64,000 bases of DNA from positions 264,616,001-264,680,000 of the forward strand of contig OZ024742.1 of NCBI GenBank assembly GCA_964016885.1, given 5' to 3'. Source of the DNA: Eledone cirrhosa. Taxonomy: Eukaryota. Below are positions 1 through 64,000 of this stretch, piece after piece. Position 1 is the stretch's first letter; the number at the start of each line of letters is the position of its first letter. The notes under the pieces were generated by a model. The model saw only the letters and a list, made by a program, of their open reading frames with translations. It did no database searches and had not been told where the DNA came from. Both the position numbers and the translations under genes were made by a program.

Positions 1-2378
<2,378 letters not shown>

Positions 2379-2404
2379 ATATATATATATATATATATAT
2401 ATAT

Positions 2405-3452
2405 CATCACCATCATCATCTTCGTTTAACGTCCACTTTCCACGTTAGCATGGGTTAGACGGGAGTTGTGTTGTCCCACCTGAGGCAAGGTTGGTCGGGT
2501 GACCGTGTCTCGCTCATATAGGACTATCTGGCAAGTTTTCTACGGCTGGATGCCCTTCCTAACACCAACCACATTTACAGTGTGGAACTGGGAACTTTTT
2601 ACCGTGTTACCTACACGGCCACATTACAGCATGGACTGTCTGTTTTTTTTTTCTTGTGACCCCTACACGATCTCGATCTCGATCTCATTTATCTCATTTA
2701 TTTGGACTGGATGTTGTGGTACCACTGGGTGGTGTTGGTCGGTGTGGGAGGATAGGGTAGGGGTAGTGGATTGGGGTGTATATTTGGTTAAGAGGTGCCT
2801 ACTGACTGTAGATTTCGCTTTGTACATAGGCAAGGCGGGTCTTCTGTATTACTGCATAGCGCCAAAGATCTCGGTCCAGTGACATTGTCTTCGAGAGGTG
2901 CAAGTGTGTAAGGTCGGAATTTATCAGATTGTCCCAGGTTTTTCTGGGTCTACCTACTCCGTAACTACCATCAATTTTGATCGCCCTGCACTTTTTTATA
3001 CAGCTGTCGTCTTCCATGCGCATCACGTGGCCATACCAACGTGGTCTTCTCTTGAGTAAACAGCATCTGATCCCTCTTATTCCTAATTTCTCACTTAATT
3101 CATTTATGCTTTGCCGTTCACGTATATTACTATTGCACATCCAACGGAGCATGCAAGCTTCGTTCCTCTCCAGTCTGCGTATATCCTCTGCACACAATGC
3201 CCATGTCTCACTGCCATGTTAGATTGCTGTTCGTATGCAGGCATCATACAATCTGCCTACAGCGGTATAAACTCTCTGAACTTTTTCCATCCCGTTCTGA
3301 CTCTAGCTACTGTACTTTCAGAACACCCTCCACCATTGCTGATTTCATCACCCAGGTAACGGAAAGTGTCTACTATTTCTATAGAACCATCTGGGCAATA
3401 GAAGGGACTAGTATCCTGTGGACACTTGCTACCTATTGCACCTGAGCATCGG
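2405..3452 (-). mobile_element. 5'-truncated RTE LINE (family A): RT C-terminus, 3' UTR and (GAT)n tail
   Basis: ORFs 3257-3538 and 2799-3197 (VDTFRYLGD..ARVRTGWKKFRE; RRPRWYGHVMRM..GRPRKTW); (CAT)n on + at ~2405; (TA)n flanks. Confidence 0.9.
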
Positions 3453-3453
3453 C

Positions 3454-3494
<41 letters not shown>

Positions 3495-3500
<6 letters not shown>

Positions 3501-4374
3501 AGATAAGCAGAACAAGTAAAATTCAACCAATTTTTCAAAGTAAATCAAAATTAATATACAATTAAAATTAATCAAAATTAAAAAATATAATATAAATATT
3601 TACCTATTCAAATGGCCCTAACTGTACAGTTTCACTTTGCAAAACATTAGATATCACGTAGATATTAATGGAAAAGCAAAGATCATCAGAGAAGCATTTT
3701 CCTATCCTAGGGTTAAAAACCCCAGGAACAACAAAATATATGACCTCACTCCAACTAATACAGGTCTGAAAGGTCGTGAAAGTGACCCATAAATACGTTG
3801 GTGTATAGTGAAGGCGGGAAATCATAGACTAGCCGTCTATGATCGCTACCAAAAAAGATTTTTAGTAACTAAATAGAACGACAAGATTTTTCTCTACTTA
3901 CTGGAGAACCTCAGATATATATTAACCTTATTCAATATTCTCCAGTAAGTAGAGAAAAATCTTGTCGTTCTATTTAGTTACTAAAAATCTTTTTTGGTAG
4001 CGATCATAGACGGCTAGTCTATGATTTCCCGCCTTCACTATACACCAACGTATTTATGGGTCACTTTCACGACCTTTCAGACCTGTATTAGTTGGAGTGA
4101 GGTCATATATTTTGTTGTTCCTGGGGTTTTTAACTGTACAGTTAGGTCCATTTGAATAGGTAAATATTTATATTATATTTTTTAATTTTGATTAATTTTA
4201 ATTGTATATTAATTTTGATTTATTTTTAAAAATTGGTTGAATTTTACTTGTTCTGCTTATCTTGATATTAAGTTCTGGTATATCAAATTATTACCATAGA
4301 ACCACCTTAAATCATAGACACACTATATATTTCCTGGGGTACATTGTACCCTCAGATATATATTGACCTTATTC
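3495..4374. mobile_element. Fold-back element 2 (arms 3495-3908 / 3938-4268) with terminal redundancy, probable PLE pLTR or retrozyme-like element
   Basis: Long inverted arms; the left arm has an extra 83 nt (3632-3714); loop 3909-3933 is repeated directly at 4350-4374; (TA)n flanks. Confidence 0.75.
3614..3695 (-). ncRNA. Type I hammerhead ribozyme motif
   Basis: Minus strand reads gcttct-CTGATGA-t ctttgc...gcaaag t-GAAA-CTGTACAG-TT-agggcc. Stem III is palindromic (ACTG TA CAGT), the cleavage triplet is GUU, and stem I has 4 bp including G-U pairs. Confidence 0.6.
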
Positions 4375-4404
4375 TATATATATATATATATATATTAATA
4401 TATA

Positions 4405-4655
4405 TCATCATTTCATTTTACGTCCACTTTTCCCTGCTTGCAAGGGTGGGAACTGATTCTGGCTTGATTTCTAATTTCCTAACACCAACCTCATTTACAG
4501 TGAGTGCTGGGGTGCTTTTTTGCCCTGGCGCCTCCACAACCACTTTGCAGTGGAATGATAGGGACCCCAGTCCCTATCATCTCATTTCTACAGCTGAGTA
4601 AACTGGCGCAATGTGAAATAAAGTGTCTTTCTCAAGGAAACAACACATCACCGAG
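4405..4655 (-). mobile_element. SINE with CORE-like body and RTE-derived 3' tail (5'-truncated)
   Basis: Reverse complement matches 48300-48566 (ttccttgag..actttatttcacattg..ccagtttactcagctgtagaaatgag); the tail is shared with the RTE 3' UTR. Confidence 0.75.
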
Positions 4656-4682
4656 TATATATATATATATATATATATAAAA

Positions 4683-5212
4683 TAAAATAAAATAAAATAA
4701 AATAAATAAGTCAAATGTTTAAAATTTGGCTTCGTTTATTACTGCTATATATATTTCGGTGTCAGCCATCTTTGGCTCTGACCTCTTCATGCAGTCCGAA
4801 TTAGTGTGGTAGAGACGAGTACACATGTTGTTGAGGTGTTTAACTTTGTCAATACTCTGACATGCCCAGTTCCTGGTTGGGTTGTTGTTTCACTGAGATA
4901 TGATTCCAGTTCCTCAGTGAAACAACAACCCAACCAGGGACTGGGCATATCAGAGTATTGACAAAGTTAAACACCTCAACAACATGTGTACTCGTCTCTA
5001 CCACACTAATTCGGACTGCCTGAAGAGGTCACAGCCAAAGATGGCTGTCACCGAAATATATATAGCAGTAATAAACGAAGCCAAATTTTAAACATTTGAC
5101 TTATTAATTTTATTTTATTTTGCATTACTCCGGAGTAACCAAACCAACCTGCGCACTTCGTCGAGTGCCCCAATCTGCGTACTGAGGTGTTGGTATACAA
5201 CCAACATATACT

Positions 5213-5215
<3 letters not shown>
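4683..5215. mobile_element. Fold-back element 3 (arms ~4683-4897 / 4913-5121, 15-nt loop) plus a hairpin-rich extension; probable inverted PLE pLTR
   Basis: ~210-bp inverted arms with few mismatches; (TA)n flanks; contains a canonical minimal hammerhead. Confidence 0.8.
5015..5069 (+). ncRNA. Minimal type I hammerhead ribozyme; predicted cleavage after 5064
   Basis: actgc-CTGAAGA-ggtcacagcca aaga tggctgtcacc-GAAA-T ATAT A-TA-gcagt. Perfect 5-bp stem I, long stem II with one mismatch, palindromic loop III, AUA triplet. Confidence 0.85.
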
Positions 5216-5255
<40 letters not shown>

Positions 5256-5258
5256 TAT

Positions 5259-6328
5259 ATATTGTTATACTTGGGGAGGGTCATATTTGTGTAATATTGC
5301 CAAAATTAATAACAGAACACACTCACTGTTTGGTTGGTTTTCCCTTCTGTGTCTTTTATATCGGTGGTTAATTTAATTTATTCGGTTCTCAATGTTACCA
5401 TTGACTGACCAACGGTCAAAAATACAGATACAATATAGACACAAACACATATATATAGTCTATCAAAGTTCTTTTGTTACACATCTGCAACATCGTCTGT
5501 GGTGCTATTATGTTTCCTCCCGTTGCATTGTATGCCTATGCTATCTTTATTTAGTCTGTTTATTTATTTATTTATTTATTTATTTATTTGTTTATTTTTT
5601 GTCTTCTCTGCGTTTGCGTGTGTGTATAGTGTTTTGTTTGATGTGTGTTCGTATTTGGGTGACTGTGTATTGGTTAATGTATTCTATCTTAGTTTACTAG
5701 TGTGTGTTTATATGTGTTTGTTGTTATTGTGCTTGTGTATTTATTTATTTATTTATTTATTTATACTTCTCTTAGGTCAGTGTTGTTTGTTTGGGTGTTG
5801 TTATTCCATTCGTTTTTTCTGTTTAGCCTTGGCCTTCTAAGTTCTATTTCGCTGGCCTCTCTGATTTGCCTATCTGCTGGGTTATTTCTATGTTTAGATA
5901 TTATTCTAATGTCTATGTTACCGTTTTTTATAGTTACCCCAGTCTTGGTCTATCCTTTCACCTATGCTACGAGCAGTCTCGCCTATGTATGTTGTTGTCA
6001 TGTTTCTGCAAGTACCCTCTGTACATCTTATGCTATAGACTACGTTTCTAGATTTACAGTTTATCCAGGGGTTTACTTTACATATGATACATTTCCTATT
6101 AGTACAGTGGGTTTTCTTAAAAGGGTAGGTTTTACTGATCAGGGATTTTATGGTGGTTCCTGGACCGAATAAATTAAATTAACCGATATAAAAGACACAG
6201 AAGCGAAAATCAACCAAACAGTGAGTGTGTTCTGTTATTAATTCTGGCAATATTACACAAATATGACCCTCCCCAAGTATAACAATATTTGTTTCGATAC
6301 ACGATTTCATTTCAAAAACCTCGCAAAA

Positions 6329-6331
<3 letters not shown>
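5259..6331 (-). mobile_element. 5'-truncated Penelope-like element: GIY-YIG endonuclease remnant, 3' pLTR and inverted pLTR copy
   Basis: Inverted repeats at 5259-5386 / 6164-6288 enclose a minus-strand coding remnant; (TA)n on both sides. Confidence 0.85.
5761..6163 (-). pseudogene. PLE GIY-YIG endonuclease domain (internally disrupted)
   Basis: Translates as CTNRKCIICKVNPWINCKSRNVVYSIRCTEGTCRNMTTTYIGETARSIGERI, then after a frame break DRQIREASEIELRRPRLNRKNEW. Confidence 0.85.
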
Positions 6332-6383
<52 letters not shown>

Positions 6384-7097
6384 TGGTAAAAAATCGAGTT
6401 CCACATTCATAGGCTCTGGGTTCCACATTCAGAGGTCGTCGTCAGACCGGGGGGGATCATTTGACCCTGGTTTGAACACCAATTGGGCCATAACCATACC
6501 CCTATTTCATCATTCGGCGACACGCCTCATGTGTCATGCATAATGTGAATGGACCCATGGGCCCATGAGCACAGATCTTGAGCAGCAGCGGACGGTCTTG
6601 TCGTCCCGCTCATCCTTGATCTTGACCAACCCGTCCATCTTCTCCTTGCATCTTGTCCTTGAGTTAAAGTCCGGCAGTCCAGATGAATGCGTGCCACAGC
6701 TTTCTGGTACAGGAAGGGGGGGCAGGAGGACTGGAGGGATGGCAGGACAGAGGGAGGGAGGACCGGTGGTTGAGGGAGGTGCCGTAGTCGGTGGTCAGAG
6801 TCGACATCTTGTCCCGGTCGTCTTCTCCATCTGCGTCTGGTGTTGCGGGACCAGAAGTGCATTCTTGGAGGAGACCTGCAGCTGCATCAGCCAATTCTTC
6901 TTGCAATGGTCATTCTGACGGAGCAGAACTGCTCAGCCAACCAAACCCAACCAGAACCAACCGCTCAGGGGCAACGCACAATGAGAGCATGACAATTATT
7001 ATGCACTAATCAAGAAGATACTGGGGCATAGCACAGGAAACGAATAAAAAAATTTTGCCACTAATATTATTGTAAACATTTTTTATTTCTTATCCAA

Positions 7098-7215
7098 TTC
7101 TTTAAAGTTTTATCTTAGTTTCTTGTCCTATTCTTTTAAAGTTTTATCTTAGTTTCTTGTCCTATTCTTTTAAAGTTTTATTTTAGTTTCTTGTCCTGTA
7201 TTTTTAAAGGTTTAT
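7098..7215. repeat. Tandem repeat, ~33-bp unit, about 3.5 copies
   Basis: ttcttttaaagttttatcttagtttcttgtccta repeated. Confidence 0.9.
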
Positions 7216-7536
7216 ATACCAACAATATTACTTTTTTTTGCTGTACGCATTTTTCTATCTGGTCTACTATTTTTTAAGGCAATGCAAGCAACAACTATCT
7301 AATAATTAAATGATCATAGTGAATTACTGACAAGTGATTGACATTTTAAAGTTCTTTTGAGTATAATTGCAATCTAGTTGAGGCAATTGGCTTAATGACA
7401 AAGCTAGTAAATCATGAATGCATTTGAGATGATTAGTGCATAATAGTGAATTGGTGAAACTTGTGCATTTCAATGGTGTTACAACAATAGATGTAAGTTA
7501 TATAGTAGTAATACTTTATCATTTTAACTTTTTAGA

Positions 7537-7896
7537 ATGGACAAAAACCCATGCAAAGAAATGACTTTGACTGCAGTGATTCTCTCCAATTTACTTACAA
7601 AGCAAAACGTGGTCAAATACCTTATCATCTCTGATAAAATGCCCATTGAATCACTGAAAATCGGATGCATGGAATTCCTCATAAAATGCACCTATGAATC
7701 GGAAGCCATCACATATATCAATGGATATAGGGAGTTGTTCACACTGGAAGACCATCACTTCATTTGTGACTTCATCAGTTATCTCCACGATTATCTCAGA
7801 CACCCAATGCCATTGATGAGAGGTGATCCAATGTGTGAGCATGTAACTAATCTTATAGAAGTTGTTATCGACCACCTGGCTTTTAGTGACATTTGA
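7537..7896 (+). CDS. 119-aa ORF resembling the BACK-like helical region that follows BTB domains in SPOP-type proteins
   Basis: LSNLLTKQNVVKYLIISDKMPIESLKIGCMEFL..INGYREL fits the L..(E/Q)NV...LI..D......LK..C..F...G pattern by eye. It is preceded by a possible 43-nt intron (gtaagt 7493..tttag 7535). The domain call is recognition only. Confidence 0.45.
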   Translation: MDKNPCKEMTLTAVILSNLLTKQNVVKYLIISDKMPIESLKIGCMEFLIKCTYESEAITYINGYRELFTLEDHHFICDFISYLHDYLRHPMPLMRGDPMCEHVTNLIEVVIDHLAFSDI

Positions 7897-8054
7897 CTGA
7901 TTTGACTGATAATGATGTATTTTTAAAAAGTATGTGTACATTCTTGTTACTATTTTAAGGCAATGCAAGCAACAACCATTTTATAAAATTTAAATTTAAA
8001 AATGACCATTGTGCATTACTAGTATGATGACATTTTATTAAGTCACAAAATTAG

Positions 8055-8814
8055 TCAGTCAGCCATAGAACAAGGATCAGGTGGCAAAAACATTGGCAAA
8101 AATTGTGTCAATTTAAGATTTCCAACATTGTTCAAATGAATCATATCTGGTTTGAAGTCAGATTTGTCAAATTTTGACCAATTTTCAATGTTGTGAAGAT
8201 TGGGCAAGTTCAATTTTTGAATCATTTCTTTCATGCAGTAATTAAACTTTTCCAAACGAGAATTTCTCTTGCCCAAGTCATTTTTATTTTCAATTACACT
8301 TTGTGGACGTGGAATGACACCACTGTAGAAAATGGGTGTACAGTGGTGCTTTTCCGCTATTTTCTGTAGCCTTGCAAAGAGACTCTTCCCCTGTTTTTCC
8401 GGTTTTGTGCCTCGAATGGGCACTTTGTCCTTAATTTACAAATAAATGATTAATAAAAAATACTTGGGCAAAAATTATTGTATTACTTTGCACAGCTTTG
8501 TAGTGCCAACGGTGCGACGAGGATTCAGATCATTAGAGCCGACATGAACCACCAATACTTTCACAAAAGGACAACAGATAACAATGTTGGCGATTAACAT
8601 TACCTGGCTCTGACAGGCCCCAGGTATACAAAATATCTAAGTATTTTTGTTGGTATGATAAGTAAATACATTTGAATTAATATTTGTATACCTTCTGGTC
8701 ATTCGATTTCGCCACATTTCTAATTATGGATTTGTAAAAACTGGCATGAATGTGAATTTGATCAGTCCAATTGCCCGATTTTAGTGAAATGGAAATACTC
8801 CAGTTCCGTGCCAT
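8055..8814 (-). CDS. Three-exon SGNH/GDSL hydrolase-like gene (exons 8814-8692, 8636-8487, 8429-8055; ~215 aa)
   Basis: The spliced frame is open from ATG 8814 to the stop at 8055 and has all four blocks in order: KSIIRNV, FCIPGA, VVHVGSND, then SGVIPR..DMIHLNNVG. Introns are GT-AG, 55 nt (8691-8637) and 57 nt (8486-8430); the second contains an in-frame stop. Confidence 0.75.
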
Positions 8815-8903
8815 GGAAAAAATGAATAAGCCGATCAAAAAGCCGCGAAACATCATTTTTAATTAAGCGAAATTAGTGGATGCAAATCTCAGAAAATATT
8901 GTA

Positions 8904-8976
8904 CACTATTCGCACCTATCGCACTATTCGCACCTATCGGTACAAAAATATAGCGCACTATTCGCACCTATCGGTA
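8904..8976. repeat. Short repeats of cactattcgcacctatcg (3 copies) upstream of the SGNH gene
   Basis: Seen directly. Confidence 0.85.
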
Positions 8977-9148
8977 CAACAAATCGCACGACTGTTAATA
9001 ATACTAGAAGTGCAAACTATCTGTTGAATACCTGGTATATGAAGAGCAACCGATACGATCGGTCGGCGATCGGTCTTGAAGAAGAATGAAGAATGAAGTG
9101 AAATTTTGGTCTGGTTGTTGTCATCGGTGTTTCGCAGAGATGCCGGCA

Positions 9149-9246
9149 CGAACAAAGGTGTCAGTGACACAATGTTGTCCGCTTGAACAAAGGTGTCGGT
9201 CCGACAAAGGTGTCAGTCAGACAGTGTCACAGTCGGTGCGACAAAG
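9149..9246. repeat. Array of acaaaggtgtc(a/g)gt-like motifs, possibly DNA-transposon subterminal repeats
   Basis: The motif occurs at ~9152, 9187 and 9204, with degenerate copies after; the function is inferred. Confidence 0.5.
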
Positions 9247-9415
9247 CGATCGATGCGATTAAAAAAAATTTAACTCACATGTTTACCTATATTTTCGCAA
9301 ACTATTGATAGATTGGTACAAAAAATAGCTTTGATAATAAACATAAATTTTTAACGAAGTATTTAAAAAGCATTTTAGCAGTGAAAAGTGAAGTAATGTT
9401 TCACACTGACGCAAG

Positions 9416-9546
9416 TAGGGCCGTTCAGAAATGACGTGGTCAATTAGGAGGAGGGGATTCGGCGATTTGACTACATTTGACTAACGTAATCACAATCACA
9501 AGAGTTCCGCCGAAAAAAAATTCGTCATTTCTGGTTACCTCCCCTA
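9416..9546. mobile_element. Small MITE-like element with imperfect TIRs
   Basis: Left end tagggccgttcagaaatgacg versus reverse complement of the right end taggggaggtaaccagaaatgacg. Confidence 0.4.
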
Positions 9547-9825
9547 GCGTCATGCTTACTACTCAAGATTTATCAGCAAACTTTGATTATAAACTTTTTC
9601 CCGCTGGACCAAATTTCTAGATTTTTAAGCCAAAAGATGCGTAATGATCTACTGTTCATGCTCATATAAGTTTTATTTCAGTTAAATAAAGTAGAGCCGC
9701 GCTGTACTGTCGTAAACAGACGATTGCCAACGAAAACACGACCACAACAATATTACTAAACGGACTACACATCTTTAGTAAAAATGCCAAATGTACATAT
9801 TTCTTTGTCAATTGAAACAAATGTT

Positions 9826-9878
9826 AAACACCTTTAACAAATTTTCAAGCCTATTTCGGCTTTCATCAGTAAGCATGT
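9826..9878 (-). ncRNA. Hammerhead-ribozyme-like motif
   Basis: Minus strand reads catgctta-CTGATGA-aagcc gaaata ggctt-GAAA-a tttg t-TA-aaggtgt. Stem II is perfect; stem I is wobble-rich with a mismatched first pair. Confidence 0.55.
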
Positions 9879-10212
9879 ATATCATCTAAACAACCACGAG
9901 GAAATACACAATCGAGCTTATATACCTTATCATTTATAGTAACATTGTGAAATGGATGTACAAATTTACATATTATTAGCATGTTGGAAGTCAATTAGGA
10001 TATATATTAAGTCAATTAAGCTATGTTAAGTGAACCCTTGAGAAAGCTTGAGAAAAGAAGCTGAAACCACAGGGCTTGTGGCTGGGATTCATCCTTTTCA
10101 GTATACCCACTGTGCATCTCAACATGCATCAGGTACTATCCTGTTTGTTGACTTTTCACTCTTTGCACCACAGACACTCCATATATTAGGAATTTATATA
10201 TATAAATATATA

Positions 10213-10445
10213 TCATCATCATCATCGTTTAACGTCCATCTTTCACGCTAGCATGGGTTGGACGGTTTTGTCTCACTTGAGGCGAGATTGGGCGGGAGAC
10301 TGTGTCTTGCTCGTACATAACCGTTTCAGGCAGGTTTTCTATGGCTGGATGCCCTTCCTAACACCAACCACTCCTACACGACTACTTTACAGTGTAGATG
10401 GGTGCTTTTTGTCGTGTCACCTACACGACCCCTTTATAGTGGATG
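10213..10445 (-). mobile_element. RTE 3'-end fragment
   Basis: (CAT)n plus the conserved 3' UTR motifs gctagcatgggtt..gacgg and ggctggatgcccttcctaacaccaacc. Confidence 0.8.
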
Positions 10446-10842
10446 GAAATGGGAGTAGTGTTCCTAATTCATGGTTAAGTGATTCATAAAAGGAAGAGAG
10501 TAAAAGGAAGACTGTAAAAAAAACCAAGAAACTCACAAATCCCATCTCTACAATATTAGAAACATAAAGATAAAACAGTAAATACCTGAACACATACAAA
10601 CTTATATATATATAGACAGGTGTGTGGTGGCGTGGGTGGGTGTAAGCATATTAGATGGAAATATTAAATATATATTAAATATTGAATGAAAATATGTATT
10701 CCACATAGACAAGTGTAAAGGGCTAAGTACATTTATGAATGGTTACAATATATGTTTTTCAGAATAAAATTAAGGAAATGGTAATTCATTTTTAAGAAGT
10801 ATTCTTTTGTTCCGTTAACCTGTGTGGAAAGTTGTGTGTGTA

Positions 10843-11255
10843 TCATCATCATCATCATCATCACCATTTTACGTCCATTCTTCCACGCTAGCATGGGTTA
10901 GACGGGTTGTCCTGTTGTGGTCAATGCCAGGTCAGGTGACCATGTTTTGCTCATACGGAACTGATTCTGGCTTGATTTCTACAGCTGGATGCCCTTCCTA
11001 ACACCAACCTCATTTATTACTGTAGCACCTACACGTCCACTTTACAGTGTGGGCTGGGTGATTTTTGTCATGACACCTCCATAACCACTTGACAGTGGGA
11101 GGGGATGGGGTATACTGTCTATATGCTTCAGCTTCGGGTCTTCTGTATTACTGCATAACGCCAGAGGTCTCGGTCCTCTGTCATAACCTTTGAGAGGTGC
11201 AATTGGGCAAGGTCAGCTTTTATCACCTCATCCCAGGTATTCTTGGGTCTCCCAT
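10843..11255 (-). mobile_element. Short 5'-truncated RTE copy
   Basis: GRPKNTWDEVIKADLAQLHLSKVMTEDRDLWRYAVIQKT, plus 3' UTR and (GAT)n tail. Confidence 0.85.
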
Positions 11256-14200
11256 ATATGTATATACTATTGGATAATTGGTCTTTTAGTTGGCTATCAG
11301 AATGTAGTTGGTAGGTAATAGTGAATGAGTGATTGGGTAAAACTGTTTCCCAAAGTACAAAAAAAATTATTTTATTAATTTTGTTATGAAAAATGTTTTT
11401 TAACTCTTTTGGTACCAAACTGTTTGAAACCGCACCTGATTCTAAGATACACAACTGTTTGTGTTAAAACATGTTTGTCTATACACCTTGCATCATAATT
11501 CTATATTCCACACACTAACCTAATAATGAATATTTTCAAAATTAATGACACCAGTATCTTTCATTAGAAATATGTAATAAAAGGGTTAATCATTAAAGCT
11601 TGTGAGTACTGCTAGCCATTTGTTTTAGTTTGGTGTCAGAAATTTACCCTCACCATAAGTTAAAATATATCCTGAATAACAAAGTTTTACACTAATAGAG
11701 AAACTCACTTCAAGAAATAAAAATGTATCTAATTATAAAACTTCATATTACAGTAGATGGAAGAAATATAGTGTAAAGCAAAGGAGGAGTGAATATATTT
11801 TCTTAGGGAAACAAAATACTCAAATAGAATGGATTGAACAACCAGCTTATGAACTGTAAATTCATATCCACTGTAACAGTTTTATCATATCTATAAACAG
11901 ATATGACTTAGCCTAGTTAGCTGGAAAATAGGACTATCAGATCTATCAGGAAGGTTATTTGTAAAAGACTAGCAACTAATTCAAGGGGAAAATTTGTCTC
12001 TCTTTCACTTAACATCTCACTATCTATGAATTCCTATGTTTTCTAGCAGAAACCCAACATACTAACAAACAAAAATAGAAAATGCTGAAAATGGAATCAA
12101 GGATAGTATATAACTGTGTGTTACTACAATTTTAATAGTTTTCTCCTTTTATTTATTTATTTATTTTAATTTGCTCACCCCAAGCAAAACAATAAAGCTA
12201 CTAAAATGAAAGGGGTTACTGAGAAGGGAAAATTAAATGACAGAGAGAAGACAGTTCAAAGAAAGAAAATATGATAATTGATGTTTTTTTCCAACTTGTA
12301 GTGATTAGGAAAGCAAGAAGTCAGATGGGAATTATATAGTTGAAATTTATATTTCAAGGTGCCATGAAGAAATACACCCAATGCACTCTGTAGAGTGTGG
12401 GAGCATATGTAAGTGAGAAGCAGGCTAGAGGTTCATCTATGAGATCAGTAGCTCTGATTAAGTACTGACTTGGTCTGTGATGACCAATTTAACTTTTGCT
12501 AGCAGGGAAATAATGTTGATGATGATGAAGCAACAAACAAAGGAAATTAAAGCACATAATCCAAATGTTGTCCCAGTGGACAAAATAGTGAACATGTTAA
12601 TTTGGAGAAAGGTGAGGGAGATGCTTTGAAAGAACCAGTCCACCTCATGAGAAACATTCCAAAGTAGGAGATCAGGACATTAGATGTTTCCATTACTATG
12701 GGTTTGAGAAGAAACTGCCAAGCAGTTTCTCAGCTATTAGGCCTCAAAGCCTGGATCTGATGCCAGTTTCACCAGATTGCTACCGGTGGAAGTAATACTC
12801 CAGATCATATCTTAGACTAGAGACTTATTGCCTTGAAATAGAACAATTACTAAGATGCCAGATCTTTTACTGTCTTCTCAGTCTAACTCCACCAGTTTCA
12901 GCTACAATGGAAAACTGGTTGTGTCCAAACTACTATTAAGTTTAGATACAGGGAAGGTAATTTACTTTATTAAACTACTATTTATGAGATAATGAAGGAG
13001 GATCTATCCAATCATTCAACTGCTAAAAATAGTAGCCAAATCCAACTCAAATCACACTCTATCATCTTAAAAAAGGAAGGTCATATTGATAAACATAATG
13101 CAGTTATAAAAAAGAAAAAATAGGATATAAAGGCTGAAACACTTTTAACCAGAAATTTGATTGATCAGGGGAGGCTTGGGAGTTAAACACCAACAACCAT
13201 TTGCCTACTTTTAAAACATATAATCTTCATTGCTCTTTACATATTGTCCAACTCAATTTAATATGTAAAAATAGAAAGAAAAACAATACGACGATGATGT
13301 AAACATGTTATGATGAGGCAAAGTGTGTTCTTTTCAAATAGAGAAGCTGTCATTGGTCACTGGATAATGGCCAGTTCAAGCATGAGAAATCAATGACATT
13401 TTAGAAACACTTTGAAGACAAAACAACTAAAAACAATCAAATGATCTATACTGGAAAGCACGAACATTGTATCATTTCATATTGTCTTAGACAAACATGG
13501 AATATTCTATAGATAATATAAAATAAGATATGGTGATCTATTGGCAGAATCTATGGACTATTGGATAAACTTTGTCTTTCACCTTTTCAGGGCTTATAAA
13601 ATAAAGTATCAGTCAAATACCAGGGTTGATGTCATCAACTTTACCCTTCACCCAAATTTGCTGGCCTTGTGCCCAAATTAGAAATGAATATAAAACATTG
13701 TGTTGTTCCTCACCACCAGCAATATTATCAACTCTAACATGAAACATCTTTCATCAACAAACTTGTTATGTACTCTCAATACAAACTTATTTGGGAAAAT
13801 GATAGGAATACATTGCAAAACAACTCTTAACAACACCATATCAATTAAATCAGTAGAAACATATATCAGCACTACTAATTAGATGAACTAATAAGTATCA
13901 TCACCACCCATATGATATAAACAACATCTAAAGCATTAATAACAACTTAGAATATACTGTTAAAATAATATAACCAAACAATCTACAACCATATTGACTA
14001 TGAAGACACAAAGCTGAGATATACACACCCATCTTTCACTTACCAGGCATACACCACACATATTCTGCTAGAACAGCCACACACAAACAAATCTCCTGTA
14101 CTAAATCATATTTATTATTGTTGGTATTGTTATGTCACTGAATACTGGATGTTTGAATTGCTCATAAAATATTCCTGGAGAATAATCTTTATTAGTTCCC

Positions 14201-14419
14201 TCTCTGATTACAATTATACTCACATGGTTAAAAAGAGTTTGTTTATTCTTAATAACAATATGAAGACAATAGATTAAAAGAAAGGTGTCAATCATTTAAA
14301 AAAATATAAGACTCAATGTAACCATAAAGAAATCATTCATGCTAGTTGAACTTACATATAGATATATATATATCACCCATTGTCCACACGTCATCAACAT
14401 TGCACCAAATATATTTTTA

Positions 14420-14760
14420 GTAGTTCACATACTCTCTTTCTCAGGACTAGAAAGGTTGTCTTACCAGACTTAAGAGTCCTCTCCACGCTTTATCAGTTTT
14501 TATTTGGAGAGTCCATTCTCCTAGAAGGGTGGCCTTCACTACAGTTTACGGAACCCATGTCTGCCCCATCCAGCCATTTTTATATCGGAGTCACTACCCT
14601 CCCAGAGGGGTTGCTTTCACTATGGGTTATGGGGTCACATCTGGCCCATGCAGTTGTTTATAATTGGAGGCACTGCTCTCCTAGATGGGTTGCCTTCATT
14701 ATGGCTTGTGGAGTCCATGTCTGGCCTGTGCAGTCATTAAACAGTTTGCAGGGTAGCAAA
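14420..14760 (-). mobile_element. RTE 5' UTR fragment with three ~80-bp monomers
   Basis: Homologous to 49670-49890, which lies upstream of an RTE endonuclease start. Confidence 0.6.
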
Positions 14761-14975
14761 TTCATGATGTAGGATGATACGTATTGGTGTGTGTAAGTGT
14801 GTAGACAGAAGGGAAAAGAAAAAAGGTGAGAGCATATCTATCTATATATATTGTTATAGATATTCCCTGCCTAACAGCTAAGCTTATACCATTTTGATAT
14901 AAGCTTACACTCCACTTCCTTAAAGTATAGATCACTAAATTGAACAATGATCTTACTGGTCTTAACTCTAACATC

Positions 14976-14979
<4 letters not shown>

Positions 14980-15071
<92 letters not shown>
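14980..15071. repeat. (CT)n microsatellite
   Basis: Seen directly. Confidence 0.98.
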
Positions 15072-15073
<2 letters not shown>

Positions 15074-15139
15074 TTCATATATATCCTGATGACAATGCTG
15101 ATAGTAATTGTTAATTAATATTTTGCTGGGATTAAATTC

Positions 15140-15900
15140 TGTAATGTTTTCTTAACCAGTCAGATAGTTTTATTTTGGATGATTGTGTGTGCAAGCAGCA
15201 CCATCCCAGATATAAAAGCTGTAATTTAATGTAATTTTTATTTGAGCATTGTAAAGAGTAAGTAGTTGATCAGAAATAAAACATTTCTTGATACTAAAGA
15301 GGAAGTCTAGTTTTAGGATGCAGTTATAGCTGTGTTATTAATGTGAGATTGCCAGAATAGATCATTAGATATTGAGGTGATCTGCAAGATAAGCTTGGAT
15401 GAAGTACAAGATTTAATTATGCAGTGATTCTGTCTTTGTCTGTTGAAAGAGATAAGATTGTCATGTCCCATCCTGGAGAATGTTTTTGATGTTTGTCTAC
15501 CTGTGGTGTCAGTGCAGGTTGATCACGGCACTGGAAGGTATCTAGGTTACAGGTGGATGACATCTCTGAGAATGTTTAATGAAGAATGAAGAATGAAGAG
15601 TGGTGTCATCTGAATTAGAATGTGCATTGTTAGAATTAACAGGTTTGGTTCTATGGTAGCTAGCTGTACTGGTGATCACTGCAGAACAAAATAGACTTAA
15701 TGTGTTGAATAAGGTAATGGCTAATGACTATTTCCTTCATCTTTGATGTGCTGGAATTGAGAGCAATGATTTATTAGTTGGCAAGGTAAAAAAGGTTGCT
15801 GTTTTGGGGGAGGAGACACACTGTAGTGTGTTTCAAAGTATGAAGATAAATTGTCATATATAGAGAAAGATTGAAGAGTTTTGCAAAGACAAAGGTTAGT
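15140..15900 (-). mobile_element. Highly decayed CR1/L2/Jockey-group LINE RT remnant
   Basis: Minus-strand fragments in order: HSNSDDTTLHS (YADD equivalent), DLFWQSHINN, QLLTLYNAQI, YIWDGA. Confidence 0.55.
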
Positions 15901-17696
15901 TTTGGTAATGAAAGAGTTAAATGAAATACTCCAGCTTTCTTTTAAAGATATAATTTTAAGAGTAGTAGCTGTCTATTTGCTATAAAACTATGAATGAATA
16001 AGCATCGAATCGATATTTTCTTTTTAATTATAATTAATTAGTAGTATATTTTCACTTTATTTCATTCCTGTTGTGCCCTCTGGCATGTAGGACAGGTACA
16101 ATGGTTCATGTCTTCCTCATTTGGGCCAGCTTCAGGTGTCGTTCATAGTCATGAGTTAGCTTGCAGTTTACATTCAAGACATTCTTCCTGTTAATGTTTT
16201 CCTTTCATCTTTTATTACTGCCATTCATATGAGTATCCTCCAATGATTCTAGATGCCCATCACATACAGTTGTGTTATTTATTTTATTTACTGTTTCTGT
16301 AACAAAGCTATCTTTACAGGACTGGCTTATTATCTCTGTGCCCAACCCCCAAACTGAATGACAAATGGATTGCTGTTTATTAGTACTTCACCTGTCCCAC
16401 TTGGTTATCTCTATCAGGAGACAGCAGTTGCAATATTTTTACCACCATTTGCCTGGCAAGTGAAATGGTCACATTGAAGAGTTGAAGCCAGAATATAAAT
16501 TCCGTTAGCTGAGAACTTTCCTGTACAACAGTTTCCTTTATATAATCACTTTCACACCAAACATGACCTATTTAACGCTTTCAAGGCCTCCCATACATTT
16601 AACACTAACTTACACAGTCCTCTGTCTGCTATAGTTTATAAAAATCTATATAATATCTTATTGTTTTATTGTTTTCACAATCTTGCGTTCAGAAAAATTT
16701 CACTTGGGGAGGTAATTTAAATGAAATAACTCAGTCAAATAACAGGTTCTAGGTTAAACCTCTGCTTTTATTCATTTTCATATCAAATCCTTTCTCCAAT
16801 ATGTTGAGTGTTAATGATTATCATGTTAATGACAATGATGATGGTAATGATGATGATTATTAATTATTATTCTTGTTACAAACAATATCTGCTATGTAGG
16901 TAATCCTTACTTCAGGCTAATCTATACCACAATTCTCACTCTTTAAATCTACATCTTTTAATAGGATTCAAACAGCTAATGGAAGTATGAAAGAGCTTCT
17001 GTATGTATGTGCATTGCTGCTTCAAATCGTGCTGCATTTATGTAAAAAAAATATTGCTGATAGATTCAGGAAGGATTAAGGAATCCTGTAACAAAATGTA
17101 TGTTACGTCACAAAAACATTTAATTTATAGAATAACTAACTGTCTTGCAAAACAGCTGTATTTATTATAAGACATCTCTTAAAATAAATTTTATTGAAAA
17201 TTTATATATTCATGTTTGTGTGATTTTGTTCAATGATTTGTTGCATACTCATGTATGTATATGTGAAGCTTTATATTAAATACATTACTTATATTAACAA
17301 GAAAAAAAAATATTTAGCAATAATAACATTCATAATAATAATTGTTTCTACTTTTAGCACAAGGCCAGCAATTACCCAGTACATTACTGGTACTTTATTT
17401 TATCATAATAATAAGGATTTCTGAAATCATTTTCTGTATCTGACTAAAATTTTATCCTTTCAAAACCTTAGAAGAATAAATGTCAAAGATGACTGACAAA
17501 ATGTGAATACAGAACCTAAAGGGATATAATTAGATATCGCAAGGAATTTGGTTATCCATCCACCTTCTTTAATAACACAAGCCAAAAAGCAACCCTTTGG
17601 GCGGTTTTCTGCTAGCATATGTAGTGTGCATGTTGGTATTATACGCAAACATATACGCTTATAGATATATGAAAATTGAAAAGTAAATTGACAATA

Positions 17697-18335
17697 TCTT
17701 CTTTACCCACTTATTTCTGAGAGGGTCGTGGAGGCAGAGTTTTTCTCAAACACTCCTTCCAGCGAGTCTGTCAGTAGCAAACATCTCTAACTGATTCATC
17801 TGGATCACAAAGCTTGACCAGCCAAGCTCATGGATGTATTCCAGCTATCTTGCTCAGGGTCTACCTCTGGGTCTCTTGCCGGTTGGTTTTGTCTGTAAAA
17901 TCTGTCCAGTGATTCTTTCCTGAGACATTCTAACCACATGCCCTTAGTATCGGAGCTGTGATTTCTCAATTCGAAGAAGTAGTGGCTCTACCAGGAGTAA
18001 CTCTCTGATCTTTATCAAGTAACGTTACTCCAAAGAACCTTTGGAGGAACACCTTTTCTGCTGCTTGTATTTACAATTGTATTCTTTTGGTCATTACCCA
18101 AGATTCATAACCCTCGGTAAGGGTTGGCAGGAATACCAGGAAGACAGCGAGTTTGGCTTTTACACCTACCTCCCTTCTTCTGATTACTGAATGCTGAAGC
18201 TGGTGCATTACTACATCAGCTTTTGCAATTTTTGCACTTAATTCAGCCTCCTGCCTTCCATTACTCATGAACATGGTTCCAAGATACTTAAACTTTTCTA
18301 CCTGCTTCAGTAGAACTCCATTCACATGTATATAA
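17697..18335 (-). mobile_element. 5'-truncated RTE LINE (family B)
   Basis: LKQVEKFKYLGTMF..LPTLTEGYESWVMTKR; homologous to 53745-54500. Confidence 0.85.
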
Positions 18336-18524
18336 ATTTGAGAGACTTCTGTCCATCTGTCCATCACAAAATGTGTGTGTGTGTTTGTGTGAATGTATGT
18401 GTGTGTAAAAGGAAAGAAGGAGATACACACATATATATAAGTCTCTAACTCAAAACAGTAACACACACGTCTCTAATTTAAGAACACCGATAAACTCACA
18501 CGCACATACACACACACACACTGT

Positions 18525-19278
18525 CCTATTACCACTTAAGAGCTTTGGCCTGGGCAAACACCCCCTCAATGTTAGAACCATCTGGGTTGGCCAGAATTGG
18601 TGGGAAAAGATCAAATGATCTTACCCTGCATCCCTGGTCAAGAAGCAGGTGCATTATCTGGGACGTCACAGTTTGTGACTCTTTTGCTTCTTCCCACATC
18701 CTGGATGCAGCGGTAAGGGCGAGAGCTACAGTGTCCGCAACTGAATGGAACAAAAGCCTAAAATACCGTGATCTGTCAGCTTACTACATTTTCCAGCCTG
18801 CGGTGTTCGAGACGTTTGGGGGAGTCGGGCTACTGACAGCGAGGTTCTTATCTTCACTGGCGGCTCACCAAACAGAGGTAACTGGTGATGCTCGTGAGGG
18901 CACTTGGTTGTTCCAGCAATTCAGCCTCACCATCACCCGAGGTAACATTGCGAGCATGCTGGCTTGCCTCAACAATTATTAGAGAGGTTTCCCAGTGCTC
19001 CTCGCTATATTGTTATCTTTTACTCTGGTAGTGGCTCGTTTGTCCACTTCTTTCACCTGCATTTTGTTCTATGTGGTCCTAGATGTGTGTATTAACTGCT
19101 TGTGTGTTTATTCTCTTTCTTTTTTTCCTTTTCCTTTCCTTTGTATACATTATATTTCTTTGTGTTTTCGTTTGGTAAGCATTATATTATATTTTTATAC
19201 AATTGTGAATTAACCTGTAACAACAAATGAGTTTTAAAAAAAAGAGTTAAACTGTTTTGTTAATAAATAAATAAAAAG
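18525..19278 (+). mobile_element. 3' end of a CRE-like non-LTR retrotransposon (restriction-like endonuclease domain plus 3' UTR)
   Basis: ORF 18545-18982 reads LEPSGLARIGGKRSNDLTLHPW..WDVTV..KSLKY..FQPAVFETFG..LFQQFSLTITRGNIA, matching the CRE RLE pattern with RPD decayed. A-rich end; (CA)n on the left. Confidence 0.8.
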
Positions 19279-19679
19279 TTATACTTCATTTTACCCTCCC
19301 ATTTCCAATTAATCAAACACAGCTATCATGACTGTATGTGCGTTTGTGTAAATGTATGTGTGAATGTATGTATGTGTTTGTGTGAACGTGTGTGTATTTG
19401 TGTGAATGTATGTCTGTGAGTGTGTTTGCGCGATTATAGTTACCTACTCATACATATAAATGTATGTATATGTACATACACACACACACACACATACACA
19501 TCCGCATCAGCATGTTGAAAAAAATCTTAATCTCTTCATCTTTCTCTTTCACTTTCTCTCTTTCTATATATGTATATATCTGTCACATAGTCACTCTATC
19601 TATCTGTGTCTCTCTCATCTTTCTCGCTCTGTCTATATATATGTAGTGGAAATGGTGTTGGTGGTGGTGGTATACCAGA

Positions 19680-19889
19680 AGTGTTGAAATTTGAAACTTT
19701 TAAAAGAAGTGAATCTTAAAATAAGCAATAAAATGATTTATGTTTAATCAAGAGTTGCAAAATTTAGTACATAAATTATGTAATATTCATTCTTCATTTA
19801 TTCAAAGTAATCCAACATATTTTACTAACAGGATAAAAAAAATATAAACAAGACACTGTACCACACTCCTCCCTTTATTATAGTATAGA
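19680..19889 (-). mobile_element. 5' end of a non-autonomous Helitron-like element
   Basis: Minus strand begins a|TCTATACTATAATAAAG; 19680-19780 resembles 44870-44960. Confidence 0.55.
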
Positions 19890-20559
19890 TTAGTTATAAT
19901 AAGTCTATCTGACATTGGTGCAAGGCCAACGGGGAAGAGTCGATTATGTCAACCCCTTTGCTTGACTGGACTTTATTTTATTGACCCTTGTAGAATGATG
20001 ATGATAATGATTTCTAACATTTGTAGCAGGCTAAGTTTTTAAATAGCCTCTAGTATTTGACTGGCACTTATTTATCACCTGTGGAAAGAATGAATATAAA
20101 GTTGATGCTGGTGGGCTTTGAACTCCAATTATAAAATAATATAACTAAGTACTGTGTAGTATTTAGTTTGGAAATCTATCATCTAATAACCTGATCAAGA
20201 ATTTATGGTTTCTAATTTAGGCACATTGCCAGCAAAGTCAGTTATATTGACCTCAGTACATTTACAACTCCAAATGAAGAAACTGTAAAGTTGACCATGG
20301 TTGGGTTTGAACTCGGAATGTAAAGGGCCGTAACTAAATGCAATAAATCATTTTCTCTAATAATTTTATCAAACTACTGTCATCTGTCTGATCAAGATAT
20401 TATGATAATATTAATGATTAATTTTCATTGATCTCAAGGACCAAAATCATTGGGGACAATATAAAGGCAAAATGTAAAAAGAATAACAACAATAAAGAAT
20501 GTGTATATGGGGGGGGGGGTACATCAAGCAAAGATTTGGATCAACAAAACAATAAAAAC

Positions 20560-21900
20560 ATTAATAAATAAATTACAATAAATGGTTATATTACTGCAGA
20601 ACAACAATCTAGAAACAAGAAAGAATCCTCAAAATGGAGGAGGGCAACTACATAAGTAATGTAAAGCACTTTATATACAACACTGGATTACTCTGGCATA
20701 CCGAAAACAAGTGCTTTCTTCCAGTTCCTGCTACCAGCATACAGTCACATAGAGTAGGGTAATTTTACACTCTCACTCACTTTTGATAAAATTTACTGGT
20801 GGGTATCACCTTCCTCTCTACTCTCCCCTTGCCTCTTAATGTCTGTAGCAATGGTCCCGGTGCCAAAATATCAGAAAAGATAAATGGAATATGTAGTGAA
20901 CTACGTGTGCAATACAAAATGGTTGTTGGGCATTCTAATGTTCCAGGATTTGAAAATGGAACCAAACTAGCTATGCTTAGGATGGCTACAAGGTGACAAT
21001 CATCAACCCTAATGTATGCTTTAGACTTCAATGAAGCCAGATTTCAAGCTAAGCTGCTCTAATATCCATTGCATTGAGTGGAGTTTGCCATGGATAGATC
21101 TGTTGGGGATTGCACACATTTGTATGTTTCTGACTATACTACTTATAACAAGTACCAACCTCTTATTAAATGCCTTTGTCAAAATCCTTAACTTCAAATT
21201 GAACTGATTAATGAGAATGAAATTGTCTATCATGTCCTCCTTGTGTGGGTCCTTCCTAAAAAACAACCACTTCGGCCCTTCCTCAACAGTACCACCACTC
21301 TTCAGCTCTGAAGACTTTGAATATTCTCAGTCTGCTGCCATAATAATAGCAAACAAAGTTTGCATGCAACAGCAAAGTTTGTTAGGCAGACCATCCATTC
21401 CCATCCTGCCTCAACAGTGCAACCACTCCACAGCTCAGAAGACTTTGAATATTATCAGTTTGCTGCCATAACAATAACAAACAAAGCTTACATGTAACAA
21501 CAAAGTTTGTAAGGCAGACCATCTATTCTCAGCAATTTTCCCTTTCCACAGCTATTCAAAATATTCACTGCTTCATCTGCTTATGAATTATTTACGAAAG
21601 TGCTGCTGAAAATGCATTCATGCATTCAGTTTCCAGTACCCAGAAGCCTGTTTATTAGCCTGTAATTTGTCAAAGTTCTCCTACAAGTATAGCATTTGTC
21701 TTCCTCCCTTCACAACACCCTACATTTTCTGATACTCCTTCATGGTATATACCTTTTTTACAAGGCCACTGATTTGGGAGAAGGAGTATAATTAGTATAA
21801 TTGAAAGGATGAAAAGCAAGTTAGCAAAGGATTTTATCTGAAAACATAAGACTTTACTACATACCAGAAAACCTTTAGCCCACCACTCCACTACTTCTAC
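20560..21900 (-). mobile_element. Decayed L1/Tx1-like RT remnant with an internal ~128-bp tandem duplication (21294-21531)
   Basis: RKDPHK..DNF..N..LRILTKAFNKRL..IVRNIQMCAIPNRSIH resembles Tx1 RT domains 1-2; boundaries are approximate. Confidence 0.65.
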
Positions 21901-23197
21901 CATTATACTGCCATAATAAGGAGTTCTGACATAGGCACAAGGCCATATATTTTGGGAGATACTATATTCAATTAAATAGAGCAGATTTTATTTCTGCCAG
22001 AACTGTGAAAAGCCCAATTGGCCTTCATGAAATTTGAACTTAAACATAAAAGGAAATATTTTTTTATATTTGCTGTTGCTGGTGTTATTTAGCTTCTGAG
22101 AAGATATGTGATCAACAGCACTCTAGCCATATCTATCTGATCTTTTTCCTATAGATACAGAACCCAAAACTTTACTGTTTAATGTGTCCTTTTTAAGACA
22201 TTAGTGTGTGGTTTGTTGGAGATTTTGCTGCTATTTCTTGTAAATCGAGTGACCTCATAAGAACTCCTTTATTAGAAGGTGTTATCATTAATCTTTTCAG
22301 GCCCTCCCACACTGGTGATGTAAGATATAGATGTAGATGGACTTCTGTAAGTTGACACCTATTCCAAAATGTGGTAAAGGAGAGGATTCTAGAAATGTTC
22401 ATTTTTAGGGAGTAATGATTAAATAAGGATTTTGGCAGGATGAGTTTCAGTATGATTAAGAAACAACAAAAAAGCACATGCATTGAGTAAGCATCGATGG
22501 TATGTAGTTTACTAGTTCATAAAACTACAAGTCAATATGATAATGATAAAATAATCAAAGAGAAACAAATGGAGCAGCTATTATTAACCTTTTCAGTATC
22601 ATATTTCTAATGGAAATTCTAATTTCACTGCCTATGATTTTGAAATTATTTTGAAAATAATCCAGAATTTCGGGGTATTTAGTAATACAACTAATTTTAT
22701 CGTTATTAAGCTGGTGTTTGGAAAATAATAAAAGTTCTTACATAGAATTATGATAGGAGGTGTATAGATAAATATAAACACTTTAAAATAAACAACTTCA
22801 TATTACAAAACCAGTGATGGTTTCAGCAGGTTGTATCAAAAGGTTAATGGTTGTAGCAAGTTAGTAAGTTAATGGGCCTTTGCTAATCACGATTCCACTA
22901 CCATAATAATAATAGCAATATTATTAATAATTATGATTTCTAATATAGGAACTAGGCCAGAAATTTGTAACTTCACTTGACTGGTAGTTCAAACATTTTT
23001 TTTTTACTTCAGAACGATAAAAAACCAAGATGACCTTGATGGGATTTGAACTCAGATTGTAAAGGGTCATAACTAAATACTTTGAATTGAATCCAGTGCT
23101 TGTACAATGCATTCAATTCACTGGTAGATAATAATTGTTTCTTCTTTTGGCACAATGCCAGCAATTATAATGGTTGATAATAATAATAATAATAATA

Positions 23198-24030
23198 TGA
23201 TAGATTCCCAGAGCACTTTTCTGACAATGATATTGATCAGCATGGCTCTCTAGTTTGGCTCAGAAGTGCTGGTCTGAAAGCAGAGGGACTCTTAGTAACT
23301 GCACAAGACCAATCTCTACACACTCAGGCCTATAGACACAGATTAGCAAAAATGGAACTAGCCCCTTATATACAACAAATATGAAGAAGCAATAAATCAT
23401 ATTATCTCCTGGTGTCCAGAGCTGGGAAAAACTGATTATATAGAAAAACACGACCGCATTACCAAATATGTGCACTGGATGCACTGCCACTCTCTTGACA
23501 TGCAAACCTCTGACACATGGTATGAACATCAACCAAAACCAGTCATGGAAAAGGGCAACCTCTTCATCTTGTAGGTTATGCCTTTGATAACCAACCGAGA
23601 AATCACTGCCAACGGACCAGATATCATTAAAAAAAAACAGGTAGAAGATGTAGTCTTATAGATATTTCCTTACCAGGTGACAAGAATATATCTATAGAAT
23701 ATATCTAAACTATCAAAATACAAAGACCTGGAAATAGAGATCAACCACATGTGAAGTATGACCACAAATACTATCCCTGCGGTAATAGGAGCATTAGGAT
23801 TACTAACCAAATCATCAGACCTGAACCTTGGCATCCTTACCTGCAGGATCAGCAAATATGAGTTACAGAAGATTAGGCTACTAGGAACAGCACACATTCT
23901 CAGACAAGCTCTCTCTCCTCAATAAAACATCTATTCCCCTAGATTTAAGGCCTGAACTTGGCAACATAAATAGAGCAGAACCAAGTGAAATAACCCAATA
24001 ATAATAACAACAACAACAACAACAATAATA
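23198..24030 (+). mobile_element. 5'-truncated R4/Dong-clade retrotransposon (zinc knuckle plus RLE) inserted in (TAA)n
   Basis: WLRSAGLKAEGLLVTAQDQSLHT; HIISWCPELGKTDYIEKHDRITKYVHW; ANGPDII; SKYKDLEIEI; IPAVIGALG; LQKIRLLGTAHILR. (TAA)n at 23177-23196 and (AAT/AAC)n at 23997-24030. Confidence 0.85.
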
Positions 24031-24218
24031 ATTGTTTCTACTTTTGGCACAAGGCCAGCAATTATCCCAGTGTATTACTGGTACTTTATTTTATCGATCC
24101 TGTAAGGATGAAAGGCAAAGTTAACCTCGGCGGGATTTGAACTCAGACCATAAAGGGCCGTAACTCTTTGCTACAAAGCATGGCATCCGACCCTCTACCG
24201 ATACTGCCGAGTTGGCAA
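24030..24218 (-). mobile_element. tRNA-derived SINE with Deu/Nin-like core
   Basis: Reverse complement of the 32815 family: B-box gagttcaaatccc and core ttgcctttcatcct..gtcgataaaataaagtacc. Confidence 0.85.
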
Positions 24219-25360
24219 TGAACATAATGAAGAAAAGAAGAATTTGATAGAAAAATAGAGGCAAATTGTTTAGTCATTTTATTCTATAGAAACATTAAAC
24301 ATGAACAAGGTAAAAAAAGAGTCTGCTAACAGATATTTATTTCTTCAGGCAACAGTTTTATATCTAAAACAGCTGGAAGAATTGTCGAAATATAAACATA
24401 TAGCATAGGCAATATCCAGGATGCAAGAATTGCAAAGTAAAAGAGTACCCATAAAAATAGATGTCTGGAAATGATTAATTGAAGCAAAGTCAAATATATA
24501 TAAGAAACAACCTAGAGCTTCTACATATGTGCATCCTACAACAATATAGAACATGCAAATGCCATAGAGATCACTGGTGTTTTCAGTCCCCAGGCTGCTG
24601 TTTTCCTCCACAAATTCAGGATGAGGGCATCATGTCTCATAAAGAAACTCCATTATTTGGAATGGCTGATGCAGAGGACATTGCTGACTGTTCTCTGCAG
24701 CAATGTCATCTTGTCTAAGGGATGCAGCTGAAATATAACATCTAGCCAAAAATGTAGAGATTGCACCTCTCCTTTCTTCTCATTTTTTTTTATTTTTTTT
24801 TATATATTTCTTTTTTTTTTTTTCATTATCAACCCACTTATCAGCATTAAAAAGAAATCCAGACAAATCAGACAATATAACCTTACAAATTGCTCTGGGT
24901 ACATGGATCTGTGCTCAATTATGCTATGAAAATTGAATCTGGAGGAATGAAAGATAAAGTAAATCTTGGCAAGATTTGGATTTATAATGTAATGATTAGG
25001 GAGAAAGCTAAATGCTGCAAAATTACTGCCCTAATATTAATAATAATAGAAACAATGATTATATAAGCACAAAGTCTGAAGGTTATGGAGGAGGTGGAAT
25101 GAGATTAGGTAATGCTTATATTTTCTTAAAAGTATAAGCAGTGTGAATGAAAGATTATGATGCATTATTGTACTAAGTTGGATGAAACAAAAGATAATAT
25201 AGAAATGTGTTTAATTTGGGATAGCAGCCAATCCAATAGTTAAAATATAATCAGAATGGATGAGTGAATCAGTGGCCAAGGGAATATAGCTATAGAGTTA
25301 AGTTCAGTTCATACTTGTATACACACAGACATACATACACACATCAAATATAATAATACT

Positions 25361-25407
<47 letters not shown>

Positions 25408-27225
25408 CTTATCAACATGTCCATTGCAACTTTGTGGGTTTTGTATTGTTGTTCATGTTTTTAAGAAAAGCTTTAGATTTAAAAAAAATCATATCTATCT
25501 AAGCATTTAGGAATTCTATAAGACACGTTTTATCAAATGTTTACTTTTCAGGTTGCTTAGTTCCTTTACTTAGTTTAAACCAGATGCTTCTAACCATGCT
25601 GGAGCATTGCCATTACTGTAAATAACTTTTATGTAATTTCTTTTTTCTGAAGGGCAGAATTGTTCCATGCAACTAGCTTGGATTTCCTTGAGAATGCTTC
25701 GTAAACTAGGTGGAGCTCATAGCTGACTCTGCTTCTTGCTAAAGAGACTGAAGAGTGGCCGTGTTATGTTTAGAACTGTGTGCTTGCATTTTGCTAGATT
25801 TAATTTTGATTTGAAACATATACAAGATTTCACCAAGTCGTTAGAACATTGGACAAAACTTTTGTAGTAATTGTTCCAGTTCTCTGTGGTCTAAGTTCAC
25901 ATTGCCTTTTATTCTTTCGAGGTTGATAAAATAAAGTACTAATCCAGAGGGGTAGATTGGCACAATTTTCAAAGTATCAGTTAAGATGACTTGTAGTATT
26001 TGATCTGGTTCTTTGTGCCCTGAATTCGAATTCTACTATATTTTACTTGGATTGTAGACCTACATCATCACCCAGTTTAACACCACCACTTGGTCCTTAT
26101 GTGTCTTTATATATTGCAAGAATTTGAACCAGGCCTCCAATTTTAAGATTGATCTTTTCCTTTCTCCCACTCATCTTTATCAATAAGCAAATAGGTTTAA
26201 CACTTACCATCTTAATATTCTACAGCCTGCGACAGTGGATTGGCAGAATTTGGAGAGAGGACAAATCAATTAACCAATGACTAAAAGCTCTCCACTTATA
26301 TATTTTTGGATGACATAATTCAATCTCAATCCCCGTATATTTATTATTGGTACAGTTTAATTTTGATCTTGGAGAGTTGAAAAACCAAATGTACCTAAGT
26401 AGGGTTTATCTCAGACATATAATTTCTTGAACTTTTCACAGCAACTTTTCACAGTCCTTACCAGTTAATTGCTATGCTATGTTCTCATACAAAACTATAA
26501 TCTACATTTACTTTATACTTATAAATTTATAAAATTAACATCTTCCAATTGCAGTCTAATACATTCTTCTTAAATGTTTTGTTATATATTCTTTAAAAAT
26601 CAGTCTGGAGCAAACTGAAAAATTGAAGACAAAGCCTAAGATAATGTTCTTTCAAGATTAGATGTCCTTTTTATTATTATTTCCCTGAACTTGCTGGCTT
26701 TATTCCACCACTCACAGAAACTCCCATAATCAATTCATTGCTATCCCTTCTCACAATCTTGAACCTATAGTAAGCATTTTGTGTGATGCTTTTTCTCTGG
26801 AAAGATATTCATCTAAAACTTATATCCTTCCAATGCCAATCCTTTAATTATAACAACCCTACAAACGTTCATATTAAATATGTACTACAATTTATTAATA
26901 TGTGTCTAAAAGGTAATCTGGACTTTAGTGGCACTTTTAATATTAAATATGCAAAATGTAATGGAAACAGTCATTTACCTGATTCTATATCAAATGCTTA
27001 GTTCAATTTTCCTTGCTGCAATTTCCTTCCTACCCACAAATATTTTCTATATGCTATGCTATAATAATTCAAATATAATTAAAATTAACCAACAGCTACA
27101 TCAACATACAGTGATAATTCGAGCGGATGTCAACCATTGTATTTACCAAGGAACTGTCACTAATCCAAACATAAACACAAAAAAGACTAAATATACTAAA
27201 TTACAGAAAACATAATTCTATATTA

Positions 27226-27536
27226 TCTGTATATTAATACACTAATACCTACGTACCATATGTCCGACCTTGTGTGTCACGCTTTCAGTAAAACAATGAA
27301 AGTGGGGTGGTAAACAATCTACGAAAATCTACGGCAAAAGAAAATCAAAGGGCGTTGCAATGTTTGGAAAGGAGAGAGAGAGGGGGTTATAATATAGAGA
27401 AAGGGATGGGTTATTATATATATATAGAGAGAGAGGGGGTTATAATATAGAGAGAGGCAGTTATAATATAGAGAAAGGGTTAAAATATATATAGAGAGAG
27501 GGGATTATCCATGAATTTTTTCACGGGTCTAGCTAG
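27226..27536 (+). mobile_element. Small non-autonomous Helitron-like element
   Basis: a|TC start; 3' hairpin ccatgaa..ttcacgg followed by CTAG|t; internal (agagagggggttataatat)n repeats. Confidence 0.65.
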
Positions 27537-27606
27537 TAGATGATAAATACAGATGTGCATGTATGTGTGATTAGCTTCTCAGGCTCAACTAGCTCCAGTT
27601 AATGGT

Positions 27607-27674
27607 ACCTGAAATAGGTTCCTGTCAAAGGTTACAGACTTTGACAGGAACCTATTTCAGGTTACAGACTTTGA
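27607..27674. repeat. Perfect 24-bp-arm hairpin with an adjacent 16-bp duplication
   Basis: Arms 27607-27630 / 27639-27662; aggttacagactttga at 27629 and 27659. Confidence 0.9.
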
Positions 27675-28075
27675 AACACTAGGATAGCTTTCAGCCTGTA
27701 CTGAGAAGGGGAAAAGAATATAACACAAGGATAGGAACCAAACCTCCATGAATCAAAATTCTAACAGAAATGATGAATAGATACTTGGCCTGTAGCAAGA
27801 CTTGCAATCATACAAAATGAAAATCTCTTGTTGCCCAATGTTCTATAGGGAGCAAAATGAACTAAAGAGGTGTGTGTGTAACACTGCATTGTCTAGTACA
27901 TATCAATGTTATCAACCTTGCATATTCAGTGCATATTGTGATATTTAATGATACTGTAATATAATTACATATTAACATCAATCTTGACTTGGCTATCAAT
28001 ACCAACACCCTAACCCTGTTTACAAGGTTAAAAGAAAAAAAGCTATAGACATATAGACATTATCCCTTCTGCTGT

Positions 28076-28303
28076 TTAACCCTTTAGCATTTAAACCAGC
28101 CATATGCAGCCAAAATTCTCTCACCTCTTTCTGTTCAAACCAGCTGTTACTAGCTGCTCATACTTATGTTAAGATATTGTTCTCAAAATAAATAATATCA
28201 AAATCTCATAGATTTGATACTATGCTAAATAATTATGTGAGATAAAGCCTTTACATGAAAATATAATAGTATATATAGAGTAATATAAATGCTAAAGGAT
28301 TAA
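28076..28303. mobile_element. TTAA-flanked MITE (piggyBac-like CCC..GGG ends), older copy
   Basis: ttaa|ccctttagcatt ... aatgctaaagga|ttaa; homologous to the 31761 and 40088 copies. Confidence 0.8.
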
Positions 28304-28740
28304 AAGTGACTACTTAGATAGTAGTCTACAGCTGTTGCTCCAACTGAATGAATGGTAACAGCTATTAATCTTTTGTTTACATCAACATATGATATTGGTC
28401 ACTATCTTTTAAAAGAAAGCCTAGTTTAATGCAAGTACTTTATTCAGAACTTTATTCAGAATAACGTTTGCAGTAGAACTTAAAATATACTAAATATCAA
28501 TCATGATCACCATCACCGTCACAGTTGTCATCAGCATCACAGTCATTCTCATCAGCATCATCATTGTCATTGACACCAACACTTTTGCATCTTCTTGAAC
28601 TGACTTAACAATGATAAGACAAACATACTTATGATGATGATGAAATATATTTTTCTACCTGCAATATGTTAGCTTTCTTTAAGAGCTTTTCTAACTGTGT
28701 TACAACCAAGGCATTATGATTCCTGCAATATATATATATA

Positions 28741-29000
28741 TAAGAAAGATGCTGATATTACATACATCGTTTATTCATTATAATTATTTCAAGGACCCTT
28801 TTAGGAACTCATATGCTGGCCAGGCATGCAAGAAGATTTGTTTTTTTTGCCTACAGCATATCACATAAATGGACATTTCATCTGAATATATCATTCCCAT
28901 ACCAACAACAAATGAATATATTATATCTTGGATTGCATAAGGAAACCATTGATATAATTATAATGAATAAACGATTTATGTAATATCAGCACCTTTCTTA
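28741..29000. repeat. Inverted repeat, ~52-bp arms (28741-28792 / 28949-29000), next to (TA)n
   Basis: taagaaag(a/g)tgctgatattacata(c/a)atcgtttattcattataattat and its reverse complement. Confidence 0.85.
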
Positions 29001-29127
29001 ATGTTATTCTTATACTGAATCTCCAACGTAACCACACACTATGGATGTAGAGAGCTTTCTTCTGCTTACACCTGTTTTTTACCAAAGCAACTTTTACTGA
29101 CCATACACACACCTACACACACACAAT

Positions 29128-29186
<59 letters not shown>

Positions 29187-29599
29187 GTTACAATAGTGAC
29201 TTGTACAGGTACTTAAGTTTTGTTAGGTTATTTACCCCAACACATGCAGCTTGTCATATAAATAAAAATGATTTTCCCCGTGGAGATTTTAGGAGAGTCT
29301 AACGGTGGGTAATCACGGATTTATCTATAAATAGACAAATCTCTTGAATAATGTGAGTGAAAAGGGAGGTAACTCTAAAAATAGAAAGATAGGCAACTTA
29401 TGTTACAGAAGGAGCCCAAGGATTAAGTCACAGAAAATAAATTCAGTTAATCCAGTCTAGACCATTTTTCTGAACAAATTTTGCTTCATGAGGACAGTGA
29501 CTGAACTACTTGAGGTAGATATTTACGCAACATTTCACTGAAGCCAGTTGCGTGAGTATATTCCACTTCTCTAAGTTACACAGCTGGTAAAAATTTTGT

Positions 29600-30485
29600 T
29601 CCATTGACGAAATCAGTTGCTAACATATCTTTCTGCAAACATCAAACTCCTTTCAGAATAAACTAAATAGAGATACAAAACTTCAGATCATCTGATATAA
29701 CCTTCAACCTATCTGATAAAACTAACAATCTTTATGAACATGATCTGTCTACCTACAACCAATTTCTGAACAATCTAAATATAAAAAAGTTGACCCTGCT
29801 ATTTATGATGCCATCAATGATGAAGCAAAGCATATAGCTATCAGCTTCAAAGTAGACAAGAAGTTAGAATGTTTTGCTATGAGAGAGGCTTATATTACAA
29901 TTAAGGATCATAAGGATGACTACACTAATAAACCAACTTGCAGACTTATAAACCCTGCCAAAACTGAATTAGAACTTGTTACTAAAGTAATACTTAAAAA
30001 CATTAATATAGCTATTAGACAACAGTCCAACCTTAATCAGTGGGATAATAGCCAAGTAGTTATAGATTGGTCTAATGTCCTCAAACACTCTAAGAATGCT
30101 AGGTTCACACAATTTTATATAGTTGACTTTTACCCTTCAATATCCAGGACCTTACTTGATAAGGCCTTAGATTTTGCTAGCAATATCACCAATATATACT
30201 AGTTAGACTGGTGAGCAATACTCCATCATAGAAAAAAAACCTCCTCGATAATAATGAGGACCCCTGGATAAAGAAATCCATGAATAACGACCTATTCAAT
30301 ATGCCAATGGGATCATTTGACAGTGCTGATATATGCCATTTGGTGAGCCTTTTTATCTTAGACATGCTATGTAAGAAATTCCCTGACTTCCAAACGGGCC
30401 TATATCGTGATAATGGTCTGGCCCTATAGATTTTTAAAAATCTCATTAATAACACCAGCAAAAGGATATTAAACCTCTTTTCCAT
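29600..30485 (+). pseudogene. Penelope-like reverse transcriptase remnant
   Basis: AYITIKDHK..PTCRLINPAK..NQW..IVDFYPSIS, then in another frame LFNMPMGSFDSADICHLV..GLYRDNGL (YRDD decayed). Confidence 0.85.
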
Positions 30486-30953
30486 CTTTGACAGGACAAG
30501 CCCCTGAAAAGAAATGATAATCAGAACAAGTTAGAAAAAAGTTAGAGCTATTAAGTGTGTCCTGAAACAACTGGGCAACCCTGTAAATCACACACTGGAA
30601 GAAATCCCTTAAAACCATCAACTTTCCTCATTAATTCAGCTGTTGTATTGCTCCTAATCCAATAGTAAACTTGATACTACCAAGAAACAGTCTATGGTAT
30701 CAATAATCCAGATGAGAGTCAGCATGATTTCTCATTGCCTGGTTCTAAGTAATTTCAGATTAATTCTTATTAGTTGTCAGTCTGCACTTTCTGGTCATTT
30801 TAGTAATATGAGCAGGAAACAAAGCATCATTGCCCATTAAAATTTCCATTGCTCATGCAGATTGTTTGTAACTCTAGTGGTGAAATCTATCCTCGCTCTA
30901 TACATGTATATAAGTATGTATGTGTAACATATTATGATAATTATGTATGCGTG

Positions 30954-32297
30954 TATATATATAAAACAGAGGGCATCTGTCTGTCTGTGTAAATCCCTAA
31001 AACTCGAGAAGTACTCGACCGATTTGTTTCAAACTTTACACATGCGTTATTTATATTTCTTGAAGTGCAATGGGCTAAACAAATTTTAACTTTTAACTAA
31101 TGCATTAGGCGAAAAACCGCATTTTAAAGGCATTTTTAGGCTTTTTTGGGGTGTAACTTAAAGATAATCCAGCCGATTTCCTCGAAATTTGCAGCACACA
31201 TTAGTTAATCCCCTCACATTGCTGTTTCCGATTCCATTAATGGTTTCTAGAAAATTTACGAATCAGCATTGGGCATTACATGCCATTTTCATTTTCAATA
31301 TAAATGCTACTTAAACATCATAAGTAGCGTATAATATTTCGTAAAAAATTTGGTATATTTAACAGAGGACACAACACTTACTTACTTTTAAGCAGGACCA
31401 TTTTGGGGGATTGAGGAAATGAGGAGGACCTTAACATTTTTGTCGCCGCCTTGTTGACGCTTCATTCTTTCATCATGCACAAATCTGTGTATGTTGCCGT
31501 GTTACTGACACCGTAAAACTCACGTCTGTGCTATTTCTACTAAGATCCCTTTTGTTGCACCTACACCGCAGTATGAACGCCCTGCGCAAGTAAACTGAAC
31601 AGCGGTTGTGCTAATTCCGCGGTGACCCCTATTGTCACACTTTTGTTGCTGTGTAAACACAGTGCAACCAGTGCCACCCAGCATTTGTGCTAATTGCACT
31701 ATGAACCCTTTCTGCTGCAGCTGCATTGCCACACTGATTTCATCATCTCAATATCCCTACTTAACCCTTTAATGTTCAAACCGGCCAGAATTCTCTACCT
31801 TTTTCTGTTGAAACTGGCTGTAACTGGTCACTCAAACTGATGTTAGGGTATTGTTCTCAAAATAAATACTTTCAAAATCTCATAGATTCGATATTATGTG
31901 AGGTAATTATACGAGGTAAAGCCTTTACCATGAAAATATAATAGTATATATAGAGTAATGTGAATGCTAAAGGGTTAAACGTACATCCCTACTTGGTTTT
32001 CACACAATTGACTACGTTGCTCCTTCAGACTGACGTGTATTCCCCATCCGTGACGTAATTCGTGAACAGACTTGCACAATACATCGCCCCACAACACTTA
32101 CTCCTTTCGCTTACAGGATTTCCACAATCAGCCCACTGACACTGCTACTGCTGGTGTTCTACGTTTCCAGTAGATGAATAATCATTCCCTGAGAATAAGC
32201 GAATTCAAAAAGTACACAGCTACATTCCTCAATCTTTGCATATGCATGTTGTTATTTCACATTTCCTACCCCCGTGCAACGTCGGGTCCTGCTGCTA

Positions 32298-32298
<1 letters not shown>
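30954..32298 (+). mobile_element. Non-autonomous Helitron-like element carrying a nested MITE
   Basis: 5' tatataaaa..(tctg)n..aactcgagaa..ccgattt; 3' hairpin cccg tgcaacgt cggg (32271-32286) then CTAG|t. Confidence 0.75.
31761..31978. mobile_element. TTAA-flanked MITE nested in the Helitron-like element
   Basis: ttaa|ccctttaatgttca ... tgaatgctaaaggg|ttaa. Confidence 0.85.
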
Positions 32299-32341
<43 letters not shown>

Positions 32342-32814
32342 AGAGCGAGAGAGTGAATGAAAGAGAGGGGGAGAGAAAGAGGGATGTGTACATATAATTA
32401 ATATATACGTACACATACACACAGTTTGTATGCCATTAAAGAAAATTAAATCATGAGCATTTTATTCAAAATAATAATTGCATATATAATGAAGATCTGT
32501 TGTTTTAAAAATCAGTCAATTCAGATTGTCATCAGAATGAGTGGTGATGCAAAGTTCAGAGTAGTGGCAGCATGTTCAGCTAATCAGCTTAAATTTCATA
32601 TTTAACTAGCAAAATACCTGATGTTGTCCAAACTCAAAATCAAGCTTCTTACAATCCAGGATTGTTCTTAATGAAGGCATATTTGATTTAATACAACACT
32701 ATTGGGTTTTCTTATGAGAAATTAGTTTTTGAGAAAGACATGAATTGGTTTCCTACTAAGTTTACAGCAGTCTAGTGTTTTATGTTTTGTGCAACAAATA
32801 CACAATCATTATGA

Positions 32815-32998
32815 ATGGATTGGCAGTATCGGTGGAGGGTCGGATGCCATGCTTTCCAGCATAGTTACGTCCCTTTACGATCTGAGTTCAAATCCCGCCG
32901 AGGTTGACTTTGCCTTTCATCCTTACGGGGTCGATAAAATAAAGTACCAGTAATGCACTGGGTATTTGCTGGCCTTGTGCCTAAAGTAGAAACAATTA
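32815..32998 (+). mobile_element. tRNA-derived SINE with Deu/Nin-like core, full length
   Basis: A-box-like tggcagtatcgg, B-box gagttcaaatccc and the conserved core. Many degenerate copies elsewhere (e.g. ~13540, 20210, 22935, 37445, 38110, 40365). Confidence 0.85.
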
Positions 32999-34384
32999 TG
33001 AATAGTATTTTTCATAGTTTCATTGTATCATATAACTAAGTCATGTATATCAAATAAAGGCACAAAATTAAGTAAATATGAAACAGTTTTATTTTATTTG
33101 AAACTTGACCCTCCCAAAGTATAACAATATGAACATAATACATTAACTTTAATGTTTGAAATTCTTTAATTCTAAAATAATTTCAAGTAGAAAACATGCC
33201 AAACAAAGAGTTGAAAGGGATCTTCAGTTGTGTAAAAGACAAGACAACCTCCCCTGTGCACTTGATAGAATGTTAGCCTGTACGTAATTCAAGTCCCAGC
33301 CTGTCTGAGAGGTCAGTGGCGATGCTTTGGTGCTGACTTGGTCTATGTAGATCCATCCAACCCTTGCTAGCAGGGAAAGTGGATATCAAACAACGACAAT
33401 GATAATGATGATAATGATGAAATAAGTGAAAACCAAAGGGATGGGAGGTAAACCACCCATGGAAGTAAAATATACTTAAAACATGTAGAAGCTGGATAAA
33501 TGAATGGCTTGATAGATGGACATTATAACATTAATATGTTTGTATCAGAGTATGTCATGTTAGTGGTGTTGGTGGTGATATTGGTGATGATAATGGTAAA
33601 TGGAGAAAAAGAGAGAGAGAGAGAAAGTAAAATATATAGAAAGAGTAAAATATACTGAGAGATAAGTATAGCCATTTGTTGTTATAGAACTTATGTTGGT
33701 TACATGTGGATGTGGAAGCACCATTACTGTCACTATTACTACTATCAACATCACCAAGATTACTAACAATATTTTTTACAATGTTTTCTCCATTTGTAAA
33801 GCTATCTCATTGTTGCACTTAAATATATAGAATATGTCAATGATTTCAAGTTTAATATACCAGATTGAACCTTAAATATGAGAATTTATTTTATTTAAGG
33901 TATGTTTTTCTTTTGTTTTAAGCATAAAATAGAAAATGATTAAACTATAAAATTATTAAAAATGAATTGTTAATGCTTTAAAGAATCTATAAAATGAGTT
34001 ACAATGAATTTGTATTCATTTTCTCATAATTTTATTGCATGTTCATCTGACAAATATCAAGAACATTGAAAATTTAGCTTATATTTAAATTTTGAAATGT
34101 GAACTGCAATATTTTACCGTCATAAAATCTTGCATACATGTATCACTAGTTTTTATATCGATATCTGAGTGAGAATGAATAATTCATGTTTCCTATCGAA
34201 TTTCCATGGGTCCACTAAATTAAATATAATATATCCTGTTATGTGGTTAGTACTTATGTTGATAAATAGACTAAAAATTAAGTTTGGAAGAATCTTTTTT
34301 GTCTTTCTATTATATCAGCAAAAATTCAGTCAATCATATCTCTCTCTATCTCTCCCACTCTCTCTCTCCCTCTCTCATGTGCAT

Positions 34385-34393
34385 ACACACACA

Positions 34394-34484
<91 letters not shown>

Positions 34485-34488
34485 ACAC
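34385..34488. repeat. (CA)n microsatellite
   Basis: Seen directly. Confidence 0.98.
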
Positions 34489-35269
34489 TACCAATAGTGT
34501 TGATATAAGTTCATGTTGACTAGAGCCTGAGTGCTGGTTTGAGATTTCTTTATGAACCCTTTCACTTCATTATCATTAAATTATGTCTGCTTTCCATGTT
34601 GACATGAGTTGGAAAGTTCATGGTTTGAGACTGGATAGCTCGGAGAAACTTCTCTTGCTTTGATGTTCAATTTTTGGCCTGATTTCTATTGCTGGATGCC
34701 CTTCCTAATGCAGTTGGGAACAGTATAGATGCCACAGTCCTCATATTCCTCACACAGTAGTCAATTGATATAATCTTCAACTGACAAAAATAAACTCACG
34801 TAACCCTATTTATCACACTTGAGTGAGAAAAGTAAAAATAAATCGATGAGACAATATATATATATATATATATATATATAGATATAGATATATACAAATG
34901 AAAGTACAGCATATTCGAAGCTCGAGCTGCAGCTAAGCCGTCGAATGCCTTCAGCAGTGCCGCCAAGAACTCGACAAGGTATAAACCTCAGAGTAATAAC
35001 ATACAGTTTAAAGGGCTTTGTAAATTGAAGATAACGACCGGTAATTCAGACGCGTGGTATATATATCTATATACACACACATACCCACACCCACACACAC
35101 GTGTGTATATGTATATATAACAAGTTTGCATATAAAAATAAATAAATGAATAAAAAGAGAACATCTTTAAAATACTCAATGTAGATTTCTGCCACCTGCG
35201 ACCCGTTCTCTAACAGAACAGCTTTGTTGAGAAAGCAGAACAGCTCTACAAAGAAGCAGAACAACTCTG

Positions 35270-35427
35270 CTGAGAAGCAGAAGGGGTTGGCTGATCTTGC
35301 TTGGGGATCCAGCCAGATCAGTTGGAGATAGTTGCTTCTGACAGGACCCGCTTGAAGGAGTGTTTCAGGACTCGCCCCCCCCCCCCCCCCCCATGACCCT
35401 CTCAAGAATAAGTGGGTAAAGAAGAAG
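35270..35427 (+). mobile_element. 3' end of RTE family B
   Basis: Reverse-complement similarity to 17697-17830 and 53750-53880. Confidence 0.7.
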
Positions 35428-35440
35428 TATATCTATCTAG

Positions 35441-35489
<49 letters not shown>

Positions 35490-35492
<3 letters not shown>

Positions 35493-35908
35493 ATGTCTCT
35501 TTGAGCCGTTACCAGCCTCTGCGCTTCTCTCTTCGTTGTAGCCCAAGTTTCACTGCCATATAACATTGTAGGTAAAACTGTGCTAGGATTCTCGTTGAGA
35601 AAGCACATCAGACAGAAGTCCAGCATGAGGGATGTCATCACGGAATATATGTGCAGCAAGTTCAGATGGGCTGGACACGTCGCCTGGTTCACCGATAATC
35701 GGTGGACCCGCGCAGTTGCCGAGTGGTACCCGCGCGAACGGAAACGACCACTCGGAAGGCCTCCACGAAGGTGGAGTTACGATTTTAGGAATATGATTGG
35801 GACTACATGGATGAGGAAAGCACGATCCAGAGAGGAATGGATGGCGTGCTGTGACCAGTGGCGCCGAATGGACGCCCGACAGACTGGTCGGTGAAGGTGA
35901 TCAAGGTT
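35490..35908 (+). mobile_element. RTE LINE 3' end (family C) with an inverted 5' segment
   Basis: 35490-35582 on minus reads TVLPTMLYGSETWATTKREAQRLVTAQRDM. From 35580 on plus: LGFSLRKHIR..KFRWAGHVA..RPLGRPPRRW. (TA)n flanks. Confidence 0.85.
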
Positions 35909-36245
35909 ATATATATATTTATATATGTTTATCTATCTATCTATCTATCTCTCTATCTCTCTATCTCTCTATCACTCTATCTATCTCTATATATAGATAG
36001 ATAGCCTCCAGTGTTGTTGCATAGCTATGGCTTTCTAAATGTTTATTTATAAGCATACCGTATTTCTTTAGAAATACAAAATTTCACTACATATCTGTAT
36101 ACAGCTATGCTTGAAGCTAAATCCTAATTCTCTCTCTATATATATATGTGTATATATATATATATATAACAAAGAAAGTGTGGTAAGGAATCAGGTGGAC
36201 CATAACATACCAGAATACTCGATACTTAGTGTAGAAGAATGGGTA

Positions 36246-36368
36246 ATAGGAAAAGAGTCAGGACCCGACAGCTGAGCTGCGGCTGTTTCGACAGCTCGAT
36301 TCGGACGTTCAGATCTAGCTGTCGAAACAGGCGGAGCTCAGCTGTCGGGGTCCTGACTCTTTTCCTAT
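36246..36368. repeat. GC-rich fold-back, ~51-bp arms, 20-nt loop, ending in (TA)n
   Basis: Arms at 36246-36296 / 36317-36368. Confidence 0.9.
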
Positions 36369-36375
36369 ATATATT

Positions 36376-36523
36376 TATTAAAATAACCGATTAAAGTTTA
36401 AGCAAAGAATTGGTGCTTTCACCCTTAACGGGATCTTCTGAAAGTCTATGGTTCTTATATATTTGATATATATTTATCCTTATCGAGCCCTCTTTGGATT
36501 TTAGTCTTCAAATTTATTATTAT

Positions 36524-36527
<4 letters not shown>
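36376..36527 (+). repeat. Internally deleted copy of the unclassified repeat at 44381-44688
   Basis: Both ends match (ttaaaataac..gatcttctgaaa; ttcttatatatttgatata..ttattattac). Confidence 0.75.
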
Positions 36528-36568
<41 letters not shown>

Positions 36569-36569
36569 C

Positions 36570-36664
<95 letters not shown>
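36527..36664. repeat. (CT)n microsatellite
   Basis: Seen directly. Confidence 0.98.
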
Positions 36665-36667
<3 letters not shown>

Positions 36668-39600
36668 AATGTAGTTGATAAATGAAAGAAAACAAAACAA
36701 ACACAGGAATGTAAAAATAAACAGTTATATTTCGAACAGAAATATTTCATCCAGTAAATGTAAGAGTAGTTTGTGAAGAGGTTAAGAAAAAGGAATTTGT
36801 AGGAGAAAGATAGTTAGGGGAGGTAGGTGAAAGATCTGGCCGGGGGTGGGGGCGGGCTACGACTTTGTCTGTGTATGTGCATATATATATATATACTGAA
36901 GTATATGAAAAGTATAAGTTTTGGCAATTGTGCCTCTGTATTTATATTCATATTCAATCACAAAATAGTGATAATAAGCAGGATAAATGACAGGAGTCAA
37001 TGCATGAAGTTTTATCTAATACTATCAAATAAATTAAATGTGTGTGAGTGTGTGTGTGTGATGAGGAGAGAGAGATGGAGAGAGAGATTGAGAGAGACAG
37101 ACAGAGGTAGAGAGAGACAGAAGTAGAGAGATACAGAGAGAGTGAGAGAGACAGACAGAGAGAAATTATTGAACTTTTAATCATAAAAAGAAAAATACAG
37201 CTGTGTTGCTGTGATATTTCTTGCTTGTGATTTTATTTAGTTTTCTTATACATTTGAGGCTACCAACCTCGAATCATCTTTTTGGGAATCTCGCTGGATC
37301 ATTTGGAGACAGTTGCTTCTAATAGGCATATCTAAGGACTCTGCCCCCATGACCCTTTGAGGAATTAGGGTGGGGGAGGAGGAGGATAAAAAGAAACTAC
37401 AAATATAGTATCCTTTTTATATTTTGGTTTAAGTTAAAAATGGTGGCAAATTGGCAGAGTTGTTAGAATGTTGGATAGAGTACTTTGTGGTATTCATTCT
37501 GGCTCTCTGCACTTCAAGTTCAAATCCTATCAAGGTCAACATTCCCTTTCATCCTTCTGAGATTGATAAAAAAAAGTACCAGTCTAGTACAGGGATTGAT
37601 TCTTCCTCTATATCTTGTTCTTGCTTCCTCTTTGGAAGAAAATCTGCGAAAACCTGGACAGGAGATGGGCTCTACCAGGTTTTAGAATGTCTAAGAAATG
37701 ACATATTGACACACGGTGCTTCTACAACTCCACCAGGAGTTATGGGATTAAAAGAAAGAATAATATTTTTAAAAGAAGACATTTTCGTTTTTACTCATAC
37801 TAGACTTACTAGACTATAGTTAGAGGAAAGCTTGCAGGGAACTAATAGTGATTATTACCACAATTAAAGAGACCCCATTTTCTCATGAGTACTTCTTTTA
37901 ACCAACACCTCCAAATGAAAAAGCAAAGTCAACTCTGGCAGAATTTGAACTCAGAACATAAAAGAATGTCACCAAATATATGTATGAACCTGTAATTCCT
38001 GATGGGGTTGTAAGTGTGTCATAGTAATATACAACATGTGTTGGACATTTTAAACCTGGTGGAATCTAGCTCCTCTCCACATCTGAAGAAAAAATTCAAC
38101 CTCAGCGTACTGGACTTGTACTAATTTTATTGACCTTGAAAGGATGAAATGCAAAGATGACTTTAGCAGGATTTGAACGGAGATCCAGTATAAATACCAC
38201 AAAGCATTCTGTTTGATGTTCTAATGACTCTGCCAATTCACCAATGTCACCAATAACCAAATACTGCCAATTTAACATTCTACTCCTTCTCTTCTAAATT
38301 AATTGGTTGGCTATCTCTGTATTTCTGTATTTGTTTATTTATTTATTTATTTTAATTAATTTATTTATTTTTTTAAAGATGACTGGTTTTAAGGTTAAAC
38401 GTTATCAGATATCCCAGTTAGTGTAGACAGTACTTTGTTCTGTACTAAACATAGATTCGTAGACACTGATACTGTAGCTAACATACTAGTTGTACTTTAA
38501 CAAATGACAGATTTTTGGGAGATTTTTTCCTAAACTTTACAAAATAATTTTTTAATCAATCAGAATTTATATGTATGCTATGAATAATGTTTACACTATT
38601 AGGACGGGGATGTATGTATGCATCTGTGTGTGTTCATTTTATAATTGTCTAGAAGGATAGCAAACATTCTGTATTGTTTTTCTTAAGGAAATATGTTGTG
38701 GGTGATAGGCATTTCATGAAAGTATGTTGTAATATGACTGTGAGTGTTTCTGTCACGGAAGGTTATTTTCTTCTTATTTTTAATTTTGTCTTCTCATTTA
38801 ATTATTTAATTCAAGAAGGAGGTCAGTGCCTGTAGCCCTTGAAAAAACATCCAAGATTAATGTAGTTGATATATAACATCTGCTATTACATAAGTGGATG
38901 TAGCATAGGCAAATACTCATATGCAATTATTAGGTCCTAGGTTTGATCCCACTATATGGCATCTTGGGCAAGCATCTTTTACATAGCGTTGGGTAGATGG
39001 AAACTATTTGGAAGCCCATTGGATGGACTGTGCCTGTAATTCAAAGTACCAGCCATGTGACACATTGTGTCACAATGAATCTCCCAGAGAATTAAGTTAA
39101 TAGTACACAAGTTTGTGGAATGCTCTGCCACTTAAACATTAATTTTATGCGAAATCTGTTTCATTGATCAAAAATAGAACTCTCTTCATCAAAACCCATG
39201 GAGGTCCCTTTCATTAAATAAATATTGGTTTATACAGGGCAAGCATGGACAGAATAGGAGTTAGTGAGGAAAGATTGTGTAACTGTTTTGTGTGTGACTT
39301 AAAGGTGATACAGAGACTAAACAGGACAATGGAGGGAGGGGTGGGAGTAATGTATGTACTTATATCTGGTGTTATTCAGTGTGCTAGTTCAAAGGAAAGG
39401 GGAGCCATCATGAAGACTCTATGACAGGGAACATAGCTTCACTTCTGATTATCAAGTGTTTATAGAAGTAAATTATTTAGAAGTTGTCTATCAAGTTTCA
39501 TAACTCTTATGCATACCATTGTTTTATAGGTACTACAGATTTATATTGTTATATATGTCTTTGTTTCCATAAATTACCTTATAGCCTTATGCACTTTTGC

Positions 39601-40087
39601 AAATCTAATTGTCTTGATTTCTTTGTGAATGTTCACATGCTTGAATATGTAAAGAAATCCCAGCAACATGGGAGGCGGGGATAAACCTTTTAGGGTTGTG
39701 CATATTTCATGGTGATTCTCACAGTCTGATTGCTACATGCCTTCTGCTTTTTCTTTAATAATGATTGTGAGACCAAAGGGTCACATACTGCCAACAACTT
39801 GTCTATGCTGGGTCTATCAAGTTCAGTAGTGACATTTTGTGTGCATGTGTGTGTGCATGTGTGTGCATGTATGTGTGTTTGTCTATGTGTGTTTGTGCAT
39901 GTGTGTGTAAATATAGAGTAATTACTGAAAAGAAAAATCCTAAAGACTTTCTTTTTAGCCTGATGACTACCACTAAATGATAACAGCTATTGCAAAACTT
40001 TCTAAAAGAACTGTAGCTGATGTGAATACCTTTTCTTCCTTTGAGTACATAGATAAGAATATCATACTGAATGATATTCAGCCTACT

Positions 40088-40303
40088 TTAACCCTTTAAT
40101 GTTCAAACCGGCCAAAACCGGCCAGAATTCTGTTGAAACTGGCTGTAGCTGGTAACTCAAACTGATGTTAAAGTATTGTTCTCAAAATAAATACTTTCAA
40201 AATCTCATAGATTCGATATTATGTGAGAGAATTATGCGAGGTAAAGCCTTTGCCATGAAAATATAATAGTATATATAGAGTAATGTGAATGCTAAAGGGT
40301 TAT
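40088..40303. mobile_element. TTAA-type MITE, third copy
   Basis: ttaa|ccctttaatgttca ... gaatgctaaaggg|ttat. Confidence 0.85.
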
Positions 40304-41409
40304 ACTTCTGCTTTTGTTATAAAATTGAGTTCTAATGTTTCCCTAATATTCATCATACAGGCATCTAATTGGCAGAGTTATTAAAACATAGGATAGACTG
40401 TTTTGCAGCATTATTCCAGCACTCTACACTCAGAGTTCAAATCCTGCTGAGGTCAAATTTGCATTTCATCCTTTTGAGATTGATAAAAAAAAGTGCCAGT
40501 TCAATATTGACGTCATTTCTTTGTTGATATCTCATTCTCATTTTCCCTCTATCCATCTCCTTCTCTAGAAGAAATTGGCTGTATTCAGACCTGGAGAAGG
40601 GATGGGCTCTGCCAGGTTTAAAAAATGTCCAAGAAGTGCTGTATGACACTATGGTGCCCCCATGACTCCATCAGGAGTTAAGGGTTCAAGAAAAAAATTG
40701 TCTATAATATGAACCACTATATTGTAATGGAACTAATGGTAATTATCTATTGCTTTCTGCCAACCATCCTTGTTGGCAGTATTAAAAATTCTAGTTATAA
40801 TCCATTAAATCTGGAGATTGCTACTTTCCCTTGATATTTTTTCCTGGAAATATCTATGCTGTACCACACCAAATTTGAATCTGTACTGTTTCTTGGTAAG
40901 AAGATTATGAAAAAAATATTTAATAGTACTCTTGCTAATAATTGTTTGCTTGGAGAGAAGAGGGATGAGCTTCAATAATTAATGCAGTATTTATCATAGT
41001 ATTTCCTCTTGAATAAATAAATGTTCCTCTATAAAGTCAGTGTTGAAGTGCAATATCTTGTTTCTTTATAAACTGTAAACTGTTGATAATTTTGACAAAC
41101 AAATTAAATTCTTCTGACCGGTGGGGCTGATTTAGTTAGTTCAATTTAAACTTCTGGAAGTTGATCATCACCATTGGTTGACATCTATTTTCTATTATAC
41201 CATAGGTCAGATGACTATCATGTACTGAGCTCATCCACTTTATTTAGGCTTGCTTTCTATGGCTGGATGCCCTGCATAACACCAACCACTTTTCAGCCTT
41301 TACTGGGAGCATTTTCTTATGACACCCACTGTGATCTGGGTGCTTTTGTTTTGGCACCAGCACTAACTGGGTATATGTATATATATATATATATATATAT
41401 ACACTCATA

Positions 41410-42560
41410 ACATAGGTCTCTGTGGGTGGTGCAAGTTTATGCACCAAACTAGGGGTCTGATGAAAACAGATCCTTCCTTGAAGAAGTCACTGCAGTTTTA
41501 GATGTAGTTAAGACTTGTCATATATCCTGGTGGGAGATTTCAATGCTCATGTTGGCATGGTGATGGGAAGGAGTGATTGGATGGAATGGCAACCCCAATC
41601 TAAAAATGACTGGAGAGGTCTTAGTAGATTTCTGTTTTAGCAATGGCCTCTCTTATGAACACCTTCTAGCACAGACACATCCATAAATATACATGGTATA
41701 AGGAAAATCAGGGAGAAATCAATAATTGATTTTGTTATTGTTTCTGATATCTTTGATTCTGAGCTGGAGGTTTGTGTTAAGGGAGGGGCTGAGCTGTTAA
41801 TTGATCATCATCTAGTTATCTGCAACTTGAGACTACCTAAAACCAGAGAAGCCAAACAGTCTTGTCCAGAGCGACCTACAAGATAAAGTGGGAAGCATTG
41901 GTGGATAAGGAAGTCAGAACCAGTTATGCAGATATTAGTGCATCCAAATTCAGAGAACTCCTTGAGCAAACTGAGGACATTGAGACAGAGTGGAGATTAT
42001 TCAGCTAGGCAGTTTATGCTTCAGCTGTTAAATGCTGTGGGCAAAAGAGGCTTGGTGTGGCGCAGGATGGCAGGAGGACATCTTGTCTCAATCTATGTGT
42101 CAAAGACACCATCTGAGGGAAAAAGAAGGCCTACAAAGCTTGGCTAGGAAATAACTTCTCCTTCTTGCACTTGGAGTTCAAGCAGGCATGAAGAAGAATT
42201 GCAGCAGAGACAGTAAAGGCATCCAAAGTTAAGAGATGGGAAGACATTGGAGTTAAGCTGATAAAGTAGTATTTGATTAAACAAATAAAGTAATCTAGCA
42301 GACCATCCACCAACTTCGTAATAAGAATTTCTCCTCTGCACCTGCTATCAGGAATGCATCTGGGGTTCTTTTTGAAGAGAGGTGCATCCTTGCTTAGGTG
42401 GAGAGAATACTTTTCTAAATCTGCTAAACCTGATCACAACAGTATCTTCTGGTGTACACGAGGTGCATCTGGAAGCAGTGATTATCACTCAGAGGCTGAG
42501 GTCACAAGAGCAGTTAAAGAACTCAAATGTGGCAAGGCCACTGGGGATGAAATCCACCCC
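41410..42560 (+). mobile_element. Decayed RTE endonuclease and linker region
   Basis: YAPN; ILVGDFNAHVG; HKYTWY; KSIIDFVIVSD; GAELLIDHHLVIC; many frameshifts. Confidence 0.8.

Positions 42561-42571
<11 letters not shown>

Positions 42572-42656
<85 letters not shown>
42572..42656. repeat. (GT)n microsatellite
   Basis: Seen directly. Confidence 0.98.
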
Positions 42657-42657
<1 letters not shown>

Positions 42658-43863
42658 TAATGATGTTTATCATTTTTTCAATTTACTGAGAAATTTGTAT
42701 ATTCTGGCATGTTTACATGCCCCCAAATTAGATATATGTATATGTTTGTACACATTGGTGTAGTCTCAGTTACACACTCTGTATTCCTACAGATATAACT
42801 TGATCATACACTTCGGCTGTTAGTGCTATTCTTACTATATATAACCCATGATAGCAGGGAAAGTGGATGTAGAATAATGATGATGATGATGATATATATA
42901 TATATATATATATGCATGTGCCTGTGTAAATATAGATATGCATGGTGCTATATATGTATCTACTCTTTCTGTGAAACTGTTTGTTTATTTTTTTATATGT
43001 GTATATATGTGTGTTGATGTGTAGATGTCTGTGTATTTGGATGTATGTGTGTCAGAGAGAGAAGGAGTGTATATGTGTGTGTGGGTGGGTGTATGTGCGT
43101 GTGGGTGGGTGTATGTGTGTGTGGATAGGTGTATGTGTGGGTGTGTGTATGTGTGTGTGGGTGTGTGTATGTGTGTGTCTGTGTGACTGAGAAATATTTA
43201 CACTCACTCCATATGCTTTTGTCTATTAAAACAAGTGCATTTGAATTTTTGGTGTTGTGTAACTGCCAAACGGTATTTCCTGAAAGTAATCCATTTTATT
43301 AGTCAATCAGTGTAATAATATATTACTGTATAAATAGCAGCTCTAATTGTATCTGTTATTAATCAGTGAAAGGACTAAGTGTATGGTTACTATTAATGAT
43401 GTATTTTATTGCAGCTTAGTAAATGCTGGAGTCAGTATATTGGTTAGATAGTGCCTTGTAGGCTGTAAACTGAATATTTTAATGCTACTAGTTGCTTATC
43501 ACTTGATTTCAAGTTCAAAGCTCCACTATATCTTTCATATTTCTTAGGTTAATGAAATTTCACAAGCAGGACATTCTTGCAAAGTATAAAATAGTGCTAT
43601 GACTGCATCACATTAAAAGTCAAAATCTTAATTCTAATACTGCATGTTTCCATGCTAATCGCTACACTAGTAAACATATTATGAACATTTGAACTAACAA
43701 ACCAATTTTTAAGTAATTTTTTGTTAAATCATCACAGGATTAAGCATTAAATAAATACCAGTTGTTTAGCATCAGGTCAACTCTTGTTGAGTTTCACGAA
43801 AGGTATTCTAGCTTTTGCATGTATATGAAGGACCACATTATATAATGTGCCCTTTATTTAACA

Positions 43864-45055
43864 CTAGCTGGCCCATCCGGCTGGCGCCCAGCTAGGCATT
43901 TTATCTTTTCAGGAATCCCCCCCTCCACTCCAATGCAAAGATATTGCACACCCTCTCAAGTCAGAGAGGGGGGGGGGGGGGTTAACGTCCTCTGATGTTG
44001 GCTTTGAATAGTTTTTAGGATTCCCCAGTTCAGCAGCCAGTACGTTAAAGAAAATTGATAGTTACAACAATAAAGGCTGAACATACAATTAACCATGGGA
44101 GAAGCATGGTTTTCCCAGATGAAGGCCAGCCACTTTTAGGGCTTGACCCTGAGCTTTGTTGATGGTAATTGCGAAGCTTAGTCTCTCTGTTGCTCTAGTA
44201 ACATTTTTTCTTCAGGAAAATCTGATCTTGCGGCCAGGCTGGGACTTTTGGGGTGGCATATCAGCAGTAACAATGATGATAAGCCGCCTGTGCTTTCGTG
44301 AAATAAATACGTTTGTTTATATTTTGTTTTTGTGTATGCAAAAATATCTGTACACAAATATATAATTATATATATATATATATTAAAATAACAGATTAAA
44401 GTTTAAGCAAAGAATTGCTGCTTTCACCCTTAACAGGATCTTCTGAAACTAAAACAAATTAATCTGTGAATGCAGAAGTAAATATTTCGAAAAACGTTGC
44501 AACTGAAGGAAAACAGGAAGATGATACTTTGGTTCGTGAAGACGTTCCCCGGCAATGAACGGAATAAAGCGAAGATAATACGTCAGCAATGAGAACAATA
44601 TTTGCTCTAGGCTTCTTATATATTTGATATATATTTATCCTTATCGAGCCCTCTTTGGATTTTAGCCTTCACATTTATTATTATTACTAATTATATATAT
44701 ATAATTAATTATTGAGAGGGCGTGCGGTATCTTTGCACTGAATTAATTAAAAGTTGGTTAGAAGCGAAGTCAATGCAGATAGGCAGCCAGACAGACAGAT
44801 ATTATAAGCGTGTGGCCTTATAGCTATGTATCTAATGCAGGCAGCCTGACATACAGAGACATTATAATGGTGCAACGTTTGAAAATTTTAAAGAAGTGAA
44901 TATTTAAATAAACGATAAAATATTTTTAATCTTTTAACGAAATTTAGAAGACAAAAATACCCTCACTTTCTTACTTGGAAAAAGTTACATCTATGGTGCA
45001 AATTTGTTTGGTCCAGCCGTTTGGTGAAAAGTTTGTTACAGCTTTATAATATAGA
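43864..45055 (-). mobile_element. Non-autonomous Helitron-like element with an internal repeat at 44381-44688
   Basis: Minus strand: a|TCTATATTATAAAG at 45055 and a GC-rich hairpin plus CTAG|t at 43864. Confidence 0.7.
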
Positions 45056-45326
45056 TAATAGGAAGTGATTTGGAGGGGATTTAGCTGTTACTTATACCAG
45101 ATGAAACAATGCCATAGGCGTTCTCTTGTTAATTTGAATAAATACTCATAATATATTGGGGGTAAATTACACCACTTTGTGCTTAGTCAGGAGAAATCAA
45201 TATATCAGTGAAGGATAAGTAATTTCAGTTCAGTTGTGATGGTTATGTTGTAATTATTAGTGAACTTGATGTTAACTATAATTGTATTAAAGACATGACA
45301 ACCTCTGTAGTGTTGGTGATCTACAT

Positions 45327-45533
45327 CAGGCATGTCAAACTGAGGCTCTCCCGAGGGCCACATGGGTCACATGTGTGTTGTCTGAGGGCCACATATGACA
45401 ACTAATTGTACACATTACAACTAATATTTTTTTATTTTATATTACACTCGCGCTGTAAAAAGATCTGTGCAGGCCACAGGTGTGCTTATAGAGGGGGACA
45501 TGCGGCCCATGTGCCGTATGTGTCGCATGCCCG
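45327..45533. mobile_element. hAT-like MITE with an 8-bp TSD
   Basis: Ends caggcatgtc / gcatgcccg; TSD atctacat (45319-45326) versus atgtacat (45534-45541). A related right end gtttgacatgcct lies at ~55986. Confidence 0.75.
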
Positions 45534-45966
45534 ATGTACATGGTAAATGCACCTAGTACAATCTGTAAAGTCGTTGATGATAGGAAGGGTGTCCAACTGT
45601 AGAAAACTTGCCAAACAAAGGGTCAGAAGAACTCTTCTTCAGCTAATCTCTCTAGTGTTGGTGATCTACATGATATACACATCAGTAATCACTGTAAAGT
45701 CGTTGCCAATTGGAAGAACATCCGGTTGTACAAAACCTGCCAACCAAAACGTTAAGAGGAATCATCAACTGTGTCAAAAACATCACAGCCTCCTTGGTGT
45801 TGGTGACACAATCCAATGTAGAGCTTGGAAAAGTGAAATATAGGGTTCTGGACCATTTGAGAAGTCAGTAGTTCCCCATGAGTCCTGACAGGGTCAGTGA
45901 AGACTCGTTAAATCATTACTAGAAGAGAAGACAGACATTAAATGGTAATGATGATGATGATATATG

Positions 45967-46007
<41 letters not shown>

Positions 46008-46209
46008 ACACTGTAAACATGGTTAGTGTTAGGAAGGGCATCCAGCTGTAAAAAAAACAGCCAAAATACAGTTTTGTTTGAATAAGGTACAAAACGGTCA
46101 ACTGGCCAGACTTGTCTCATAACATGGGACATATCTGTCTAACCCATGCAAGTGTGGAAAAACAGATGTTAAACAGTGATGATGATGATGATGATTTATG
46201 TATATATAG

Positions 46210-47311
46210 GAAGTGAGTTTAGTGCAGAATTCAAAGTACAGGTTGTTCACTAGAGTTTGGTTCTTAGCCCACTGTTATTCATTATAGTTCTCCAGGCTAT
46301 AACAGAGGAGTTTAAGATGGGTTACTCATGGGAACTTCACTATGTGGATGATCTGGTCCTTATAGCTGAATCCATAAAATAACTAGAAAATAAGTTCTGA
46401 CTAGGGAAACAGAATTTGGAATCAAAAGGCCTGAAAGTAAACTTAGCCAAAACTGAGGTAATAGTAAGTAAGAAAGAAGATAGGACCCTGATTCCTTCAG
46501 GGAAGTGACTCTGTTCAATATGTAGAAAAGGAGTTGGCATGAACTCCATACGATGTAGACATCGTAAATCTTGGGTATACAAGAGATGTAGTGGAATAAT
46601 GTGTAGACTAACAAGAATGGAATACTTTGTATGAGAAGAGGAACAGGGGTAACCAGGTGGAAGAGCACCAGTCACAGGAAGGGCCCATAGCAGTGGTTGA
46701 GAGCTTCTGCTATCAATGTGACTTAATCAGCAGCAGAGGAAGGTGCTCTGAGAGAAGAATAGCTAGAATAAGAATAAGAATAGGATGGAAAAAGTCTAGA
46801 GAGCTACTCCCACTATTGACAACAAAAGGTTTCTCCCTATGTACAAAAGGATATCTGTATGATGCCTGTATATGAAGTGTGATGCTGCATGTTAGTGAAA
46901 CATGATCAGTGATGGCAGAGGACATATGTAGGCTGGAAAGAAATGAAGCAACTATGCTTTGTTGGGTGTGCAATGTAAATGTGCAAGAAAGGCAGAGCTT
47001 GGATGATCTGGGCTTAAGGAGAATCCGACATAGTGTGCAGGAGAGACGACTGTATTGGTATGGACATGTAATGTGCATGGACAATGACCGTTGGGGGAAG
47101 AAATGCCAGGATATCCCAGTGGAAGGAAGCCGCAATAGAGGATGACCAAGTAAGACCTGGACAGAGGTTGTGAGAGCCTACGTCAAATCACTGAGACTTA
47201 CAGAGGAGATGATGAAGAAACACAGGGAGTGGAGAAATGTTGTGCTGAGAAGGACCCATTCAACCCATGCTAGTGTGGAAAAATGGACATAAAAACAATG
47301 ATAATGATGAC
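46210..47311 (+). mobile_element. Decayed RTE LINE, RT core to 3' tail
   Basis: SPLLFIIVL..WELHYVDDLVL..KVNLAKT; RLYWYGHVMCM; (GAT)n tail. Confidence 0.85.
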
Positions 47312-47517
47312 ACAATGGTTCATTTATTAAATATTGGAGAGTCTGACACGTGTATCAATGTCAAACATAATCAGCTTATGAAATCTGTATTATTATATAA
47401 TCCATTATCTCACACTGCTTGCTAATATTCAACATATCTCCTCAGAGAAAGTCTAGAGATAAATGATTCATCGCATATCAACAAAAGTGCTTTAATGTTT
47501 TATTTTTCTGTTAACCT

Positions 47518-48205
47518 ATCATCATCATCATCAATGTTTAACGTCCGTGTTCCACGCTTGCATGGGTTTGGACGGGGGTATTCCCACTTGAGGCAAGAGT
47601 GATTGTCTTGCTCACATAGGACTGTCTGGCAGGTTTTCTACAGTTGGATGCCCTTCCTAACACCAACCACATTTACAGTGTGGGTCTGGGAGGTTTTTAC
47701 CGTGTTGCCTACACGGCCACAATACAGCGTGGACTGTGTGTTTTTTTGTCGTGACACCTACACGATCTCATTTGTTTCGGCCTGGATGGTGTGGCACCAA
47801 CATAACTTTACATAGAAGGGGGTGGTGTGGATGGGGTGGGGGTGGTGGGACGGGGGTGTATTTTGTTAGAGATGCCTACTGGCTGTAGTAGGTTTTACTA
47901 TGTATTTAGGTAAGGCGGGTCTTCTCTATTACTGAGTACCGCCAAAGGTCTTGGTCCAGTGACATTGTCTTGGAGAGGTGTAAGTGTGTGAGGTCGGAGT
48001 TTATCAGCTCGTCCCAGGTTTTTCTAGGTCTGCCTATTCCGTGGCTACCGTCTATCTTTATTGCCCTGCACTTTGTTATACAGCTATCGACTTTCATGCG
48101 CATCACGTGTCCATACCAACGTAGCCTTCTCTCGAGTAAACAACATCTGATCCCTCTTATTTCTAATTTTTTCCTTAGTTCGTTTATGCTTTGCCGTTCA
48201 CACGT
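47518..48205 (-). mobile_element. 5'-truncated RTE family A copy
   Basis: ORF 47906-48106 GRPRKTWDELINSDL; homologous to 2405-3130. Confidence 0.9.
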
Positions 48206-48259
48206 ATATTACTACCGTTCTCCCCAAGTATAACAATATGTATATATATATATATATAT

Positions 48260-48566
48260 GCCTTGCAATCGAAAGGTTGTGAGTTCAATTCTCAGACCGG
48301 GTGATGTGTTGTTTCCTTGAGCAAGATACTTTATTTCACATTGCTCCAGTTTACTCAGCTGTAGAAATGAGATGATAGGGACTGGGGTCCTTATCATTCC
48401 ATTGCAAAGTGGTCGTGTAGGTGCCACGGCAAAAAAGCACCCAGCACTCACTGTAAATGAGGTTGGTGTTAGGAAGGGCATCCAGCTGTAGAAATCAAGC
48501 CAGCATCAGTTCCCGTCCCACCCTTGCAAGCAAGGAAAAAGCGGACGTAAAATGAAATGATGATGA
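48260..48566 (+). mobile_element. CORE-like SINE with RTE-derived tail
   Basis: B-box gagttcaattctc, CORE-like body, then gttaggaagggcatccagctgtagaaa..(GAT)n. Confidence 0.8.
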
Positions 48567-48969
48567 TATATATATACATATACAGCCCAATACACCCTGT
48601 AAGGTGGTTGGTGACAGAAAGTGCACCATGCTTATAAAAAAAAGGCACAATATCCTTTCTAGTGTTGGTGATGGGAAGGGCATCCAGCCATAGAAAGCTT
48701 TCCAAACAAAGGTTTGGGTGGACTGTTCAGTCTCCCTAGTGTTGGTGCTGACTTGGTCTGGGATGTTCTATCCAACCCTTGCTAGCAGGAAAAATAGATG
48801 TTGAATGTTGATGACGATGACATATATGTATATATGTATATATTATCATCATCATCACCATTTGATATCTATTTTCTAAGCTTGCACAGGTTAGACAGGC
48901 CGTCACATCAGACAGAAGTAGTGATCATGTCTTGCTTATATGATCCATTTTTGGCTTGGTTTTTTACAG

Positions 48970-49075
48970 TTGGTTGTCCTTTCAAATGGCAAATGCCTTA
49001 CTTAGTGGGCTGGTGACTCAACAAAAGGCATTCAGCCCACTAAGTAAGGCATTTGCCATTAGGAAGAACAACCAA
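48970..49075. repeat. Fold-back, 43-bp arms, 20-nt loop, ending in (TA)n
   Basis: Arms at 48970-49012 / 49033-49075. Confidence 0.9.
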
Positions 49076-49324
49076 TATATATATAAATCATCACCCTTTA
49101 ACAACTGCTTTCCATGCGAGTAAGGGTTATATATATATATTACTTTGATTAAAAACACTATATATATTTCAATGACCTGATTATGTAAGGTCCTGGCGAC
49201 ATCAGGTGTGGATTGCATAATTAGTTAATCAATAAAGTAAATTATGGCAAACACAAACAGAGAACAGAGAAAATATAGAAAATATTTGATTCAGGGATGC
49301 AGACCATCTCCGAATCAATCATTC

Positions 49325-49890
49325 AGATATGGGCTGCTCCAACAACAATTTCACCTGATCTGCCTTTCAGGGTACCAACATTGATATTTGTACCTTGATT
49401 GTTACTTCTACTGTTAGAGTTTCTATATACCTGAAAGGTAAAGAGGTTGTGCAATTGCTTGATGATGGTCGAGGGGTTCTTGCACATGGCTACACTAGCC
49501 AACCCACTACTATAGGCAGAACTAACATGACTAGTGTTAGCCCTGTGTTCGCAACAAGTGGAAATAATATAGGTCATGTGTTTCATGATTTGGGCTGGGT
49601 TTTACTGGCTAGATGCCCTTTCTATCACTAAGTACTTTACAGCATGGACCGGGCGCATTGTTTGTGCCACCAGCACAAGAAAGGTTATCTTACCAGACTT
49701 AAGAGTCCTCTCCACTCTGTATCAGATTTTGTATGGAGTGTCTGCTCTCCTAGATGAGTGGCCTTCACTACGGCTAATGGAGCCCACATCTGCAGTGGTT
49801 TTAATATTTGAGTCACTGCCCTCTTAGATGGGTTGCCTTCACTACAGGTTACAGGGTCCACGTCTGCCCCATGCAGTTGTTTTTTATCTG
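49325..49890 (-). mobile_element. RTE 5' fragment (5' UTR monomers plus endonuclease start)
   Basis: INVGTLKGRSGEIV at ~49345-49390. Confidence 0.7.
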
Positions 49891-50389
49891 ATGTATATAT
49901 ATATATATAATATAGTGGCAGCACTACTCTAAACTTACTTTTAGCCTTTAGTAACTGAATACTAGTAATCTCTGTATTTATTAGTAACCTATTTTTGTTT
50001 GTTTTAAATCAGATTTGCTTCTTTACCCAGTTATATTTTGATAAGATCCATGCTAGTGCAAAGAACAACAGCAATGCTGTTAATTGCAGATACTTTGCTG
50101 CAGTACTAGTTGACTGGTGCAGTGTTACGAACAGTTTGTAGGGTAGGGTGTCTGACAGCATTATTTGGAATTACATTAAGGTTAACTTTAAGCTGCCTTG
50201 GATAATGGGTGTAATTAGCAATATGTGTTGTCTTTCAGGTTACCATGGTATCTGCACTACTTTCAGCTTACCTACTTTGTAACTATCATCCATTGCATCA
50301 TATACAGCTCTATCTACATCAAAATACAATATACACACACACTCTTACACTCATTCACACACTCTCACACTCATTCACGCACTCTCACA

Positions 50390-51376
50390 CATCATCATCA
50401 ACATTTAACGTTTATCTTCCATGCTAGCATGAGTTTAGACAGGAATTGTCCGACTTGAGGCAAGATTGGTTGTCTTGCTCGTATAGGACTGTCTGGCAGG
50501 TTTTCTACGGTTGGATGCCCTTCCTAACACCAACCACGTTTACAGTGTGGATTGGGAGGTTTTTACCGTGTTACCTACACAGCCACATTAAAGCGTGGGC
50601 TGTGTGTTTTTTTGTCGTGACATCTACACGACCTCATTTATTTAGGACTGGATGTTGTGGTACCAACATAACTTTACAGAGAAAGGGGTGGTGTAGATGG
50701 GGGTGGGGGTAAGGGTAGTGGGATGGGGGTGTATTTTGGTTAAGAGGTGCCTACTGACTGTAGGTTTCACTTTGTACTTAGGCAAGGCAGGTCTTCTGTA
50801 TTACTGTGTAGCGCCAAATATCTCGGTCCTGTGACATTGTCTTGGAGAGGTGTAAGTGTGTGAGGTCGGAATTTATCAAATCGTCCCAGGTTTTTCTGGG
50901 TCTGCCTACTCTGTAGCTTCCATCAATTTTGATTGCCCTGCACTTTTTTATACAGCTGTCATCTTTCATGTGCATAACGTGGCCATACCAACGTAGTCTT
51001 CTCTTGAGTAAACAGCATCTGATCCCTCTTATTCCTAATTTCTCACTTATTTCATTTATGTTTTGCCGTTCGCGTATATTACTATTACACATCCAGCGGA
51101 GCATGCAAGCTTTGTTCCTCTCCAGTCTGCGTAGATCCTCTGCACACAATGCCTATGTCTCACTGCCATGTAACATTGCTGTTCGTATGCAGGCATCATA
51201 CAGTCTGCCTTTCATTTTTAGAGAGAAACCTTTAGCGGCCAATAGTGGTATAAGCTCTCTGAACTTTTTCCATTCTGACTCTGGCTACTGTACTTTCAGA
51301 GCACCCTCCACCACTGCTGATTTTGTCACCCAGGTAATGGAAGGTGTCCACTATTTCTATAGAACCATCTGGGCAA
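50390..51376 (-). mobile_element. 5'-truncated RTE family A copy
   Basis: ORFs 50778-51149 and 51232-51459; closely similar to 2405-3400. Confidence 0.92.
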
Positions 51377-51699
51377 TGATGCATACATATACACACAGAC
51401 ACACAGATATGCACAAACACACACACACTCATACTCACAGCACACACTCCAACATTCACCTCAAATGCAATGTATCAGTGATTATGTGGGATAAACTTCA
51501 ACATGTCACTTTGGACTTTGTACTGTAGGAAGATTCAGTATTGACTGTTGAGACGCTGATGAAACTCCAACTCTATGCTTGTGTGTGTGTGTTGCAAACC
51601 TATCCGTCCCATATATAATGGAAAATAGTGGGCATTATAAAAGAAAATCAGTGATGATATTGATGTTACTTTTTGTATTTATATGTTTAATTCAGACAT

Positions 51700-51781
<82 letters not shown>

Positions 51782-52480
51782 TATAACTTTATGTTATTGT
51801 AATTCTGTGTTTGTCTTGTTTATTTTGAACTATATATATATTGAAAAGGCATAATCCCAATAGTGAGCCCAGTCATTTCAATTTCTTTCCTTGTTTTCAC
51901 TAGTATTTCCAAGGGTACATTGCATTCAATATACCCATATACCCACTCTACATGGAAAAAGCAGACGTAAAATGATGATGATGATGATGATATATAAGAA
52001 ATATAAATCTGAGTTTTTCAAATATTATTATCAATATTCAAATTGTTGCAATTATGCAAACAGCCTCTTCAGTCATGTGAGTAGAATGACCCCGTCATTC
52101 TCACTCTTGTTTTGGCATATAAACAGAATCGAAGACACTAAATTTTCTGGGTTATTACCCTTCATCAGTATGGTATACTATTTACCCATCAACTGTCAGA
52201 GCTAGTGAAAATATATGATATTTTCTGGAATATACAGTGACTGATGGGCCTGATTTGCATATTAGTAGACTGGCTGATCAGTCAGATTTGCATAGTAGTA
52301 GACTGGATAATCAGTCAGATCTGCATTGCCGCCAATTTCCAAACATAAGCATGTTTATTTCCTCAGATGCATTTGAGATATTTGAGAAACAAAACATTGA
52401 AAATGTAGTTTAGGAGCATGCTATTAAGGATATCCATTGGTTGGTTCCAGTCATGTGGTGTCATCGATAAATCAGCAACA

Positions 52481-52724
52481 GTAAACAATTGATCATGTGT
52501 GGAACCATTCTGCAAGAATCCAGTGACAAGTAAACAATTGATCTTGTGTGGAACCATTCTGCAAGAATCCAGTGACAAGTAAACAATTGATCTTGTGTGG
52601 AACCATTCTGCAAGAATCCAGTGACAAGTAAACAATTGATCTTGTGTGGAACCATTCTGCAAGAATCCAGTGACAAGTAAACAATTGATCTTGTGTGGAA
52701 CCATTCTGCAAGAATCCAGTGACA
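52481..52724. repeat. Minisatellite, 49-bp unit, 5 near-identical copies
   Basis: gtaaacaattgatcttgtgtggaaccattctgcaagaatccagtgacaa at 52481, 52530, 52579, 52628 and 52677; no spacers. Confidence 0.97.
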
Positions 52725-53363
52725 CGGTGGTGGTTTAATTGAATCTGGCATGTTTTCTGCTCTGTGTATCTGGTGCCATTGGCTGGTTCAATTCATGTAT
52801 GTGAGGACCTTTTGGTGGAACAGATGTTTGTGTTTTCATGGGGTGCATGCTGGTTGAGTGATAGAGCTACCTCCCCACATATACACATGAGCCAGGTGGA
52901 AATATGGTGGTCTTTATAGGATATTTAGCTTAATTTACATCTGGAAACTGCTGATAATGTGGTGACGTTAATATAATTATTCAACTTCCACATTATGTAT
53001 TAATTGCACTCTGCTTTCATTTCTATGCATATGTATTAATTTGTTTAATTTATGTACTAAGCAGCTGAAGTATATGATAAAGTTAATCTGTGTATATAAA
53101 TGTATATAAATGTATATAAATAACAGAAGTAACTGAGACTGTGTAAAATTTACACATTTTAATATAATGTGTAAAATTTATACATTATAAATCGCCAAAT
53201 ACGTATTTCCTCTGTAAATTGCAAAAATGGGTATTTTCCAATTTATCATGATCTCAATTTTCAAGGAAATATGAATCTGGCATCTTTCCAAAAACTGTGT
53301 CAATTTATATACATGCATATGCAGTCTCATTACTTAGATTCTGTATATATACAGATATAATTT

Positions 53364-53398
<35 letters not shown>

Positions 53399-53488
53399 GA
53401 GTATGCAATTAGGACATAGTCAAGGCCTCAGAATGTGACAGCCCATCTAACCTATGCAAGCCTAAAAATAAACTTTAAACAGTGGTGA

Positions 53489-53524
<36 letters not shown>

Positions 53525-53526
<2 letters not shown>

Positions 53527-53733
53527 CCGTGTAGGTAACACGGTAAAAAGTTCCCAGTTCCACACTGTAAATGTGGTTGGTGTTAGGAAGAGCATCCAGC
53601 CGTAGAAAGCCTGCCAGATAGTCCTATATGAGCGAGACACGGTCACCCGACCAACCTTGCCTCAAATGGTACAACTCCCGTCTAACCCATGCTTGCGTGG
53701 AAGATGGACGTTAAATGATGATGATGATGATGA
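53525..53733 (+). mobile_element. RTE family A 3' end
   Basis: Reverse complement of 2405-2620; (GAT)n tail; (TA)n flanks. Confidence 0.85.
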
Positions 53734-53749
53734 TATATATATATACATT

Positions 53750-54500
53750 ATTCTTCTCCACCCACTCATTCCTGAGAGGGTCATGGGGACAGAGCCCTCA
53801 AACACTCTTTCCAGTGGGTCCTGTCAGAAGCAACCATTTCCAAGAGAAACCAGCTGAGCTCATTGATCTCATCCAACTATTTTGCTCAGTGCCTACCCAT
53901 GAATTTCCTGCGAGGTGGTTTTACCTGTAAAATCTGTCTTGCGATTCTTTCTTGCGACATTCTAACCACATGCCTATAGTATGGGAGCTGTGATCTCTCA
54001 ATTTGGAGAAGTACTAGCTCTACCTGGAGTGACTCTCTGATTTCTGAGCTTCGTACTTTATCAAGTAACATTCTTTTGGTCATTACCCAAGATTCATGTC
54101 CATGAGTAAGGATAGATACAAATACCGAGTTGAAGGCAGCAAGTTTGTCTTTTACACCTACCTCCCTTCTTCTGATTACTGAATGCTGAAGCTGCTGCAT
54201 TACTGCACCAGCTCCTTCAAATCTTGCATGTAATTCAGCCTCCTGCATTCCATCATCCACGAACATGGGCCTGAGAAACTTGAACTTCTCTACCTGATTC
54301 AGTGGAACTCCATAGAGTGTGCTGCACAGACTTCCTTCAGAGAACAAGTGTCTCAGTTTCTGCAGTACTGATTTTCATTCCAGCCTTGCAGCACTTGGCA
54401 TCAAACCTATCAAGTGCAAGTTGGAGATCACCTCCTGTCGAGTAATACCATGTCATCTCCAAATTCTAGCCAACTGATTCTACACTTACCAGTTGGAAAT
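53750..54500 (-). mobile_element. 5'-truncated RTE family B copy
   Basis: ORF 53886-54347 LNQVEKFKFL..LTHGHESWVMTKR..HVVRMSQERIARQIL. Confidence 0.88.
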
Positions 54501-54987
54501 GTATATATCATCATCATTTAATGTCTTTTTCCCAGCTAGCAGAGGTGTTAAATGATGAAGAACATATATATATATATTTTGTCGCATAGCCAGTCTGAAG
54601 AGCAGATGGGTCCATAACTTCTATGGGAGACCCTGTGAAAATCCTCTGCAAAACATGCATAACAGGTCAATACACAATAAAATTATAAATATATGTAAAT
54701 GAAACTTCATTGCTCGTATTAATATATATATATATATTGGAAACACACAATATATTAATACCATGGAAACATGGAAATCAGAATAATCTCATGTGCAGTA
54801 AAATGCCTTCAGGAAAAATTAGTGTCATATGGAAAATAATGCGAAAAGAAAAAAAGTCCTTTTGTCAAATATTTCTATGTAAAGATTTAGATGTTCAACA
54901 TTCATTTGTATAAAGCAACGTTTAACTTTTCTCAATTCATGCAGGTGTGCACAAATCTGAAAATACTTCAGAATTGATTTAAATAAT

Positions 54988-55081
54988 AATTGTTTCTACT
55001 TTTGGCACAAGGCTAGCAATTACCCAGTGCATTACTGGTACTTTATTTTATCGACCCCGGAAGGATGAAAGGCAAAGTTAA
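54988..55081 (-). mobile_element. 3' half of a Deu/Nin-like SINE
   Basis: Reverse complement of 55440-55538. Confidence 0.8.
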
Positions 55082-55237
55082 ATAATAATCCATGGGGAAT
55101 ATATAGCAGATAACCAGTCTTGATTGAGGTGATGAATATTTTCTGATAATTGTACCTATAATTTCAATTTAGTGTTCAAATGCTGCTTAGTGAGAGCATT
55201 GACTTAAGAAACATCAAGATACAGTTAAGTGGTTACA

Positions 55238-55239
<2 letters not shown>

Positions 55240-55279
<40 letters not shown>

Positions 55280-55317
55280 CAGTAACAGTAGCAGTAATAG
55301 CAGCAGCAGCAGCAGTA
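55240..55317. repeat. (GTA)n grading into (GCA)n
   Basis: Seen directly. Confidence 0.95.
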
Positions 55318-55351
55318 GAGTTGATGGAGGCAATGGAAATGCCAACACTGC

Positions 55352-55538
55352 TGGGATTGGCAGTATCAGTAGAAGGTCGGATGCCATGCTTTGATGCATA
55401 GAGTTACGGCCCTTGCCATTCTGAGTTCAAATCCCGCCGAGGTTAACTTTGCCTTTCATCCTTATGGGGTCGATAAAATAAAGTACCAGTAATACACTGG
55501 TTAATTGCTGGCCTTGTGCCAAAAGTAGAAACAATTAT
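55352..55538 (+). mobile_element. Deu/Nin-like tRNA SINE, full length
   Basis: Closely similar to 32815-32998. Confidence 0.85.
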
Positions 55539-58364
55539 TTTACATGTCAATATTAAGGAATTTATAGGTGGGTTATCTCTCTGGCAAAATATGAATTACA
55601 AAGCACCAGAGGAAATATCTGCCTTAATTAAACTAACAATTTTCCTGTTGCTAAAACCCTTTGATTGAACTTCAATATTGACTGAGGATAAGATAAATGA
55701 AAAAATATGTAGGGTCATCTTTTTCCATTTGTTTGTTTGATTTTTGGGAGTGTTTCTTTTTTTTTTTTTATTTCCATCAATTTTCAAAAAAATTAGTTTC
55801 AGATATAATTTACAGCAGGCATCTCAAATATTTACAAGCACACCTGCAGCCTGAACAAAGGTTTTTACAGTGTGAGCATGTTTTATCTTCATAAGAGCAT
55901 GTTTTATCTTTATAATATAATATTTAAAAAAATTAATTGTAATGTGCGCAATTAGTTGCCGTGTGTAGCCCTCGGGAGCCCCTCAGTTTGACATGCCTTA
56001 TTTACAGGCAAGTAAAATAACAAATTTTTCCAAGCTTTAAACATGACCAGCTATCTTAAAATGTACATTGGAGGGATATTGTTGTTGCAAAAGAAGACTT
56101 TTATTTAATATTTTGATGAGAATAAAGATAATATTTGTAACAAGTTTCAGAAAGTCAGTACACCAACTGGTTAGATATACTGTTTCCTCACACTGCTTTT
56201 TCTACTTCTACGACTGTGACCTCTGTTCCTTGAATCTGGTTGGTTGAATACCACATCCATTCAAACATCCCTCACTGACATGTCCTTCCTCCTCTTATCA
56301 ATCATATTGTGTTCATAATATCCAGGATCTGCACTAATCAATAAGCCCAGTTATTACCTACACCATAAAACATTGGCTCTCTGAAAATCTCTTCCCACTT
56401 ATATTTTTCTTGTAGCTATGAAGGCAATGGACAAGCAAAGCAATAAAGTTTTTTTTAATCTAACATTCTGGAGATTAATCACCAGGTCAACATCATTCTA
56501 ACAGAAAGTAACAGACAAATAGCTGCAATTGGAATTTTTCAGTTTGGGAGTAAAAATGTGTCAAACATAGTTTATTGATTAATGAAGCTATGGAAATTGA
56601 AGGAAGAAACATGAGTGAAAGCAAATGTTAAAACTGACAAAGAGAGGGTTTCTTTCACCTGGCAAGAGTACATGCTTACATAGGTTAGAATCTTATATAT
56701 TTAAGATAGAGACATCCTATGATATAGTGGGCTGGTAGAGAGTTTGATGCTAGTTTTACCTTGCTAAGAGAAAAACAGAGTAAGAAGAGATTTTTCTTTA
56801 ACACTTGGGGATGGAAGCATCATGCATTTTGAGGGCCTTTGAGACAGGTCTATATACTTGCAACAGAATGAATTCTGTTAAAGGAACCGAAGGACCCAGA
56901 TAATAATGTTAACCCTTTAAATATCAACCTGCCCCAAACCACGTCTATTAAAGTGTTCAAATTTAAATTTAAACCTAGGACTGAAATATCATTATTTACC
57001 AGATAATAGATTTCAGTAGTTAAATATTTATCTTTTGTTATTAAGTTGAAAGTTAGTTATTTCACTCAACTTTTCATAATTGTTAATTATTTTCATAAAT
57101 ATAACACAAACGTAGTATACTGTTGTTAGATATAGAAACATGAAAGGGCAACAGATAAAGGCTATCAAGGGATAAAGGACATCAAGTAAGAATTCAGAGC
57201 AAAAAGAAAAAACAAAAAAATGTCAGGGCATCTCATTCAAAACTAATAATTCTGCCAATCCACTGCCAGAGACTGGTTCTTTTTTATGTTCTAAATTATG
57301 AGAAAAAACAGTATTTAGTCTGTGACAAATTTCCCTTGACTAAACAAAATAAAATGTTTGTCTTGAGCTATTATATAGTAGAATATATCAAAACTGACTT
57401 ACGAAAATATATAATACATTATAAATAACAATCAAAGAATGTTTAGAACATTTAATCCCTTACAGTCGTTTCATCCTAACACAAGGCCAGAATCATTGGA
57501 GTATATAATAAAGGTTAAACACAAATATAATATCAGAAATTTGTCATAAGAACATTAAGAGGATACATAATATGGGAAGTAAGCATAAGTATCACCATTT
57601 ATATAAGAGAAGATAGAAAAGGTAGAAGAAGCATATGAAAAATATGAGCATATAAATGCAATAAAATTCGGAGCAGCTAAAAGCATTGAAAATTTAAAAA
57701 CTATATAATAGCTATCTTATAATTGTTTTGTTAGAATTTAACCTTATTAATATGTTTTATTATAAATAAAACATTGTCTTTGTTATTATTTAAGCTCTAC
57801 AGTCATTTTCATTTAAATAAGCATAAGAATAATGTATCTAAAAATTATCAAAGCAATGATATTATTGAATTTGGAAAAAGAAATCTATGAAAATTTACAT
57901 TTATATTTATGTCCATATACTGAATACATGAGATAATATGTGGTGTGTTTGTGCATCTATTTATAAAAAGTATTATTCAACCTATTTTTCTATAATATTC
58001 TATTAGGCGTTATAATATTCTATTAGGCATTTGAGAAATGTAATTTATATCATGTTGATTCATCAAATCTAACTAATAATCAATAATTTTACTTCTTATT
58101 AAGATTTGATAGATTTTAGTCACTAACTTACATGTTCAATTTAAACTTAAATAAAGTAAATTAATGCTGAAGTAATTACAATAATATAAATGTAAATAAT
58201 GATGTTAACTTGTAATGATCTAATAATGTGACATACTTTTGCTAATACTCAATTTCTCATTAAATGGCTATCAGTGATTTTTAGACAAAATATATCAACT
58301 TTTAATCCTATTTCTTTTTGTTTTTATTTTGCTATTTAGTCAGGGAGGGAAGAACAGTAAGTCG

Positions 58365-58640
58365 AGGCACATGACCTAATGGTAAGGGTGTTGGACTTAC
58401 GATCATAATATCATGGGTTTGATTCCTCTACTGGGTTGTGTGTTGTGTTCTTGCACAAAATACTTCATTTCACATTGCTCCAGTATACTCAGTTGAAAAT
58501 GAGTACCAGCAATAGCTGGGGGTTTAACCTTGTGATGGATTGGGGGATGGAGAGTCTTGTACTCCCAGTCACTTCAAGGCACAGAAACTGGGATGGGATA
58601 AACACTGGCCTGATAAGCCTCCAGGCTTGAGACAGACTTT
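58365..58640 (+). mobile_element. tRNA-headed CORE-like SINE
   Basis: A-box-like tgacctaatgg, B-box-like ggtttgattcc, then the CORE-like body ttcatttcacattgctccagt..ctcag. Confidence 0.7.
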
Positions 58641-61600
58641 AGACTTAGCCATTACCCTTTTCAATGCCTCCAAGCCTGGTGGGAGGGAGGAAGGAAGATT
58701 TCTTCAAACTGAATGGCTGCTCTGAATGTTTGCAACATAGTGGATTCCAGTAAAGGCACCAACTGAGTGACATATTAAGTCTTCCACCCAAGTAGGCCAT
58801 AATGAAATTTAAAGTCATATCTCAAAGTGCCAAATACCATTCCTTATCAAGCACTTTAACAATTCCTCCCATCTATCACACTGGAGTGGTACTATATCTT
58901 TTGAGTCTGAAAGGGTGAAAAACAAAGTTGATCATGGCAGAATTTGAATAAATATTGTAAAGCATTTTGTTGTATGCTTGAAAAGCTCTGCCAGTTCACT
59001 TGTTCCTCTTGAAACTGAAGTAGAGTTCTAGTTATAACAGCATCTCAACCTACCTTCACCAATCCTTGACAGTTATACTAGCTGAACTCTTTTCTTTAGT
59101 AATTAATCAATCATTCCAAACTTTTGGTTTTTCTTACCTATTAAATATCACTAAAGTTTGTTCTCATTGCAAAATTGTTTAATTTGTTAAATGAATAAAT
59201 CCTACTCATAATTTAACAATAAATAAGTTTTGGACTGAGAATAAATCTCTTTATTTTACCAATGTCTCTAAAATATAGTGCTTCAGATTAATTCTCTGTT
59301 TAATGCAATTTTCTTAATCACTAAAGTTATTCCTACATTCAAAAAGATAACAAAAGTTATTTTTTAACTATCAAAAATTATTTTCTTTGCATATCTAAAG
59401 TATTTAAAAAAGGATATTTTTCCATTGCTGTTTTTTTTTTCTTATGAAAATTACCTACTTTTTAGAAGTCAGTATCCTTATCATCATCATTACTGTTTAA
59501 CACCCACTTTCCAAACTAGATGTTGTCTTGTTGTGAGACAAGTCAGATCATACATGTCTTGCTCATACAGAACTGTTTCTGGCTTGGTTTCTATGGCTGG
59601 ATATCCTTCCTAATACCAACCACATTTACAGCAGGAACAGAGTGCTTTTTATTGTGGCACCAAAATGACCAACTGTCAAGTTGCACTGGGGGATTTTTCA
59701 TCATGTCACCAGCATGACCACTTTACTGGGCGGTTTGGGCGATCTTTGTTGTCATGCTTTTTGTCATGTCAGTTTGATTTTTGCAAAACCCATTCCCCAG
59801 AATATCAACCATAGAGTTCATAAAACAAATTTAATCTGATATAATTAAGAAAACACCTCCAGTCTAAGTATTCTGAGGTCTTTCAAAATATTTTGATACT
59901 CAAGATCATGAGATTCTGCTTGCTAAACTGCATCATTATGGAATTAGAAATGAAATGCATCAAATGTTTGGCAGTTATTTAACTAATCAAAATGCATTCA
60001 AAAACAAAACATATATTGTTACAAAAATTATAGCCCGATTGTACTGGGGAAGTCTGAGTAGTATGTCAGCTGCACCAAAGCATTACTGCAGAGAATGGTC
60101 AGATACACCTGCTACAACAGCCACCTCACTTCACGCAACTCCCTCCTCAAGCAGGCCACTGTCTTTCTGACTTTATGGAGGAAATCAGCAGTGGGGGAAC
60201 GAAGGATGCTAGAGGTCTCGATGGAGACTGATGCTATGAAGAAGCAGCCAGTCAGGCCCCGAACTGGTATTAGTTTGTTGAATTGAAAGATAAAATGTCG
60301 TTTTATCTTTTTCCATTAGTATTCACCAAAACCCTATTCTAGGAACCCTTTTATCTATGATATATCAAGGGTTCGCAAACTACAGCCTAAAACCAAATTT
60401 GGTCTGCTGCTTCATTTTATTTGCTCCACAGATCTCATTGAATATGTAAATCTGCATACATAAAGTCTTTGTTTTCCTTATCAATCTTTGCTTAGTGATA
60501 AATAAAACAGTATTGAAAAAAGTCTCATTTTGCAGTGGCTTCAAATAAATACAAAAATAATATGAGATTACTTAACTTGGTAAAATATAATGAGTTGACC
60601 ATGTATCTGATTTTAAACAGTAAATGTTTTCAGTTTTCTAAATAAATGAAACAACAAAGACTAACAGTGTCTTATACAATGCTGCAATAGAGTTTACATG
60701 AATCATCAATTCTGAGAAAGGAGGGAGTGACAAACGTTTACTTGTCATGGTTCCATTTTTTATTTGCCTTAGCCTGTAAGACATAAAAATAGTTCCAATC
60801 CGGCGTGCTTCCAGAAAAGATTGCCAATCCTTTATATAACAGCTTCAGAAATATTTGATTTGATTTTATATGTATACACCACATCATTGATTTCCTCTTT
60901 CTTGCTTTTAAACCTACATAGAGCAAATACAAGTACCATATACAATAAACCTTTAAAGGTATCGAGTTGACTAACAGAAAATAAGCTCTCATACAATATC
61001 CCAAAACATATATATTTGCTCTTTCATCATCATCAGAATTTCCATTGGACTTAGTCCCACAGTTTGAATTTGGTTATAATAGGATATGTTGACTATTTTG
61101 AATTTCTAGGAATCATCATTGATTAGAACCTTAAATGGAAACCAAATATTGTTCTAACTTGTAGTACTGTTTGTATCTTATTTTGCACAAAAATTATTAT
61201 TTTAGATATGTGCTAATAAACATATATCACACTCTTATTCGTTACCATCTAAATTATTGTATAATTTTGTAGAGTGAGGTGGGGGGGGGGGGGATTATCA
61301 CTTTATCATAAATTGACCAAGAAGAGCTCTGAGACTAGTTTTAAATAAAAATATGACCCTGAGCATATCGATTTTCTCTATACAAGTACTTGATTTCAGA
61401 CATGTTTTCAGACATGTATATACTTTCACAAATCAAAGTCTACAATCATTTTTGTCTTGGTATTCTGCCAAAATTTCTTATGACTCTAGGGTTATCTAAT
61501 AACTGATAGAATTAATTATCCGTGTGTGTGTGTGCATGTGTTTAATGCAGATAATATTCAGTTAACAAGTATGAGGCACACTCACAATCTCTTTCAGAAA

Positions 61601-62777
61601 AAATGCTTAAGATAAACTCACTTAGAAAAGGCATCCCTGAATTTTCAATGATCTTATAAATAATAGAAGCCATCGATATAACACAATGAATATAGTATTT
61701 CATTTCAAATGAAAATCTATCAACTTCTACTTGTCCATTGAATCATGTTAGACTTGTCTCCATAAACATTAATCATGTTATATGACATTCGTAGATTATA
61801 GCAACTCTCTCATGTAAATAACTACTTTGAAGAATCTCAACAGGAAAAGAAAAATATGTATATACATACTTTCAAAAATGAGCCCTTTTTTTCTTTCTAA
61901 TACAAAAAACAGTTGGCACATAGGTCATATGGATTTTCTTTTCTTAACATGTGATCCATTTTCTCAACTGGTATAAAAAATGTTTGAGTGAGGTGCATTC
62001 AGGAGCAATTAAAGCTGTCTATATGGATGGATCTGACTGAGACAGCACATGAGTGGCTAAGTAGAACTTAAATAAAATCAAAATTACAATCAACTAGTTT
62101 CTAATCATTGATTCCCTTTAACTTTGGTCTTGACTAGAACCAGTTTTCATAACAAAACTAAGTATTCTTAAAAGTTGCATATACTTAATGGATTAGCAAA
62201 TACAATGCATCATGCACACCCACACAGTTCTTATACCATTATATATTTACATCATATTACATGCATTAGAACTTTATAGTAGTTCTTAAACTACAGTATC
62301 TTCTACCAAATCTACAATGTTGAAAACACATGGATCAGACTTAAAGTTAAGGAAATTCTCAGTCTAAAAGGACCTAAGGAAAATATAGGCATTGCCTTTT
62401 ATTCTCTGACTTGAAGCTACGGCATTGAAGGCACTCATGTATCAATATTTGCTTCATGGTTTAAGAAAATGAATCTGTGCTTGTTGTTATTAGATCCACA
62501 TACACATGTCATCATAATAGTTTAAAACACTTTTTTGTTGATTGTGATATAAACTTGAAAACCCCTTTAATTCAACAACTTGTAATTAGATTTAATGATC
62601 TTGAAGAAATACCCAACATCCTGTACAGTACTTACAGTTACATTCAATGTTATAAGTTTATTTCTATTTTTATTATTTCCTTTTCCATTAAACAAATATT
62701 AATAAAACTTACAGACATATATTTCCATATAAAAAAGTATTTATAATTAGCTTATCTCAAGCTATGTTTATTTTTGT

Positions 62778-62826
62778 TACTAATTTCACTAATAATTTTT
62801 CTTTTCTTCATATTTTTTAGGTAAGT
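62778..62826 (+). promoter_or_regulatory. Candidate recursive splice site (ratchet point) AG|GTAAGT
   Basis: Two CTAAT branch-like motifs (62780, 62789), a long pyrimidine tract, TAG ending at 62820, and immediately the consensus donor GTAAGT. Confidence 0.55.
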
Positions 62827-63207
62827 GCAAAATGTTTCTTCCAGTGAAAATTTGGTGAGATCTTAATTATTTGTACATAACTTAATATCAAAATTTACTT
62901 GGGGCTACTGGTGACTATGTTGATGGTTCTTCAAGTTTGTTTTACTATTTATGGGAATACACACAGACACAAATGCACAAAGAAAACAAATGCATTCACA
63001 TAGACAACTAAATATAGAAGCATACAGTACATATACACATTTACAAGATACACTCACAAGCTCACATGTAAGAAAGAACACTCATAATACTTAGAGACAA
63101 CAATTGAATGATGAAGGAGCATCAACACAGTTGGTCAACATGCTATAAGGAACAGACATCTTAAAGGGAAAAAAGGGGTTATTTTTGTTATGTTTTAAAT
63201 GAAATAT

Positions 63208-63261
63208 TTCTTCTTCTTCTTCTTCTTCTTCTTCTTCTTCTTCTTCTTCTTCTTCTTCTTC
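63208..63261. repeat. (TTC)n microsatellite
   Basis: Seen directly; it explains the poly-K ORF. Confidence 0.98.
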
Positions 63262-64000
63262 CCATGTAGCATATGGATTTCATATTTTGTTATATAATAC
63301 AGCTTCTTAAGTTGATTTTTTTTTGTTTTGTCTACTACTTGTGTATAACACAAACCTAAAAATTCTTTATATGTATCACATCTTTTGAAACTGACTTTCT
63401 TTTTCTCAATTGCCATTCTATGCTATGTTAATGGAGAATACATGCATATTTCTAATGGGTTGTATGATTATGTATACAAGAGATTATTTGAAACCCAAAC
63501 AATTTTGATTATTAAAGTTCACACACACACACACACACACACACACATTTCCCAAGCCTCTGCTTAGATGCTTTTTATTGCAAAAATCTAAAAGCTGTAA
63601 TTTTTCTTCTAAATTTGTTTTGATATTCCACCACATATTCTAGAAAATGATTGAGCCTTATAATACACCCATAAGGTAATTGTTGTATCTATACATTTTG
63701 TATGAAGTATTTACTGGTATATCACATGCTACTCAAAATATCTATGGCCATGTGATATCGCATATGAATTCCCTACTGAAATACCATATGCCTTGTGTAG
63801 AAATAATCTGGGATACAACCTTCTGTGGTACCTTCTTCAGGAACAACATGGTGAAATTATCATCAAAGCCAGGCTTCATCACCAGACTAACATAGGGTTG
63901 TGAACTGACAGTCTTAGCTAATAGGCCTGGTTTCAAACCTGTCATGGCATCATATGTTCTTGAACCACCTCCTTACTCAGTTCGATTGAGTTTCAGATAA

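What the first reader, a model, noticed from the sequence alone, without database searches (positions are those of the whole stretch)
6380..9900. Compact cassette with an intron-containing SGNH hydrolase gene and a convergent BACK-like ORF: possible fragment of an undescribed large mobile element
Seen: removing two tiny GT-AG introns (55 and 57 nt) gives an uninterrupted ~215-aa frame (8814 to 8055) with SGNH blocks S, G, N and DxxH in order. It converges on a 119-aa ORF. The block begins at a (TA)n tract, has internal tandem and direct repeats, is visibly richer in CpG than the host DNA, and has a co-oriented hammerhead motif ~1 kb upstream. Known: SGNH/GDSL esterases are cargo of CR1/L2 ORF1s, Ngaro elements, Helentrons and the hammerhead-bearing, intron-retaining Terminon PLEs of bdelloid rotifers. 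Inference: this is cargo of a large mobile or viral element rather than a host gene. No transposase, RT or capsid gene is visible within the block, so its class is unresolved.
Basis: partly seen in the sequence, partly recalled or inferred. Interest (0 to 1): 0.8.

Follow-up and report, generated by a model that had tools for sequence, protein, structure and literature searches.

The report
Rolling-circle transposon with fold-back tail
The stretch is one of over a hundred young, shortened copies of a 12.6-kb Helitron-type jumping gene; its parent carries a predicted ADP-ribose-removing enzyme fused to an esterase and ends in a long fold-back repeat that likely helps end each round of copying, while the 'esterase gene' seen here is a hybrid made by the deletion.

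Summary
Window 6376-9768 (minus strand) is a non-autonomous deletion derivative of a 12,628-bp rolling-circle transposon of the Helentron/HLE2 group, found in the same genome. Copies start TC, end CTRG, sit between A and T without duplication, and are about 98% alike. The parent encodes a RepHel transposase fused to a ubiquitin hydrolase, an intron-containing NADAR-SGNH gene and an antisense BACK-like ORF. The two introns and blocks G, N and DxxH stand. The hammerhead-like motif and (TA)n are host flank. The ends follow the rare proto-Helentron/HLE2-reverse layout and add a 190-220-bp inverted copy of the 3' end around a 0.5-0.75-kb loop, seen in three diverged families and, decayed, a fourth, with the loop reversed in two copies. 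SGNH in Helitrons has precedent (fish texim); NADAR cargo and the fold-back end were not found in my searches, which could not include Repbase. Splicing, enzyme activity and the role of the fold-back are untested.

The parts
6376..9768 (-). Non-autonomous deletion derivative of a 12,628-bp HLE2 (Helentron-group) rolling-circle transposon; this copy lacks the first 13 nt and the outer 3' arm (about 214 nt) of a full 3.6-3.7-kb derivative
   Evidence: shared ends; maps to parent 14-1165 and 10136-12628
9758..9768 (-). Remnant of the 5' terminal hairpin (full copies: TCCT, 8-bp stem, 4-nt loop)
   Evidence: family 2 has a two-sided change in the stem
9745..9757 (-). 5' subterminal inverted repeat, 13 bp, directly after the hairpin
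8857..9744 (-). CpG-rich 5' region of the parent, upstream of the RepHel ORF (likely its promoter), with short tandem repeats
   Evidence: CpG o/e 1.37 in the parent's first kb; promoter role inferred
8727..8856 (-). N-terminal codons of the RepHel ORF (in-frame ATGs at 8856 and 8814), now serving as exon 1
8692..8726 (-). Remnant of the parent's NADAR-SGNH exon C, starting right after the block-I serine position; deletion junction at 8727/8726
   Evidence: 111 such junctions against 7 parent-type
8637..8691 (-). Predicted intron, 55 nt, GT-AG, phase 0
   Evidence: no RNA evidence
8487..8636 (-). SGNH exon with blocks II and III
   Evidence: only PDB hit is chain 4c1b_A, an ORF1-encoded protein, E 0.35 (parent copy of this exon)
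8430..8486 (-). Predicted intron, 57 nt, GT-AG, phase 0, with in-frame stops
   Evidence: no RNA evidence
8055..8429 (-). Last SGNH exon with DxxH
   Evidence: Pfam Lipase_GDSL_3 E 0.028; ESM GDSL clusters
7537..7896 (+). 119-aa BACK/BTB-like ORF, antisense to the other genes, between 85-bp direct repeats (7265-7348, 7948-8038); also present in the parent
   Evidence: full length in 34 of 46 copies; no Pfam, PDB or sequence homolog
7048..7262 (+). Inner arm: inverted copy of the element's 3'-terminal ~215 bp, with 34-bp tandem repeats, the subTIR (7220-7232) and CTGG (7259-7262)
6376..7047 (.). GC-rich loop between the two 3' arms; found in either orientation among copies; unrelated to the loops of families 2 and 3

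Best explanation
The block is a non-autonomous, internally deleted copy of a 12.6-kb Helentron-group (HLE2) transposon, likely spread by rolling-circle copying with a RepHel enzyme supplied by a longer relative. Shown: the parent, its TC...CTRG ends, the A^T target without duplication, the 8,984-bp deletion that fuses the RepHel N-terminus to the SGNH exons, and the long inverted copy of the 3' end. Inferred from the Helraiser model: RepHel nicks at the A^TC end, peels off the sense strand, stops at CTRG, joins the ends into a circle and inserts it at a new A^T site. Inferred here: the 13-bp subTIRs pair across the circle junction beside the 5' hairpin, and the 200-bp fold-back, which forms as the last 1.1 kb becomes single-stranded, does the job of the small 3' terminator hairpin that these elements lack (about 45% likely). 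The parent's spliced NADAR-SGNH product is predicted to be an active N-glycosidase plus esterase; the most likely use of the NADAR is to strip ADP-ribose from the element's single-stranded DNA (about 30%). The window's hybrid esterase is most likely a damaged passenger.
For: Copies: 39 other full-length matches at 97-98% among 40 scored of 375 candidates; 305 exact 32-nt 5' ends, control 0. Parent: DUF6570 hits lie 3-4 kb inside these ends; one copy has both ends, 12,628 bp; its relatives' ORFs hit Helitron_like_N, DUF6570, Rep, PIF1 and UCH with HUH, Y-Y and Walker A motifs. Target: A before 56 of 57 family-1 and 29 of 29 family-2 5' ends; T after 25 of 25 and 23 of 23 3' ends once three inner-arm rows were removed. 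Empty paralogous sites for 19 of 45 end pairs, 10 of them outside plain (TA)n, join at A^T without duplication. Fold-back: 97-99% identical arms in families 1, 2 and 3, whose RepHel genes are only 64-88% alike, and a decayed version in a fourth; 180-216 of the last 220 nt pair more than 500 nt upstream in a DNA fold. NADAR: three exons hit consecutive parts of PF08719 (4-67, 82-115, 120-162) and of phrog_1017; spliced in silico it scores 87-90 against E. coli YbiA, shuffles at most 48. RepHel dN/dS between families 1 and 2 is 0.18-0.43.
Against: No intact RepHel frame in the 15 long family-1 copies mapped (longest open frame 1174 aa); the two family-2 parents examined have stops; intact 2230-2245-aa frames were seen only in family 3 (7 of 54 hits), whose ends differ, so the enzyme that moved the window copy is not identified. 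No head-to-tail junction among the 86 5' flanks seen. Within one copy the arms are hardly more alike than between copies (1.06 against 1.27 changes per 110 nt; 3 shared variants against 44 and 186 unshared), so no ongoing homogenisation was shown. Some copies moved or persist without loop or outer arm (L051, L003). Each NADAR exon alone is below Pfam's cut-off. The Rep residue between G and P is A, neither the Helentron S nor the Helitron L. No tree with reference transposases could be built. No splicing or expression evidence.
Confidence: 0.9

Rival explanations
1. Same element, but the long 3' inverted repeat is an inert by-product: a fold-back template switch at the 3' end that recurs in this lineage and is simply carried along; reversed loops come from recombination between the arms in the chromosome or from assembly error.
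For: Loop contents are unrelated between families; a copy with only a short arm and no loop exists (L051); arms are not homogenised within copies; only 2 reversed loops among 38 scorable copies.
Against: Arm length (190-220 bp) and position are alike in three families whose arm sequences have diverged or become unalignable while the two arms of each stay 97-99% identical; none has a good small 3' hairpin.
Confidence: 0.4
2. The hybrid RepHel-leader/SGNH gene is a working esterase whose expression from the transposase promoter helped this derivative spread.
For: The deletion is in frame and leaves a serine at the block-I position; 27 of 40 copies keep an open frame with GT-AG introns; this derivative outnumbers parent-type genes 111 to 7; private variants give dN/dS about 0.59.
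Against: G and D of GDS and the first strand are replaced; copies are so young (0.5-0.8% from the commonest base) that open frames are expected; exons vary as much as introns; the dN/dS count ignores transition bias and includes 4 stops; shorter derivatives without SGNH are also common; an in-frame join has a 1 in 3 chance.
Confidence: 0.15
3. Cargo of a hammerhead-bearing Penelope-like (Terminon) retroelement or of a CR1/L2/Ngaro element.
For: A CUGAUGA...GAAA motif 100 nt away; Penelope-like inverted repeats just left of the block; the SGNH resembles a LINE ORF1 esterase.
Against: The motif and the Penelope-like block are outside the shared ends; the parent encodes RepHel and no RT; precise A^T ends at both sides.
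Confidence: 0.02
4. An endogenous virus or Polinton-like element, or a host gene.
For: Long terminal fold-back with two loop orientations recalls parvovirus termini (recalled); a 2A-like motif in the RepHel leader.
Against: No capsid, PolB or integrase in the 12.6-kb parent; 30 viral loci and 1 metagenome locus match only the Pif1 helicase part; hundreds of dispersed copies exclude a single-copy host gene.
Confidence: 0.02

Closest known systems
proto-Helentron-Pi of Phytophthora infestans (PMC4067079, section 11 and passages; PMC11417382, section 24)
   Same: HLE2-type RepHel without endonuclease; 3' CTAG-type end; inserts between A and T without duplication; 5' stem-loop and short inverted repeats; 12-14 kb with extra cargo genes
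   Different: Starts TC, not TT; left TIR directly after the 5' hairpin, not 3.6 kb inside; RepHel fused to UCH; NADAR-SGNH and BACK-like cargo instead of SET/TIR; long 3' fold-back; animal host, whereas HELIANO reports proto-Helentron only from Phytophthora
HLE2-reverse / FoHeli3-5 of Fusarium oxysporum (PMC5148889, passages; PMC11417382, section 24)
   Same: 5' hairpin upstream of the left inverted repeat, 13-16-bp repeat, right repeat 20-40 bp before the end, no small 3' hairpin, DUF6570; start TGCCT against TCCT here
   Different: Ends CTGG/CTAG, not CTCCTGT; clear A^T target (none established for FoHeli3-5); UCH fusion, spliced cargo and 200-bp fold-back not described in the passages read
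Canonical Helentrons and HINE/DINE-1 derivatives (PMC4067079, passages)
   Same: Palindromic subTIRs plus one stem-loop; F/Y-x-R signature before Rep motif 2; many non-autonomous deletion derivatives; UCH is an HLE2-enriched domain (PMC11417382, section 22)
   Different: Stem-loop at the 5' end relative to RepHel; A^T, not T^T; no AP endonuclease; A instead of S in the motif
Platyfish texim-Helitron (PMC4021074, parts 1-2 of 5)
   Same: Intron-containing SGNH hydrolase gene carried by a Helitron, multicopy
   Different: texim lies upstream of the Helitron coding region and has 15 exons; here the SGNH is downstream of RepHel and fused to NADAR; relatedness of the two SGNH domains not tested
YbiA-family NADAR domains in Ectocarpus Gypsy and oyster Tx1 retrotransposons (PMC12477816, passages)
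   Same: NADAR domain carried by a eukaryotic transposon
   Different: Here in a DNA transposon with a single-stranded DNA intermediate, as a separate spliced gene fused to SGNH

Membership tests
Helitron-like elements (rolling-circle transposons) | RepHel transposase: HUH Rep plus PIF1 helicase | tested here: met
   Pfam hits in parent-type copies; motifs EYQxRGAPHxH, YxxxYxxK, Walker A; absent from the window copy itself
Helitron-like elements (rolling-circle transposons) | No target-site duplication | tested here: met
   Empty sites for 19 of 45 end pairs, 10 outside plain (TA)n
Helitron-like elements (rolling-circle transposons) | Circular intermediate / rolling-circle movement | not testable with these tools
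   No head-to-tail junction among 86 5' flanks; needs PCR or reads
HLE2 (Helentron/Helitron2) | DUF6570 in the transposase | tested here: met
   marker status from PMC11417382 section 24
HLE2 (Helentron/Helitron2) | Short asymmetric terminal inverted repeats with a stem-loop | tested here: met
   13-bp subTIR and 8-bp hairpin
HLE2 (Helentron/Helitron2) | Placement in the HLE2 clade of a RepHel tree | not testable with these tools
Canonical Helentron | [quoted passage not shown] | tested here: not met
   A^T target; hairpin at the 5' end relative to RepHel
Canonical Helentron | AP endonuclease fused to the helicase | tested here: not met
   UCH follows the helicase and the ORF then ends; no endonuclease hit
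Canonical Helentron | Rep signature F/Y-x-R and G-S-P | tested here: inconclusive
   FWR present, residue between G and P is A
HLE1 (canonical Helitron) | 5' TC, 3' CTRR, A^T target | tested here: met
HLE1 (canonical Helitron) | 16-20-nt hairpin about 11 nt before the 3' end; no TIRs; no DUF6570 | tested here: not met
   At most a 3-5-bp stem near the end; TIRs and DUF6570 present
proto-Helentron / HLE2-reverse layout | 5' stem-loop upstream of left TIR, right TIR 20-40 bp before the end, HLE2 RepHel without endonuclease | tested here: met
   kinship by tree not tested
SGNH hydrolase | Block I G-D-S | tested here: not met
   Window copy has Y-K-S; parent has G-D-S
SGNH hydrolase | Blocks II G, III N, V DxxH in order | tested here: met
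   (profile hits weak: E 0.013-0.35)
NADAR / YbiA family (parent only) | Profile match and catalytic Glu, Lys, Trp, last-strand Glu | tested here: met
   E-x6-K, W and LVE motifs placed by spacing against residues named in PMC11543638 passages; last Glu is Gly in one of three copies
BACK/BTB domain (119-aa ORF) | Profile or fold match | tested here: inconclusive
   ESM features 0.89-0.92; no Pfam or PDB hit; AlphaFold pLDDT 39
Terminon / Penelope-like element | RT gene and hammerhead-bearing pLTR within the element | tested here: not met
2A ribosome-skipping peptide (parent only) | GD(V/I)ExNPGP with active upstream context | tested here: inconclusive
   GCVELNPGP in families 1 and 2, C in place of D (motif from PMC3708506 passages); activity untested; not seen in family 3

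The most novel reading that the evidence does not exclude
An undescribed animal lineage of HLE2 transposons that ends its rolling-circle copying on a 1.1-kb terminal fold-back, resolved in a parvovirus-like way that flips the loop, and that carries its own counter-defence kit: a NADAR to erase host ADP-ribose marks on its single-stranded DNA, a deubiquitinase fused to the transposase, an esterase and a BACK-like decoy.
Probability: 0.2. Interest if true: 0.85.

Novelty: new variant of a known kind. Interest (0 to 1): 0.62.

Why it matters
How HLE2 elements recognise their ends is open, and the HLE1-like TC...CTRR/A^T layout on an HLE2 transposase was reported only from Phytophthora. This genome holds young families of that layout, one with uninterrupted 2230-aa transposase frames, so the role of the subTIRs, 5' hairpin and long fold-back can be tested directly with a natural element. 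A NADAR gene on a transposon with a single-stranded DNA stage suggests that animals may use DNA ADP-ribosylation against transposons, a role for animal NADARs that PMC11125620 calls unclear. The window copy itself also shows how a deletion can put cargo exons under the transposase's start and mimic an intact gene.

Tried and rejected
Protein searches that found nothing: SGNH last exon against longer proteins and 1.84 billion representatives; 119-aa ORF; NADAR exon A; PDB searches of NADAR exons gave only chance hits. AlphaFold of the 119-aa ORF was unusable (pLDDT 39), so no fold search was run. No RNA holder listed; contigs of four runs of unknown kind showed no splice joints and are not evidence on expression. 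None of 150 scored exon hits had an open frame above 128 aa, so no intron-less copy was seen (518 candidates). The top 150 of 3704 Helitron_like_N candidates were not near the listed termini; the partner was found through DUF6570. A Polinton reading (AGTAG-like ends) was dropped once true ends and A^T sites were mapped. Within-copy arm homogenisation was tested and not found. Selection on the cargo among young copies was inconclusive. The subTIR contains a 9-mer like the NANTATTAC origin of CRESS viruses (recalled); not counted, as it is A+T-rich, the ends are elsewhere and family 3 lacks it. Literature searches without a matching report: Helentron+SGNH (one paper citing texim), NADAR+Helitron (63), proto-Helentron (78, three papers), Helentron+mollusc terms (79), 2A-like+NPGP+Helitron (55, none), 2A terms (89), Helitron+rolling hairpin+flip (106, none), NADAR+SGNH (111, one unrelated). 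Earlier scan findings: nothing relevant.
Full report
Observation. The convergent 119-aa ORF is at 7537-7896. Pfam support for the esterase is weak (Lipase_GDSL_3, E 0.028), ESM features agree, and the only PDB match of the middle exon is an ORF1-encoded protein, 4c1b_A, at E 0.35; that this is the zebrafish L2 esterase is recalled. CpG richness is confined to parts of the block. The hammerhead-like motif has the core letters and a stem II, but no Rfam hammerhead match, no unusual fold, and it lies in flank found in no other fetched locus.

The block is a repeat with exact ends. A search of the own genome (3.0 Gb; host not named; that it is a cephalopod is a recalled guess, untested) gave 375 candidates; of 40 scored, all were full length, the 39 other than the window at 97-98%. 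Copies share 6376-9768 and a little more. Read in the sense of the SGNH gene, a full copy starts TCCT, an 8-bp hairpin and a 13-bp subterminal repeat, and ends with the partner repeat, about 30 nt and CTGG. The 32-nt start occurs 305 times exactly, control 0. An A precedes 56 of 57 distinct starts and a T follows 25 of 25 ends after two inner-arm rows were removed. Of 45 end pairs tested, 19 have an uninterrupted paralogous site, 10 outside plain (TA)n; all join at A^T without duplication, one with a 4-nt gap nearby. The window copy lacks the first 13 nt and the outer 3' arm.

The parent. Hits to DUF6570, which PMC11417382 (section 24) uses to mark HLE2, lie 3-4 kb inside these termini. One copy has both ends and is 12,628 bp. 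ORFs of such copies hit Helitron_like_N, DUF6570, Rep, PIF1 and, fused at the end, UCH; no endonuclease. HUH, two-tyrosine and Walker A motifs and the UCH Cys and His boxes are kept. RepHel reads from the TC end towards the CTRG end. The window is parent 14-1165 joined to 10136-12628; 8,984 bp are missing.

The esterase gene is a hybrid. In the parent the SGNH domain begins YIVGDSIIRNV. In the window the RepHel N-terminus runs to HASFYKS and continues in frame with IIRNV. The hybrid junction occurs 111 times, the parent form 7 times. Of 40 copies aligned, 27 keep an open frame with GT-AG introns; copies differ from the commonest base by 0.5-0.8%, exons as much as introns, and a crude dN/dS of 0.59 is inconclusive.

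The parent's cargo. Upstream of the SGNH lie three more exons that hit consecutive parts of NADAR (profile 4-67, 82-115, 120-162; each below the cut-off) and of phrog_1017. Spliced in silico at GT-AG introns of 54-55 and 213-217 nt they give an open frame that scores 87-90 against E. coli YbiA, shuffles at most 48, with one 1-residue gap after the second junction. Residues spaced like E43, K50, W89, E125 and W133 of the oomycete NADAR (PMC11543638, passages) are present; this placement is by spacing, not structure. NADARs remove ADP-ribose from guanine in DNA, and their role in animals is unclear (PMC11125620, passages). The 119-aa ORF is also in the parent, is full length in 34 of 46 copies and is BACK/BTB-like by ESM features only. 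The RepHel leader of families 1 and 2 holds GCVELNPGP, one residue off the 2A signature (PMC3708506, passages).

The fold-back end. The last 215 bp are repeated in inverted orientation about 0.67 kb upstream (window 7048-7262). Family 2 (RepHel 81-88% alike, 99 exact starts, ends CTAG) has 190-bp arms. Family 3 (64-68% alike, starts TC, ends CTAG in 4 of 5 copies, longer 5' hairpin, 7 uninterrupted 2230-2245-aa frames among 54 DUF6570 hits) has 216-bp arms of unalignable sequence. A decayed fourth element shows the same. The loops are unrelated. The loop is reversed in 1 of 17 scorable family-1 and 1 of 21 family-2 copies, three more being unscorable. Arms within a copy are not clearly homogenised. 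In folds of natural copies the arms pair almost fully, and the subTIRs of families 1 and 2 pair across an end-to-end junction beside the 5' hairpin.

Mechanism. By the Helraiser model (PMC4778049, abstract and section 8) the 5' end is essential, a 3' hairpin acts as terminator, and circles form. I infer the same cycle here, with the window copy moved in trans, and propose that the long fold-back replaces the missing small 3' hairpin. The rival is that it is a recurring by-product. No intact family-1 transposase was found among 15 long copies, so the mobilising enzyme is unidentified. dN/dS of 0.18-0.43 between families 1 and 2 shows that RepHel and UCH were under purifying selection.

Comparison. 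It works like a Helitron and has an HLE2 transposase, but fails canonical Helentron tests (T^T target, 3' stem-loop, endonuclease) and canonical HLE1 tests (3' hairpin, no TIRs). Its layout matches HLE2-reverse (FoHeli3-5; PMC5148889, passages) and proto-Helentron (PMC4067079, section 11), which HELIANO found only in Phytophthora among 404 genomes. UCH is a known HLE2 domain; NADAR, SGNH and BACK are not in HELIANO's Table S11 (supplement, part 14 read and terms searched), though spliced cargo could escape its ORF scan. An intron-containing SGNH gene in fish Helitrons is known (PMC4021074, parts 1-2 of 5), and NADAR is known in retrotransposons (PMC12477816, passages). PMC13085455 and PMC12273014 were read in passages only. 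My ten library searches found no report of NADAR in a Helitron or of this fold-back end; Repbase, Dfam, subscription papers such as the Thomas and Pritham review, and most supplements could not be seen and may hold one.

Verdict. A real, young mobile element; a new variant of a known kind. The window copy is an ordinary deletion derivative, but the lineage behind it has an unusual end structure and cargo and offers a testable natural transposase. Interest 0.62.

Noticed in passing
window 5248-6299 (also 1994-2296, 3495-4268, 4689-5121): Penelope-like block with 118-bp inverted arms and a GIY-YIG-like ORF fragment (5918-6178; label recalled, no Pfam hit) directly left of the element; several other near-perfect fold-backs of 137-209 bp lie in the first 5 kb.
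   Followed up: partly
window 2799-3544 and 11128-11463: Fragments of an RTE-like LINE reverse transcriptase end (label recalled; no Pfam hit), with related short repeats at 2491, 10290 and 10930.
   Followed up: no
L235 (G000:C12:9078000-9085000, minus): Parvovirus-like genes (Parvo_NS1 E 5e-18; PLA2-like domain E 8e-9) lie next to a broken HLE2 RepHel remnant. Whether they are inside that element was not examined; observed only.
   Followed up: partly
L071-L090 (G000:C20 3.5-5.2 Mb, C27 13-15.5 Mb, C19, C16): Near-identical Helitron_like_N hits spaced about 100-130 kb apart in one orientation, suggesting very large tandem units that each carry a Helitron gene.
   Followed up: no
L227-L228 (G000:C2:253.89-253.91 Mb): A complete family-3 element with an uninterrupted 2230-aa RepHel-UCH frame sits in a 38-bp satellite array.
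   Followed up: partly
L165 (G000:C28:136.46 Mb): A family-2 derivative has inserted at an A^T site at the start of the NADAR gene's second intron in a family-1 copy.
   Followed up: partly
L151-L166: Many family-2 copies carry a second copy of the 270-bp 5' end 0.3-0.9 kb further out, and a 50-bp G-rich minisatellite inside.
   Followed up: no
L195:2663-3085: The family-2 loop holds an ORF with a Cys/His cluster like a PHD finger and a coiled end, recalling LINE ORF1 proteins; no Pfam or PHROG hit.
   Followed up: partly
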